Assembly: GCA_041082215.1 (NCBI GenBank)
Contig: JBDOIF010000049.1
Span: forward strand, 1-64,000
Source: Anaerolineae bacterium
GTDB lineage: Bacteria; Chloroflexota; Anaerolineae; B4-G1; DUEL01
Length of the DNA: 64,000 nucleotides
Reading direction: 5' to 3'
The notes beneath the pieces were generated by a model, which saw only the letters and a list, made by a program, of their open reading frames with translations, made no database searches and was not told the DNA's origin. The translations under genes were made by a program, and so were the position numbers. This document shows, in pieces, positions 1 through 64,000 of the stretch (positions within the stretch are counted from its first letter, which is position 1; every line of letters begins with the position of its first letter).

Positions 1-13
1 ATATGTGACCACT

Positions 14-961
14 ATGAGCCATTTCAAGCTCCGCCTGATGGCTCCAACGGACGCTGACGAGGTCCGTTTCCTGGACCAGGCGGCCTTCGGCGACTGGATG
101 TATCGCCGTAGGTACAACGAACCCATGCCCCAGCGCACCCGCGCCAATATCCTCAGCCTCTGGAGCCGGGATCCCCAGGGCTGCTTTGTGGCCGAGGCGG
201 ACGGCCGTCCCGTTGGCTATGTCTTTTCCCGCACGTGGGGCCGCGTGGGATGGTTCGGCACCATCGGGGTCCATCCTCAATTCCAGCGGAAAGGGATCGG
301 CCGCGCCCTGGTGCAGGCCTCGGTGGAGTATCTGGACAGGCGGGGATGTACGACGATCGGGCTGGGGACGATGCCAGAGGAGCCGGACAACGTGGCCCTG
401 TACGCCCGTTGCGGCTTCCGCCCCGACCACCTGACCGTTGTGCTGGCCCTCTCTGCCGCCCCCGCCTCTCACCCACCCGACCACGCCCTCTTCGGCTCCC
501 TCCCCCCCTCCACTCAGGCCCGGCTCCTCCAGGAAGCGGTCCCCCGTATCTGCGCCGAGGTCCGGCCCGGGCTGGACTACGCCCCCGAGGTCCGCGCCGC
601 CGCCCAGGACGGCTACGGGGAGACCCTCCTGCTGGGGGGAGCGGATGAGCCGTGGGGTTTCGTTGTCGTGCGCACGCAGAGCAAATGGGAGGGCCAGCCC
701 CTCAACACCCTCAACGTAGAGGCAGGGGCACTGGCAGCAGGGGAGGAGGACCGTCTGGGAGAGTTGCTGGCATTGCTGGCCGATTTTGCCGCTCGAAGAG
801 GGCTTGCACGCGTGTTGCTGCCTGTCAACAGCTACCACTGGCCTGTCCTGAAACGGCTGCTGGAACTGGGCTGCCGTGCAGTCCACACCCGCCTGCGGAT
901 GATCCTCCGCCAGGAGCTGCCCCGCCTGAACGCGGTGGACCTGGCGACCTGGGCAGCGTAA
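14..961 (+). CDS. GNAT family N-acetyltransferase (tandem GNAT-like)
   Basis: Acetyl-CoA motif A VHPQFQRKGIGRAL and NVALYARCGF; ATG at 14 chosen over GTG at 5. Confidence 0.85.
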   Translation: MSHFKLRLMAPTDADEVRFLDQAAFGDWMYRRRYNEPMPQRTRANILSLWSRDPQGCFVAEADGRPVGYVFSRTWGRVGWFGTIGVHPQFQRKGIGRALVQASVEYLDRRGCTTIGLGTMPEEPDNVALYARCGFRPDHLTVVLALSAAPASHPPDHALFGSLPPSTQARLLQEAVPRICAEVRPGLDYAPEVRAAAQDGYGETLLLGGADEPWGFVVVRTQSKWEGQPLNTLNVEAGALAAGEEDRLGELLALLADFAARRGLARVLLPVNSYHWPVLKRLLELGCRAVHTRLRMILRQELPRLNAVDLATWAA

Positions 962-962
962 G

Positions 963-3749
963 ATGGCCCGTCATCGTCCGTTCCGCTGGCCCCTGATCGC
1001 GGCCTTCCTGGCCTGCCTGGCCGCTGGCGCTGCACTCCGACTGGCCCGGCTGCCGGAGTTGCCGCTGGGCCTCCACTACGACGAGGCGGCCAACGGCATC
1101 CTGGCCGCGGAGATCGCCCGCGGGATCAAACACCCGGTCTTCATCCCCTCCTACACTGGCAAAGAGGTCCTCTTCTTTTACTGGGCCGCCGCCTGGATGC
1201 GGGTGCTGGGGGAAGGTGTGCTGGCCCTGCGGCTCACCGCCGCCGTTGCCGGTATCTGCACGGTCGCCGCCGCCGCCTGGGCCACCTGCGAGCTGCTGCA
1301 CGATCGGGAAGACGCACCCTGGATCGGAGCCTTCACCGCTGCCTTCCTGGCGACCTCGCTCTGGCACCTGATCTTCAGTCGAATCGGCTTTCGGGCCATC
1401 ACCCAGCCGCTCCTCCAGGCGCTGACGGTGGGTGCGCTGTGGCGCGGGCTGCGGCTGGAACGCAGGGGGTGGCTTGTGCTGGCGGGGCTTCTGGCCGGAG
1501 CGACCCTCTACACGTACCTGGCCTCCCGCGCCTTTCCCCTCCCGCTGGCCGTGCCCCTTCTCGCCCTTCTCCTTACCGACCGGGAGCGCCGCTGCATCCG
1601 GCTGGGCCATATCCTCCTCTTCGGAGTTGCCGCCATTGCCGCCCTGATCCCGCTGGCCGCCTATTTCATCGCCCACCCCGCCGCCCTCACCACCCGGATC
1701 GGGCAGGTGGCCGCTCGCTCCTGGGCCGAGGCCTGGGAGGGCCTCCGGGCCTGCCTGGGGATGTTCTTCCTGAAGGGGGACCCCTACATCCGCTTCAACC
1801 TCCCCGGCCGCCCCCTTTTCGACCCGGCCACCGCCGCTCTCTTCCTTCTCGGCCTCCTGATCACCTTCCGCCGCCTCTTCGACCGCCCCGGCCGCCCCCT
1901 ACCCATCGCTTCCGGTCTCTTCCTCCTCACCCTCCTCCCCATCATGCTTCTCCCCAGCGCCCTGGCCACCGGCGAGATCACCCCCAGCAACCTGCGCGCC
2001 ATAGGGCTGCTCCCGTTCATTTACAGCTTTCCAGCCCTGGCGGCGGTCAGCCTGCTGCGGTCCGTCGTCCCGGCGGCCCGCCTCGACCGCTGGGCCCTGG
2101 GCCTGATCCTCTTTTTCCTCGCCCTCCAGGCCCCTGTTACCTCCACGCTCTACACCCGCTGGGCGACCAGCCCCGCCCTCTACGAAGCCGCCGATGGGGA
2201 CCTGGTGGATGTGGCGGCTTACCTCAACGGAACCGACCTGGAGGGAGTCACCCCTTACATCGCCAGCATCCATTACCGCCATCCCACCCTCGCCTTTCTG
2301 GCAAAGGACTATCCCCGGCTGAAGTGGCTCACGGGCGGCGAGACGCTGGTCTTCCCCGCCGGGGGGGACGGGCTGCTGATCCTCCCCCGTTCCGCCGACC
2401 AGGGGCGCAGATGGATAGAGGAGCGGCTGGCCGAAGCCGTCCGTCTCCCCACCCCCGCTGGCCCCGACGGACAGCCCGCCTTCATCGCTTACCGCTTCCC
2501 TGCTGGCTCCTCCTCCACCCCATCCCACCCCCTCTCCGCCGATTTCGGCCATGCGGTGGCGCTTCTGGGATACGACCTGCTCTCCACCCCCCGCTCCGGG
2601 GAACAGGCAGACGTGGTGGTCTACTGGCGGGTGGAGAACCGGCCCGACCCGGGCGACCTGCTGCCGGCGGTCCGGTTGACCGACCCGTGGGGCGGCCTGT
2701 GGGGCGAGTCCCGCCCCTTCCACTACCCTGCCGAGCAATGGACGCCGGGCGAGGTGGTGATGGATCATCTCTCGGTGAAGGTGGCGCCGGGTGCTCCGCC
2801 GGGAGCATATCAACTGAAGCTGAGCTTCTATGCCGCCTCCACCGGCCAGCCCCTCCCCCTCCTGGACGCGACGGGAGGATACGCTGGCACCGCCGTCGGG
2901 CTGCCGGTGGAGCTGGAACGGGCCACCACCCCCCCCGCCCCGTCCGACCTGCCGATCCGCCAGCGGCTGAATCTGGAAAGCGGGGCCGGCCCCACCCTGC
3001 TGGGCGTCAGCCTGGATACACGCACCATCCGGCCCGGCGAGCCGGTCCACCTCACCCTTTTCTGGCAGGCCGCCCGCCCCGTCCAGGCCGACCTGACCGT
3101 TCACCTCCAGCTGGGAGAAGAACGACTATACGAAGGAATGCCGGTCCACAACACCTATCCCACGAGCCAATGGGCCGCCGGGGAGGTGGTGGCCGACCGA
3201 TACGACCCCCGGCTGAGCCGGGAAGCAGCGCCGGGCGCCTGCCCCCTCACCCTCACGCTGCTTGACGGAGAGGGCCGGGAGGTGCTGGGGCCTGTGACGC
3301 TGGGAGAGATCACCGTCGAGAGGGTGGATCGGACCTTTGAACCGCCTTCGATGGCCCACGAGGTAGGTATTCCGCTGGGGGATCAGGCAGAGCTTCTGGG
3401 ATACGATCTGGATCCATCGGACGGCCAGCTCAGGGTGACCCTCTACTGGCGGGCAACGGCGGAGATGGAGAGCTCCTATACCGTCTTTGTGCACCTGCTG
3501 GGGCCGGAGGGCGGAGTCGTTGCCCAGCACGATGGGATACCAGCAGGGGGAGGATACCCCACCCCCCTGTGGATGGAAGGGGAGGTGGTGGCCGATCCCC
3601 ACATCCTCGACCTGCCGGCCGGACTTCCGCCGGGGAGCTACACGCTGGAGGTGGGGATGTACATACAGGAAACGGGGGAGCGGTTGCCCGTGCCCGACTC
3701 CCCCGATGGAGCGGTCCGTATTCCTGTTCAATGGCCAGAAACTAGGTGA
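963..3749 (+). CDS. GT-C/GT39 (PMT/ArnT-like) membrane glycosyltransferase with three repeated C-terminal extracellular beta domains
   Basis: N-terminal LHYDEAAN motif and many TM segments; three repeats of LLGY/V..L..YW/FW..P..W..GEVVxD..PG.Y.L. Confidence 0.8.
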   Translation: MARHRPFRWPLIAAFLACLAAGAALRLARLPELPLGLHYDEAANGILAAEIARGIKHPVFIPSYTGKEVLFFYWAAAWMRVLGEGVLALRLTAAVAGICTVAAAAWATCELLHDREDAPWIGAFTAAFLATSLWHLIFSRIGFRAITQPLLQALTVGALWRGLRLERRGWLVLAGLLAGATLYTYLASRAFPLPLAVPLLALLLTDRERRCIRLGHILLFGVAAIAALIPLAAYFIAHPAALTTRIGQVAARSWAEAWEGLRACLGMFFLKGDPYIRFNLPGRPLFDPATAALFLLGLLITFRRLFDRPGRPLPIASGLFLLTLLPIMLLPSALATGEITPSNLRAIGLLPFIYSFPALAAVSLLRSVVPAARLDRWALGLILFFLALQAPVTSTLYTRWATSPALYEAADGDLVDVAAYLNGTDLEGVTPYIASIHYRHPTLAFLAKDYPRLKWLTGGETLVFPAGGDGLLILPRSADQGRRWIEERLAEAVRLPTPAGPDGQPAFIAYRFPAGSSSTPSHPLSADFGHAVALLGYDLLSTPRSGEQADVVVYWRVENRPDPGDLLPAVRLTDPWGGLWGESRPFHYPAEQWTPGEVVMDHLSVKVAPGAPPGAYQLKLSFYAASTGQPLPLLDATGGYAGTAVGLPVELERATTPPAPSDLPIRQRLNLESGAGPTLLGVSLDTRTIRPGEPVHLTLFWQAARPVQADLTVHLQLGEERLYEGMPVHNTYPTSQWAAGEVVADRYDPRLSREAAPGACPLTLTLLDGEGREVLGPVTLGEITVERVDRTFEPPSMAHEVGIPLGDQAELLGYDLDPSDGQLRVTLYWRATAEMESSYTVFVHLLGPEGGVVAQHDGIPAGGGYPTPLWMEGEVVADPHILDLPAGLPPGSYTLEVGMYIQETGERLPVPDSPDGAVRIPVQWPETR

Positions 3750-4476
3750 GAAGGGCCGTAACGGGAAGGCCCAGCGCGGCGGGGAGGTCGGCCGGAGAGG
3801 GGAGGATGAGATGGGCGCCTGCCCGCTCCAGCTCCTCCCGTTCTCCAAAGCCGCAGAGGACAGCCACAGCCCAGGCCCCGGCGCGACGGGCAGCCAGCAC
3901 GTCCATAGTCGTATCCCCTACCATCGCGCACCGATCGGGCGAAAGCCCCAGCGCCCTGGCCGCATGGAGGATCGGAGAAGGATGCGGTTTGAGCCGCCAG
4001 GTGGACTCGCGGGTGATGACCTGCTCGAAGAGATGGGTGAGCCTGAACTGGGCCAGGAACTCCTCCGCGTCCCGCCGTCCCCTGGTGGTGACGACCGCCA
4101 GCCGGTAGCAGGAGGCAAGGGCATGCAGGGCCTGGTCAGCCCCCTCAATCAGGCGGAAGTTGGCCGGAGTGCGGAGTCCGCCCCACCGCCGGAAGCGGTC
4201 CGCAACGCGGGCAAAGAAAGCGTCCAACCCTACAATGTCCAGCCCGGTCAGGATGAGGTTACCGGGCGTCTCCAGCGCCATCACCAGCCGCCGGGCCGCC
4301 TGATAGGGGGTGCGAAAGCCAAGCCGTGCCATCCGGCGGGCCAGCGCCTCCACAGCCTGATCGTCGGAGTCCAGCAGCGTGCCGTCCAGATCGAAGAGGA
4401 AAGCCTCAACAGCCGCAAGCCCCCCCGCCACAGCCACAGAGGTCCTCCGTCCTATGGGGGTCCTCCCATCCCTCAC
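3742..4476 (-). CDS. HAD-superfamily hydrolase (phosphoglycolate phosphatase-like)
   Basis: FDLDGTL motif I, KPHP, MVGDT; true start may be downstream of 4476. Confidence 0.88.
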   Translation of the reverse strand: MRDGRTPIGRRTSVAVAGGLAAVEAFLFDLDGTLLDSDDQAVEALARRMARLGFRTPYQAARRLVMALETPGNLILTGLDIVGLDAFFARVADRFRRWGGLRTPANFRLIEGADQALHALASCYRLAVVTTRGRRDAEEFLAQFRLTHLFEQVITRESTWRLKPHPSPILHAARALGLSPDRCAMVGDTTMDVLAARRAGAWAVAVLCGFGEREELERAGAHLILPSPADLPAALGLPVTALLT

Positions 4477-6452
4477 GGGCAGTTCGTCTGCACGAAGAGG
4501 ACCTTATACCAGACGACCTCGTATCCTTCCGGAGCCCGCCACCAGCCGTAGTCGCCGGGGCAGCAGCTATCCGGCACCGGCCAGGCGATCTCCCCCGAAG
4601 TGGTGAAGTAGGTCATTGCATGGGGGAATCCGGAGAAGTCGTTGTACGGCCCCGATAACTCCTGCTGGGGGGTCACAGCGCCGTAGAAATAGCGATACTT
4701 CGTGCTCGGTCCTCCTCCGGCAGACCAGCCGATCCGTCCCCCCCGGTATCCCGTCGTACCGGGGAAGCATGTCACAAGGGCCGGTTGGGACATCCAGAGG
4801 CGGGGAGAGGGGGTGGGGGTAACGGCGGGCTGCGGCATCGGCGTGGCGGAGGGTTGGACTGTCGCCGGAGGGGGCGCGACGCGGATCGAGACCTCCAGCT
4901 CCTCCCCCAGCGGGTTCCCCCTCTCGTCCCGGAGCTGCCAGACGCCGGAGTAGGTTCCGTATGCTGCTGGAGCTTCCAGCTCCAGCACGATCGGCTGTTC
5001 CTCGCCGGGAGCCACAGGGCCGATCCACACCCGCTCCGCACCCCCCATCCGCTCGCCGGAGACGAAGGCCAGCACGACCCCACCCTCCCAGGGACAGGTG
5101 CCACTGTTACGCACGACCCACCGTTTGGTAAAGACCTGGCCGGGCCGTATGGGGCTACGGAGAGGGATGTCCTCCACCAGTTCGGCATCGAAGACGCAGG
5201 TCGCCATCGCCGTCGCCGTCCGGTCCGGCGTGGGGGTGAGCGTGGGGGTGGGGGTGGGCGAGGGAGTGGGAGTGGACGTAGGCGCTCCTATTGTAGCCTG
5301 GAACGCCGCCAGTGTGGCCGCCAACTGCGTGACGGCCAGGTCGGGTGTCGGGGTACTCGCCGGAGGAGTTGGGCTTACCAGACTGCCCAGCAGGGCATCG
5401 AGCCGGCCCGTGTAGGCGAGAAGCCAGCCGCCTCCCAGCAGCGACAGGAACAGCAAAGCGATCAGGAGAGGCCGCAACCATGCCTTCCGACGGCGAGGGG
5501 GAGGAGGAGGCGTCCCCCACGAAGGGATGGTTTCCAGGCCCGACGGCGTAGGATAGGCCGGCACGGTCTGATCCGATGGCGCCGCAGTCGCCGGTTGAAA
5601 CGGGAAGGGGGTGATCACCTCCCCGGCCAGCACCCGCCGCAGGTCGGCGACGAAATGGGCCGCCGTCTGATACCGCCGGTCCGGGTCTTTCGCCAGCGCC
5701 CGCAACAACACCTGCTCCAGCCCGGGCGGCAGATCGGGCCGCAAGGACCGGGGGGATGGCAGCGGTTCGTTGATATGTTTGAGCACGATCCCCATCGGCG
5801 TGTCGGCGTCGAAGGGGAGCTTCCCCGTCAGCAACTGGTAGAACACCACCCCCAGGGAGTAAATATCCGACCGCTCGTCCCCGGCTTCCCCCATCCCCTG
5901 CTCAGGGGAGATGTAGGCTGGCGTCCCCACCATCGCCCCGCTGGCCGTCAGCCCCGTCACGTTGACGATCTTGGCAATGCCAAAGTCGGTGAGGATCACC
6001 TGATTATCGCTGGTGAACATAATGTTGGCCGGTTTAACGTCCCGGTGGACCATCCCGCGGCGATGGGCGTAGTCCAGCGCCTCCCCGACCGCCACAACGA
6101 TCCGGACCGCCTCCTCCAGCGGCATTCTCTCCCCTCGCGCTTCCAGCTCCTGGAGGCGGACCTTCAGCGAAGGGCCGTCAATGAATTCCATCACCATATA
6201 ATAGCAGCGCCGCTCTGCGTCGTACTCGAAGTCGTAGACCTGGATGATGTTGGGGTGGCGCAGGGCAGCGACGGCCTTCGCTTCCCGCTCGAAGCGGGTC
6301 AGGAAGTTCTCCTCGGTGGCGAGAAAGGGGTGGAGCACTTTAACCGCCACGTACCGATCCAGGTTGGGCTGGTAGGCCTTGTAGACCTCCGCCATACCGC
6401 CGTGGCCGAGGTGTTCGATGATCTGGTACCTGCCTAGCGTCTCGCCTATCAA
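4473..6452 (-). CDS. Hanks-type Ser/Thr protein kinase with TM helix, Pro/Thr linker and NBR1-Ig-like (FW) extracellular domain
   Basis: LGHGGMAEVY, VAVK, HRDVKPAN, DFG, GTPAY; FTKRWVVRNSGTCPW...GTYSGVWQL; AAGGAG RBS before TTG at 6452. Confidence 0.9.
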   Translation of the reverse strand: MIGETLGRYQIIEHLGHGGMAEVYKAYQPNLDRYVAVKVLHPFLATEENFLTRFEREAKAVAALRHPNIIQVYDFEYDAERRCYYMVMEFIDGPSLKVRLQELEARGERMPLEEAVRIVVAVGEALDYAHRRGMVHRDVKPANIMFTSDNQVILTDFGIAKIVNVTGLTASGAMVGTPAYISPEQGMGEAGDERSDIYSLGVVFYQLLTGKLPFDADTPMGIVLKHINEPLPSPRSLRPDLPPGLEQVLLRALAKDPDRRYQTAAHFVADLRRVLAGEVITPFPFQPATAAPSDQTVPAYPTPSGLETIPSWGTPPPPPRRRKAWLRPLLIALLFLSLLGGGWLLAYTGRLDALLGSLVSPTPPASTPTPDLAVTQLAATLAAFQATIGAPTSTPTPSPTPTPTLTPTPDRTATAMATCVFDAELVEDIPLRSPIRPGQVFTKRWVVRNSGTCPWEGGVVLAFVSGERMGGAERVWIGPVAPGEEQPIVLELEAPAAYGTYSGVWQLRDERGNPLGEELEVSIRVAPPPATVQPSATPMPQPAVTPTPSPRLWMSQPALVTCFPGTTGYRGGRIGWSAGGGPSTKYRYFYGAVTPQQELSGPYNDFSGFPHAMTYFTTSGEIAWPVPDSCCPGDYGWWRAPEGYEVVWYKVLFVQTNCP

Positions 6453-6481
6453 GCCGGTTCTCCTTGACAACGTGGGAAGAT

Positions 6482-6958
6482 TTACTCCTGGAGTGTGGAG
6501 TTGTCGAACCTTTCCTGTTCCTGGCAGCGGGCGATGAACATGCTGAGAGCATCCCACGCCCGTTCGAAGTCCATCCCGGCTACAAGGAGGTGGTCTCGCT
6601 GGTAGGCGGAGAAGGCCAGGAGGCTCACCCCCTCCTCCGCCAGCACATCGGTCAGCACCGCCAGATACCCGACCAATCCCAGCTCCAGGGGCAGATCGAA
6701 GGTGATCAGACGGTAGCCGGGGCTCTCCTCAAAGCGGGGGAGGGTTTCCCGGAGACCGGCCCACACATCTGTCGGAAGGATCAGGGTCAGTTCATCTTTA
6801 TCCACCACAGCGGCAGAGAAGGGTTCAGCGGCCTTTGTCAGAAGGGCCAACCCCTCGTAGAGGTCCTCCAGGGGAACAGTCGCTATCGTATACTCCCGCC
6901 CATCGGTGTAGAGGCGGGTCTGTGCGAGGACGTGAAGAAGGCCAGGGGGCAGTTCCAT
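6482..6958 (-). CDS. ACT-domain protein (CASTOR/ACT_7-like)
   Basis: ELTLI...YRLITFDLPLELGLVGYLAVLTDVLAEEGVSLLAFSAYQRDHLLV. Confidence 0.8.
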   Translation of the reverse strand: MELPPGLLHVLAQTRLYTDGREYTIATVPLEDLYEGLALLTKAAEPFSAAVVDKDELTLILPTDVWAGLRETLPRFEESPGYRLITFDLPLELGLVGYLAVLTDVLAEEGVSLLAFSAYQRDHLLVAGMDFERAWDALSMFIARCQEQERFDNSTLQE

Positions 6959-7190
6959 AAGCTCATCTCCTCGCTTATAAACAGACCCCGGAGCAACGGC
7001 TACTCCGCGGTCGCTTTTATACTAACACAGGCAGGGATTTTCCGCAAGATGGGGAGGCGGGTTGTCCACATACCTTCACCAATCTGGAACGGAAAAGTCA
7101 CACTCCAGGCCCGGGCCAGTGTGGGCTGGCCCCACTTGTCGAAACGGTGATTCTGATTTATCCTTCCTCCCACGCAAGGAGGGCAGGCGA

Positions 7191-8153
7191 ATGGGCATAC
7201 CGGTCCTCTCCATCGTCGGCCGCTCGGGGAGTGGCAAGACGACCCTGCTGGAGAAGCTGATCCCGGAACTGAAGGGGCGGGGGTATCGGGTAGCTGTGGT
7301 CAAACATCACCCCCACCCCGGCGCCAGTGTGGACGTAGAGGGGAAGGACACCTGGCGGTTTTCCCGGGCCGGCGCCGATCACGTGGCCCTCGTAACCCCC
7401 GACCTGGTGATGCACTACCGCAAGAAGGAACAGGAGCCCTCTTTGACGGAAGTGGTGTCCGGGATCCGGGAGGTGGACCTGATCCTGACGGAGGGGTTCA
7501 AACAGGAGCGTTTCCCCAAAGTGCAGGTCAGTCGAGGGGAGGCTGCACCGGAGCCTGTGTGCGACCCCTGCGAACTGCTTGCCCTCGTCTCCGACCAGCC
7601 CCCCCATGGAGAAACGCCCTGGTTCGACCTGGAGGACATAGCCGGGCTGGCAGACCTGATCGAGGGGAAACTCCTGGCCCACCGACAGCCCTCGCAGGCC
7701 CTCCGTTCCCTACCGGTCCTCACAGCCGCCGTGCCCATCGAGGCCAGCGCCGACCAGGTGGAACGATGGTTCCGCGCCCTGGAGGACCACCCGGAACGGT
7801 ATCGGTTCGACACCCACGGCGGGTTCACCTTCACCCGGGGCCGGTTCGGCGAGGTCGGCGCGCAATTCCAGACGCGGGAACGGTTCTACGGTCGGTACTT
7901 CACCCTGAACTTCGAGGTCACGGCCACAGGCCCTCTATGGTTCCGCTTCCGGCTCCTCTGTCCGCCCTTCCCGATCTGGGGCGCGTTCCGCATCCGGCCC
8001 GTATCGGCCGGTCGGGTCTGGTTGCGCCTGGAGATCGGCGGCGAGACACGGCTGGGGAGGTGGCTCCTGCGGCTTCCCCTGATCAGGGGAGCGGTTCAAA
8101 ATCAGATTCAGGCCGAGGTCGAGCACATCAGGAGATCGGTATCCAGCCTGTAG
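7191..8153 (+). CDS. mobB: Molybdopterin-guanine dinucleotide biosynthesis protein MobB with an extra C-terminal SRPBCC-like domain
   Basis: GRSGSGKTT, VAVVKHH, DVEGKDTWRF, ILTEGFK; about 150 extra C-terminal aa; AAGGAGG RBS before ATG 7191. Confidence 0.85.
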   Translation: MGIPVLSIVGRSGSGKTTLLEKLIPELKGRGYRVAVVKHHPHPGASVDVEGKDTWRFSRAGADHVALVTPDLVMHYRKKEQEPSLTEVVSGIREVDLILTEGFKQERFPKVQVSRGEAAPEPVCDPCELLALVSDQPPHGETPWFDLEDIAGLADLIEGKLLAHRQPSQALRSLPVLTAAVPIEASADQVERWFRALEDHPERYRFDTHGGFTFTRGRFGEVGAQFQTRERFYGRYFTLNFEVTATGPLWFRFRLLCPPFPIWGAFRIRPVSAGRVWLRLEIGGETRLGRWLLRLPLIRGAVQNQIQAEVEHIRRSVSSL

Positions 8154-8360
8154 GACAAGCTGATGAGTTTTAACAAATTAATCCGGCCATAATCCTGCGC
8201 GGCCCTTGTGGAAACAACGGGGCGCAGGCCGCCAGGCCTGCAGGGACAGGCTAACAGCCTGCGCTACGCCCGGCCATTTTTGTGGGCATAGTGCTCCCCG
8301 ACCACGCAAATTCCCGGAGAACCTCCTGCACCTTAGCTTTTCCTACAGGCTTGTCCTACA
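8150..8360. repeat. Nested REP-like cluster: GTAGGACAAGC...GCTTGTCCTAC arms enclosing a GCGCAGGCCGCCAGGCCTG/CAGGCTAACAGCCTGCGCTAC unit
   Basis: Arms at 8150-8160 and 8349-8359; inner unit 8221-8267; both motifs recur elsewhere in the window. Confidence 0.7.
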
Positions 8361-8420
8361 ATAAAGAGCATGCTAAAATATCGAAAATCGGGGACAGTAA
8401 AACGAGAGGGGAGGTAGCCA

Positions 8421-8906
8421 ATGGAACTGTTTGTCGTCCGCATAGAGAAGCCGGATGAGGTCAATTTCATCCTCGGGATGAGCCACTTCATCAAAACAGT
8501 GGAGGACATTCATGAGGCGCTGGTCACCGCTGTGCCGGGCATCCGCTTTGGCCTGGCCTTCTGCGAGTCCTCCGGCCCGGCGCTGATCCGCCTCACTGGC
8601 ACTGATGAAGCGATGATCGAGCTGGCGAAAAAGAACAGCCTCGCCATCGGAGCGGGCCATTCCTTCATCATCTTCCTGGCCCCCGGCTTCTACCCCGTCA
8701 ACGTCCTCAACACAGTCAAGCAGGTCCCCGAGGTCTGCCGCATCTTCTGCGCCACCGCCAACCCCGCCGAGGTCATCCTGGCTCAGACAGAGCAGGGGCG
8801 GGCCATCCTGGGCGTGGTGGACGGCGTCAGCCCAAAAGGGGTGGAGTCAGAAGAAGACATCGCCCACCGCAAGCAGTTCCTGCGCGCCATCGGATATAAG
8901 CTGTAA
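8421..8906 (+). CDS. Adenosine-specific kinase (DUF355 family)
   Basis: NFILGMSHFIKTVED, FGLAFCESSG, CRIFCATANP, GRAILGVVDG, FLRAIGYKL. Confidence 0.9.
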   Translation: MELFVVRIEKPDEVNFILGMSHFIKTVEDIHEALVTAVPGIRFGLAFCESSGPALIRLTGTDEAMIELAKKNSLAIGAGHSFIIFLAPGFYPVNVLNTVKQVPEVCRIFCATANPAEVILAQTEQGRAILGVVDGVSPKGVESEEDIAHRKQFLRAIGYKL

Positions 8907-8946
8907 GGTCTGGAGCGCCTCTTTTCCCTGTCGTAAAGGAAGACCG

Positions 8947-9315
8947 GTGGCGTCCTTGTTCACGGTGGTCAACGAGAGCCGGGGAGAACCCCTGCCGGTA
9001 AGGGCGCGGCGCTGCGCTTCCTTTCTATGCCGGCTGCGGGGGCTGATGTTCCGGCGGCGGCTGCCGGAGGGGGAAGCACTCCTTCTCGTGGGCGGGCGGG
9101 CCAGCCGGCTGGAGACCACCATTCATATGTTCTTCGTCTTTTTCCCCATCGCGGCTATCTGGCTGGACGAAGGGGGCCGGGTTGTGGACGTCCGCCTGGC
9201 CCGTCCCTTCCGCCCCCTCTACATCCCCCGCGGCCCGGCGCGGGACGTGCTGGAAGGACCCCCGGAGCTGCTGAAAAAGGTCGCCGTGGGTGAAAGGCTG
9301 CGCTTTGACGTTTGA
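8947..9315 (+). CDS. DUF192 domain protein
   Basis: RLRGLMFR...IHMFFVFFPIAAIWLD...VLE. Confidence 0.85.
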   Translation: MASLFTVVNESRGEPLPVRARRCASFLCRLRGLMFRRRLPEGEALLLVGGRASRLETTIHMFFVFFPIAAIWLDEGGRVVDVRLARPFRPLYIPRGPARDVLEGPPELLKKVAVGERLRFDV

Positions 9316-9366
9316 CGCTTGACGCCTGACGTTTGACGTCTGACGTTTGACGCTTTACGTTTGACC
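9304..9366 (+). repeat. Heptamer tandem array (9 x NNTGACG-like)
   Basis: tttgacg tttgacg cttgacg cctgacg tttgacg tctgacg tttgacg ctttacg tttgacc. Confidence 0.95.
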
Positions 9367-9379
9367 GCAGGGAGCAGAT

Positions 9380-10792
9380 ATGAACACTCTGTACAGGCTC
9401 CTCTTCCTTCTGGTGGTGTTGATGCTGGTTTGGCCTGTCCCAACAGAGGCCCAGTCCGGCGGGCCGGGGCAGCCACTGATCCACATCGTGCAGCGGGGGG
9501 AGACGCTCTTCTCCATCGCCAGGCGGTACGGCACCACGGTGGACGCCATCACCCACGCCAACTCCATCGCAGACCCCCGCCACATTTACGTCGGGCAGCG
9601 GCTGATGATCCCCAACGCCCCCGTCGTAAGCCCGGTGTGGACCACCCACGTTGTCCGGGCGGGGGAGAGCCTGGAAGCCGTCGCTACCCAGTACGGGCTG
9701 GCCTGGCGGACGGTGGCGCTGGCCAACCGGCTGCTGAACCCCCACCTGCTTTCGGCAGGTCAGCTTCTCCGGATACCGGCGGATGGCACAGGGATATATA
9801 GCGGAGCCCTCCACATTGTTCAGCCGGGCGAGACCCCCCTATCCATCGCCTTCCGCCACGGCCTTCCCCTCTGGAAGCTGCTGGAGGCCAACGGCTTCAC
9901 CGACCCCGCCTCGCTCTTCCCCGGACAGCATCTGTTGATCCCCGGCGAACGGCCGGACTGGATGCCCTACCCCTTCGAGGCGGTCGAACTGACACCGATC
10001 CCGGTGCGGCAGGGAGAGACGCTCCTGGTGACCGTCCGGACCGAGGAGCCGGTCACCCTGACCGGCTCACTGTTCGACCGGCCCGTTTATTTCGTGGAGG
10101 CGGGCAGGGCTTATTATGCGCTGGTCGGGGTGCATGCCCTGGCCGACCCCGGCCTCTATGAACTCACGCTGACCGCCACCACGGGGGAGGGGGGGCAGGC
10201 AGGGTTAAGTGTAGGGGTGGTTGTCCAGGAGGGCGGGTACAGCCACGAGCGGATAGACATCCCGCCCGGCCGCGTCGGGCTTCTGGACCCCGCCCTGATC
10301 GCGTCGGAGGAGGAGCGGCTGGACCGGGTGCGGTATCTGTTCACCCCCACCCGCCGCTGGCACGGCCCTTTCCTTCCGCCGGTGGAAGCGGCGATCAGTT
10401 CCTATTTCGGCACCCGTCGCTCCTATAACGGCGGGCCGTACAACAGTTACCACGCCGGAGTGGACTTCGACGCGGGGATGGGGGCGCCGGTCCGCGCCCC
10501 CGCCGACGGCGCGGTGGTGCTGGCCGAGCCGCTCACGGTGCGGGGCAACGCGATCGTGCTGGACCACGGATGGGGGCTGCTGACCGGATACTGGCATCTT
10601 TCCAGCATCGAGGTATCGGAAGGGCAGGAGGTGCGGGCAGGGGACATCATCGGCCGGGTGGGAAGCACCGGCCTCTCCACCGGCGCCCATCTCCACTGGG
10701 AGATGTGGGTGGGTGGCATCAGCGTGAACGGCCTGCAGTGGCTGGGGCCAGGCTACCCCTGGAGCGAGCTGGAAGAGGCCGCAACGCCCTGA
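9380..10792 (+). CDS. Secreted LysM x3 / M23 family peptidoglycan endopeptidase
   Basis: Signal peptide, three HIVQ.GE.L.SIA LysM repeats, HAGVD, GYWHLS, GSTGLSTGAHLHWE. Confidence 0.92.
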   Translation: MNTLYRLLFLLVVLMLVWPVPTEAQSGGPGQPLIHIVQRGETLFSIARRYGTTVDAITHANSIADPRHIYVGQRLMIPNAPVVSPVWTTHVVRAGESLEAVATQYGLAWRTVALANRLLNPHLLSAGQLLRIPADGTGIYSGALHIVQPGETPLSIAFRHGLPLWKLLEANGFTDPASLFPGQHLLIPGERPDWMPYPFEAVELTPIPVRQGETLLVTVRTEEPVTLTGSLFDRPVYFVEAGRAYYALVGVHALADPGLYELTLTATTGEGGQAGLSVGVVVQEGGYSHERIDIPPGRVGLLDPALIASEEERLDRVRYLFTPTRRWHGPFLPPVEAAISSYFGTRRSYNGGPYNSYHAGVDFDAGMGAPVRAPADGAVVLAEPLTVRGNAIVLDHGWGLLTGYWHLSSIEVSEGQEVRAGDIIGRVGSTGLSTGAHLHWEMWVGGISVNGLQWLGPGYPWSELEEAATP

Positions 10793-11042
10793 CAGCCCTC
10801 CACCATCGGCGACGGGAGAGCAGGGCCGGACGAGGGGGCAGGAGCAGGCGACGGGCGCGCTGCTCCATCCGCGCCGGGACCAGGAGAAAGACCTCCCCCA
10901 ACCCGTCCAGCGTGATGCCGATGGCCGGCCCGGCGCTCTCGTACCGCAGAAGGACCGGCACACCCTGGCTTTCCAAGAATGACTTGAACGCCTGCGCCCG
11001 CAACATGCCCTGCACCCGCCGGACGGATACCCATTTTGCCAC
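10719..11042 (-). CDS. DUF2007-like small putative signal-transducing protein
   Basis: AQAFKSFLESQGVPVLL.YES...GLGEV.LLVP; AAGGAGGT RBS before GTG 11042; 3' end overlaps the M23 gene. Confidence 0.7.
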   Translation of the reverse strand: MAKWVSVRRVQGMLRAQAFKSFLESQGVPVLLRYESAGPAIGITLDGLGEVFLLVPARMEQRARRLLLPPRPALLSRRRWWRAVRALRPLPARSRGSLAPATAGRSR

Positions 11043-11061
11043 GGGAGACCTCCTTTCGGCC

Positions 11062-11121
11062 ATTATAGCCCGAATGAGCCAGGGGTCAAGGCTGGACAAA
11101 TCCGCCGAAATCGTGTATCAT
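11062..11121. promoter_or_regulatory. Back-to-back sigma70-type promoters
   Basis: Minus strand TTGACC-16-TATAAT (11089-11062); plus strand TGGACA-17-TATCAT (11093-11121). Confidence 0.6.
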
Positions 11122-11176
11122 TTCGCTGCTGCCCGGGAGCTACCTGACCATCAAAAGATAAAGGGATAGGAGACCG

Positions 11177-12241
11177 ATGGATAAGATTGGACAACTTTTA
11201 AAGGAGCTCACAGAAGCCCACGGAGTCCCAGGCCATGAGCTCGAAGTCCGTTCCCTGGTGCGGAGCTATCTGGAGCCGCTGGGGACCATCGAGCAGGACC
11301 GCATCGGCAGCCTGATCTGCCGGCTCGGGGAACGGGGGCCCCGGGTCATGCTGGCCGGCCATATGGACGAGATCGGCTTTATGGTCAACCACATCACTGA
11401 CGAAGGATTCCTCAAGTTTCTCCCCCTGGGCGGCTGGTGGGATCAGGTGCTCCTCGGTCAACAGGTCATTGTCAAAACCCATAAAGGAGACCTGCCGGGG
11501 GTGATCGGCGCCAAACCCCCCCATCTCCTTCCACCGGATGAACAGAAGAAGGTGGTGGAGAAGAAGGAGATGTACATAGACATCGGCGCCACATCCAAAC
11601 AGGAAGTGGAAGAGGCGGGCGTCCGCGTGGGCGATCCGGTCGTCCCCGCTGCCGAATTTCGCATTCTGGCCAACGGGAAGAGCTACCTGGGCAAAGCCTT
11701 CGACGACCGGGTCGGTGTGGCGCTGATGGTCGAGGCGATGCGCCACTTCTCCCACACCCCCCACCCCAACGTCCTCTACGGCGTCGCCACGGTGATGGAG
11801 GAGGTCGGCCTCCGCGGCGCCAAGACAAGCGCCGAGCTGGTAGACCCCGATGTGGCTATTATCCTGGAGTCGGACATTGCCGGCGATGTCCCCGGCATCA
11901 AGCCAGAGGAGACCTCCGTAAAGCTGGGGAGCGGCCCCAGCCTCCTGCTGCTGGATGCCCGGATGATCCCTAACCTCAAACTGCGGGACCTGGTGATCGA
12001 GACGGCCAGGAAGCTGGATATCCCCCTCCAGTTCTCCACAATGACCGGCGGGGCCACCGACGGGGGGCAGATCCACCTCCATCGCGCTGGCGTCCCCACC
12101 GTCGTCCTGGGGGTCCCTGCCCGCCACATCCACAGCCACGCCAGCATCATCCACCGGGACGACTTCGACCGGGCGCTGCGGTTGTTGATCGGTGTGGTGG
12201 AGCGGCTGGATGCGGAGACGGTGGCGGGGTTGACGCCTTAA
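11177..12241 (+). CDS. M42 family aminopeptidase (TET/FrvX-like)
   Basis: GHMDEIG, KAFDDRVG, MEEVGLRGA, GATDG, RHIHS. Confidence 0.93.
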   Translation: MDKIGQLLKELTEAHGVPGHELEVRSLVRSYLEPLGTIEQDRIGSLICRLGERGPRVMLAGHMDEIGFMVNHITDEGFLKFLPLGGWWDQVLLGQQVIVKTHKGDLPGVIGAKPPHLLPPDEQKKVVEKKEMYIDIGATSKQEVEEAGVRVGDPVVPAAEFRILANGKSYLGKAFDDRVGVALMVEAMRHFSHTPHPNVLYGVATVMEEVGLRGAKTSAELVDPDVAIILESDIAGDVPGIKPEETSVKLGSGPSLLLLDARMIPNLKLRDLVIETARKLDIPLQFSTMTGGATDGGQIHLHRAGVPTVVLGVPARHIHSHASIIHRDDFDRALRLLIGVVERLDAETVAGLTP

Positions 12242-12262
12242 CATCGGATGCTGTGTGTAAAG

Positions 12263-12313
12263 CGTCAAACGTCAGACGTCAGCTATACCCCATTTGACGT
12301 ACGACGTTTGACG
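12263..12313. repeat. Inverted heptamer hairpin (CGTCAAA-type x3 / TTTGACG-type x3)
   Basis: Same heptamer as 9304-9366, arranged as an inverted pair upstream of atpA. Confidence 0.85.
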
Positions 12314-12344
12314 CATCATGTTTCACGCATTTTCCGGAGGAGCT

Positions 12345-14009
<1,665 letters not shown>

Positions 14010-14012
14010 GCC

Positions 14013-16353
<2,341 letters not shown>

Positions 16354-16364
16354 AGGCCAGAAAG

Positions 16365-16802
16365 ATGGGATTGCGGCTGGATGTTGTGACCCCCGAGCGG
16401 GAACTCTTCAGTGGCGAGGTGGATTCCATACTGGCCCCCGGCGTGGAGGGGCAGATGGGCATCCTCCCCCATCACGCGCCACTGATCACCATACTGGCAG
16501 AGGGAGAACTGCTCGCCCGGCAGGGAGAGGAAGAGCTGGTCTTCGCCATCCACGGCGGCTATATGCAGGTCCTGCCCGAACGGGTGATCGTGCTGGCCGA
16601 CGTGGCGGAACGGGCGGAGGAGATTGACATCCAGCGGGCAGAGGAGGCCCGACGTCGGGCAGAGGAGCTTCTTTCCAGAGAAGCGCCGCCGGAGGAGCGG
16701 GCCGCCGCTACAGAGGCCCTGCGCCGCTCCCTGACCCGGCTGCAGGCAGCCCGACGGGGCAGGCGGCGACGCCCCCAGGAACAACCGCCCGAGCTTTCAT
16801 AA
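16365..16802 (+). CDS. atpC: F0F1 ATP synthase subunit epsilon
   Basis: [30 protein letters not shown]. Confidence 0.96.
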
Positions 16803-16860
16803 TCACGGATACACAGAATCTCCATGTCCCCGTGTTCGAAAAACTTGATCGGAGGCCGCT

Positions 16861-17871
16861 TTGCTGGGTAAAGAGATCGGAATTGACCTGGGCACGGTGA
16901 ACGTGCTCGTCTACGTCCGGGGCCAGGGGGTGGTCCTGCAGGAGCCCTCTGTCGTCGCGATCTCGATAGAAGAGGATAAGATCGTCGCCGTGGGGGAGGA
17001 GGCCCAGGCGATGCTGGGCCGCACCCCCGGGGCGTTTGAGGTCATCCGCCCGCTGCGCGACGGCGTCATCGCCGACTATCTGGTCACGGAGCGCATGCTC
17101 AACTACTTCCTGCGCAAGGCGGGGGGGCTTTCGCGTTTCTTCAAGCCGCGCGTGATGGTCAGCGTCCCCTACGGCGTGACCAGCGTCGAGCGGAGGGCCG
17201 TCCGCGAGGCCGCGCTGGATGCCGGAGCGGGTCGGGCCCACCTGATCCCCGAGCCCCTCGCCGCCGCACTGGGAGCCGGCCTCCCCATCAGCACCCCGTC
17301 GGGCAATATGGTGGTGGACCTGGGAGGAGGGGCCAGTGAGGCAGCCGTCATCGCCATGAACGGAATCGTCGCCGCCAACTCCGCCCGCGTGGGCGGCATC
17401 CGGCTGGACGAGGCGATTATGGCCTACATCCGCCGTAAATACAACCTCGTCATCGGCCAGCCCACCGCCGAGCAGATCAAAATCACGATCGGCAGCGCCC
17501 TCCCACTGGAGGAACCGCTGAAAATGGAGGTGCAGGGGCGAGACCAGGTAGCCGGGCTGCCCCGAACGATCGAGGTAAACTCCGACGAGATCACCGAGGC
17601 GATCGCCGAGCCTCTTGCCGCGATGGTCAACGTGATCAAGTCGGTGCTGGAACGGACCCCCCCCGAACTCTCCTCCGACATCATCGAACGGGGCATCGCC
17701 CTGGTGGGGGGAACCGCCCTCCTGCGCCGCATTGACGACCTGATCACCCAGGAGACAGGGGTGCCCGCCTGGGTGGCAGAAGCCCCTATGGCCTGCGTGG
17801 CCATCGGCGCCGGGCGGGCCCTGGAACAATACGAAATCCTCCGCCGCAGCGTGCCGGATATGGATGGATGA
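16861..17871 (+). CDS. mreB: Rod shape-determining protein MreB/Mbl
   Basis: [35 protein letters not shown] start after GGAGG. Confidence 0.95.
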
Positions 17872-17880
17872 GACTGGAGA

Positions 17881-18321
17881 ATGGGGGAGACTATCCGCCC
17901 ACTCACCCTCGAGGACTATGACGCCCTGCTGGAGCTATGGCAACGGGCAGGGCTCCACTCCCTCAGGCCCCAGGGGCGGGATAGCCGGGAGGCCATCGCC
18001 CGCCAGCTCGCCAGCGGCGTGCAGACGATCCTGGGCCTGGAAATAGACGGCCGCCTGGTGGGAGCCGTCGTCGCTACCCACGACAGCCGCAAGGGATGGA
18101 TCAACCGGCTGGCGGTGGACCCCCAATTCCGCCGGCGGGGATATGGTCTGCGGCTCGTTCAGGCAGCGGAAGAGGCCCTGCACAAGCAGGGCCTGCAGGT
18201 CATCGCTGCGCTGGTGGAAAGCGATAACCCCGCCTCCCTCGCCCTCTTCCAGAAGGCCGGTTACGTGGAGATTGACCCGGGGATCCACTACCTGACCAGG
18301 CGGGAAAGCGAAGAGGCTTAA
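17881..18321 (+). CDS. GNAT acetyltransferase (YpeA-like)
   Basis: HDSRKGWINRLAVDPQFRRRGYG, NPASLALFQKAGY. Confidence 0.88.
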   Translation: MGETIRPLTLEDYDALLELWQRAGLHSLRPQGRDSREAIARQLASGVQTILGLEIDGRLVGAVVATHDSRKGWINRLAVDPQFRRRGYGLRLVQAAEEALHKQGLQVIAALVESDNPASLALFQKAGYVEIDPGIHYLTRRESEEA

Positions 18322-18325
18322 GGGG

Positions 18326-18475
18326 GGCAGCCCTCACCCCTCCCCCTACCCTCATCGGCCGTCTGAAGGAGAGGGAACTGCTGGAACAGGGATTAGGGGA
18401 GGCAGCCCTCACCCCTCCCTCTACCCTCATCGGCCGTCTGAAGGAGAGGGAACTGCTGGAACAGGGATTAGGGGA
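18326..18475 (+). repeat. 75-bp tandem duplication (2 copies, 1 mismatch) followed by a CCCTCACCC-family palindrome
   Basis: Units 18326-18400 and 18401-18475. Confidence 0.95.
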
Positions 18476-18521
18476 GGGAGCGCCCGCAGCAGGCGGGCAG
18501 GGGCAGGGTGAGGGTATTTCC

Positions 18522-19262
18522 TCACCCTGTGCGGTTCGCAAAGTGGGCCGCGATGGCAACAACCATCAGTACAATGATCGCAACCAGGCCGATCCCCAGG
18601 GCCCACCACCCCAGCAAGCCGGCGACAATCCCGATCATCACGAGGCCCGCCAGGGCGACCATCCCGTAAACTACGCCCCGCCTCTCCCTGCTCAGCGGGC
18701 GGCTGGCCCGCACCCAAAGACCTATCCCCGCCACCATAGCTGCCAGGCTGGCGAGCAGAGCGGAGACGAGGATCGGAGTCCCGGTGAGACGGCCCGCCCG
18801 GATGACCCAGATGCCACACGAACTGTCCCGGGAGGGGAGAGGGTATCTGGGGAACTGATACACCCGGACCAGGATCAGGTGTCCTCCATAAGCCGCGTCT
18901 TTGGGGGCCACACCCCATTCCAGAGTGGTCTCTTCCCCCGGTCCCAGGGAAAGCTGCGAAGTCTGTTCGCGCTTCAGCAGGACAAACCCGTCCGTGATGC
19001 TAGCACGGACGATGAAAACGGTCGGTCGTTCGAGGGGGTTCTTCAGGGGAAGGGAGACAGTACCGCTTTCCGTCGCCGTGATGAAAACGGGGCATCTCAG
19101 GCCCCGCAGGGGCGCCTCACCCCTGATCGCGGCGTCGAACAGGGAAGCCTCCAGATCCCCCCACGCTGCGCTGCCGAAGAGGAGGATGCCGAGGAGTGCG
19201 CCCACCGAAAAAAGGAGCATCCCCAAAACGCGCGCACCTTTCACCGATAGCCACCTTCTCAT
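18522..19262 (-). CDS. Hypothetical membrane protein (N-terminal TM, Ig-like soluble region, C-terminal TMs)
   Basis: Hydrophobic segments; end of ABC operon; start at MRRWLS inferred. Confidence 0.65.
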   Translation of the reverse strand: MRRWLSVKGARVLGMLLFSVGALLGILLFGSAAWGDLEASLFDAAIRGEAPLRGLRCPVFITATESGTVSLPLKNPLERPTVFIVRASITDGFVLLKREQTSQLSLGPGEETTLEWGVAPKDAAYGGHLILVRVYQFPRYPLPSRDSSCGIWVIRAGRLTGTPILVSALLASLAAMVAGIGLWVRASRPLSRERRGVVYGMVALAGLVMIGIVAGLLGWWALGIGLVAIIVLMVVAIAAHFANRTG

Positions 19263-19293
19263 CTCTACCCCAGCACGCGACAGCTCCCGGCGG

Positions 19294-19497
19294 TCAACCT
19301 CTCCGGCCTGCACGGCTGTAGAGCACGGCTCCAATACTGCCGACGATCAGGCCGCTCACCGACGCGGTGTAGGAGAGAAAACACAGGAAAAAGGTCGGTT
19401 GAATGACCCGGATGACCATCAGGAAAGGGAGGAAAACCCCTGTAAGGAGCAGGACAAATCCGACGAAAATCAGGCGCAACGGATGCGAGAGGCTCAT
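19294..19497 (-). CDS. Small 2-TM hypothetical membrane protein (67 aa)
   Basis: MSLSHPLRLIFVGFVLLLTGVFLPFLMV...; ATG overlaps the oppF stop. Confidence 0.65.
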   Translation of the reverse strand: MSLSHPLRLIFVGFVLLLTGVFLPFLMVIRVIQPTFFLCFLSYTASVSGLIVGSIGAVLYSRAGRRG

Positions 19498-20504
19498 CGG
19501 TATAGCCAGCAGGCGACCAGGTGCTCCGGCTCCGGCTCGAATTCGGGCGGCTCCTGCACATTGCACAGATCCAGGATGGCCTCTGAGCACCGGGGGTGAA
19601 AGCGACAGCCCGAAGGTGGGTTGATCAGGCTGGGCGGCTCCCCTGGCGGCACCTCCCGGAAACGGCGGGCGTTCTCCGCTGCCGGCTCAGGGATAGCGGC
19701 CAGCAGGGCCCAGGTATAGGGGTGCTTGGGATTTTCCACCACGCTGTCTATCGGCCCCTTCTCGATGATTTTCCCCGCGTACATCACGAAAACCCGTTCG
19801 GAAAAATAGCGCACGGTGGAGAGATCGTGCGTGATATACATCACCGAGAGCCCGTGGCTCTCCTGCAGGTCGCGCAGGAGGGTGAGGATTTCCACACGGA
19901 CGGAGGCATCCAGCATAGAGACCGGCTCATCGGCAACCAGAAGGCGGGGCTTCATCAAGATGGCCCGGGCGATGACCACGCGCTGTTGCTGCCCCCCACT
20001 CAACTGATGGGGGAACTTGGTCAGAAAATCCTCCACCGGGGTCATCTTGACCTCTTCCAGCGCCCGCCAGACCCTTTCCCGGCGCTGGTTGCGATCCCCC
20101 ACACCGGCCACGATGAGGGGCTCTTCCAGAATGTTCTGGACGTTCATAAAGGGAGGCAGCGCCCCGTAAGGGTCCTGCTGGACATATCCGACACGGGTGC
20201 GATACCAGCGCAACTCCTGCCGCCCGAATCCGGATAGATCACGCCCATCAAACAAAATACGGCCGCTCCGGGGCCGATGAAGGCCCAGGATCGTGCGCAT
20301 CAGGCTGGACTTGCCACAGCCGCTTTCCCCTACAATCGCCACAGCCTCGCTGCCGCCGAGGTCGAAATTCACCCCGTCCACGGCATGCACATAGCCAGCG
20401 ACACCTAACCCGAAGCGACGCAGCTCAAACCACACCCGCAGATCCCGAACCGACAACAGGCTCTCCTGAGGTGAAGACACCGAGGGAATCGGACTTTCAG
20501 ACAT
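19494..20504 (-). CDS. oppF: Oligopeptide/dipeptide ABC transporter ATP-binding protein (OppF-like)
   Basis: GESGCGKS, LSGGQQQR, ADEP, HPYT, GCRFHPRC. Confidence 0.92.
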   Translation of the reverse strand: MSESPIPSVSSPQESLLSVRDLRVWFELRRFGLGVAGYVHAVDGVNFDLGGSEAVAIVGESGCGKSSLMRTILGLHRPRSGRILFDGRDLSGFGRQELRWYRTRVGYVQQDPYGALPPFMNVQNILEEPLIVAGVGDRNQRRERVWRALEEVKMTPVEDFLTKFPHQLSGGQQQRVVIARAILMKPRLLVADEPVSMLDASVRVEILTLLRDLQESHGLSVMYITHDLSTVRYFSERVFVMYAGKIIEKGPIDSVVENPKHPYTWALLAAIPEPAAENARRFREVPPGEPPSLINPPSGCRFHPRCSEAILDLCNVQEPPEFEPEPEHLVACWLYR

Positions 20505-20542
20505 GACGATGCCACTCCTTGCACCAGAAAGGATTGGGGGCC

Positions 20543-21499
20543 TTATGTTTCGTAAAGCCAGCACTTGACCAGATGGCCATCCACCTGCAAGGTCGGTGGT
20601 TCCTGATCACACCGCTCGAAGCGTCGGTGACACCGTTCGGCAAACCGGCAGCCGGTGGGGGGGTTGATCAGGCTGGGCGGCCGGCCGGGGATGAACTCCA
20701 GCGTCTGCCTCCCATGGAGGCGGGGGACGGCCGCCAGCAGCTTCTGGGAATAGGGATGAAGCGGCTCCCCGAAAAAGCGGGTAGCGTCGCTCACCTCCAC
20801 GATCTGACCGGCATACATCACCGCTACATGGTCAACCAGATCGGACGAGGTAGCAATGTCGTGGGTGATGAGAATGTAGCTGATCTCCAACTCCTGCTTG
20901 ATCCGCTTCAGCGTGTTCATAATACTGGCCTGGGTCAGGACGTCCAGGGCAGATGTAGGCTCATCCAGGATGACCACCTGGGGCGAGGTCATCAACGCCA
21001 TGGCAATAGCGACCCGCTGTCGCATACCGCCGCTCAGCTCAAAGGGATAACGCTGCAGGAACGCCGTCGGAACGCCTACATACTCGAACATCCGTGTAGC
21101 CAGGTTCAGCGCCTCCTGCCTCTCCATCCCCACATGCAGGATCGCGGGTTCAGCCACCTGGTCCCCCACCCGCAGCACCGGGTTCAGGGCATTCATCGCT
21201 GCCTGAGGGATCATGGAGATTCCGCTCCATCGGACCTCCCGGCGGAAGGACTCCTCGTCCATCTCCATGATTTCTTTGTTGTCCAGATAAACCTTCCCCG
21301 TGTACCGGGCCACATTGCGCGGCAGCAGACGCAGGATCGCCCGCGCCAGGGAACTCTTGCCACACCCCGATTCCCCCAGAATGACAATGGCCTGGTTGCG
21401 CGGGAGGGAAAAGTCAACTTTATCTACAGCCTGCACAACCCCTTTACGGGTCTGGAAGTAGAGGACAAGCTCTTCTGTCTGCAATACCAGATCTGCCAT
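20543..21499 (-). CDS. oppD: Oligopeptide/dipeptide ABC transporter ATP-binding protein (OppD-like)
   Basis: GESGCGKS, LSGGMRQR, DEPTSALD, GCRFAERC. Confidence 0.92.
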   Translation of the reverse strand: MADLVLQTEELVLYFQTRKGVVQAVDKVDFSLPRNQAIVILGESGCGKSSLARAILRLLPRNVARYTGKVYLDNKEIMEMDEESFRREVRWSGISMIPQAAMNALNPVLRVGDQVAEPAILHVGMERQEALNLATRMFEYVGVPTAFLQRYPFELSGGMRQRVAIAMALMTSPQVVILDEPTSALDVLTQASIMNTLKRIKQELEISYILITHDIATSSDLVDHVAVMYAGQIVEVSDATRFFGEPLHPYSQKLLAAVPRLHGRQTLEFIPGRPPSLINPPTGCRFAERCHRRFERCDQEPPTLQVDGHLVKCWLYET

Positions 21500-21503
21500 T
21501 AGA

Positions 21504-22859
21504 CTACATCTCCCGCAGCTTTGGATTGAATATGCGGTCCAGAGAAAACCCCAGCATGGCGAAACCCAGGCCTGTGAACATCAACAGGAAGGCGGGCTCC
21601 AGCACCCAATAGTAGAGCCCTTTATACGGAGCACCGTTGGCGACAGCATCCTGGATCACCTTGCCCCAGGTAGGGAGGATGGGGTCGCCCAGCCCCAGGA
21701 CAGCCAGGGAGGCCTCCAGGAAGACGTAGGAGGGGATCATCGTGACCAGGTTAGGGATCAGCACCGGCAGGATACGGGGCACCAGGTAGTGGAGAATGAT
21801 GCGCCAATCGCTGGCACCGTAGGCCCGGGCGGCTTCGATGTAGGGGGATTCCCGAATCTGCAAGAAGATCGCGCGGTAGGTCTTGATCCCGCTTCCGAAA
21901 ATGCTGAGCAGGATCGTCGCCCCCAGGATGACCCAGATGCTGCGGGAATAGAAGGTACCGACCATGATGAGGATAGGGAGAAAGGGGAGCATCATATTGA
22001 TCTCGGTGACCCGCTGGATCAGCCCATCCACCCATCCGCTGAACCAGGTGCCCGTAGCGGCGATGATCATGGTCGTCACCGTCGTGCCCAGGGCTGCGAG
22101 CAGGCCGAAGGCCAGCGCCACCGGCGCCCCCCACAGGAGGGCGATCTTCAGGTCCCGCCGCAGATGGTCGGTACCCGCGATCCCGTACACCTTGCCGTAG
22201 ATAACCAGCTCCGTCTCCACCTCCGCATCCGGCTCGAAGGTAGTCACACGGACTTCCACCTGATAGGTGCCTTTCAGCGGCTTCGGCGCTCCTTCCGGGT
22301 GGGGCGATGTGAAGAGGCCCACCTCCACCGGCACATCCCCGATCAGACGCCGGATCCGGCGGAGCAGCGCCTCATCCTGGGCAAAGCGGAAACTGCCGCT
22401 GGGCCGGAGCACCACGTCGGCAATGGCGATCTCCCGCCCATCGGGAGTTCGCCACTTTACGGAGAGAAAAGGAGCTTTGGCAGTAAAGGAGGCGGTGTAA
22501 AAAATGTTGATCTCACGGGGAAAATCATCGGCCTGATAGTCAAACGTATAGACCTGGGTGATCATTTTCCCCTGACCCAACGGCTCCTCTGTACGCTCTC
22601 CCCCTCCCTGCCGGGAATCCAGGATGATCGTCTCCGGCAACTTCTCCCGTCGGAAGAGATTGGTCCAAACCGGCGGGACAGTCCTGGGGACGTTGTGCCA
22701 GATATCTTCCCCGCCGCGCCAGAGGACGATCGCCTCCTGATAAGGCACGGTGATAACGGTATAGATGGAGACAACGATCAGGAGGAAAGAGATAAAAACC
22801 CCGAATATCGCCGAGGGGTACTGTCGGATTTCGCGCAAGGCGTCTTTCAAAACTCCCAT
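21504..22859 (-). CDS. oppC: ABC transporter permease (OppC-like, with large extracellular insert)
   Basis: GTDHLRRD, YIEAARAYGAS EAA loop, LGLGDP, FNPKLR. Confidence 0.9.
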   Translation of the reverse strand: MGVLKDALREIRQYPSAIFGVFISFLLIVVSIYTVITVPYQEAIVLWRGGEDIWHNVPRTVPPVWTNLFRREKLPETIILDSRQGGGERTEEPLGQGKMITQVYTFDYQADDFPREINIFYTASFTAKAPFLSVKWRTPDGREIAIADVVLRPSGSFRFAQDEALLRRIRRLIGDVPVEVGLFTSPHPEGAPKPLKGTYQVEVRVTTFEPDAEVETELVIYGKVYGIAGTDHLRRDLKIALLWGAPVALAFGLLAALGTTVTTMIIAATGTWFSGWVDGLIQRVTEINMMLPFLPILIMVGTFYSRSIWVILGATILLSIFGSGIKTYRAIFLQIRESPYIEAARAYGASDWRIILHYLVPRILPVLIPNLVTMIPSYVFLEASLAVLGLGDPILPTWGKVIQDAVANGAPYKGLYYWVLEPAFLLMFTGLGFAMLGFSLDRIFNPKLREM

Positions 22860-22869
22860 TGTTCGCCCC

Positions 22870-23994
22870 TTATACCCCGCCGCCACCGATACGGACCCGC
22901 GGGTCCAGGACGGCATAGATGAGGTCCAGCAGAAAGACTGTGATGGCCAGCAGGTAAGCGAAGATCACCGTGGAGCCGACGATGACCGGCACGTCGAACA
23001 GGCCGACGGCCTGATAGAGCGTCCGGCCCAGCCCTGGCCAGTTGAACACCGTCTCAAAAATGGGGGCTCCCATCCACATGCCGATCACCGTCAGCATAAA
23101 GTTGGTCACAATCGTGGGCAGGGTGGGCCGCAGGATATACCGCCGTTCGATCGCCCGTCCGCTGAGCCCCTTGGCCTTCGCCAGCTCTACGTAGTCCTCG
23201 CTGGAATAAATCAGGAAGAAGGTGCGCCAACTGTAGACGCTGATGAAGATGGAACTGACGAACAGCGCCATAATGGGCAGGATCAGGTGCTTTCCCACGC
23301 TGAGCGCGTAAAGCATAGGGGTCTGAGGCGGCGGAGCATCCACAAGATCGCCGAAGGGGAGGAGCCGCAGCCATCCGGCGAAGATAACGATGAGGAAAAG
23401 CCCGTAGAACCAGCCCGGAGCTGATGAACTCGGCGAGAGCACGACAAAGACCTTATCCCAGAAGCTGCCGTACTGACGCGAAAGGATCAGGGCAACAAAG
23501 AGACTGAAGAAAAAGATGAAAAGGTCCGCCGTGGCAAAGAGCAAAAGCGTGACGGGGAGACGTTCCAGCAGGATCAGCTTCACCTGCCGGGACCCGGAGT
23601 TGCTGGTCATCATTTGAGCAAATCCAAGTCGCAAAGTAAGCGCATTTTGCAGAAAACGGAAACTCCGGATCAGGAAGGGCTGGTCCAGGCCCAGCCGATG
23701 TTCCTGCAGCCGGATCCTCGCCTCTATCATTGCCCGTCGGGCCTCTGGCCCGATATTGCGGAGGGCTGGATCGTTCATGACCTGCATGCTGATCGTCTCC
23801 CGCAGCTCACCCCGGCGGATCTCGTCCACGTACCCTCCCATATTGGCGATCAGGACGGTCAGGTAGATCCCGACCATCACCATAATGAAAAGGGTCACTC
23901 CGCGGACGGCCGTATAACGGGCCAGGCGGGTCAGTGTCGTCTGGGTCCAGCTCCGTGCTTTTACTCGCGAAACAGCCCAAGCGCTTTCTGCCAT
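22870..23994 (-). CDS. oppB: ABC transporter permease (OppB-like)
   Basis: EDYVELAKAKGL, ETVFNWPGLG, LDPRVR. Confidence 0.9.
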   Translation of the reverse strand: MAESAWAVSRVKARSWTQTTLTRLARYTAVRGVTLFIMVMVGIYLTVLIANMGGYVDEIRRGELRETISMQVMNDPALRNIGPEARRAMIEARIRLQEHRLGLDQPFLIRSFRFLQNALTLRLGFAQMMTSNSGSRQVKLILLERLPVTLLLFATADLFIFFFSLFVALILSRQYGSFWDKVFVVLSPSSSAPGWFYGLFLIVIFAGWLRLLPFGDLVDAPPPQTPMLYALSVGKHLILPIMALFVSSIFISVYSWRTFFLIYSSEDYVELAKAKGLSGRAIERRYILRPTLPTIVTNFMLTVIGMWMGAPIFETVFNWPGLGRTLYQAVGLFDVPVIVGSTVIFAYLLAITVFLLDLIYAVLDPRVRIGGGGV

Positions 23995-24041
23995 TTTCTC
24001 ACCTTCTCAGGAACTCAAACGATAGAGCGTTATTGTAGAAA

Positions 24042-24093
24042 GGCCCGGTAGGGGCTACTGGCTGCTTCCGACTGCCCCAGCCCCCACCGGGCC
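24042..24093 (-). terminator. Stem-loop between oppA and oppB (mRNA stabiliser/attenuator)
   Basis: GGCCCGGT.GGGGCT ... AGCCCC.ACCGGGCC inverted repeat; no long U-tract. Confidence 0.5.
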
Positions 24094-24115
24094 TGGATCT
24101 GTGGCGAGCAGCCGC

Positions 24116-26659
24116 CTACGGGGTAGCGATCACGAACTCCATCACGCCATAGGACGGTGTGCTGACCATGGAGGAGGTCACCGCCACCTCCAGCTTCGCC
24201 GCACCCGCCGGGAAGCCGGACGTGACATCGCCGCTCAGGACGATCTGGTAGTGGCCTTCCTCGACCATCTGGGCATCGCCGCTGGTCAGCAGGTTGCCCT
24301 GGCTGTCGAAGATCAGGTACTTGACGGCCGTCAGCTCGTCCGCCGGATACGGTTCCTCCTCAAAGGTCACGTAGACGTCGTAGGTAGCCTCCTGGCCCGC
24401 CACTACCTGTCCGGCGCCGTCCACCTCAACCGTGGCGATCTTGGGCACGCCGAAGCCCGCCCACTTCTCCGCCAGGTCCGGATAGGCATCGTTGTGCTTG
24501 AGCACCAGGACCCTGGCTGTGGTGTCCACCTGGGCCAGGTAGAACGGGCCAGTGCCGACCCAGAAGTGGCCGTACTGGTCGTACCACTGGGACAGGTTGG
24601 CGTAGCGGGCTGCAGCCTCCTCCGCCGTCACGAACTGCCCCAACGTCGGCTCGTAGGGGATGAACTGCTCCGCCGCCGCCTGATCCAGGTACTTCTTCAG
24701 CACCTCCAGGCTTGGCCCGGCGACGAAGGACATCCACTCCACCTGCAGCGCATCAGCCTTGTCGGCGGTGAAGGCCAGCTCCTGGTTGGACTCGGCCAGA
24801 TAGCCCAGCGCCAGAGTGTGCCACGGCGCCTGACCCTGGGAGTAGTACGGCCACCAGGTGGTCACGGTGTTCTCCGCGTCCAGAGCGAACAGGTCGTCGT
24901 AGGTCTCGATGACCAGCGGGTCGGTGGAGACGATGCGGACCCCCTTGAAGTGGCTCAGGTAGTTCTCCACGTTGGGAACCTGGGCCTCGTCGTAGATAGC
25001 GCTGCCCTCCTTGCCGGGGTCGAAGGTCAGGATCATCCCCATCACGAAGTCGGCCACGCTCAGGGGGCTGCCATCGTGCCACTTGACCTTCTCGAAGAGG
25101 TCGGCCGGGTAGTAGACCGTCGCCTTGACGTTGGCGGTCAACCCGTCGGGGAACGCCTCGCCCGCGGTGATGAAGCGCTGCTCCACCGGATCCCAGTCCA
25201 CCCAGGCGTCGGCCGGCACCTCGATCTGGTCGGCGAACTGGAGGTCCACCCAGTCCAGGGTCTTGGCCACGGGCAGGCCGGTCCTGACCACCACTTCGGC
25301 CCGCTCGATGCGGTTGGGCCGGGCCAGGCCGGTGTACGGGTCGGAGACGACGCCGTATTCACCCAGGCCGCGCTGGACATCGGTGTCGTAGACCCAGTTG
25401 GAGCCGCCGATGGGGTTCCACGGCTCGATCAGCACGTCCGGCTGCCCCCACCGCACCCGACCGCCCACCTGGTCCTTCCAGCGCATGGTGAAGGGCCACA
25501 ACTGGGAACCCTCCACGCCGCCAGCCAGGTCGGCCGCCACTTCCAGCTTCGCCAGGCGCGGGGTGAAGGCGTTCTGGTCGTTCAGCCAGATACGCACCGA
25601 GTCCTGGAGGCACAGCTCCATTGCCCGGCGGAACAGCTCGCCGCGCTCCTCCATCGTGGAGAAGTCGTTGTTTGCCAGCCGCTGGGCGACATCGAAGAAC
25701 TCCTCGGTGGGGGTGTATGCCTGCCAGAGTGGGTCCGGCCGGCCCAGGTTGGTGTAGAAGTAAGCGAAGTTAGAGCCGGCATCCCGCTCCACCGCCGTGG
25801 TGATCCACCCACCCGTGTAGAGGTTCCAGAGCCCCTCGGCCGGGTCCGAACCGATCCAGATCGGGCTGGCTTCGGTGCGGGTCTTGTACTGGCGGTCCAC
25901 GGTGAAGCCCAGCGCCTCCAACTGGTTGGCCACATAGTCGCCGATGTCCTTTCGTTCGTCCTCCGTCCGGATAACGAAGGCAAGGACGATAGGCTCACCG
26001 TTGTAGGTCCACTTCCCATCGGCTCCCAGCTCGGCGCCCAGTTCGGTCATCCGCGCAGTGATGACCTCCCGCGCCCGGTCCAGGTTGTAGGCGTACCTGG
26101 CCTCCAGGGCCCGCACGGTGTCAATGTACCGGGCGTAGTCCGGGAAGGCGGAGACCAGGGGCAGGAGCTTGGTGGTCGCCAGGCCGCCGAAGATCTCCTG
26201 GACGACATAGTTGCGGTCCACCGCCCAGTTCATGGCCTCGCGGATCTGGGGATCGCCGAAGGGGTTCAGCCGCCCGTCGTTGAAGGTGAGGATGGGGTTG
26301 AAGGTGATCTCGTTGTAGGAGCCGAAGGACATCGAGTAGGCGAGATCGGGGTTGGCCTGCAGCCGGGCGAAATCCTCCGCCGAGCTGATCCCGTGGCCAT
26401 AGAGGTCAATATCTCCACCTTCCAGGCGGGGGAGGGCGTTTTCATCGGACTCTATCGCGGTGAAGACGACCTCATCCACCCAGGCGCCGTAGCGAGGCGG
26501 TGGGGTGGGGGTAGGTGGCAACTCGGTCGGCGCCTCTGTGGGGGCCTCTGTGGGGGCCTCTGTGGGAGGCGCAGTGGGGGTGGGGCTCGGCTTACAGGCG
26601 GACAGCACCAGGACAACCGCCGTCAGAAGCCCCATGGCCAGCATCCATTTCTTAGCCAT
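24116..26659 (-). CDS. oppA: ABC transporter substrate-binding lipoprotein, family 5
   Basis: Lipobox VLSAC, PTEA repeats, NPFGDPQIREAMNWAVDR, KWHDGSPLSVADF. Confidence 0.9.
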   Translation of the reverse strand: MAKKWMLAMGLLTAVVLVLSACKPSPTPTAPPTEAPTEAPTEAPTELPPTPTPPPRYGAWVDEVVFTAIESDENALPRLEGGDIDLYGHGISSAEDFARLQANPDLAYSMSFGSYNEITFNPILTFNDGRLNPFGDPQIREAMNWAVDRNYVVQEIFGGLATTKLLPLVSAFPDYARYIDTVRALEARYAYNLDRAREVITARMTELGAELGADGKWTYNGEPIVLAFVIRTEDERKDIGDYVANQLEALGFTVDRQYKTRTEASPIWIGSDPAEGLWNLYTGGWITTAVERDAGSNFAYFYTNLGRPDPLWQAYTPTEEFFDVAQRLANNDFSTMEERGELFRRAMELCLQDSVRIWLNDQNAFTPRLAKLEVAADLAGGVEGSQLWPFTMRWKDQVGGRVRWGQPDVLIEPWNPIGGSNWVYDTDVQRGLGEYGVVSDPYTGLARPNRIERAEVVVRTGLPVAKTLDWVDLQFADQIEVPADAWVDWDPVEQRFITAGEAFPDGLTANVKATVYYPADLFEKVKWHDGSPLSVADFVMGMILTFDPGKEGSAIYDEAQVPNVENYLSHFKGVRIVSTDPLVIETYDDLFALDAENTVTTWWPYYSQGQAPWHTLALGYLAESNQELAFTADKADALQVEWMSFVAGPSLEVLKKYLDQAAAEQFIPYEPTLGQFVTAEEAAARYANLSQWYDQYGHFWVGTGPFYLAQVDTTARVLVLKHNDAYPDLAEKWAGFGVPKIATVEVDGAGQVVAGQEATYDVYVTFEEEPYPADELTAVKYLIFDSQGNLLTSGDAQMVEEGHYQIVLSGDVTSGFPAGAAKLEVAVTSSMVSTPSYGVMEFVIATP

Positions 26660-26781
26660 TGCTTCTCCTCCTTAAGATTTCTGGTGTTTCTATTTCGCGC
26701 TTGTCAGGGATTCTCCTACGGCTTTTTCAACGCGCCCCTCTTCCCAATGCATCACCTCCTCTCCAGAATCTCCAGCCTGAT

Positions 26782-26845
26782 ATTATATCTGGATCAACGT
26801 TTCGGTCAAATCTGCCGGTCCTGAAGTTCGGACGTAAGTTCGGAC
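26782..26845 (-). promoter_or_regulatory. oppA promoter with upstream 10-bp direct repeat
   Basis: Minus strand TTGACC-16-TATAAT (26809-26782); AAGTTCGGAC at 26824-26833 and 26836-26845. Confidence 0.6.
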
Positions 26846-26870
26846 ACAAACGCTCATCGGCCGTTTCTGA

Positions 26871-26916
26871 CCTCACCCCCACCCCCTAACCTCCCGGCAA
26901 GGGGGAGAGGGTGAGG
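26871..26916. repeat. CCTCACCC...GGGTGAGG palindromic repeat (REP-like)
   Basis: Same end motif as 18472-18514 and 59381-59423. Confidence 0.6.
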
Positions 26917-26950
26917 TCGGCCCTTCCACCCCTGAGCAAACCTCCCAATA

Positions 26951-29323
26951 TTATATACTACCAACCTGCCCTTCCGGTTCAAAACTTTTCCGGCCCCATC
27001 GCCCCCAGGACCACAGACGGCGGATCCGGACCCTGCGGGAGAGGGAACGCACAACCCGACCGGCCTGAAGGGCAGCCCACGGGCTGCCGGGACGGGGGCT
27101 GTAGAGGGCGACCTGATACTCGGCCAGAAGCCTCTGCAGGTCGGCCGCGGCGGAGGGGAGAAGCTGCTGCAGCCGCGCGACCCGCTCCGCCGGGGTATCG
27201 GCAGGGGAGGGCGGCGCGCCCAGGCGGGCCAGCGCCCGGTTGACCTCCTCGTAGGCCCTCAGCAACGGCGGAAGGCCCGCCCGCCAGGCCCAGCGGCGCA
27301 GCGGAGCCGGGACGGGCAGCCCCACCCGACGCAGCCCGGCCTCCACCAGTACTGGAAGAGGGTGCCAGACCACCCGCCGCCGGAGAACCCTTCCCGTGGC
27401 CAGGAGAGGGAGCAGGACCAGCAGGATCAACAACAACGCACCGTACAACGCCGGCCTTCGGGCAGCAGGAGGGGTCCCTGCAAACTCCTCCTCCGGAAGC
27501 TCCATCTCCTCCATCTCCGGGAACCGCCCCAATGGCCGCCGCCGCCCTTCCTCACCCTGCGGGGCCGGGGGTCCCTCCCCCACCCTGCCCTCGACGCTCC
27601 CCAATGGACGCTGGATCTCCGGCTGGGAGACGGTCGGCTCGAACTCCACCCAGCCGATGCCGGGGAAATAAACCTCCGGCCAGGCGTGGCTGTCCTTTTG
27701 CCGAACCCGGTAGATGTCGCCCTGCCTCTCCCCTGTGGCGTAGCCTGCGGCCAGCCGGGCCGGGATACCCACGGCCCGCAGCAGAACGACCTCAGCGGTG
27801 GCATAGTAGGTGCAGAAACCCTCCCGCAGGTCGAAGAGGAACCAGTCCACCGGCTCCCGCCCGGACGGCAACGGAGGAACCGTCTCACGATACCGGATGG
27901 AAAGCCGGAGGTAACGGGTGACGGCGACAGCCACATCGTAGGGAGTCTCCTGGCCGGCAGCGATCTGTCGAGCCAGTTCCAGCGTGCGTGGGGTGATCTC
28001 CGGCGGCAGTTGCAGGTAACGCCGGATGACCCAACCGGGGTACTCCGCGCCCGCCCCCCGAAGCTGGGCGACGGTGGGGGCGCTGAGGGAGGCGCGGACC
28101 CGATAGGACGTCCCCGCCTGCAGGTAGGGGTCGGCCTGGACGGCGATCAGGTCCACTGTGCCGTCGGGATTGGGGGCCAGAACGGCCCGGGCAGGCTGGC
28201 TCACCCAGACGGGCTGCGAAGGGGCATAGAGGGTCAGAATAGGCATCGCTGTAGTGACGGTGAAAGTAGCCGTCCATCGGCCCTCCGCCCCATGGAGGCC
28301 CTGGGCAGTGAGGGAAGGGACGACAGGCGAGGTGAGGGCCGTCTCATTGCTCCATACCCCGCTGGCATAGCTGTCGTATGTGCGGGCACGCCAGTAGTAT
28401 CGGACCCCCGGGGCAGGTGATGGTGGAGCCTGGACTGTCAGCAGGAGGGTCTCCCCCAGCTTCCGCCCCCGCCCCAGCGCCAGTTGGGGGCCGTAAGCCT
28501 CGACCGCCACGCCGCCGGTGCCGCGCACGGCAGCGAAGGCCCTGTTCAGCGGCTCCCGTAGAGGCTCCCAGAAGTGGTTCAGCTCATCCCGGATCCGTTC
28601 CGCCGGGGGCAGAGCGCGGGCCAACCCGGGCAGCCCCCAGGCCACCAGAAGCAGTGCCGCCACCACCACCAGCGAGATCCGGCCCAGGTCCAGGCCGGCA
28701 TACGGGGGCACCAGGGTGCGTGTCTCCTGCCAGCGGGCACGACGGCTCAGATAGGTTGTATGGGCCACCAGCAAGAGGGAAAAGAAGAGATAAGCCGCCA
28801 GGTAGCCTGCACGGGAGGAAATGGGGTCATAGACCTGGATGACCAGCACGGCCAGGCCAGGGGGGAGGATCGCCCGCCAGGGGTCCGCCCGACGGGCCAG
28901 AGCATATCCAGCGTGAACCCCCAGGAGCCAGGAAAGCCCCCCAACCAGTGCCAGGAAGAACAGCGGGTCGAGCACCGACTCCTGTCCCACCAGTTGGGCG
29001 AAGGAGGAGGCCAGCCGACGGGCCACCTCGATCCAGCGTTCCCGCCAGGCGATGTCCTGCTCCAGTGTCAGTCCGAGCTGCCAGGGGAGGATCAGCGCCC
29101 CGTAAGCCAGGGCGAGAACAGCGGCCCAGCCGGAGGGGAAACGGCTCGAACCGAGCGCCAGGCCGAGGGCGGCCCCCAGAAGGGCAAGCGACGACGCGAG
29201 GGTCAGGTGGTCGGTCCAATCGGTGATGAGGAGACGGGTGGAGGCGGTGAGAAGCGCCGCCATCAGGAGAAAGGCGGCCCCCGCATCCCAGGTCTTGCCT
29301 TCTCCGGCCGGGCGCCACCTCAT
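26951..29323 (-). CDS. Membrane transglutaminase-like protein (TgpA/DUF3488-DUF4129 type)
   Basis: YYWRARTYD, EGFCTYYATA, GIPARLAAGY, HAWPEVYFPGIGWVEFEPT. Confidence 0.9.
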   Translation of the reverse strand: MRWRPAGEGKTWDAGAAFLLMAALLTASTRLLITDWTDHLTLASSLALLGAALGLALGSSRFPSGWAAVLALAYGALILPWQLGLTLEQDIAWRERWIEVARRLASSFAQLVGQESVLDPLFFLALVGGLSWLLGVHAGYALARRADPWRAILPPGLAVLVIQVYDPISSRAGYLAAYLFFSLLLVAHTTYLSRRARWQETRTLVPPYAGLDLGRISLVVVAALLLVAWGLPGLARALPPAERIRDELNHFWEPLREPLNRAFAAVRGTGGVAVEAYGPQLALGRGRKLGETLLLTVQAPPSPAPGVRYYWRARTYDSYASGVWSNETALTSPVVPSLTAQGLHGAEGRWTATFTVTTAMPILTLYAPSQPVWVSQPARAVLAPNPDGTVDLIAVQADPYLQAGTSYRVRASLSAPTVAQLRGAGAEYPGWVIRRYLQLPPEITPRTLELARQIAAGQETPYDVAVAVTRYLRLSIRYRETVPPLPSGREPVDWFLFDLREGFCTYYATAEVVLLRAVGIPARLAAGYATGERQGDIYRVRQKDSHAWPEVYFPGIGWVEFEPTVSQPEIQRPLGSVEGRVGEGPPAPQGEEGRRRPLGRFPEMEEMELPEEEFAGTPPAARRPALYGALLLILLVLLPLLATGRVLRRRVVWHPLPVLVEAGLRRVGLPVPAPLRRWAWRAGLPPLLRAYEEVNRALARLGAPPSPADTPAERVARLQQLLPSAAADLQRLLAEYQVALYSPRPGSPWAALQAGRVVRSLSRRVRIRRLWSWGRWGRKSFEPEGQVGSI

Positions 29324-29336
29324 CGAACCTGCCCTC

Positions 29337-30653
29337 CTAGACCTGCGACACAGCCCACCGTCGGGTCGGCAGGGGAAGCTCTGCGTCGGGCACGGCAGAG
29401 GCAAACCGGCCCGGTATCTCTCTCAGATCATCCCCGCAGGCGATCCGACAGGCTGGCACGCCCATCCCCACCAGGACCCTTATCAGCTCTGCTGTGCCCT
29501 CCGCTCCCCCAAAGGAAGCGGCGTCCAGCAGGAGGACCACCGGCCGCAGCGCCCTGCGCAGAAGCAGGTCCACCGCCACAACGACCTCCTCCCCCACAGT
29601 CGGGGTGATCAGGACCACGGTGTTCCCACGGGGGAGATGTCGGGCCTGGACGGTAACCAGGGCCAGGAGGGAGAGGTCCCCTTCGGCGCGGAAGATTGCC
29701 AGGGCCTCCAGCAGCTTGAGCAATTGCCGCCCGCCCCGGTCGGGGGGGATTACCTGAAGAGAAGAGCCGCCGCCGACCATTCCCACGGCCCGCCCTCTAC
29801 GTAGAAAGTGATGCCCCAGCGATGCGGCCATGCTCACCGCGTATTCTTCCGTGGAGGGAGGGAGCTCCACCTGTACCAGGGGGTGCCACAGCGCATCGGC
29901 ATACCGGTTAAGGGGAGGATGAGGAAGGACGGCCTGCACGTTCCGCGCTCCATCTACGAAAAGCCAGACCTCAGAACGGGGGTCCAGCTCGAATTCCTTG
30001 ACCATCAGCCGCTCCCGCCGCGCGGTGCTGGGCCAGTGGATGCGGCCCGGAGGGTCGCCGGGGGCGTACTCCCGCACAGTGGCCGCGTTGGGGGTGACCT
30101 GCTGGGTGCGGCGACGGAGCGCCTCCCCACCGGGCAGCAATCCGGACGGATAGGGGAATCCCTCCATCTCCACCGTCATCGGATACACCACCAGGGAGCC
30201 TTCCGGGGGGACCACGCGCCGGACCGGGAAGAGGCCGAAGAGGTCACCGGAGACGATCTCCGTCGGCCCCAGGGAGAAGACGCCCCGCTGGACCAGACGG
30301 GTGCGGGTCAGGTAGGACCGGCGCTCCCCGCCCCTCAGGACGACCAGCACACGGGAGCCCCGGGAGCCGGGGAGGGAGGAGCCGTCGCGGACCTCCAGCC
30401 ACGCGCAGGGGAGGCGGCCCGCATTGTGGACCTCAAACCGCTCGTCGAAGACCTGCCCCACCTGGGCGCGGCGGACACGCGCCTGGCGGTGCACCCGAAT
30501 CCCGCGCAGCGCCAGCCGGGACCAGAGCCAGCCGACCACCAGAAGCCCTCCCCACAGGTAGCTCAGGCGGGCGTAAAGAGGACCGCCGGTGACGGCGAGG
30601 GCCAGCAGGCTCAGCGCCAGAAGCCCCACCACGACCCGGAGGGACGGACTCAT
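29337..30653 (-). CDS. DUF58 domain protein
   Basis: [28 protein letters not shown]. Confidence 0.92.
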
Positions 30654-31609
30654 CCCCCTTCCTCTCGCAGATCCCCTCCTGGCACCGGCACCTTTTTCAC
30701 CATCTCCTCCACGACCTGCTCTGCATCCAGGTCCCGCAGACGAGCAGTTGGCGCCAGGATGATGCGGTGGGCCAGGGCAGGCAGGGCCAGGCTCTTCACG
30801 TCGTCGGGCAGCACGAAATCCCGCCCCCGGATCGCCGCCAGGGCCTGCCCCGCCCGGTAGAGGGTCAGGCTTCCACGCGGGCTGGCCCCCAGTTGGACCT
30901 CGGGGTGCACCCGTGTCTGGCGCACCAGCTCGACGATATACCGTTTCACAGACGGCGCGACATACACCGCCCGGATCGCCTCCTGGGCCTCGATGATCTC
31001 CTCGGCCGAGACCACCGGCTCCAGCTCCTCGATCGGATGGCGGAACTGCTGCCGCTCCAGAATCCGCACCTCGTCCGCCGTCGCTGGATACCCCAGGCGG
31101 ACCCGCAGCAGGAACCGGTCCAGTTGGGCTTCAGGCAGGGGGAAGGTTCCCTCGTACTCGATGGGGTTCTGGGTCGCCAGCACCATAAAGGGCCGGGGGA
31201 GGGGATGGGTCACGCTATCCACCGTGACCTGCCGCTCCTCCATCGCCTCCAGGAGGGCGGCCTGGGTTTTGGGGGTGGCGCGGTTGATCTCATCGGCCAG
31301 GACGATCTGGGCCATCACTGGCCCGGGGCGGAACTCGAACTGGCGGGTCACCTGGTTGAAGATCGAAACGCCGGTGACATCGCTGGGGAGCATATCGGGG
31401 GTGAACTGAATGCGGCCGAAGGAGCATCCCAGCGAGCGGGCCAGGCTCCGCGCCAGCATCGTCTTCCCCACTCCAGGGACATCCTCGATCAACAGATGCC
31501 CCTGGCAAAGCAGGCCGATCACCGTCAGCTCCACCACCTCCCGCTTGCCGACGATGACCCGTTCGATATTGGCGATGACCCGATCTGCGAAGGCCTGGAC
31601 TCCGGACAC
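30650..31609 (-). CDS. moxR: MoxR family AAA+ ATPase
   Basis: [43 protein letters not shown]. Confidence 0.95.
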
Positions 31610-31684
31610 AGACGGTCCCTCCTGGCAACAGGCCCCCGATCCCATCCCTCAGGGGAAGCCAGCCTGGCTTGAAGAAGCCCCTGT

Positions 31685-32893
31685 CTATCTGGAGATACGC
31701 CAGATCTCTTCCTGAGGTTCGCTCAGGTACTCCGCCCCGTCGGGGGTGACCAGCACATCCTCCTCGCAGCCGATGTAGCCATAGCCCGGCACGTAGACCC
31801 CCAGCTCGATGGCGAAGACGTTGCCGGCCTCGACGATCCCCTCTATGCTTTTGCCGTACCGTTCCCATTTCGGCCCCAGGACGGTGGAGCCGTCGTGGGC
31901 GTTGCGGCCAATGTGGTGGCCGAAGGCATGCCTGTACTCCGGATAACCTGCCTCCACCAGGGTCTGGCGGGCGACGGCATCCACCTCCCATCCCCTGACC
32001 CCCGGCCTGAGCATCGCGCGGCCCGCCTCCAGCGCCGTCCGTGCGGCCTGCCAGGCCCGCTCCACCTCCTCGGGCAGCTCCCCCTCGTCCGCCCGGCAGA
32101 AGTACATCGTTCGCTGCAGGTCGGCCACGAACCCTTCCCGCCGGACCCCGAAGTCAATCTGCAACAGGCACCCCTCCCGGATTCTGTAGTCGCCCGGCAT
32201 CCGGTGGCCAAAGGATGCATCGGGGCCGGCGCAGACCACCGGGCAGTACTCCCACTCCCAGGCCGTACCCAGCCCTCGCTCTTCTACCGTCTCGTGGATG
32301 AAGGCCGCGATCTCCCGTTCCGTCATCCCCGGACGCACCAGGGCCCTCACCTCCCGCAACACTCCCTCTGTGGCCCCGATAGCTGCCCGGATCCGATCCA
32401 CCTCGGCGGGGGTTTTGCGCCCCCGCAGGGCCGCGATCACCTCCTCTGCCGACACCAGTCGGGCGGCGTACTCCGTGCCGGCGAGGATGTTGGCGATCGT
32501 CCGGAACATCCCATGCGTCAGCCCATCGGCTGCGGGGTCGCTCTCGGAGAAGTTGAGGCCGATCTGGCGGGGGTTGAGCCGGCGGACCTCCGCAAGCAGA
32601 GGGGCGCGGAGCGACTCGTCGTAGCCGATCACCCGGGTATAACCGCCGATACTCTGGATGTTGTCCACATCGTAGCGGCCCACAATAGCGATCCGCTCTC
32701 CCGTTCGGCTCACCATCAACGCTGAATGCCACGTCAGATCGAAGCCGACGAGCAGATCGAGGCAGGGGTCCTTGACCTGGGTCGTCTCCCGCACGAAGGT
32801 GATCCACAGGTCCAGCCCCTTCTCCCGCAGGATTTCCACCGCCTGATCCAGTTTTTCCCTTACCACAGCAAATGCGTCAATCTCAGGGTACAC
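31685..32893 (-). CDS. M24 family Xaa-Pro aminopeptidase
   Basis: IDFG, ADLQRT, HAFGHHIG..AHD, AIE.G, EEDVLVT. Confidence 0.92.
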   Translation of the reverse strand: MYPEIDAFAVVREKLDQAVEILREKGLDLWITFVRETTQVKDPCLDLLVGFDLTWHSALMVSRTGERIAIVGRYDVDNIQSIGGYTRVIGYDESLRAPLLAEVRRLNPRQIGLNFSESDPAADGLTHGMFRTIANILAGTEYAARLVSAEEVIAALRGRKTPAEVDRIRAAIGATEGVLREVRALVRPGMTEREIAAFIHETVEERGLGTAWEWEYCPVVCAGPDASFGHRMPGDYRIREGCLLQIDFGVRREGFVADLQRTMYFCRADEGELPEEVERAWQAARTALEAGRAMLRPGVRGWEVDAVARQTLVEAGYPEYRHAFGHHIGRNAHDGSTVLGPKWERYGKSIEGIVEAGNVFAIELGVYVPGYGYIGCEEDVLVTPDGAEYLSEPQEEIWRISR

Positions 32894-32932
32894 GATCCTC
32901 TCCTCACCCAGAATTCCAGGCCCAATGCCCGG

Positions 32933-33784
32933 TTATTCGTTTCCCACAATGCGCTCGTAGATGCTTTCCAGCTCCTCTTCGGAGTAGTAGTAGATGATCA
33001 ACCGTCCGCCCTTTTTTCCGGGGGCCAGGCGGACCCGGGTGCCGAGCGCCTCGCGCAGACGGTCTTCCACCGCCCGAACCTCCGGGGCCGGTTCTGGAGC
33101 TGCTGGGCGGGCCTGCCTGCCGCTGAGCAGCCGCTGCACCAGCTCCTCCGTCTGTCGCACGCTGAGCTGTCTTCGCAGGACCGTGCGCAGGGCAGCAGCC
33201 TGGAGTTCAGGGGATTCCAGGGAAAGGAGTGCCCGCGCGTGCCCCTGGGAGATCTTCCCGTTCAGGAGCGCTTCCTTCACCGGCTCCGCAGCCTTCAGCA
33301 GGCGGAGGGTGTTGGTGATCGCCACCCGGCTTTTCCCCACCCTCCGGGCCACCTCCTCGTGGGTCAGCCCGAACCCCTCGATCAACTGCTGGTAGGCCGC
33401 CGCCTCCTCCAGCGGGTTCAGGTCCTCCCGCTGGAGGTTCTCCACCAGCGCCAGCTCCAGCATCTCGTGGGGCGCCACGTCCTTGACGATCACCGGCACG
33501 GTCGGGAGGCCGGCCAGCCGGGCGGCCCGCCAGCGTCGCTCTCCGGCGATCAGCCGATATCCATCCCCCTCCCGCGCCACGATCAACGGCTGAATCACAC
33601 CGTGGGCCTGGATGGAAGCCGCCAGTTCCACCAGGTCCTGATCCCGGATCGCCGAGCGGGGCTGGTGGGGGTTGGGGCGGATCGCCGTCAGCTCCACCTC
33701 CAGCACGCCAGCAGCCTCCCTCTCCCCCTCTACGGGGATCAGTGCCTCCAGCCCCTTCCCCAGACCGATCTTACGGGGTGGCAT
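32933..33784 (-). CDS. parB: ParB/Spo0J chromosome partitioning protein
   Basis: [37 protein letters not shown]. Confidence 0.96.
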
Positions 33785-34628
33785 ATTTCCCCTCCACCTG
33801 CGACGGACCCGCCGATTCCGGCGGCTGCCCGGCACTCTCGACGAACAGCCGCTCGACCGGCCGCCCATCCCCTGCCAGAAGCTCACGGGCCAGCGCCTGG
33901 TAGGCCAGCGCTCCCGGCGATCCGGGGGCATAGCTCAGGATCGGCTCCCCATAGCTGGGCGCCTCGCTCAGCCGCACACTGCGCGGAACAATCGTGTGGA
34001 AGACCCGGTCGCCGAAATGGCGCTGCACCTCCTGGACGACCTGCCGGGCCAGGTTGGTGCGGGGATCGAACATCGTCAGTACCAGCCCCCGCACCCGCAG
34101 TCCCGGGTTCAGCGCCCGACGGACCAGCTCGATGGTTCGGATCAGTTGGGAAAGCCCCTCCAGCGCCAGATACTCGCACTGGACAGGGATGATGACTCCA
34201 TCCTGGGCAGCAGTAAGGGCGTTGATGGTGAGGATGCCCAGGCTGGGGGGACAATCAATCAACACGTAGTCGTACTGGGAGACCACCGGCTCCAGCGCCT
34301 GCTGAAGCCGTCGCTCCCGCGCCAGCATTCCCACCAGCTCCACCGTCGCACCGGCCAGTTGCGCCGAACTGGGCACCAGGTCCAGCCGGACCCGGTTGGT
34401 GAGCCGGATAATCTGCTGCAGGGGGACCTCCCGGACCAGTGCGTCGTAGATCGAAGCGGCCAGCTCCTTCCGCTCCACCCCCAGGCTGGCGGTGGCATTG
34501 GCCTGGGGGTCAATATCCACCAGCAGCACCCGCTGGCCCCAGTGGGCCAGATAGGCGGCCAGGTTGACGGCGGTCGTGGTCTTTCCGACGCCCCCTTTCT
34601 GGTTGGCGAACGCATAGATGGTCGGCAT
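33771..34628 (-). CDS. parA: ParA/Soj ATPase
   Basis: NQKGGVGKTT, DIDPQANAT, IDCPPSLG, PVQCEYLALEG. Confidence 0.96.
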   Translation of the reverse strand: MPTIYAFANQKGGVGKTTTAVNLAAYLAHWGQRVLLVDIDPQANATASLGVERKELAASIYDALVREVPLQQIIRLTNRVRLDLVPSSAQLAGATVELVGMLARERRLQQALEPVVSQYDYVLIDCPPSLGILTINALTAAQDGVIIPVQCEYLALEGLSQLIRTIELVRRALNPGLRVRGLVLTMFDPRTNLARQVVQEVQRHFGDRVFHTIVPRSVRLSEAPSYGEPILSYAPGSPGALAYQALARELLAGDGRPVERLFVESAGQPPESAGPSQVEGKYATP

Positions 34629-34630
34629 CG

Positions 34631-35479
34631 TCACACCTGCGCACACACTGCCTGGCAGTGGGCGATCTCCTCCGCCGTCGGCGTGCCGGAAAGCCCCACC
34701 CGCGTGACAGAGACAGCCGCCACGCAGTTGGCCACCCGGGCCGCCATCTGGGGGGAAGCGCCACGCCGAAGCTCGACGAAGAAGACGGCCGCGAAGACAT
34801 CCCCCGCCCCGGTCGCGTCCACCTCCACCGCCGGAAAGGCGGGGAGGTCCTCCCGCGCCCCCTTCACGTAGAGCGTACAGCCAGCCGCCCCTCGGGTGAG
34901 GACAAGCAGAGGGACCTGCCGGGCCCATCGAGCGACTCGCTCCTCATCCCCGGCCACGTCTTCCTCGCTGAGGACAATGGCGCTGGCGCGGGGGAGGAGG
35001 ATGTCGGCCCCTTCCCACGGCCCGGGCCGCACCTGACCGCTTCCATCCCACCACCGCATCCACCCCTGGGGTGTCAATCCCAGGAATGAACCCGGAAATG
35101 CCCTGGCCAGCGCCGGATCGCATTCCCGCGCCACCGGTCCCAGGTGGATCACGTCGGCCGTCCGCCAGGCGGGAGGGACCATATCGGGGGTCAGCCGGGC
35201 GGCGACTCCCTCCACCGTCTGCAACCGCCCTGTGGCCGTGTACCGGTTTTGGAAGGTCGTCGTTGTCGGTGCCGGCACCCGCAGGACCTCGATGCCGGGC
35301 AGGGCCTCGCTCAGGTCCACCGATGGATCGGCGCTGGTGACCACCCGCACCTGGCACCCCAGCGCCCGGGCGGTGCGGGCAGCGTAGGCGACGGTCCCCC
35401 CCACCCTGAACCGGCCGTCCGGGGTGCGGTCCCGCGTGACGTGGCCAACCACCAGATAGTTCAGGAGAGGTGTGCTCAC
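34631..35479 (-). CDS. PfkB family carbohydrate kinase
   Basis: GGTVAYA, LTRGAAG, VDATGAGDVFAA. Confidence 0.9.
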   Translation of the reverse strand: MSTPLLNYLVVGHVTRDRTPDGRFRVGGTVAYAARTARALGCQVRVVTSADPSVDLSEALPGIEVLRVPAPTTTTFQNRYTATGRLQTVEGVAARLTPDMVPPAWRTADVIHLGPVARECDPALARAFPGSFLGLTPQGWMRWWDGSGQVRPGPWEGADILLPRASAIVLSEEDVAGDEERVARWARQVPLLVLTRGAAGCTLYVKGAREDLPAFPAVEVDATGAGDVFAAVFFVELRRGASPQMAARVANCVAAVSVTRVGLSGTPTAEEIAHCQAVCAQV

Positions 35480-36207
35480 CCCCGTTCCCGCTGCGACTGA
35501 GGAATGATGGTCACTCGACGACGGCGTCCCTCCCCCACGCTCTCGGTGCGAACGTCGGCGCGCTCCCGCAGCGCCAGATGGACGATCCGCCGCTCGTAGG
35601 GCGGCATCGGCTCAAGGGCAACTGCCCGCCCGTCCCTGACCGCCTTCTCGGCCATCCGTTCGGCCAGACGGCGCAGAGTCCGCTCCTGCCGCTGCTTGAA
35701 TCCGTCCACATCCACAATCAGATTGGCCTCATGCGCCAGATAGCGCCCGACAATGAGGCGCACGATCCGCTGCAGGGCTGCCAGCGTCTCCCCTTTGGGG
35801 CCGATCAGGACCTCCACCCCCGGTCCGCGCACGTCGAGAATGAGGGGCTGTTCTTCGCCAGCAGCCGGCTCTGCCCATCTCAGATGAACCTCGGCGGCGG
35901 GAAACTCCATCCGCTCCAGAAGTTCCTTCAGGACCCTGCGGGCCGATTCCGCCAGCTCCTCGGCCCCTGCAGCCTCCGCCGTTTCCACCCCGGCCGCAGC
36001 CGCAGCCTCCGTCGCGGTAGGGGTTGGGGGAGCGACCGGGATGAGGCGGACGGAGGCCGGACGGGCACCGATCCCCAGGATCCCCCGGCTTCCCTCGTCG
36101 AGCACCTCCACTCTGACCTGATCGCGGGCCAGCCCCAGCGCCGCCAGTCCGACAGCGACAGCCTCCTCCACATCCTCGCCGGAGAAGACCAGGCTCTCTT
36201 CGCTCAT
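35476..36207 (-). CDS. jag: Jag/KhpB RNA-binding protein
   Basis: Jag_N (VEEAV..GL..LG...GSRGILGIG), KH LIGPKGETL, R3H ERRIVH. Confidence 0.93.
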   Translation of the reverse strand: MSEESLVFSGEDVEEAVAVGLAALGLARDQVRVEVLDEGSRGILGIGARPASVRLIPVAPPTPTATEAAAAAGVETAEAAGAEELAESARRVLKELLERMEFPAAEVHLRWAEPAAGEEQPLILDVRGPGVEVLIGPKGETLAALQRIVRLIVGRYLAHEANLIVDVDGFKQRQERTLRRLAERMAEKAVRDGRAVALEPMPPYERRIVHLALRERADVRTESVGEGRRRRVTIIPQSQRERG

Positions 36208-36219
36208 GGCCCACACCCC

Positions 36220-36939
36220 CTATTTTTTGGCTTCCCGCCCCGCACTCCCTCGTCGGGTCAGGAAATACTGGAGGATCGTGACCAGGTTGGAGATGATGAA
36301 ATAGATAGAGAGTCCGGAGGCATAGGAGATGGAGATAAAGCCGAACATCAACGGCATCATAATCTGCATCTGCTGGTTCATCGCCGCGGACCGCTCGTCG
36401 GTGGAGGGGGGGGTCAGGATTTTCTGGGAGAGCCAGGAGGTGACCACGACCAGGATCGGCAGGACGAAATACGGGTCTGGCTGCCCCAGGTCCAGCCACA
36501 GAAAGCGGCTCTGCAGAGGGATGAGGCCGACGATGCCGGGAATGAAGGTATAGATGTTCTGGGAGAGCTTCAGGAGTTCCAGCGGGTTCACCGCCAGCAC
36601 CCGGATGATCGCCTGCCAGAGACCGTAGAGGAGGGGGAGCTGGATCAGCAGGGGCAGACATCCCCCCAGTGGATTGATGCCCGCCTTCTGGTAGAGCTTC
36701 ATCTGTTCCTGGGCGAGCTTTTCCCGGTCGTTGGCGTATTTCTTCTGGAGCTTCTGTAGCTCCGGCTGCAACTCCTGCATCCGCTGGGCCGCCTGTTGCT
36801 GCTTGAGGGTGAGCGGGAGAACAGCCAGCCGCACCACGAGGGTGAGGCCGGCGATCGCTATAATTGTCTGCTGCCCCAGGAAACGGTAGAAGAGCAGCAT
36901 CAAATTGACCATCGGACTAAGGACGATCAGGTCCCACAC
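36220..36939 (-). CDS. yidC: YidC/Oxa1 membrane protein insertase (short form, no P1 domain)
   Basis: MQELQPEL..LQKKY, GINPLGGCLPLLIQLP, FLWLDL..PDP; GTG start inferred. Confidence 0.93.
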   Translation of the reverse strand: MWDLIVLSPMVNLMLLFYRFLGQQTIIAIAGLTLVVRLAVLPLTLKQQQAAQRMQELQPELQKLQKKYANDREKLAQEQMKLYQKAGINPLGGCLPLLIQLPLLYGLWQAIIRVLAVNPLELLKLSQNIYTFIPGIVGLIPLQSRFLWLDLGQPDPYFVLPILVVVTSWLSQKILTPPSTDERSAAMNQQMQIMMPLMFGFISISYASGLSIYFIISNLVTILQYFLTRRGSAGREAKK

Positions 36940-36950
36940 AGAACCACCCC

Positions 36951-38294
36951 CTACTGCCCCGCCTGTGCTGGGGGATAGACCCACAGCGAGCGGCCGTTGT
37001 CCATATAGAAAGCCTGAACCCGCGCGTCGGTGTAGATGCGGGAGACATAAGCGACCTCCCCATCGGCGACCAGCGAAGCCGACCGGCCGCTCCCCGGCTG
37101 GGACCAGATGATGAAGCCGTCGGCGGGGTCGAGGCCGTAGAGTCCTCCCCTGTCCCCGGCGACCACCAGTGTCTCCCCATCCCCGCTTATCACCGGTGCC
37201 AGATGGATGGTCTCATCCACCCTGCTCCGCCACAACTCCCGCCCCGTCGCCAGGTCCAGCGCATAGACGTTCCCGTCCACATCGGCTGCATAGATGGCGA
37301 CTCCGTCGGTTGCCGGGGAGCCCCAGAACCAGTTTTCCCCCTCAAACTGCCACACCCGGGTCCCGTCCTCCTGCCGCAGCGCATACAGCGTATGGTCGAA
37401 CGCACCCACGTAGAGCATCTCCCCTGCCGCAAGCGGCGGGCCGGCCAGCGCCCCCCCTGCTTCGAACCGCCACCGCTCCCGCCCCGTCGCCAGGTCCAGC
37501 GCATACAGCCTGTGATCCAGCGAAGCGACATAGACGGTATCGGAGAGGACGAGGGGAGTGGCCCAGACGCGGCCCCCGGTGGCGAAGGGCCGAGGCCAGG
37601 CTGGCGAACCGTCTTCCACACGGAAGGCGTACACATTGCCGTCACTGTTGCCGATGACCAGGACCCCCTCGCCCACCGCCCCCGGCGCGACGAACTCCCC
37701 GCCCGCTTCCCCAAACGACCACAGCTCCTGCCCATCCTCGATGCTCAGAGCACGGAGCATCCCGCGGGAGCGGGCAAACAGCCCCCCACCCCTCCGTTCA
37801 TAGGAGGTAGCGAACAGCACCTCGTGGTCCAGCAGGGAGACGGTGTAAAAGGGGCCGTACTGGCGCAGGTTGGGCTCCGCCGGGAAGGCCCAAAGCTCCT
37901 TTCCCGTCTCAGCGTCCAGCGCACGGACCTGCTCCAGGTCTGCCACGTAGACGACCCCCTCACTGACGACGAGTGTGGTCCAGCTCGTGGGGTTGGTTCC
38001 GCCGCCACAACCGGCGGCGGATGTCGCAAATAGCAGGGCCAGCAGGAGCAGCAGGCGATACAGGCCCTTATCCTGTGGCTCGAGATCGGGCACGGGGTCG
38101 TACCCGCCGGGGTGGAAGGGGTGGCATCGGCCAAGCCGTTTGACGGCCAACCAGCCCCCTCGCAGCAATCCATAACGGGCGATCGCCTGATAGCCGTACT
38201 CGGAACAGGAGGGGTAGAAACGGCAGGTAGGAGGCAGCACCCGAGAAAAGGTCCGCTGCCAGAGGCGGATCAGAAACAGCGCGAGATACTTCAT
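36951..38294 (-). CDS. yidD: YidD fused in frame to a lipobox-like segment and a PQQ-like (BamB-type) beta-propeller
   Basis: [10 protein letters not shown]...[14 protein letters not shown] continues without a stop into [16 protein letters not shown] and repeated YALD..TG.E.W blades. Confidence 0.88.
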
Positions 38295-38653
38295 TCCTGT
38301 TCGCCTTTCTGTGTTGTCAGGCCAGCCCGTTGGACCAGCGAGGCCATCGCTTCCCGCACCTGAGGCTCTTTGACCTGGAGGATCTCCGGCCTGGCGACCA
38401 GCAGGAGGTCCCATCCAGGCTGAAGCCCGGGATGGAGGTGACGGGCCGCCTCACGCAGAAGCCGTTTAGCCCGGTTGCGGGTTACGGCTCTGCCCAGCCG
38501 GCGGCTGGCGGTGATTCCCACCCGGGTGGTATTCAGCCCGTTGGGGCGGGCGACGAGGACGAAGAGGGGATGGGACCAGGATCGGCCCTCCTGCCGCAGC
38601 CGGGCGAAATCGGCCGATCTTCTGAGCCGAAGGCGTCGCTCCATCCCCTCCAT
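38291..38653 (-). CDS. rnpA: Ribonuclease P protein component
   Basis: [33 protein letters not shown]. Confidence 0.95.
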
Positions 38654-38656
38654 CCG

Positions 38657-38857
38657 CTAAGCCCCCCGCCGGGGCCGTTGTGCGCTCTCCTTCCAGTTCC
38701 ACTTTTTGGCCCATTCCCGGTGCACGGTCAGATGGTGGCGGCCCTTTAGCCTTCGTGCCTTCAACACCCGGCGGCCGGTTGAGGTCGCCATCCGTGCCCG
38801 GAAACCGTGGGTCCGCATTCGTTTCCGTTTCCTGGGCTGGTAGGTCTGTTTGGGCAT
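38657..38857 (-). CDS. rpmH: 50S ribosomal protein L34 (with C-terminal extension)
   Basis: [31 protein letters not shown]. Confidence 0.96.
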
Positions 38858-38919
38858 CGCTCACTTCCCATACAAAATTGGCTCTCCGCGGAGACGCTCC
38901 TCTGCGGAGAAGCCAGCGT

Positions 38920-38948
38920 ATTATACCGCAGGGGGAGGAAGCGGTCAA
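38920..38948 (-). promoter_or_regulatory. sigma70-type promoter of rpmH operon
   Basis: TTGACC-17-TATAAT on minus strand. Confidence 0.8.
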
Positions 38949-38949
38949 G

Positions 38950-41418
38950 TTAGGAAGGTGTAGGACAAGCTAAAGCTTGTCCTACATTCATCTTATGCAA
39001 CCTGATCTCCCCGTCCTCGACGTCCACCCACACCGTGTCGCCCGGTGCGAAGCGGCCTGCCAGCACGGCGTCGGAGAGGAGGTCCTCCACACGGTTCTGG
39101 ATCACCCGGCGCAGGGGGCGGGCCCCGTATTCCGGCGAATACCCTTCCCGGGCCAGCAATTCCCGCGCTGCCGGAGAGACCTCCAGCCTGAGGTCCTGCT
39201 CGGCGAGCCGCCCGGCCACCTTCGCCAGCTCCAGCTCCACAATCCGGGCGATCTGATCCGGCCCCAGCGGGCGGAAGACGACCACCGCATCCAGCCGGTT
39301 GAGAAACTCCGGGCGGAAGGTCCGCTTCAGCTCCTCCCGGAGTCGCTGGCTCATCTCTTTATACTCCTGTTCCGCCTCCTGCGCCTGATCGGAGGGGAGG
39401 GCAAACCCCAGACCACCCCGCCGGATCGTCTCGGCGCCGATGTTGGAGGTCATGATCACAATTGTATTGCGGAAGTCCACCCGTCGCCCGCGTGCGTCGG
39501 AGAGGTTGCCTTCCTCCATGATCTGGAGCAGGATATTGAAGACCTCGGGGTGGGCCTTCTCCACCTCGTCGAAGACGACGATGGAAAAGGGGCGGCGGCG
39601 AACCGCTTCGGTAAGCTGCCCCGCGTCCTCATACCCCACATAGCCCGGCGGCGCACCGACCAGGCGGGCGGTGGTGTGTCGTTCCATGAACTCCGACATA
39701 TCGAGCTGGATCAGGGCATCCTCGCTGCCGAAAAGGAAGGCAGCCAGCGCTTTGGTCAGCTCTGTCTTTCCCACGCCCGTGGGGCCGAGGAAAATGAAGG
39801 AGCCGATTGGGCGGCGGGGGTCCTTTAACCCTGCCCGGGCCCGTCGGATCGCCCGCGCGATGATCTCGATCGCCTCATCCTGCCCCACGATCCGTTTCCG
39901 GAGCTCATCTTCTATGTGCAAAAGCCGCTCGGTCTCCTCCGTTGCCAGCTGGGCCAGAGGGATCCCCGTCCACATCGAGACCACCTCGGCCACATCCTGG
40001 GGTCCCACAGTGGCGCTCTCCCCCTGGTCCCACGCCGCTCGCAGCGCCTCGATCTCTCTTTCCAGCTCCTGCAGCCGCTCCCGCAGCTTCCGGGCTTCCC
40101 CGAACCGCTCCTCCCGCACCATCTCGTTGACCTGTCGCTCCAGTTCACGCCGCTCGGCGTGCTTTTCCCGCAGTCGGAGCGCCTCAGGCGCTTTGTACAT
40201 CCGCACGCGGGAGGCGGCTTCGTCAATCAGGTCAATCGCCTTATCCGGCAGGTACCGGTCGGAGATATAGCGGGCGGAGAGGCGGGCGGCTGCCACCAGC
40301 GCCTCGTCGGCGATACGCAGCCGGTGGTGCTCCTCGTAGAGGGGGGCCAATCCGCGCAGGATCTCGACCGTCTGTTCGACCGTAGGCTCTTCGATGACGA
40401 TGGGCTGGAACCTCCGCTCCAGCGCGGCGTCGGACTCGATGTGGCGGCGGTATTCGTCGAGGGTGGTGGCGCCGATGCACTGGAGTTCCCCTCGCGCGAG
40501 GGCTGGCTTGAGGATGTTGGCCGCATCCACTGAGGAGCCGGCCGCGCCAGCCCCTACCAGCATATGCATCTCGTCTATGAAGAGGATGGACTCGCTCTGT
40601 TTCAGCTCATCCAGGACCTTTTTCAGCCGCTCCTCAAACTGCCCCCGGTACATTGTGCCGGCCACAAGCGACCCCACGTCGAGCTGGAGGACACGCTTCC
40701 CCAGGAGGACCGAGGGGGCATCGCCCGCCACGATCCGCTGGGCCAGCCCTTCCACAATGGCGGTCTTTCCCACCCCTGGCTCGCCGATCAGCGCCGGGTT
40801 GTTTTTGGTCCGGCGGGCCAGTATCTGGATGACCCGCTCGATCTCCGTCTCCCGGCCGATGACGGGGTCCAGCTTTCCCTCTCCGGCCAGCGCGGTCAGG
40901 TCCACGGCCAGCCGATCCACCAGCGGAGTACGGTGGGAGCGGCGGAGGGGCTGAGGCCGGTCCACAGTAACAGGCCGCCCTTCCAGCGAGCGGGCGGCTT
41001 CGCTGCGGAGCAGTTCGATGTTGATCCCCAGATACCGCAGGATGTCGGCGGCCATGCCCCTCTGCTCACGGGCCAGGGCGATCAGGATATGCTCGGTATC
41101 CACCTTGGGGTCGCCCCGCTGGCGGGCCTCGTCCACCGCCAGTTGGATAACCCGTTTGGTGCTCTCGGTGAGCACCGGGCGGGCCGCGCCGGGCAGCCGC
41201 TCCTCGGCGTTGATGCGGAGGATGAACTGCCGCACCTGCTCCTCATCCAGCCCCAGGCGACGAAGGACCCTGGCGGCCCCGCCCTCTCCCGTCTGGATCA
41301 GCGCCAGCAGCAGATGTTCGGTCCCGATGTGCAGATGGCGCATCTGGCGGGCCGCCTCCTCCGCCATCCGCAGGGCCTTTCCGGCCTCCGGGGTAAATCG
41401 CTCCCAGTTACTTTCCAT
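38950..41418 (-). CDS. clpC: ATP-dependent Clp protease ATP-binding subunit ClpC
   Basis: Double Clp_[12 protein letters not shown]-like coiled coil, [15 protein letters not shown]. Confidence 0.95.
38959..38986. repeat. Perfect 13-2-13 palindrome TGTAGGACAAGCT-AA-AGCTTGTCCTACA (REP-like) inside the clpC 3' end
   Basis: Direct reading; same arms at 8150 and 8349. Confidence 0.85.
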
Positions 41419-41449
41419 ATCCTACCATTCCCAGCGCCCCATAGAGTTG

Positions 41450-42688
41450 CTACTCCTGGAGCAGCCCGCTCAGCGCCGAAGCCGCCGGCCCATCGGACAC
41501 CAGTCGTTGTGTCACGGTCCGTTCGGCATGCCAATCCTCGACGGCCTCCTCCCCACCGGCCTGCTTCAAACTGAGCGCCAGCCGATGCCGTTCCGGCTCC
41601 ACCCGTACCACGCGCAACGTGACCACCTGCCCCGGCTGCACGACCTCCTTCGGGTGTGCCACATGGCCATCGTTCAGCTCAGAGACGTGGATCAGCCCCT
41701 CAATGGCCTCATCTCCCACAATACAGGCGAAAGCCCCCCACTTGGCAAGCCGGGTGATCCGTCCTTCTACCAGTTGCCCCACCTGGTATCGCTCCCCCAC
41801 CGTCGTCCAGGGGTCCGGCTCCAGGCGCTTCATGCTCAGCGCGACCCGGCGCCGTTCCCGGTCCAGGCTGAGGACGACGACCTCCACCTCCTGCCCGACC
41901 TGCAGCACCTCGCTGGGGTGATCCACCCGCCTCCAGGAGATCTCGGAGAGATGGACCAGCCCGTCCACGCCGTCCAGGTCAATAAAGGCGCCGAAGTCAA
42001 CCAGATTGCTGACCCGCCCCCGGACCACCTCCCCCTCTCGCAGGGAATCCAGCCGTTCTGCCTGTTGCGATTCCTTATCCCGAGTCTCGGCTGCCCGTTC
42101 GGAGAGGATCAACCGATTGCGCTCCGGGTCCGCCTCGATGATCCGCAGTTGCAGCCGATCGCCCACCATCTGGGTCAGCACCCTGGCACAGGCAGGGTCG
42201 GACATGCGGGGGATGGAGCGGGAGCGGGAGAGCTGAGAGGCGGGCACAAAGCCCCGCAACCGCCCCAGATGGACGATCAACCCGCCCCGGTTGGCTGAAA
42301 CCACCTCCAGTTCGACGATCTCCTTTTTCTCCAGCAGGGAGTGGGCCAGTTCCCAATCCGCCGCCGACTGCGCCCGGGCCAGGGAAAGGACGATCTCACC
42401 GCATGGCCCCTCGGGGTTGACCACATAGACCATCACCCGGCTCCCCGGCTTCAGCCTGGCAAGCGTTTCTTCATCCAGCCGCTCCAACTCCCGGCCACTG
42501 ACCGTTCCCTCGCACTTGGCCCCCACGTCTATGATGATCGCTTCTGGGGATATACGGATCACCGTTCCCTGGACAATCTGCCCCCGTTCGAGACGGGTGT
42601 CGGGTAAATACTCTTCCAGGAGCTGCGCCAGCGAATCGGCCTCCGTTGCATGGTGTGGGGCGGACACCTGGTACGGGTCGTCGTTCAT
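41450..42688 (-). CDS. rpsA: 30S ribosomal protein S1 / S1-domain protein (4 S1 domains)
   Basis: ANRGGL..GFVPASQL, DFGAFIDL.GVDGLVHLSEISW, EGLIHVSEL. Confidence 0.88.
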   Translation of the reverse strand: MNDDPYQVSAPHHATEADSLAQLLEEYLPDTRLERGQIVQGTVIRISPEAIIIDVGAKCEGTVSGRELERLDEETLARLKPGSRVMVYVVNPEGPCGEIVLSLARAQSAADWELAHSLLEKKEIVELEVVSANRGGLIVHLGRLRGFVPASQLSRSRSIPRMSDPACARVLTQMVGDRLQLRIIEADPERNRLILSERAAETRDKESQQAERLDSLREGEVVRGRVSNLVDFGAFIDLDGVDGLVHLSEISWRRVDHPSEVLQVGQEVEVVVLSLDRERRRVALSMKRLEPDPWTTVGERYQVGQLVEGRITRLAKWGAFACIVGDEAIEGLIHVSELNDGHVAHPKEVVQPGQVVTLRVVRVEPERHRLALSLKQAGGEEAVEDWHAERTVTQRLVSDGPAASALSGLLQE

Positions 42689-42769
42689 TCATTTCCTCCG
42701 GGAGAGAGGTATCCGGACATTTGTTATTATATCGGTTTCCGGTCAAACGGCAACTCCCCACCTCCGGTG

Positions 42770-42961
42770 AAGTGTATTTCAGTTCGGGGGCAAGATGTCC
42801 CCCGCCCGGACCGGACCTGGGGAAACACGAATGGCGCGAATGGAAACGAATAGCGCGAATGAGGCAGGGACCCCTCCCGTTCGCGGTATTCGGGCCATTC
42901 GTGGGATTCGCGATCCACCGGCGAGCGGGAGGACCACCCGCCCCGAAATTGAAATACGCCC
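42770..42961 (+). mobile_element. MITE copy 1 (192 bp)
   Basis: Ends AAGTGTATTTCAGTT / AATTGAAATACGCCC; homologous to copies 2-4. Confidence 0.85.
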
Positions 42962-42977
42962 CCCCGAAGACCCCCGC

Positions 42978-43006
42978 TTGCATTTCACCAACTTCCATGT
43001 TACATT
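42978..43006 (+). promoter_or_regulatory. Putative promoter of response regulator operon
   Basis: TTGCAT-17-TACATT with extended TG. Confidence 0.5.
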
Positions 43007-43024
43007 TACCCCAAGGGTGGGAAA

Positions 43025-44167
43025 ATGGCCAAGCTCCTGATCGTGGACGATGATCTGGAAAGCCTGAAGCTGATCGGGCTGATGCTTCAGGGCCGGGGCT
43101 ATCAGATCTCCGCCGCTCAGAGCGGGCTCCAGGCCCTCAGCAAGGCGGTGGACGAGCGTCCTGACCTGGTGATCCTGGACGTGATGATGCCCGGAATGGA
43201 CGGGCTGGAGGTCTGCCGCCGGCTGCGGGCAGACCCCCGCACCGCCGACATCCCCGTCATCATGTTCTCCGCCAAGTCCGATGTGGAGGCAAAGGTCGCC
43301 GGGTTTGAGGCCGGGGCCGACGAGTACCTGACCAAGCCTATCCACCCGGCAGAGCTTGTGACCCGCGTGGAGGCGCTCCTTGCCCGAGCCGCCCGCATGG
43401 GGAAAAAGACCGGTCCCCTGCTCCGGGCCAAGACGATCGGCTTCATCGGCTGCAAAGGGGGAGTGGGCACCACGACGGTGGCCGCCAACATCGCGGTCGC
43501 ACTGGCCCAGGGGCGGGCGGCCGGGCAGAAGGTGATGCTGATCGAGTTCGCAACCGGCTCGTCGACGCTGGCCCTTCAACTCGGACTGGCCGCGCAGAAA
43601 GGGCTTCAGGCGCTGCTCGAACGATCTGCAGACTCCCTGACCGCAGAGGCGGTCCTGGCCCATATGAACCGCCACAGCTCCGGTGTGATGGTCCTGGGTG
43701 GCCCGCCGGAGCCGGCCGGCGCTCTCCCCCCCATAGAAGCGGAAGTCGCCGAAACCATCATGCAGAACCTCGGCAATGTGGCCGACTACCTGTTGATTGA
43801 TATGGGCACCGGCCTGGGCGAGGTCAACCGGGCACTGCTACAGATGATCCAGCACGTGCTGGTCGTGCTGGAGCCGCAGCGTCTGGCCATGCACCTGGCT
43901 CAGGCCCTCCTGGCCCGGCTGGACGAGCTGGAGATCGGGCGCCACCGGGTGGGCATCGTGCTCGTCCACAAAGCCCCCTCGGCTACAACTCTGACCAAAG
44001 AAGTGGTGCAGGGGCTCCTGCAACGGGAGGTGATCGGAGTGGTCCCACCGGCCCCCGAGCTGGCCTTCCAGGCCGCCGAACAGGGGACCCCGATGGTGAT
44101 GCTTCCGGTCCAGAGCCTGGTCGCAACCCAGCTCCGCCAACTGGCCGAGGCGGTGGCATCCCTCTGA
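43025..44167 (+). CDS. Response regulator receiver + CpaE/MinD-like ATPase domain
   Basis: LIVDDD, LDVMMP, YLTKP; GCKGGVGTTT deviant Walker A. Confidence 0.88.
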   Translation: MAKLLIVDDDLESLKLIGLMLQGRGYQISAAQSGLQALSKAVDERPDLVILDVMMPGMDGLEVCRRLRADPRTADIPVIMFSAKSDVEAKVAGFEAGADEYLTKPIHPAELVTRVEALLARAARMGKKTGPLLRAKTIGFIGCKGGVGTTTVAANIAVALAQGRAAGQKVMLIEFATGSSTLALQLGLAAQKGLQALLERSADSLTAEAVLAHMNRHSSGVMVLGGPPEPAGALPPIEAEVAETIMQNLGNVADYLLIDMGTGLGEVNRALLQMIQHVLVVLEPQRLAMHLAQALLARLDELEIGRHRVGIVLVHKAPSATTLTKEVVQGLLQREVIGVVPPAPELAFQAAEQGTPMVMLPVQSLVATQLRQLAEAVASL

Positions 44168-44170
44168 AGC

Positions 44171-44866
44171 ATGGGCATCCGACCGGTTCTCACCCATCCC
44201 TGGGACATCTCGCCAGCCGAGGCCCAGGCTCTCCAACAGCGACTGCGCAGGCAGGTGCGGGTGGAGCCACTTCAGGCTCCCCTGAGAACGGTGGGCGGGG
44301 TGGACGTAAGCGTGCAAAAGGAGGTAGCACAGGCAGCCGTCGTCCTCCTTTCATACCCCGGAATGGAACCTCTGGAGGCCGCCACGGCGGAACTCCCCGT
44401 CAACTTCCCCTATATCCCCGGCCTCCTGGCCTTCCGCGAGGGGCCAGTGGTGCTGGAGGCGCTGGAACGGCTGAAGGGGGAGCCGGACGTGCTGCTCTTC
44501 GACGCCCAGGGGCTGGCCCACCCCCGCCGGATGGGGCTGGCAACCCATATCGGCATCCTGCTGGACCGGCCCACCATCGGCTGCGCCAAATCCCGCCTCT
44601 GCGGGGAGCACGAGGAGCCCCCGCCCGAACCGGGTGGATGGGTCCCGCTGATAGACGAAGGGGAGATCATCGGCGCCGTCGTCCGCACCCGGCCCAACGT
44701 GCAGCCCCTTTACGTCTCGGTGGGCCATCGGGTGGACCTGGAGACGGCGGTGGAGGTGGTGCTCGCCTGCTGCATCGGATACCGACTCCCGGAGCCGACC
44801 CGCTGGGCCCACCGGGTAGCAGGCGGAGAGCCTTTCCCGACCTCCCATCAACTCACCCTGTTCTGA
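44171..44866 (+). CDS. nfi: Endonuclease V (deoxyinosine 3' endonuclease)
   Basis: GGVDVS, PYIPGLLAFRE, DAQGLAHPRR.GLA.H.G, IGCAKS, YRLPEPTR.AH. Confidence 0.96.
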   Translation: MGIRPVLTHPWDISPAEAQALQQRLRRQVRVEPLQAPLRTVGGVDVSVQKEVAQAAVVLLSYPGMEPLEAATAELPVNFPYIPGLLAFREGPVVLEALERLKGEPDVLLFDAQGLAHPRRMGLATHIGILLDRPTIGCAKSRLCGEHEEPPPEPGGWVPLIDEGEIIGAVVRTRPNVQPLYVSVGHRVDLETAVEVVLACCIGYRLPEPTRWAHRVAGGEPFPTSHQLTLF

Positions 44867-44901
44867 AACAGATGGAAAACCACAGGGGGCGAGCCGGGGA
44901 T

Positions 44902-45666
44902 ATGGAGCGGTCGGAGAAGCTGAGGCGTGTGGCGACGCTGGTGCGTCGGGCCCGCCATGCCGTGGCCCTGACCGGGGCGGGGATCAGCACCCCCTCCGGC
45001 ATACCCGACTTCCGCACGCCCGGTGAGGGGCTGTGGGAGAAAGCCGACCCGATGGAGGTGGCCTCCATCTACGCCTTCCGGCGGAATCCGCAGGCCTTCT
45101 ACCTCTGGGTGCGCCCCGTCGTGGACCTGATCGAGAATGCCCAGCCCAACCCGGCCCACCTGGCCCTGGCCCGCCTGGAGGCGGATGGGCGGCTGAAAGC
45201 CGTCATCACGCAGAACATTGACGGACTCCACCAGCGGGCTGGCTCCCGCACCGTCCTGGAGCTCCACGGCCACCTGCGGACGGTGACGTGCCTGAACTGC
45301 TTTCAAAGCCAGCCCGCCGAAGCGGCGCTGGAAACGGTCAGACGGGGGGAGGTGCCCCTCTGCTCCTGGTGCGGTGGGGTGGTCAAACCCGACGTCATCC
45401 TCTTCGGCGAGCAACTTCCCCTCGCCGTCCTGGCCGAGGCGATGGAACATGTGCGAAAAGCCGACCTGATCCTCGTCGTCGGCTCCTCGCTGATGGTCAT
45501 GCCGGCAGCCAAGCTGCCCGCCCTGGTCCATTCCGGCGGAGGGGAGGTGGTGATCTTCAACAAGCAGGCCACCTACGCCGATCGCTTCGCCGCCGCCGTC
45601 TTCCACGAAGACGTGGCAGAGGTCCTCCCCCTGCTGGTGCAGGCCTGCCTGGAGGAACACCTATGA
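44902..45666 (+). CDS. cobB: Sir2/CobB NAD-dependent deacylase
   Basis: TGAGISTPSGIPDFR, TQNIDGLH, LHG, CxxC/CxxC, GSSL; start 44902 or 44872. Confidence 0.93.
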   Translation: MERSEKLRRVATLVRRARHAVALTGAGISTPSGIPDFRTPGEGLWEKADPMEVASIYAFRRNPQAFYLWVRPVVDLIENAQPNPAHLALARLEADGRLKAVITQNIDGLHQRAGSRTVLELHGHLRTVTCLNCFQSQPAEAALETVRRGEVPLCSWCGGVVKPDVILFGEQLPLAVLAEAMEHVRKADLILVVGSSLMVMPAAKLPALVHSGGGEVVIFNKQATYADRFAAAVFHEDVAEVLPLLVQACLEEHL

Positions 45667-46859
45667 ACTCTTCAGCTCTGGAAACCCGCATCGCCCGCCT
45701 CGAGCGGATCATCGAGATCAGCCGCTCCCTTAACTCCACCCTCAGCCTGCGCCCCCTGCTGCAGCAGATCGTCCACGCCGCCCAGGAGCTGACGAACACA
45801 GAGGCCAGCTCGATTATGCTGGTGGACCGCAAGACGGGCGAGCTCCACTTCGAGGCAGCGACCGGCATCCGCAGCCACGAGATCCGCTCCACGGTGGTGC
45901 CCATGGAGGGGAGCATCGCCGGCTGGGTGGTTCAGCACGACCAGCCCGTCGTCATCGCCGACGCCCAGAGCGACCCCCGCTTCTACCGCCAGATTGACAA
46001 GCAGATTGCCTTTAAAACCCGCTCCCTCATCGCCGTCCCGATGGCGGTCAGAGGGAGGGTGATCGGCGTCCTGGAGGCGGTCAACAAGTGGGACGGGGAG
46101 CCGTTCACCGAAGAGGATGTGGAAACCCTGAGCATCCTGGCCGATCAGGCCGCGGTCGCCATCGAGAACGCCGTCCTCTTCCAGCAATCGGACCTGGTGG
46201 CCGAGATGGTCCACGAAATGCGCACTCCCCTCACCTCCATCGCTGGCTACGCGGAGATGATCCAGCGGCCCGACGTCTCCGTTGAACAGCAGAGAGAGTT
46301 CGCTCGCACCATCCGACAGGAAGCCCTCCGTCTCAGCCAGATGACCAACAACTTCCTGGAACTGGCCCGGCTGGAATCCGGCAGGGCCTTCCTGGCCCAG
46401 GAAGAGGTGAAACTGGAGCGAATGATAGAAGAGGCCATCGGCGTGCTGAGGCCTCAGGCGGAAAAGAAGAGGATCTCCCTCCAGGTCGCCTCATGCGGCT
46501 ATATCCCTCCGATCGTGGGGGATGAGTCCCGCCTGAAGCAGACTCTCATTAACCTGCTGGATAACGCCATCAAGTACTGTCGGGCGGGGGATCGGGTTAC
46601 GGTGACCACACGGGTCACACCCCAGGAGGTCATCCTGGGCGTCGTGGATACCGGTCCGGGCATCCCCAAAGAGGCGCAGGAACACCTGTTTGAGAAATTC
46701 TACCGTCTCCCCACCGCCGAAGAGACGGCCCAGGGGACCGGCCTGGGGCTGGCGATCAGCCGGCAGATCGTCGAGGCCCATGGCGGCAGGATTTGGGTGG
46801 AGAGCGACGTGGGGAAGGGAGCTGCCTTCTACTTCTCCCTCCCCATCCCCCACAGGTGA
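45663..46859 (+). CDS. GAF-domain sensor histidine kinase
   Basis: GAF (SIAGWV...DPRF...VLEAVNK), HEMRTPL, NLLDNAIKY, DTGPGI, GTGLGL. Confidence 0.93.
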   Translation: MNSSALETRIARLERIIEISRSLNSTLSLRPLLQQIVHAAQELTNTEASSIMLVDRKTGELHFEAATGIRSHEIRSTVVPMEGSIAGWVVQHDQPVVIADAQSDPRFYRQIDKQIAFKTRSLIAVPMAVRGRVIGVLEAVNKWDGEPFTEEDVETLSILADQAAVAIENAVLFQQSDLVAEMVHEMRTPLTSIAGYAEMIQRPDVSVEQQREFARTIRQEALRLSQMTNNFLELARLESGRAFLAQEEVKLERMIEEAIGVLRPQAEKKRISLQVASCGYIPPIVGDESRLKQTLINLLDNAIKYCRAGDRVTVTTRVTPQEVILGVVDTGPGIPKEAQEHLFEKFYRLPTAEETAQGTGLGLAISRQIVEAHGGRIWVESDVGKGAAFYFSLPIPHR

Positions 46860-47737
46860 TCCCCTTCCACTTCACAACACGTCTCGGGGTCCAGCCACAG
46901 GCTCCCCAGCCGGAGCGCGTCCACTCCCTCCAGCGACCGGACCGGTGTGCGGAGCCTCACCGTCCGCCGGGCCGGATCCGCCTCGACGACGATCCCCAGC
47001 GCCAGCGCGAACCCCTGCACATCCTCTAGGGCGATCAGCCGCCCCCGACTGAAAGCGGGAACGGGGATCACCGCCAGGCGGGGCCAGGCCACCTCCAGGA
47101 CCTCCGCACCGGCGAAGTACTGGCGGAATGCTGCCGCCCGATGGGCGCGTCGGGCGGCGATATCCCGCAGCCGCACCGCCGGAGCGACGGGCAGGTCTAT
47201 CACCAGCGTGCGGGCCGACCGGCGTAGCGGCACCAGCAGGTGCTCCAGCTCCACCCCTCGCTGAATGGCGAAGACCGCCGTCGGCTCCAGCAGGTCCACC
47301 TTGGCCTGCTTCAGTACCCCACCTGCCTGCTCCCGGGAGACCAGCCCTGTGGTATCGAGCACCGTCGCCGTAGCGCCCATCTCCCGGGCGCGTCGGGCCA
47401 GCTTGTGTACCCCGATGAGGGTGGAGAGCATATGGCCCCGAGGGGTGTTGGAGCCGACGAAGAAGCGGACCCGTGGGCCGTCTGGGGGGAAGCCGTTGTC
47501 GTCCGACTGACGGACCACCAGCGTCATCGTCGTCGGCGGCCCCAGCGAAGCCTGGCCGACGTCTCCGTCTATAAAAGCCACTCGCTCGTGATAGGCGCAG
47601 AGCCTGCGGTACAGATACCGGGCAAAGATGGACTTCCCCGTATCCGGAGCGCCGACAACCATCAGCGTCCCCGACAGGTCATCCAGCCTCAGTTGCTCCC
47701 AGTTGGGAGGAACCTCGATCTTCTCCAGCTCTCCCAT
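46829..47737 (-). CDS. Clp1/Nol9/Grc3-family polynucleotide 5'-hydroxyl kinase
   Basis: GAPDTGKS Walker A, DGDVGQ, DTTG, RRAHRAAAFRQYF lid. Confidence 0.85.
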   Translation of the reverse strand: MGELEKIEVPPNWEQLRLDDLSGTLMVVGAPDTGKSIFARYLYRRLCAYHERVAFIDGDVGQASLGPPTTMTLVVRQSDDNGFPPDGPRVRFFVGSNTPRGHMLSTLIGVHKLARRAREMGATATVLDTTGLVSREQAGGVLKQAKVDLLEPTAVFAIQRGVELEHLLVPLRRSARTLVIDLPVAPAVRLRDIAARRAHRAAAFRQYFAGAEVLEVAWPRLAVIPVPAFSRGRLIALEDVQGFALALGIVVEADPARRTVRLRTPVRSLEGVDALRLGSLWLDPETCCEVEGDHLWGMGREK

Positions 47738-47776
47738 GCGGGGTTAAAGATAGCACATCTGCGGGAGAGGGCAAGT

Positions 47777-47859
47777 AGGAGTATTTCAGTCTGGGGGCGG
47801 GATGTCCCTGGACCAGGCCGGACCTGGGGAAACACGAATGGCGCGATTGAAATACACCC
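47777..47859 (+). mobile_element. MITE copy 2 (83 bp, internally deleted) with perfect 8-bp TSD
   Basis: Both termini retained; GGGCAAGT at 47769-47776 and 47860-47867. Confidence 0.85.
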
Positions 47860-47874
47860 GGGCAAGTCTGCGGT

Positions 47875-47903
47875 TTGCGCCGGTCAGTGAGGCAGTGTAA
47901 AAT
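47875..47903 (+). promoter_or_regulatory. Promoter of radical SAM operon (near-leaderless)
   Basis: TTGCGC-17-TAAAAT, ATG 9 nt downstream, no SD. Confidence 0.55.
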
Positions 47904-47912
47904 ATTTCCGCT

Positions 47913-48940
<1,028 letters not shown>

Positions 48941-48965
<25 letters not shown>

Positions 48966-49591
48966 GCCGTCTGGTTGCAGCCATAGACCGTCGTATGCGC
49001 CGCAGGCTGGAGATATGGGAGTACAGCGACGACCCGGACTGCGTCTTCCGGGTGGGGCTGGCTCCCTCCCGCTGGCGGGTGGAGCTTTCCGACGGTTCGG
49101 TCATCGAGCGGGGGGAGACGATCGGCGTGATCCATATATGGAACGAGCGGGTACCGTCGCTTCCGCCCGACGGCCCCGACCTCGCCTGGGCGCGCGAAGT
49201 GCAACGACGGATCCCTCACTCCTTTCGCCTGCTGGCCCGGGTGATGCAGGAGGACCCCCGCCTGACCAACGTCCGGGGCTTTGGCTGGCAGGGGGCGCTG
49301 GAGTTCAGCCCCGGCATTATGCGGCTGCTGGAAAGGATAGGGATCGAGACCTACGAGCTGCCGGTGCGGACGGTCCGGGACTGGGTGGAGGAAAAGGTGA
49401 ATCTGGTCTGGACCTATCTGCTGCGCCGCACGTTCAACCCGCCCAGCACACAGGGACGGGGGGTGGAGGTGTTGAAGCGCCGCTTCTACTGGATCAGCAG
49501 GGAGCGGTTCCTGGCACTTTATGGAACGAACAACGAGCAGCCGGCAACCGGTGACGAGAAACAGAAAACGGGAGGGCGAGATGCAAGGTAG
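48941..49591 (+). CDS. YkoP-like hypothetical protein
   Basis: DPDCVFRV...LSDG..I..GE.I..IH.WNERVP; GTG start inferred. Confidence 0.6.
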
Positions 49592-50180
49592 TCAGAAAGA
49601 GATCACGTTGCCCCCTCCCCGATTGAAGGGGGAGGTATCGCTGGAGGAAGCGATCGCGGCCCGCCGCTCCGTCCGTTCCTACACAGATAAAGAGTTGAGC
49701 CTTGAAGAGATCAGCCAGCTCCTGTGGGCGGCCCAGGGGATCACCGGCAGGCAGGATTTCAAACGGGCGGCCCCATCGGCCGGGGGCCGCTGCCCGCTGG
49801 AGTTTTACGTCTGCTGGTCGGAGGGGGTCTGGCACTACCACCCCCAGGGCCATCGGCTGCTCTGCCATCTGACGGAAGACGTGCGCAGGCCGCTGGCGCA
49901 GGCAGCGTGGGATCAGCGGTTTGTCGCTGAGGCCCCCGTTGTCTTCGCCGTGGCGGGCGTCTTCGAGCGCACCACCAGCCGGTACGGGGAGCGGGGCCGG
50001 TTCCGCTACGTGCCGATGGACGTAGGGCATGCTGCCCAGAACCTGCTCCTGGAGGCAGTCGCCCTGGGGTTGGGGAGCGTCCCCGTCGGCGCCTTCGACG
50101 ACGCGGCGGTGGCGCGGGTGCTGCAACTGCCCCCCGGGCAGGAACCCCTCTACCTGCTGCCCGTCGGCCATCCGAAGTAG
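49581..50180 (+). CDS. SagB/ThcOx-type nitroreductase-family protein
   Basis: RRSVRSY, SQLLWAAQG, RAAPSAG, GHAAQN, VGAFDD. Confidence 0.9.
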   Translation: MQGSQKEITLPPPRLKGEVSLEEAIAARRSVRSYTDKELSLEEISQLLWAAQGITGRQDFKRAAPSAGGRCPLEFYVCWSEGVWHYHPQGHRLLCHLTEDVRRPLAQAAWDQRFVAEAPVVFAVAGVFERTTSRYGERGRFRYVPMDVGHAAQNLLLEAVALGLGSVPVGAFDDAAVARVLQLPPGQEPLYLLPVGHPK

Positions 50181-50189
50181 CGCGCAAGT

Positions 50190-50720
50190 ATGGGACGGAT
50201 AGACCAGGGGACCCTCCAACTGACCGGGCGCTATCTGGTCGTCCCCCGCACCCTCTGTTTCATCACCTGCGGCGACGAGGTGCTGCTTCTGCGCGGCGCA
50301 CCGGATAAACGGCTCTGGCCCGGCCGTTACAACGGAATCGGCGGCCACGTGGAACGGGGGGAGGACGTCCGTTCCGCCGCTCTGCGGGAGATCCGCGAGG
50401 AGGTAGGAATAGAGGTGACCGACCTGCGGCTGCGAGGCGTTATCAACGTCGCACCGGATGCCGAAGGGCCGGGGGTGATGCTCTTCGTCTTCACGGCCCG
50501 CGCCCTGAGCCGCCAGGCGCAGCCCTCTGCTGAAGGGACCCCCGTCTGGATTCGGCAGGGCGAATGGGACGGCCTGGAGCTGGTGGAAGACCTGCCCATA
50601 CTCCTGCCGCGGGTCCTGGCGATGGGACCCGACGATCCTCCCTTCTTCGGCCACTACACATATGACGAAGAGGACCGGCTGGAAGTGCGGTTTGAGGAGG
50701 ATGCCCGATGGAAAAGCTGA
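50190..50720 (+). CDS. NUDIX hydrolase (MutT-like)
   Basis: Nudix box GGHVERGEDVRSAALREIREEVG. Confidence 0.9.
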   Translation: MGRIDQGTLQLTGRYLVVPRTLCFITCGDEVLLLRGAPDKRLWPGRYNGIGGHVERGEDVRSAALREIREEVGIEVTDLRLRGVINVAPDAEGPGVMLFVFTARALSRQAQPSAEGTPVWIRQGEWDGLELVEDLPILLPRVLAMGPDDPPFFGHYTYDEEDRLEVRFEEDARWKS

Positions 50721-53362
50721 CCCCCATGCTCCGGCAATATCGCCAGCTCAAGGCCCGCTTCCCCGATGCGATCCTCCTCTTCCGCCTGGGCGACTTCTAC
50801 GAGATGTTCGAGGAAGACGCCCACATCGCCTCCCGGCAGCTCGGCCTGGTCCTCACCTCCCGCCGCTTCTCCCAGCGGGTGAAACTCCCGATGTGCGGGG
50901 TTCCCTACCGCCAGCTGACCACCTACGTCTCCCGGCTCCTCGCCCTCGGCCACAAGGTCGCCATCGCTGAACAACTGGAGGAGCCTGGCAAAACCCGAAA
51001 GCTGGTCCAGCGGGAGGTGGTGCGGGTGATCACCCCCGGCACGGTGGTAGAGGAGGACATGCTGGCGGCGAAGGCGCAGAACTTCCTCGCCGCCCTGGCC
51101 CCTGGCGAAGAGGGCTGGGGGCTGGCAGCCGTTGACCTCTCCACCGGCGAGTTCGTGACCACCCAGTTTACAGGTCCGGAGGCGCAGGACCGGCTTCTGG
51201 AAGAGCTGGAGATCCTGGCCCCCAGCGAAGTGGTCCTCCCCGAAGAGCTGGCGCAGGATGAAGGATGGAACGCCCGTATCCGGCAGGTACGGCCCGCCCG
51301 TCTCTCCTCCCTCCCCTCCGCCGCCTTCGACCCGGAAGAGGCGTGCCGTCGGCTGATGGACCATCTGGGCACGCCGACGCTGGCCCCCTTCGGCTGCGAG
51401 GGCCTCCCCCTGGCCACCGCCGCCGCCGGCGCCGCCCTCCGCTACCTCCAGGAAAGCCAGCTCTCCGACCTGGCCCACCTGCGGGAGCTGCGAACCCTCC
51501 ACCCGGAGGCCACCGTCGCCCTCGACGGCGTGACACGGCGCAACCTGGAGCTGACCCAGACGCTCCACGAAGGAAAAGTGGAGGGCAGCCTGCTGGGCGT
51601 GCTGGATCGGACCCTCACGCCGATGGGAGGGCGGCTGCTGCGCCGCTGGGTCCAGCAGCCGCTGACCGACCTGGAAAGCATCCGGGAGCGGCTGGACGCG
51701 GTGGAGGAGCTGGTGGGGGGAGGGGCAGAGGGGGCGTTCCTGCGGGCCGACCTCCGCTCCCTTCTGGACGGCCTCCACGATGTGGAACGGCTGGCAGGTC
51801 GGGTGGGGTTCGGCTCTGCCAATGGCCGGGACCTGGCCGCGCTGCGCCGGGCGCTGGAGCGCATCCCTCGCATCAAGCGGGTGCTGCGGAAGGCCCGCTC
51901 CTCCCGCCTCCAGGCGCTGAATGCGGAGCTGGACGATCTGCAGGACGTGGCCGCCCTCATCGGCCGGGCGCTGGTCGATCGCCCCCCCACCCTCCTGAAA
52001 GAAGGGGGGCTCATCCGCCCCGGCTATAACGCCGAACTGGACCGGCTGCGGCGGACAGCCGCCGAGAGGCGGGATCGGCTGGCCGCCTACGAGGCCCGGG
52101 AACGGGAACGGACCGGCATCCCCACCCTTCGGGTCCGCTACAACCAGGTCTTCGGCTTCTTCGTCGAAGTGCCCCGCAGCAAGGCGGACCGGGTCCCGCC
52201 GGAGTATGAGCGGCGGGCCACCATCACCCACGCCGAACGGTTCGCCACACCGGAGCTGAAGGCATGGGAGGCGGAGATCCTGGTCGCCGAGGAGCGGGCC
52301 AACGAGCTGGAATACGAGCTGTTCGTCCGGTTGCGGCAGACAGTAGCGGGCCACGTCGAACGGCTCCAGCGGGCGGCACGGGTGCTGGCCGAACTGGACA
52401 CCCTGACCGCGCTGGCGGAGGCGGCCGCCCGGTACGGATACATCCGCCCCGAGATGGACGAAAGCGCCGTCATCGAGATCGAGGAGGGCCGCCACCCGGT
52501 GGTCGAGCGGATGCTGCCGGAGGGAATCCGCTTCGTCCCCAACGACACCCGGCTGGATGAAGAGCAGCGGCTGATGGTCATCACCGGGCCGAACATGAGC
52601 GGCAAGTCGGTCTATATCCGACAGGTGGCCCTCATCGTGCTGATGGCGCAGATGGGGAGCTTCGTCCCTGCCAGGCGGGCGCGGATCGGGCTGGTGGACC
52701 GGGTCTTTGTCCGTGCTGGCGCCACCGACAACATCGCCCAGGGCCGCTCCACCTTCCTGATCGAGATGAGCGAGACCGCCTACATCCTCCGCCACGCCAC
52801 CCCCCGCAGCCTGGTGGTGCTGGATGAGGTGGGGCGGGGCACGTCAACTTACGACGGGATGGGGCTGGCCTGGGCGGTAGGGGAGGACCTGCACGACCGG
52901 GTAGGCGCCCGCACCCTCTTCGCCACCCACTTCCATGAGCTGACCCGCCTGGCCGACCGACTTCCCGCCGCCCGCAATTACAGCCTGGCGGTAAAAGAGC
53001 AGGGTCAGGAAGTGGTGTTCCTCTACCGGCTGGTGGAAGGAGGCGCAGACCGCAGCTACGGGGTTCAGGTGGCCCGGCTGGCCGGCATCCCCGACCCCGT
53101 GGTGAAGCGGGCCTGGGAGGTGATGAGGGAACTGGGAGGAGACAGGAGACAGGAAGCCAGGAGGGATCTCCGGGAAATCGGGCCATCCTATGCGGTACAG
53201 GAAGCCGGGGAGCGACTGCTGGTCCCCACCGATGACGAGGCGATCCGGGAGGTGGTGCAGGAGCTCTTCGGGCTGGACATCGCTAACCTGACGCCAGTAC
53301 AGGCGCTGATGATCCTGAATCAGTTGCAACAGAGACTGCGAGAGTGGCGATTGCAGGCTTAA
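50708..53362 (+). CDS. mutS: DNA mismatch repair protein MutS
   Basis: TPMLRQY, GDFYEMF, GPNMSGKS, STFLIEM, DEVGRGTS, ATHFHEL, SYG. Confidence 0.97.
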   Translation: MEKLTPMLRQYRQLKARFPDAILLFRLGDFYEMFEEDAHIASRQLGLVLTSRRFSQRVKLPMCGVPYRQLTTYVSRLLALGHKVAIAEQLEEPGKTRKLVQREVVRVITPGTVVEEDMLAAKAQNFLAALAPGEEGWGLAAVDLSTGEFVTTQFTGPEAQDRLLEELEILAPSEVVLPEELAQDEGWNARIRQVRPARLSSLPSAAFDPEEACRRLMDHLGTPTLAPFGCEGLPLATAAAGAALRYLQESQLSDLAHLRELRTLHPEATVALDGVTRRNLELTQTLHEGKVEGSLLGVLDRTLTPMGGRLLRRWVQQPLTDLESIRERLDAVEELVGGGAEGAFLRADLRSLLDGLHDVERLAGRVGFGSANGRDLAALRRALERIPRIKRVLRKARSSRLQALNAELDDLQDVAALIGRALVDRPPTLLKEGGLIRPGYNAELDRLRRTAAERRDRLAAYEARERERTGIPTLRVRYNQVFGFFVEVPRSKADRVPPEYERRATITHAERFATPELKAWEAEILVAEERANELEYELFVRLRQTVAGHVERLQRAARVLAELDTLTALAEAAARYGYIRPEMDESAVIEIEEGRHPVVERMLPEGIRFVPNDTRLDEEQRLMVITGPNMSGKSVYIRQVALIVLMAQMGSFVPARRARIGLVDRVFVRAGATDNIAQGRSTFLIEMSETAYILRHATPRSLVVLDEVGRGTSTYDGMGLAWAVGEDLHDRVGARTLFATHFHELTRLADRLPAARNYSLAVKEQGQEVVFLYRLVEGGADRSYGVQVARLAGIPDPVVKRAWEVMRELGGDRRQEARRDLREIGPSYAVQEAGERLLVPTDDEAIREVVQELFGLDIANLTPVQALMILNQLQQRLREWRLQA

Positions 53363-53553
53363 AGGTGTATTTCGGTTCGGGAGCGAGAGGTCTCTGGCCC
53401 GGGCCGGACCTGGGGAAACACGAATGGCGCGAATGGAAACGAATACCGCGAATGGAGCAGTATCCCTTCTATTCGCTGCATTCGGGCCATTCGTGGGATT
53501 CGCGATCCACCGGCGGGCGAGAGGACCACTCGCTCCGAAATTGAAATACGCCC
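53363..53553 (+). mobile_element. MITE copy 3 (191 bp)
   Basis: AGGTGTATTTCGGTT...AATTGAAATACGCCC directly after the mutS stop. Confidence 0.85.
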
Positions 53554-53586
53554 GGATTTTGGGATATGGCCCTTGCTCCTGAATGG

Positions 53587-54246
53587 CTAGAGGCCGTCCT
53601 TCTGAGCCCTCTGATATACGTGATATACGTAGAGGATCCGCTGCAGGGCGGTGAGGTTGGCGCCAATGGCAAGTACCCAGAGAGTGGCGGTGGGAAGGCC
53701 CAGGATAAGCCCTGCGGTGAGGACCGCCACCCGTTCCATTCGGGTGAAGATCCCCCCCTTGCAGGAGACGCCCAGCCCTTCCGCTCGCGCCCGGGTGTAG
53801 CTGACCAGCATCGAACCCGCCAGGGCGACAAAGGCAAGGACCACCTCCAGGCCAAACCCCTGCCGCAGGAAATGGGCCGCCAGGCCGGAAAGGAGCGCAG
53901 CCTCGGAAACCCGATCCAGCGTGGAGTCCAGGAAGGCCCCGAGCCGGCTCTGCTGACCCATCACCCGCGCCAGAGCGCCGTCAAGGGCATCCAGAGGGGC
54001 GGTGAGGGCCAGCAGCCAGCCGCCAAGAGTCAGGCGGCCCGTAGAGAGGACAACGGCGATACCTACGTTCAGGAGGCAGCCGATCAGGGTCAGCGTGTTG
54101 GGATGGACGTGATATCTTGCCAGGAACCTGGCGATGGGAAAGGTGACAACCTGCGCCGCCTCCCGCGCCCAGTCGGTCAGGCTCTCATAACCCTGCCTCT
54201 TCCCCGTCTTCTGGAGGGGAGCCTTGTCTGCCTGGGCCTTTTCCAT
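53587..54246 (-). CDS. pgsA: CDP-alcohol phosphatidyltransferase (probable phosphatidylinositol-phosphate synthase)
   Basis: HPNTLT, DALDGALAR...SRLGAFLDSTLDR, VSYTRARAE; follows ino1. Confidence 0.85.
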   Translation of the reverse strand: MEKAQADKAPLQKTGKRQGYESLTDWAREAAQVVTFPIARFLARYHVHPNTLTLIGCLLNVGIAVVLSTGRLTLGGWLLALTAPLDALDGALARVMGQQSRLGAFLDSTLDRVSEAALLSGLAAHFLRQGFGLEVVLAFVALAGSMLVSYTRARAEGLGVSCKGGIFTRMERVAVLTAGLILGLPTATLWVLAIGANLTALQRILYVYHVYQRAQKDGL

Positions 54247-54256
54247 CTTTCCCTCC

Positions 54257-55357
54257 CTATGGTGCGGTCTTTGCGCCCTCTCCGGCGATGAAGGCCTCCA
54301 CTGCCTGGCGGGCCTCGTCGTCGGTCATCTGGACCGGTGGGGATTTCATAAAGTAGGCCGAAGGGGCCAGGATCGCGCCGCTCAGCCCCCGGTCCAGGGC
54401 CAGCTTGCAGCAACGGACAGCGTCAATCACCACGCCGGCCGAGTTGGGGCTGTCCCACACCTCCAGCTTCAGCTCGATGTTCAACGGGGCACCGCCGAAG
54501 GTGGTCCCTTCTACACGGATGTAACACCACTTCCGGTCCGTCAGCCAGGGGACATAGTCGGAAGGCCCCACATGGATGTTTTCCGGGGGCAGCTCGTAGT
54601 CTAACTGACTGGTCACCGCCGTCGTCTTGGAGATTTTCTTGGACTCCAGCCGCTCCCGCTCCAGCATGTTGTAGAAGTCCATGTTGCCGCCGAAGTTGAG
54701 CTGATAGGTCCGATCTATCCGGACGCCCCGGTCTCTCAGAAGACGGGTGAGCACCCGGTGGACGATGGTGGCCCCCACCTGGCTCTTGACGTCGTCGCCG
54801 ATGACGGGGAGGCCCCGTTCGGCAAACCGCTGCTGCCAGTAAGGCTCGCGGGCGATGAAGACGGGGATACCGTTGACGAAGCCGCATCTGGCTTCCAGGA
54901 CCTGCTCGATGTACCACTTGGTGGCCATCTCGCTCCCCACCGGCAGGAAGTTGACCACCACATCGGTGCCAGTGTCCCTCAGGATGCGGACGATATCATC
55001 GGTGGGGCCGGGGGCTTTGTGGATGACCTGCTTGAGGTATCGGCCCAGTCCGTCGTGGGTCATCCCCCGGTGGACAGGCACGCCCAGATGGGGGACGTCG
55101 CAAAAGCGGAGGGTATTGTTCGGCCCGGCAAAGATCGCTTCCGAGAGGTCCTTCCCGACCTTTTCGCTATCTATGTCGAAGGCGGCAGTGAACTGGATGT
55201 CCCGCACGTGGTATCCCCCGAGGACAGGGTGCATCAGGCCAGGGATCACGTCGTCTTCGGCGGCGTCGCGGTAGAAAAAGACGCCCTGAACAAGGGCGGA
55301 GGCGCAGTTGCCAACGCCGATGATCGCGACGCGGACCTTTCCGTCGGTGCTGCTCAT
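54257..55357 (-). CDS. ino1: myo-inositol-1-phosphate synthase
   Basis: [48 protein letters not shown]. Confidence 0.96.
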
Positions 55358-55710
55358 TCCGCTTTTCCTCCTCGTTCAAGGTTTTTCTTCCGTCCGGCTC
55401 CGATTTCGGCCAGCAGGGCAGGCAGCGCCCGATACTGCCGCTCCAGAGCTTCCAGGTCTGCCGAATAGCGGGCGATCCGGCCGTCCCGCTTCACCTTTAC
55501 CAGGCCGAGGGCGCGGAGCCGGGCCAGGTGCCAGGAGACGAGGGGCTGGCTCACCCGCACGGCACGGACGATCTCCGTCACCGTCATCTCCCCGGCCTGG
55601 ACCAGGGCGACAAGGATACGCAGCCGCAGAGGGTCTTTCAGGGCGTAAAAGAAGCGGGCGATTTCCCGCAGCCGGGCGTCCAGGCTCTTTTCCAACGGTG
55701 GCAAAAGCAT
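55354..55710 (-). CDS. ArsR/SmtB family transcriptional regulator
   Basis: [14 protein letters not shown]...[18 protein letters not shown]. Confidence 0.9.
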
Positions 55711-55721
55711 AAATGGAAACT

Positions 55722-55768
55722 TGATAAACGATTGCTTATATATTACCGCAGGTGGGGGAACCTGTCAA
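55722..55768 (-). promoter_or_regulatory. Promoter and probable ArsR-type operator of the ArsR-ino1-pgsA operon
   Basis: TTGACA-17-TAATAT (55768-55740); imperfect inverted repeat TGATAAACG-AT-TGCTTATAT at 55722-55741. Confidence 0.65.
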
Positions 55769-55784
55769 GGGAAATGATTTGCAC

Positions 55785-55975
55785 AGGTGTATTTCAGTTT
55801 GGGGGCAAGATGTCCCTGGCCCGGGCCGGACCTGGGGAAACACGAATGGCGCGAATGGAAACGAATACCGCGAATGGGACAGGACCCCTCCTGTTCGCGG
55901 TATTCGGGCCATTCGTGGGATTCGCGATCCACCGGCGGGTGAGAGGACCACCTGCCCCGAAATTGAAATACGCCC
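55785..55975 (+). mobile_element. MITE copy 4 (191 bp) with 9-bp TSD (1 mismatch)
   Basis: GATTTGCAC (55776-55784) / GATTTGCGC (55976-55984). Confidence 0.87.
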
Positions 55976-56037
55976 GATTTGCGCCGAAAGGGAGTTGGGA
56001 TAGAATATGTCCCAATACCTGCGCGGAGGGAAGGCTT

Positions 56038-56610
56038 ATGGAGGATTTAAAGGCACGCATCCTGCAGGAGGGCCGCGATCTGGGAAGGGGCATCCTCAAG
56101 GTAGATAGCTTTATCAACCACCAGATTGACCCGCTCCTGATGCGGCGCGCCGGAGAAGAGCTGGCGCGCCGCTTCGCTTCTGCCAGGGCAACGAAGATCC
56201 TCACCGCCGAAATCTCCGGCATCGCCCCGGCGCTGGCCGCCGGGTTCGCCCTGGGCGTACCGGTGGTCTTTGCCCGCAAGACCAAGCCGATCACGATGAT
56301 GGAGCCGGTCTACGTCGAAAGCGCCCCCTCCCACACCAAGGGGCTGGAGGTATTGCTGATGGCCTCCCCGGAATACCTCCACGCCGACGATCGGGTGCTC
56401 ATCGTGGACGACTTCCTCGCCACCGGCCACACCATCGCCGCCCTGGTCCGCCTGGTCCAGAAGGCCGGCGCAGAGCTGGTGGGCATCGGCGTCCTCATCG
56501 AAAAACAGTTCGAAGGGGGGCGACAGGTGCTGGCGAACCTGAACGTCCCCATCGAGTCGCTGGTCACCATCGCCGAGATGAGGGATGGCCAGATCATCCT
56601 GGCCGAATAA
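56038..56610 (+). CDS. xpt: Xanthine phosphoribosyltransferase
   Basis: [35 protein letters not shown]. Confidence 0.93.
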
Positions 56611-56627
56611 AGCCGCCAGCAACCAGC

Positions 56628-58169
56628 ATGCACGACGCCATAGCCATCCTCGACTACGGATCACAGACCACTCAGCTCATCGCCCGACGGCTGCGGGAAG
56701 CCCACGTCTACTGCGAGCTTTTCCCGTGGGACGCTCCACCCGAACAGGTGCTGGCCCTCCGGCCCAGGGGGTTCATCCTCTCCGGCGGTCCGGCCAGCGT
56801 CTATGAGCCGGACGCCCCCACCCTCCCCCCCTACATCCTGGAAAGCGGCCTTCCGGTCCTGGGCATCTGCTACGGGATGCAGCTCCTGGCCCAGGCGCTG
56901 GGCGGACGGGTGACGCGCACCCCCCGGCAGGAGTACGGCCCGGCAGAGCTGGAACGGCTGACCGAAGAGGAGCTGCTGGCTCCCTTCCAGGCCGAACCCC
57001 GGGTCTGGATGAGCCACGGCGACCGGGTGGAGCGGTTGCCGTCCGGCTTCCGCCTCCTGGCCCGCACCGCCAACACCCCCATTGCGGCGATGGGCGATCC
57101 CCGCCGACACCTCTACGGCGTCCAGTTCCACCCCGAAGTGGCCCACACCCCCGCCGGCCGGGAGTTCCTCCACCGCTTCGCCCTCCAGCTCTGCGGCTGC
57201 CGGCCCACCTGGACCCCCGCCGCATTCATCGGGGAGGCGGTGGACCGGATCCGGGAGCTGGTGGGAGAGGAAAGGGTGATCTGCGGCCTCAGCGGCGGGG
57301 TGGACTCCGCTGTCACCGCCACGCTGGTCCATCGGGCAGTGGGGGACCGGCTGACCTGCGTGTTCGTCAATACCGGCCTGATGCGGCGGGGAGAGCCGGA
57401 ACAGGTGGTCCATACCTTCCGCGACCGTTTGGGGATGCGGCTGGTGACGGTGGACGCCACCGAGGCGTTCCTTTCCGCCCTGGAAGGAGTGACCGACCCG
57501 GAGGAGAAACGGAGGATCATCGGCGAGCTGTTCGTGCGGCTCTTCGAACGGGAGGCGGAGCGGCTGGGAAAGGCGGAGTTCCTGGCCCAGGGCACTCTGT
57601 ATCCGGATGTGATCGAGTCGGCTGCGCCAGACCGGCCGGGCGCCCGCCGGATCAAGACCCACCATAACGTCGGTGGGCTGCCGGAGCGGATGCGGCTGCG
57701 GCTGGTGGAGCCGCTGCGGTATCTTTTTAAAGATGAGGTGCGGGCAGTGGGAGAGGCGCTGGGGCTTCCCGCGGAGATCGTCTGGCGGCAGCCCTTTCCC
57801 GGGCCGGGCCTGGCCGTGCGGGTGGTCGGCGAGGTGACCTGGGAGCGGCTGGAGCGGCTACGGGCCGCCGACGCGATCCTGCTGGAGGAGCTGGACCGGG
57901 CAGGCCTGCTGCGGGGAGCGACCCAGCAGGCCTTCGCCGTGCTCCTGCCGGTGCGGAGCGTCGGAGTGATGGGGGACGGGCGGACGTATCAGGAGGTGGT
58001 GGCGCTGCGGGTGGTGACCACCGAGGACTTCATGACCGCCGACTGGGCGCGGCTGGACCCGGAACTGCTGGCCCGCATCGGGAACCGCATTGTCAACGAG
58101 GTGAAGGGGATCAACCGGGTGGTCTACGACATCACCCCCAAACCCCCGGCGACGATCGAGTGGGAATAG
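56628..58169 (+). CDS. guaA: GMP synthase (glutamine-hydrolysing)
   Basis: [37 protein letters not shown]. Confidence 0.98.
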
Positions 58170-58171
58170 CC

Positions 58172-58200
58172 TTGACCTCCATTCAAAACAGCGGTAGAAT
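58172..58200 (+). promoter_or_regulatory. sigma70-type promoter of zinc-ribbon gene
   Basis: TTGACC-17-TAGAAT. Confidence 0.7.
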
Positions 58201-58218
58201 GGGGGCCGAGGTGGTACG

Positions 58219-58452
58219 ATGCCGCTCTACGAATACATCTGCCAGGAATGCAAGACCCGCTTTGACGCGCTACGGCCGATGGCCCAGGCCGATGCCCCCA
58301 TCGCCTGCCCTGAATGCGGAAGCAACAACACAAGCCGGGCCATCTCCCTCTTTGCAGCTATCGGTAGCGAGGGGGTGATCGCCGGAGGAGGCTCTTCCTG
58401 CGGTTCCTGTACCCCCTCCGGCGCCTGCGCCACCTGCGCCGCCAAACGGTAG
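58219..58452 (+). CDS. FmdB-family zinc-ribbon protein (CxxC_CxxC_SSSS)
   Basis: MPLYEYICQEC...CPECGS...SCGSC...CATC. Confidence 0.92.
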   Translation: MPLYEYICQECKTRFDALRPMAQADAPIACPECGSNNTSRAISLFAAIGSEGVIAGGGSSCGSCTPSGACATCAAKR

Positions 58453-58539
58453 CAAACCACAGAGAACACGGAATTCCCCACAAGATTGGGGGGTTTCCCG
58501 TAATTGCTTACCCCCACAGCGCAGGCCACACCCGTTTTT

Positions 58540-58613
58540 CGCAGGCTAACAGCCTGCGCCACGTAGCGCAGGCCGCCAGGCCTGTTTCGCACAGGCTAAC
58601 AGCCTGCACTACG
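58540..58613. repeat. REP-like cluster (CAGGCTAACAGCCTG / GCGCAGGCCGCCAGGCCTG)
   Basis: Same units at 8221-8267 and 62491-62535. Confidence 0.85.
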
Positions 58614-58632
58614 TAACACAGGATGCCAGCTC

Positions 58633-59304
58633 TTAGCGATGGTGGCGAAGCTTAAGGCCCAGCCACCCAACCCCGATCAGGATCAGGACGCCGCCAATCC
58701 AGATCGCCGGCGTTCCCCTCCCGCCGGACTCAGGGAGCAGGCCGGGCACGGTGACGGTCTCCTGCACCGGTATCTCGCCGGTCTGATCGGACCCTACTAC
58801 AGCGACGTTTTCGATCCGCGTGCCCGGAGGGACATCGGGCCGTACACGGACAGTGATGGTGAGCGTGGCCGAGTAGCCGGCCCCCAAAGTGCCTATCGTC
58901 GCAACCACCCGGTTCCCCTCGACCGTTACCTCTCCCTGAGTGACGACAGCATCCAGCACCTCCAGCTCCGCCGGCACGCCGTCCACGATCGTCACGCCCG
59001 TCGCTGCCTGTGGCCCCCTGTTCTCCACCACGATGGAGAAGACCACCGTCCCTCCCGGACTGACCAGCGTCCTGTCCGCCTCCTTGCTCACCCGCAGCTC
59101 AACCCCTCCAGGGGGAGGAGAGGGCGTCAGGCCAGGCGGCGTCGAGGTAGGGGTCGGGGTAAAGGTGGAAGTTGCGGTAGGGGTGTCGGTCGGCGTCATG
59201 CCAGCCAGCACCCGGGCCCCGGAAGGCTGCCCTCCCCCCCAGGCCAGCACAAGCAACAACCCCAGGACCAGGGAAACCACGCCCCAAACGATCTCTTTTC
59301 TCAT
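58633..59304 (-). CDS. Secreted DUF11-domain protein with LPxTG-like (LPESG) C-terminal anchor
   Basis: Signal peptide, PT linker, VSKEAD..V.PG..V.F.I.VEN.G..AT.V.I.D, LPESG + TM + KLRHHR. Confidence 0.82.
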   Translation of the reverse strand: MRKEIVWGVVSLVLGLLLVLAWGGGQPSGARVLAGMTPTDTPTATSTFTPTPTSTPPGLTPSPPPGGVELRVSKEADRTLVSPGGTVVFSIVVENRGPQAATGVTIVDGVPAELEVLDAVVTQGEVTVEGNRVVATIGTLGAGYSATLTITVRVRPDVPPGTRIENVAVVGSDQTGEIPVQETVTVPGLLPESGGRGTPAIWIGGVLILIGVGWLGLKLRHHR

Positions 59305-59538
59305 CGGCCCTCCTTTTACCGGCCTCTCTCTTTTCCGAAGCCAGGTAACTGCCTACCCCGGGGGTTAACCGCTCCGCCTGCCCTCACCCCACCCTCGCCC
59401 GCCTGCGGCGGGCGCCCCCTCCCGGTAGTTACGAGGCAAGTTCCTTTCACCATCATCGAATTCAAAGGATACTCAAGGCAAATCCTATTGTAGAACATTC
59501 CGCCTATTTTCACAACCGACCGACAGGCGTGCCCCCCA

Positions 59539-62451
59539 TCACGGCTCCCGCCGGACCAGGGGGAGATAGACCTGCGCCGCCCACGGCTCAAGGGTCCGGT
59601 TCAGCCGGAGGGCAGGGTCCCCCAACAGGCTGAAGGTGTCCAGAAGATCGAGGTTCTGACCGCTCGAGGCCAGGTTCAGCTTTCCCGCCAGGGTCGCCTC
59701 GCCGACCGTGGTGACCGTATCGGAGAAGACGGCCCGGAAGAAGCCATCGGAGAGGCGGCTGTGGCCGGTGCTCGACCCCAACCCCGTCGGCCCCCAGGCG
59801 GCCACTGCACCCGCATCCGGACGGGTGACCAGCGCCTCGTCCAGCGTCGGCTCCGGGCGGTGGAACGCGCCGGTAAAGCAGGTCATCTCCGCCAGAACCG
59901 GGTAGCGCTGGCTGTTGCGGAGTAAGGGGAGGTCGTCCAGGTGAAAGAGCCGCTCCCTCGCCCACTGCTGCCAGGAGGAGTGGCCGGTGAACTGGGTCAG
60001 CAGCGCCCCGCTGTTCCAGTCGGAAAGGAGCGCGGTATGGAGGGCAGCAGCCTCCTCCGGCGAGCAGTCATCCTTATACCGCTCGACGCCCGCACAGTAG
60101 CGCCGGGCGACGGTGAACGGATCGGCCACGTAAACGGCAGCGTGGTCATCGGACTCTTTGGGAAAGTCGCCGGCATAGTCCGCATCGTCGGCTGCCAGGA
60201 GCACCCTGGCGTTCCAGCCGCCGGGAAGCGGATCGGTTTCGTAGGCGACGGTCTTGGCGACCATCGCTGCCGCCTGCTCCGGCGAGTCCACCGGCAGCCG
60301 CCCCAGGAGCAGGTCGGGCAGGTTGTCGTCGCCGTCCACACAGACGTACCGGTTATCGGCGGCGGCCTCCCCACCCGCGGGGTCCACTTCTGCCAGGTAG
60401 GGCGGGATGAAGGTGGGGGGCGAGATCGGGAGATAGCGCCGGGGGTCGTAGGAGCCGTCGCCGACCAGAAGGACGAAGGTCGGACGGGGGTCCCAGGTGG
60501 CGTAGGCGTCGGCGATGAAGGCGCGGATGGCCTCCGGATCGGGCCGGCCATCGCCGTAGGCGTCGTAGACGCCCAGGACGTTGACCATAGCGACCGACAG
60601 GCCCTGGGACCGGCGCAGCTCTATCAGCGGGCCGAGGGCGTCGGCAAAGGCGGGGTGGGCGATGATGAGGTAATCGGCGCCGGTCGCGCCGCCGGCGGTG
60701 TGGAAGCCCCACAGGTCCTCTGCAGCCCGCACCCGGCGGGGGGAACGGATACCGCTCCCGGCCGCCACGACATAACGGCGCGGGCCGCCCCCGGGCGGGT
60801 CGCCCAGCGTGATCGAGTGTCCGTTCTCCTGGAATCCGCTCAGCCGTACGGGATGGAGTGGGTCGGTGACGTCGTAGGCCCGGTAGGGGCCGGAGGGGGC
60901 CAGGGCGACAGTGTAAGCCCTTCGCTCAGCCGCCCCGGCAAAGCTTACAGACCCCCCCACCAGTGCGGTGGAGCGGGCATAGCGGACGGCGAACGCATCC
61001 AGCCACACCCCTTCCACATTCACGCCGGGAATGCCGGGGAGGGTGAGGGTGAGGAGGTTGGACGCCGTCAGGAGGCCCGGCGGTAAGGAGAACGTAGCAG
61101 TAAACGCCGTTTTGCCGTCCCACTCCACCAGGCCCAGGGAAGTCGTATTGACCACCACCTCCACCCGATGGTCCGGATTGGCCGTCATAACGGACGTGTA
61201 GCCGATGAACCGGAGTGTAAGCTGGGTGGCAGCAGCAGCCTCCACGGCGGGGAGCTGAAAGGGGAAGGAGCGGACGGGACTGCCGGGGCGCTTCAGCTCT
61301 TCCCAGACCCACCGGTCGCCATTCCACCCCGACGGGAGCGGGCCACAGAAACAGTTGGGAGTGTAGATGTGGTTTTCCTCGAAGGTCTGCTCGACCCAGG
61401 GAGCACTGGAGGGAAGGCCAGCGGGGTCGGCAGAGCGCGAGGCCATCCGCTGCCCTGCCGCCTCGCCGACCACCAGCCGGTAGGCGTCCACACCGGTCCA
61501 TCGGCTGAAGCGGGGTTCGGCGTAGAAGAGGAGCGACTCGCCCGGCTCGAAGAGGGCGTCGCCATCCCCTTCCCACTCACAGGCCACCTCATCGTCGCCG
61601 CGGAAGAGGCGGAGGTAGCGGGGATCGGCGGCCCCGAAGCCCATCGCCGCCAGATCATCGTAACCCACACGGTAGAGTCCAGGCTGGTCCACCTCCAGGA
61701 AGGCGGCGATGCCTCCACCGGAAGAGGACGCGGGATGGAGCGACGGGGGGGCCGGGAGGGCGTCCCGGGGGTTGAGGACGGCGCGGCGGACGATTTCCTC
61801 GACCCACCCCCTGTCCCCTCCCGGGGTAGCGGTGAAGCCGCTGGAGGTGGGGCGAGGAACAAACTCCACCTCTGCCCGGACGCGGCGGTAGACGCGCAGG
61901 CGGTCCCCGTCGGGGAGGGCCGGATAGAAGACGACGCGGGCCAGACGGACGCCACGGAGAACCCCCAGGTCCTCCAGGACGACGGGCGCGGAGGGGGCCG
62001 GAAGGGGGTCGGCAGGAGCAAAGGCCGGGCCGATGGGGTGGCCTGTCTCATCCCACAAGGCCCCTTCAGGCTGCGGGGCGAGGGGGAGAGAGCCGGGGAG
62101 CGGGACAGTCGTTGCCTCGGCCCAGAGGAGGCGGAGGGAGGGGGTCGTTCCAGGGGGCACGGCGATAAGAGTGGAAGCGAAGGGGAGGCGCGGCAGGCCG
62201 GGACGGTCGGTCGGGGGCCAGTCCCCTGCAGTCACAGCGACGGTTCCGTTCCCCAGAGCTGTTACCTGCACAGGCGGCGCTGCCCATTCCAGCACCAGCC
62301 GGCCAGCATCGGCGCGAAGCAGCCGCAGCCCCGGCTCCGGAGGGGACGGGGCGGCGGTGGAGAAGCCGGTTTCGCTGGCGACGACGAGCAAGAGGGCGAG
62401 AACTGTGGCGTGTAGAAGCCGCCGCCCCTTTTTTTGAACCAGCCCGGCCAT
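59539..62451 (-). CDS. C25 (gingipain/PorU-like) cysteine peptidase, secreted, ending in VYLPLVRR
   Basis: Propeptide GLPRLP, ADYLII, VLLVGDGSYD, GRLPV, FTGHSS (His), EMTC (Cys), LLGDPAL; start approximate. Confidence 0.88.
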   Translation of the reverse strand: MAGLVQKKGRRLLHATVLALLLVVASETGFSTAAPSPPEPGLRLLRADAGRLVLEWAAPPVQVTALGNGTVAVTAGDWPPTDRPGLPRLPFASTLIAVPPGTTPSLRLLWAEATTVPLPGSLPLAPQPEGALWDETGHPIGPAFAPADPLPAPSAPVVLEDLGVLRGVRLARVVFYPALPDGDRLRVYRRVRAEVEFVPRPTSSGFTATPGGDRGWVEEIVRRAVLNPRDALPAPPSLHPASSSGGGIAAFLEVDQPGLYRVGYDDLAAMGFGAADPRYLRLFRGDDEVACEWEGDGDALFEPGESLLFYAEPRFSRWTGVDAYRLVVGEAAGQRMASRSADPAGLPSSAPWVEQTFEENHIYTPNCFCGPLPSGWNGDRWVWEELKRPGSPVRSFPFQLPAVEAAAATQLTLRFIGYTSVMTANPDHRVEVVVNTTSLGLVEWDGKTAFTATFSLPPGLLTASNLLTLTLPGIPGVNVEGVWLDAFAVRYARSTALVGGSVSFAGAAERRAYTVALAPSGPYRAYDVTDPLHPVRLSGFQENGHSITLGDPPGGGPRRYVVAAGSGIRSPRRVRAAEDLWGFHTAGGATGADYLIIAHPAFADALGPLIELRRSQGLSVAMVNVLGVYDAYGDGRPDPEAIRAFIADAYATWDPRPTFVLLVGDGSYDPRRYLPISPPTFIPPYLAEVDPAGGEAAADNRYVCVDGDDNLPDLLLGRLPVDSPEQAAAMVAKTVAYETDPLPGGWNARVLLAADDADYAGDFPKESDDHAAVYVADPFTVARRYCAGVERYKDDCSPEEAAALHTALLSDWNSGALLTQFTGHSSWQQWARERLFHLDDLPLLRNSQRYPVLAEMTCFTGAFHRPEPTLDEALVTRPDAGAVAAWGPTGLGSSTGHSRLSDGFFRAVFSDTVTTVGEATLAGKLNLASSGQNLDLLDTFSLLGDPALRLNRTLEPWAAQVYLPLVRREP

Positions 62452-62490
62452 TACGAAGATAAAGCCAATCCCCGGCATTTGTAGTAGCAC

Positions 62491-62535
62491 GCAGGCTGAC
62501 AGCCTGCATCACGTGGCGCAGGCCGCCAGGCCTGC
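62491..62535. repeat. REP-like cluster (third copy)
   Basis: GCAGGCTGACAGCCTGC and GCGCAGGCCGCCAGGCCTGC. Confidence 0.8.
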
Positions 62536-62556
62536 TTCCAACGCGTCGCTTTGGGC

Positions 62557-64000
62557 CTATCGCAGCACCAGGGGCAGGTAGAGCTGATACGGGAGTACTG
62601 CCACTCCGACGCCCGCGCTCACCGGCCCGTGGAAAACCTCATTCCCGATCGTATCCACATCCGCCAGCCAGTACCACCAGATGCCCGGCGAGGGAACCGT
62701 ATCGGTGTAGCTGTAGGCCGCTCCGCCGCCGTGGGCTGCAGAGGGAACGAAGGCCACCGGCACAGCCCGCGACCGGTCCGCCGATGAAGCCCGATACAGC
62801 CTGAAGCCGAAGGTATCTATCTCCACCGCCGTCGCCCACTCCAGCCGCACCTGTGTCCCTGCGACACCACCCACCCGGAAGTAGAGGAGCTCCACCGCCG
62901 TAGGTATCGTGGGAATATCGTTGATTTCCACCCCGTCGTCGTCCTCGTTGGCGTCATTGTCGTAGATGTCAACCACGTCGCTGATGGAGGCCGTGTTGAC
63001 GGTGGAGGTGATGTCGTGGACCACACGGAAAGTGGTGGTGATGATGAAAGAAGCGCCGGGCGGGAGATTCCGGTCAAAGCCATGGGGAGCGGGTCCGGTG
63101 AGATCGTTCCAGGAAATGATCCCATCGTCGGCATCTTCCTCCGGATAGGGAACAGCACCCATGAAGCTCAGGTAGAAGGGGTCATACGTGTCGTTTAGGG
63201 GGAGGACGTCAATGACACTGGAGCCGATATTGGTAATGGCGATGGTAAAGGTGACGACTGAACCGTTCACCACATCCACGTGGGATGCCGCGAGCTCCTT
63301 ATCCACAACCACCCGGGGCTGGAGGGGCTTTACCGTATAGCCCAGGTCCAGGAACGGGGTGAGAGAATTGGCCGTACTCGGATCTTCACCCCACGCCGTG
63401 GCGATCCTGCCTCCCTCCAGCGTGTACAGCCGCATCCCTGTCTGGTCGTTGTCGGAGTTGTCGTAAACCTTCAGGGACTCGAGAGGCAAAAGGAGGTAGT
63501 CCACATCATAATGGTTGCCGTTCGGGTCCACCAGCGGGCCGGTCGTCGGGTTGCCGTCGTAGTCCACATAGAGGGTGAGCGTGGTCGCAGAAGTCACCCA
63601 GACCGGACTGCCGTTCGCCGCTCCGGTCGGATCATCCAGTCCGTTGCCCGGCCCCCATCCCACAACTGCTGCCGTGGTCAGCTCCCCCTCCGGGACCAGG
63701 CTGAAGCCCCACTCGTAGGAGGAGTTAGCGGAAGGATTAGCGCCCACAGTGGCGACGGCGAAGAAAGTGCTGCCATCGGCAGTGTACAGATGGGCAGCCG
63801 AGTTCTCCGGCATTTCATACCAGTAGACGCCGTTTGCAGCCACGTTGAACGACCCGGAGCCAACCCGGGTATCATAGTTGACGGTGATCGGCGTCTCGCC
63901 CGGGTTGTAGATAAGGATATACGTCTGCTGCACCTGCCCATCGAGGCGGCGAGAGGTACCAACCGGGCTGAAGTAACCGCTCCCCCACTCTTCGACAGGA
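62557..64000 (-). CDS. 5'-truncated large secreted protein: IgGFc-binding-like region, DUF11-like domain, PTAVELLYF module, YLPLVLR tail
   Basis: Frame is open to the window edge (PVEEWGSGYFSPVG...); VTFTIAITNIG; LEWATAVEID..GF.LYR...YSYTD. Confidence 0.75.
   Translation of the reverse strand, partial: PVEEWGSGYFSPVGTSRRLDGQVQQTYILIYNPGETPITVNYDTRVGSGSFNVAANGVYWYEMPENSAAHLYTADGSTFFAVATVGANPSANSSYEWGFSLVPEGELTTAAVVGWGPGNGLDDPTGAANGSPVWVTSATTLTLYVDYDGNPTTGPLVDPNGNHYDVDYLLLPLESLKVYDNSDNDQTGMRLYTLEGGRIATAWGEDPSTANSLTPFLDLGYTVKPLQPRVVVDKELAASHVDVVNGSVVTFTIAITNIGSSVIDVLPLNDTYDPFYLSFMGAVPYPEEDADDGIISWNDLTGPAPHGFDRNLPPGASFIITTTFRVVHDITSTVNTASISDVVDIYDNDANEDDDGVEINDIPTIPTAVELLYFRVGGVAGTQVRLEWATAVEIDTFGFRLYRASSADRSRAVPVAFVPSAAHGGGAAYSYTDTVPSPGIWWYWLADVDTIGNEVFHGPVSAGVGVAVLPYQLYLPLVLR

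Follow-up and report, generated by a model that had tools for sequence, protein, structure and literature searches.

A gene in the genome of an Anaerolineae bacterium raises the question of what a bacterium gains, or makes, by joining YidD, a helper of the YidC insertase, to a lipoprotein-like beta-propeller directly upstream of yidC. The source is a Chloroflexota bacterium from a hot spring, known from a metagenome-assembled genome of 174 contigs that is 96% complete. The window analyzed here is a 64,000-nucleotide stretch of this genome. Fusion of yidD and the propeller in a single reading frame is confirmed. The propeller itself is probably an undescribed outer-face partner of the YidC insertase, as complex modeling suggests. 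The complete explanation combines an outer-face YidC propeller subunit, its obligate synthesis within a YidD precursor and a split of that precursor by Lgt and LspA, and we give it a probability of roughly 0.55.

Organization of the locus

The gene lies in a cluster with the order rpmH-rnpA-yidD...yidC-jag, whose features are given below.

38657..38857, minus strand: rpmH (ribosomal protein L34), 66 aa (PF00468 74.8 bits, residues 3-45; TIGR01030 72 bits)
38291..38653, minus strand: rnpA (RNase P protein component), 120 aa (PF00825 96 bits; TIGR00188 72.4 bits)
36951..38294, minus strand: fused yidD-propeller frame, no internal stop, junction bridged by an independent contig
38091..38288, minus strand: YidD domain, residues 3-68 (PF01809 99.1 bits; TIGR00278 84.5 bits)
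38007..38090, minus strand: junction, residues 69-96, comprising a charged linker, a helix and a lipobox (sequence and AlphaFold2 helix)
36954..38006, minus strand: eight-bladed PQQ/BamB-type beta-propeller, residues 97-447 (PF13360 156.1 bits)
36220..36939, minus strand: yidC, 239 aa from the GTG at 36939 (PF02096 176.2 bits; TIGR03592 188.5 bits)
35476..36216, minus strand: jag/khpB (Jag_N, KH, R3H), last gene of the conserved cluster (NF041568 180.7 bits; PF01424, PF14804)

Translation of the fused gene, read from 38294 to 36951, gives 447 codons and a single terminal stop. The order within the frame is YidD, a hydrophobic helix, a lipobox ending at Cys96, and the propeller. The gene occupies the place of yidD 3' of rnpA, the rnpA stop overlaps its ATG, and the propeller is inserted ahead of yidC. 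At the far end of the cluster, rpmH carries a C-terminal extension of about 20 aa that is conserved across 39 loci of the order.

The YidD domain is complete in its profile match (model positions 2-67 of 67 in PF01809, cut-off 27 bits; TIGR00278 cut-off 40 bits), and it is the only YidD match in its genome. Stand-alone YidD proteins measure about 70-95 aa, whereas this frame continues to 447 residues. AlphaFold2 confidence for the YidD part is poor, with pLDDT of 47-77 in ten-residue blocks over residues 1-70, and YidD is present in only 2 of the 53 alignment rows. A short, charged linker, including K76 and R80, leads out of the domain, with eight residues between YidD and the hydrophobic helix that the AlphaFold2 model places at residues 77-94. 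The lipobox-like A-A-G-C follows, and the codon of its cysteine sits at 38007-38009, where the first-pass annotation had put it.

The propeller is modeled with far higher confidence (pLDDT 89-99 in ten-residue blocks from residue 111 to 440). It exceeds the PQQ_2 cut-off of 27.6 bits by a wide margin, and eight blade tryptophans are invariant in the alignment. The closest natural folds are BamB chains, at a Foldseek E of about 1e-20 and 21-23% identity, and the VIA structural match to BamB 4imm_B aligns 295 residues (Z 35.4, rmsd 2.1). Both BamB equivalog scores fall below their cut-offs (TIGR03300, 184.1 against 285.2; NF008351, 106.3 against 423). A search for Omp85/BamA (PF01103) returned 0 matches in the 96%-complete genome and matched 7 of 14 control genomes, with the incompleteness of the assembly meaning that the null result is no proof of absence.

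YidC scores well above both cut-offs (35 bits for PF02096, 84.3 for TIGR03592) and is the only match in the genome. The more likely start is the GTG at 36939, because 30 aligned relatives begin with the same M/V-W-D. The match is limited to the 60KD_IMP five-helix core, from residue 27, and the protein carries neither a P1 domain, nor an extra first helix, nor a lipoprotein signal. The first-pass description of a YidC of about 240 aa without P1 next to the fusion is thus accurate. Its suggestion that a diderm YidC had lost P1 here is not supported: beyond the null search for Omp85/BamA, across 177 phylum loci the open frame ahead of the core has a median length of 12 residues, and it exceeds 150 in 4 of them. 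In this phylum, YidC proteins as a rule lack a long N-terminal domain.

Gene arrangement in relatives

Within the group, the fusion is an exception rather than the standard architecture. Among unique loci having both yidD and the propeller, 123 of 126 keep them as two genes. In all 40 relatives compared, from three families, yidD closes at its own stop after 69-94 aa, and the propeller begins at a separate start codon, followed by a signal peptide and lipobox. The propeller start overlaps the yidD stop (GTGA or ATGA) in 12 of the 40, and a Shine-Dalgarno word (AAGGAGA or GGAGGAGG) lies inside the yidD tail in the 13 relatives listed.

Gene order is more uniform still. All 119 unique loci holding the three genes show the order yidD-propeller-yidC. 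Elsewhere in the window's class, 49 genomes from other families include at least 20 that share the adjacency (E <= 1e-24). For a second class, matches at 1e-25 came from 101 of the 141 genomes, and when 20 non-matching genomes were checked, all 20 had a propeller-profile match in the frame immediately preceding yidC, 19 of them clear and one truncated by a contig end. Since all 20 apparent absences were false, this class gave no independent losses of the propeller. Much of the sampled Chloroflexota thus encodes a propeller between yidD and yidC. In 31 of 46 phylum-sample loci, yidD is followed directly by yidC, and so YidC in general does not need the propeller.

Other fusions occur in these neighborhoods. 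Fused frames are also found in loci L067 and L069, where the yidD stop has become CGC or CAA and the Shine-Dalgarno word and a TTG are retained. Protein P0003 joins YidD to a propeller through a different junction. YidD-YidC fusions of about 508 aa account for 9 of 19 matches. Of 1529 long YidC relatives, the top 120 contained no propeller-YidC fusion. Long open frames at L168 and L170, in the second class, were considered as propeller-YidC fusions and rejected as plain upstream or overlapping frames in GC-rich DNA. A library-wide search for more YidD-propeller fusions returned nearly only giant multi-propeller proteins in its best 150 matches; three orthologues were present, none of them fused, so this list says little about further fusions.

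A putative precursor and its proposed processing

Against this background, the stand-alone propeller would be a lipid-anchored, eight-bladed protein whose translation in relatives appears tightly coupled to yidD. Its conserved, tryptophan-rich top face would dock on the YidC loops facing away from the cytoplasm, and YidD would act at the cytoplasmic face of the same insertase machine. The window lineage has lost the yidD stop, the ribosome-binding site of the propeller and its start codon, and a propeller can apparently arise there only as the C-terminal portion of a larger precursor that begins with YidD. We infer that this precursor inserts with YidD inside and the propeller outside, the former signal peptide serving as a signal-anchor and K76 and R80 lying on the cytoplasmic side of its helix. 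Most likely, Lgt would lipidate Cys96 and LspA would cut before it. This would leave a 95-residue YidD anchored in the membrane and, separately, a mature lipoprotein of the usual kind.

The cysteine at the center of this scheme reaches at least 90% conservation across the 53 aligned sequences, and a crude lipobox pattern is found in 112 of 127 unique propellers. Both processing enzymes are encoded, each in one copy: lgt (PF01790, 258.5 bits) and lspA (PF01252, 133.4 bits). Release by Lgt and LspA, raised in the first-pass annotation, is therefore possible as far as gene content goes. Despite this, the position of the site is unusual. The 40 relatives have an N-terminal signal peptide, whereas here the cysteine follows an entire YidD domain, and lipoprotein rules do not anticipate a lipobox as far as 96 residues into the chain.

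This unusual position leaves room for a second outcome, which we regard as possible though rather doubtful. The fused protein could stay uncut as a bitopic protein with YidD inside, one helix and the propeller outside, in which case YidD would be permanently tied to the propeller and thereby to YidC. The lipobox is weak at position -3, where the window has Ala rather than Leu, Val or Ile, and the distance from the N-terminus fits an uncut product as well. A permanent tether ahead of an inward-starting helix is evidently tolerated by YidD, as the YidD-YidC fusions attest, and the short eight-residue linker is compatible with such a tether. However, Cys96 and the G-C dipeptide have been kept, the two enzymes are present, and where relatives have a relaxed -3 position (T-A-G-C in L003), their proteins are still normal lipoprotein precursors with the signal at the N-terminus. 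Even an uncut precursor would hold all parts at the same site, which would explain why the fusion is tolerated and why it recurs.

Predicted complex of the propeller with YidC

Structure prediction adds to the case for an outer-face partner. The propeller and YidC were predicted as a complex with an ipSAE of 0.87 in three runs, against 0.23 for the best of three controls. This score is the model's own confidence. In calibration, its mark was attained by 116 of the 157 solved complexes and by 2 of the 215 mismatched pairs, counts that hold only roughly here because custom alignments were supplied. At least 93% of contacts were common to the runs, and partner pLDDT was 89. On YidC, the contacts involve residues 116-127, 137-144, 154-156 and 201-205, all in two loops that lie outside according to the five-helix topology.

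Conservation of the interface is clearer on one side than on the other. On the propeller, residues at the predicted contacts score higher in conservation than the others do (0.632 vs 0.536, a value reached by 200 of 10000 random sets), and W105, W244, W322 and W324 are conserved at 96-100% in 105 unique propellers. In the YidC loops, P119 and P141 are invariant among 119 YidCs adjoining a propeller, but YidC contact residues as a set are not more conserved than the remaining YidC (0.604 vs 0.637). The YidC loop differs between lineages that have the propeller and lineages that lack it: a loop pattern fits 97 of the 118 YidCs encoded with a propeller and 2 of the 33 others, and it overlooks many YidCs of the second class. 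A column-by-column comparison shows that helices 3 to 5 differ between these lineages too, so the contrast is confounded with descent. From the predicted complex together with the invariant gene order we infer binding of the propeller to YidC, and the earlier proposal of a dedicated extracytoplasmic partner gains support from both.

The propeller could instead be unrelated to YidC. It would then be a general envelope protein, for example a wall-synthesis scaffold or a sensor partner, housed in an old and strongly expressed operon, with the fusion a neutral accident. PQQ-type propellers are very common (80963 library proteins at E <= 0.001) and have many partners, and each relative holds further paralogues. 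Gene neighborhood by itself is weak evidence, and the phylum-sample loci without a propeller fit this reading as well. Yet the position between yidD and yidC is fixed in all 119 unique loci that hold the three genes, and the propeller gene has fused with yidD repeatedly. In addition, the complex prediction passes its controls with contacts on the outer loops only, and the face that makes them is the conserved one. We consider this alternative unlikely.

Translation and integrity of the junction

The reading of an obligate precursor requires that the window propeller has no start of its own. In residues 69-96 there is no stop, no Shine-Dalgarno-like word and no ATG, GTG or TTG. The sole canonical in-frame start nearby is the GTG of Val68 (38091-38093), which lies within the YidD motif itself. 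With the yidD stop, the Shine-Dalgarno word and the propeller start all missing, the fusion looks obligate.

Two proteins might still be made if the propeller were initiated at Val68 or at the CTG of Leu78 (38061-38063), the long frame then being minor read-through. Initiation at Val68, which is in frame, would yield a plausible lipoprotein signal with a hydrophobic core and a lipobox. This is nonetheless improbable. The 13 relatives listed have a strong Shine-Dalgarno word where the window has none, and relatives whose propeller starts further downstream have this same GTG inside their conserved DPVP motif. Moreover, without a yidD stop, every ribosome starting at the yidD ATG makes the fusion. 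The first-pass annotation had named its own counter-case, separate genes in relatives combined with an internal start. Its first part nearly holds, in the 123 two-gene loci, and its second does not, with no ATG, GTG or TTG after Val68 and no Shine-Dalgarno word.

The junction was also recovered in public sequencing runs. A 1859-base contig of run X2, which belongs to a different study, spans 37476-38700 without gaps and with three substitutions (37729, 38321 and 38324), all outside the junction. In run X5, from another sample, a contig is identical over 37616-38122. Run X7, from a third study, represents a strain about 94-95% identical, and two gapless contigs cover 37618-38039 and 38054-38290, leaving 38040-38053 unbridged. 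The six differences listed within its YidD part comprise four synonymous and two conservative changes (K52R and V51I). Run X8 supplies RNA contigs over 37877-38044 and 38327-38695, which leave the junction unbridged; its library may contain DNA. Between 38040 and 38110, the X2 and X5 contigs show neither a stop nor an indel, the evidence being assembled contigs rather than raw reads, so that rare variants may be hidden. Translation and these contigs uphold the original observation of a frame without a stop or ATG at the junction. Although the genome lies in 174 contigs and assembled contigs drop rare variants, an assembly or sequencing error is very improbable given the gapless X2 bridge, the identical X5 contig and the gapless contigs of the X7 strain.

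Significance

YidC/Oxa1 insertases are universal. A limited full-text literature search found no dedicated outer-face protein partner of a single-membrane YidC, and nothing relevant on YidD with a propeller or on YidD and YidC in Chloroflexi. The propeller lipoprotein, whose place between yidD and yidC is fixed in at least two classes, would fill that role. The window offers the clearest genetic link so far, as its propeller would be synthesized solely within a YidD precursor. The fused gene is also a simple test object, its product being either split by LspA or not, and cleavage would reveal how two proteins can be separated naturally at an internal lipobox.

Comparison with known systems

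BamB binds the POTRA domains of BamA. With BamB (YfgL; PDB 3PRW, 4IMM) the window propeller shares eight PQQ-type blades, a length of about 350 residues and a preceding lipoprotein signal. It differs in scoring below the equivalog cut-offs, in the lack of a detected BamA, in the location of its gene between yidD and yidC, and in its predicted partner, which is YidC, approached through the top face.

In E. coli YidC, the P1 domain is a beta-supersandwich within the YidC chain, placed behind an extra first helix. Like P1, the propeller would be a large module on the non-cytoplasmic face of the insertase. Unlike P1, it is a separate propeller protein of unrelated fold, paired with a YidC that has no P1.

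YidD associates with the membrane on the cytoplasmic side. The window YidD domain corresponds to the stand-alone E. coli protein (85 aa) in being complete, the only copy, and 3' of rnpA. The YidD-YidC fusions follow the same logic of tying YidD to the insertase, although the window joins YidD to the propeller and not to YidC. Because the joint is a former lipoprotein signal peptide, the fused product may be cut again.

Single-membrane bacteria provide two further comparisons. YxaL of Bacillus is not known to be encoded in the yidC operon. It is likewise a PQQ-type propeller exported by a single-membrane bacterium (PDB 7EQ5; VIA Z 32.0). Bacillota YidC (SpoIIIJ/YqjG) is itself lipid-anchored, according to PMC13068155. 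Here YidC has no lipobox, and the lipid anchor would instead be on the propeller.

A further parallel in overall design comes from eukaryotes. In the EMC of the eukaryotic endoplasmic reticulum, the Oxa1/YidC-superfamily core EMC3 is paired with the EMC1 propeller. Both systems combine a core of this superfamily with a PQQ-like propeller on the non-cytoplasmic side, by prediction in the window. The Pfam profile Beta-prop_EMC1_N (PF25293) matches 17 of 53 family members at E <= 0.001 (best E 1.4e-10), with the window protein above E 0.001, and the likeness is of the general PQQ-propeller kind and does not imply common descent. As a tentative extension, YidD, propeller and YidC might form a three-part insertase spanning both membrane faces in Chloroflexota, in which YidD would hand over substrates inside and the lipid-anchored propeller would receive or fold the translocated parts. 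Such an assembly would be a bacterial counterpart of EMC3-EMC1, and the window precursor a natural "polyprotein" split by signal peptidase II.

The fused gene and its neighbourhood

In this Anaerolineae bacterium a coupled gene pair, yidD and a propeller gene, has become fused, a derived condition specific to the lineage. The fused gene lies in the following cluster:

38857..38657, minus strand: rpmH
38653..38291, minus strand: rnpA
38294..36951, minus strand: fused yidD-propeller frame, 447 codons
36939..36220, minus strand: yidC
36216..35476, minus strand: jag

The fused frame comprises, in order, an entire YidD domain at residues 3-68 (PF01809, 99.1 bits; TIGR00278, 84.5 bits), a stretch ending at Cys96 (codon 38007-38009) and a PQQ_2 propeller (156.1 bits). 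Translation, these profile matches and a structure model bear out the first-pass annotation, which had read a YidD running through a lipobox, with its cysteine at that codon, into a BamB-like beta-propeller. YidC is indeed the gene after the propeller, but its start needed correction: because the same M/V-W-D residues open 30 relatives, the most likely start is GTG 36939, giving 239 residues. An AlphaFold2 model of the fused protein, built on 53 aligned relatives, has a mean pLDDT of 88.8, with ten-residue blocks of 89 to 99 across residues 111 to 440, and places a helix at residues 77-94. The nearest natural structures to the propeller are BamB chains (Foldseek E about 1e-20, identity 21-23%); 4imm_B aligns over 295 residues (VIA Z 35.4, rmsd 2.1). 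Eight blade tryptophans are invariant in the propeller alignment, consistent with eight blades.

The operon is flanked (window positions 32933-34928 and 38950-42688, minus strand) on one side by ParB- and ParA-like genes and on the opposite side by a ClpC-like AAA+ ATPase of 822 aa and an S1-like repeat protein, all named from translations alone. Ribosomal protein L34 (38657-38857, minus strand) has 66 aa, including a basic C-terminal extension of ~20 residues past the 44-position Pfam model. Of the 40 relatives' loci, 38 likewise encode an L34 (58-68 aa) that is extended at its C-terminus; most loci retain the ending NWKES...RPRRR, and four stop earlier.

Authenticity of the junction

An index search found part of the stretch in 13 public sequencing runs, hot-spring metagenomes among others, and four were compared. 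That the fused frame is an artefact is very improbable, even though the comparison used assembled contigs and not raw reads. Two runs carry the junction unchanged in their contigs: in X2, from a study other than that of the likely source, a 1859-base contig covers 37476-38700 with three substitutions (37729, 38321 and 38324) and no gaps, so that the junction itself is identical; X5, another sample of the source study, shows no difference over 37616-38122. X7, a run of a third study at about 94-95% identity, is gap-free over 38054-38290 and 37618-38039, with 38040-38053 unbridged. Six differences are listed for its YidD part, by our own reading four synonymous and two conservative (K52R, V51I), a pattern that fits a gene under selection.

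The separate gene pair in relatives

Relatives were represented by 40 loci, all fetched, from three families and 22 further genera of the same order; those with names are metagenome-assembled genomes labelled Thermoflexales, Thermoflexia, Anaerolineae or Anaerolineales. In all 40, a propeller orthologue directly adjoins yidD, yidD has its own stop after 69-94 residues, and the propeller has a separate start, signal peptide and lipobox (e.g., L-S-G-C). In 12, the propeller's start (GTG or ATG) shares bases with the TGA that ends yidD, and in the 13 relatives compared at the DNA level the yidD tail contains a strong Shine-Dalgarno sequence, AAGGAGA or GGAGGAGG, a few bases 5' of the propeller start. 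This overlap and placement indicate that the two genes are translationally coupled. A DNA scan of the window's junction found neither a stop nor a Shine-Dalgarno-like word, and beyond Val68 it lacks any ATG, GTG or TTG. Barring an unusual start, the propeller can thus be produced only as part of YidD. The fused frame first read from the sequence is genuine here, but it does not extend to these relatives.

Two loci depart from the usual layout. In L032 (G031:C21), the gap between yidD and the propeller gene is about 800 bases, compared with 0-140 in other loci. In L023 (G015:C56), tblastn found no yidC within 1.8 kb downstream of the propeller gene, the sole such case among loci that no contig end cuts short.

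Frequency and kinds of fusion

A wider set of 192 loci reduced to 163 unique ones, 126 of which hold both yidD and the propeller gene. Only three join them in a single frame: the window, L067 and L069. In the latter two, the relatives' TAA is replaced by CGC or CAA while the Shine-Dalgarno word and a TTG start are retained, making them read-through fusions still able to produce the propeller alone. The window is the sole case seen of an obligate yidD-propeller fusion. One protein among the best 120 relatives in the protein collection, P0003 (456 aa, 64% identical), is fused via yet another junction. It is also the sole YidD-propeller protein among 19 matches to a YidD-end search of proteins of 245-783 residues, nine of which are YidD-YidC fusions of about 508 residues. 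Together with L067, L069 and P0003, these indicate that yidD fuses rarely, but recurrently, with the gene downstream of it. The nine (P0123-P0131, 506-509 aa) carry PF01809 and PF02096 in one chain; an RnpA-YidD protein, P0139, is among the other YidD fusions in that list.

Breadth of the gene order

The order yidD-propeller-yidC, on one strand, holds in 119/119 unique loci with all three genes. Within the window's class, adjacency (E <= 1e-24) was found in at least 20 of 49 other genomes, sampled at one per family. For the phylum sample, 46 of 48 matching genomes were used, with G125 excluded as unpublished and G122 because it gave no yidD row; the propeller follows yidD in 12, yidD is followed directly by yidC in 31, and yidD stands alone in three. 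In a second class, of small genomes, the propeller query matched 101/141 genomes at 1e-25, and each of 20 non-matching genomes checked has a propeller-profile match in the frame directly upstream of yidC (19 clear, one cut short by a contig end). The propeller gene is thus an old operon part in at least two classes and is missing from other lineages.

Predicted propeller-YidC complex

Complex prediction paired YidC (30-row alignment) with propeller residues 97-447 (53-row alignment). Three runs each scored 0.87, against 0.23 for the best of three controls, with at least 93% of contacts common to the runs and a partner pLDDT of 89. This mark is reached by 116/157 solved complexes and 2/215 mismatched pairs, rough counts since our own alignments were used. 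To our knowledge, there is no solved YidC-propeller complex that the model could have memorised. The model supports, but does not establish, binding between propeller and YidC.

The predicted YidC contacts (residues 116-127, 137-144, 154-156 and 201-205) fall in the helix 2-3 loop and the helix 4-5 turn of a five-helix topology assigned from hydrophobic stretches, a cytoplasmic coiled region (46-90) and the basic tail. As modelled, both regions face outward, the side to which a lipoprotein is confined. On the propeller, contacts occupy one face and involve all blades, including W105, W244, A282, F299, D300, W322 and W324. Across 105 unique propellers of both classes, contact residues are more conserved than others (0.632 versus 0.536, matched by 200 of 10000 random sets), and W105, W244, W322 and W324 are 96-100% conserved. 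Among 119 unique YidCs adjoining a propeller, P119 and P141 never vary, and F146 and L151 are conserved at 98% and 99%; in 32 YidCs without one, most of the loop is missing or dissimilar.

Two observations weaken the interface case. On YidC, conservation is no higher at contact residues than elsewhere (0.604 versus 0.637), and helices 3 to 5 also differ between YidCs with and without a propeller, so that this contrast follows descent. On computational evidence, the propeller probably partners YidC, as first suggested: the complex score and the invariant gene order favour it, but YidC contact conservation does not.

Envelope context

The window's genome encodes one copy each of YidD, YidC, LspA and Lgt, and no Omp85/BamA match was found in it at 96% completeness. 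One source (PMC8871954) places Chloroflexi with monoderm Terrabacteria in outer-membrane gene pattern and calls their envelope type still debated. In 177 loci from this phylum, a median of 12 residues of open frame precede the YidC core, so a YidC without the P1 domain is ordinary here. This finding and the missing Omp85/BamA match count against the first-pass proposal that the propeller replaces a diderm's lost P1. A functional BamB is likewise ruled out, given that missing match and propeller scores under both BamB equivalog cut-offs.

Many Anaerolineae YidC relatives (P0142-P0260, about 420-510 aa) have PF25549 and PF01345/DUF11 in addition to the core; here a short YidC gains extra domains by another route. 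No propeller-YidC fusion turned up among the best 120 of 1529 long YidC relatives or in the second class. The genome also encodes at least one PQQ-repeat paralogue (G000:C155:1650-2405, a 774-codon open frame, 35-39% identical to the propeller blades), and relatives have similar proteins of 650-1000 aa.

Proposed working of the fused protein

YidD of E. coli is reportedly a small protein on the membrane's cytoplasmic side that improves YidC-dependent insertion. In the fused protein, K76 and R80 stand ahead of the helix, which should therefore insert as a signal-anchor, leaving YidD inside and the propeller outside. The lipobox is retained, and both processing enzymes (Lgt and LspA) are encoded. 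A cut before Cys96 is slightly the likelier outcome; it would yield a helix-anchored YidD and a normal lipoprotein. An uncut precursor would link YidD to the propeller and, by way of the propeller, to YidC; the YidD-YidC fusions show such a tether to be viable. Loss of the stop would be tolerated because the three products meet at one site whether the precursor is cut or whole.

Comparison with known systems

A full-text literature search for YidD with a propeller, and for YidD and YidC in Chloroflexi, yielded nothing on such a system. In a limited search of the literature on YidC, beta-propellers, lipoproteins and monoderms, none of the titles and abstracts listed described a propeller partner of YidC. 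BamB is closest to the propeller by fold, but two tests that define BamB come out negative. In architecture, the propeller-YidC pair resembles EMC3-EMC1 of the ER membrane complex, an analogy only; Pfam Beta-prop_EMC1_N matches 17 of 53 family members, the window's own protein not among them. In place and predicted role, the propeller is similar to the P1 domain of Gram-negative YidC, whose fold is unrelated.
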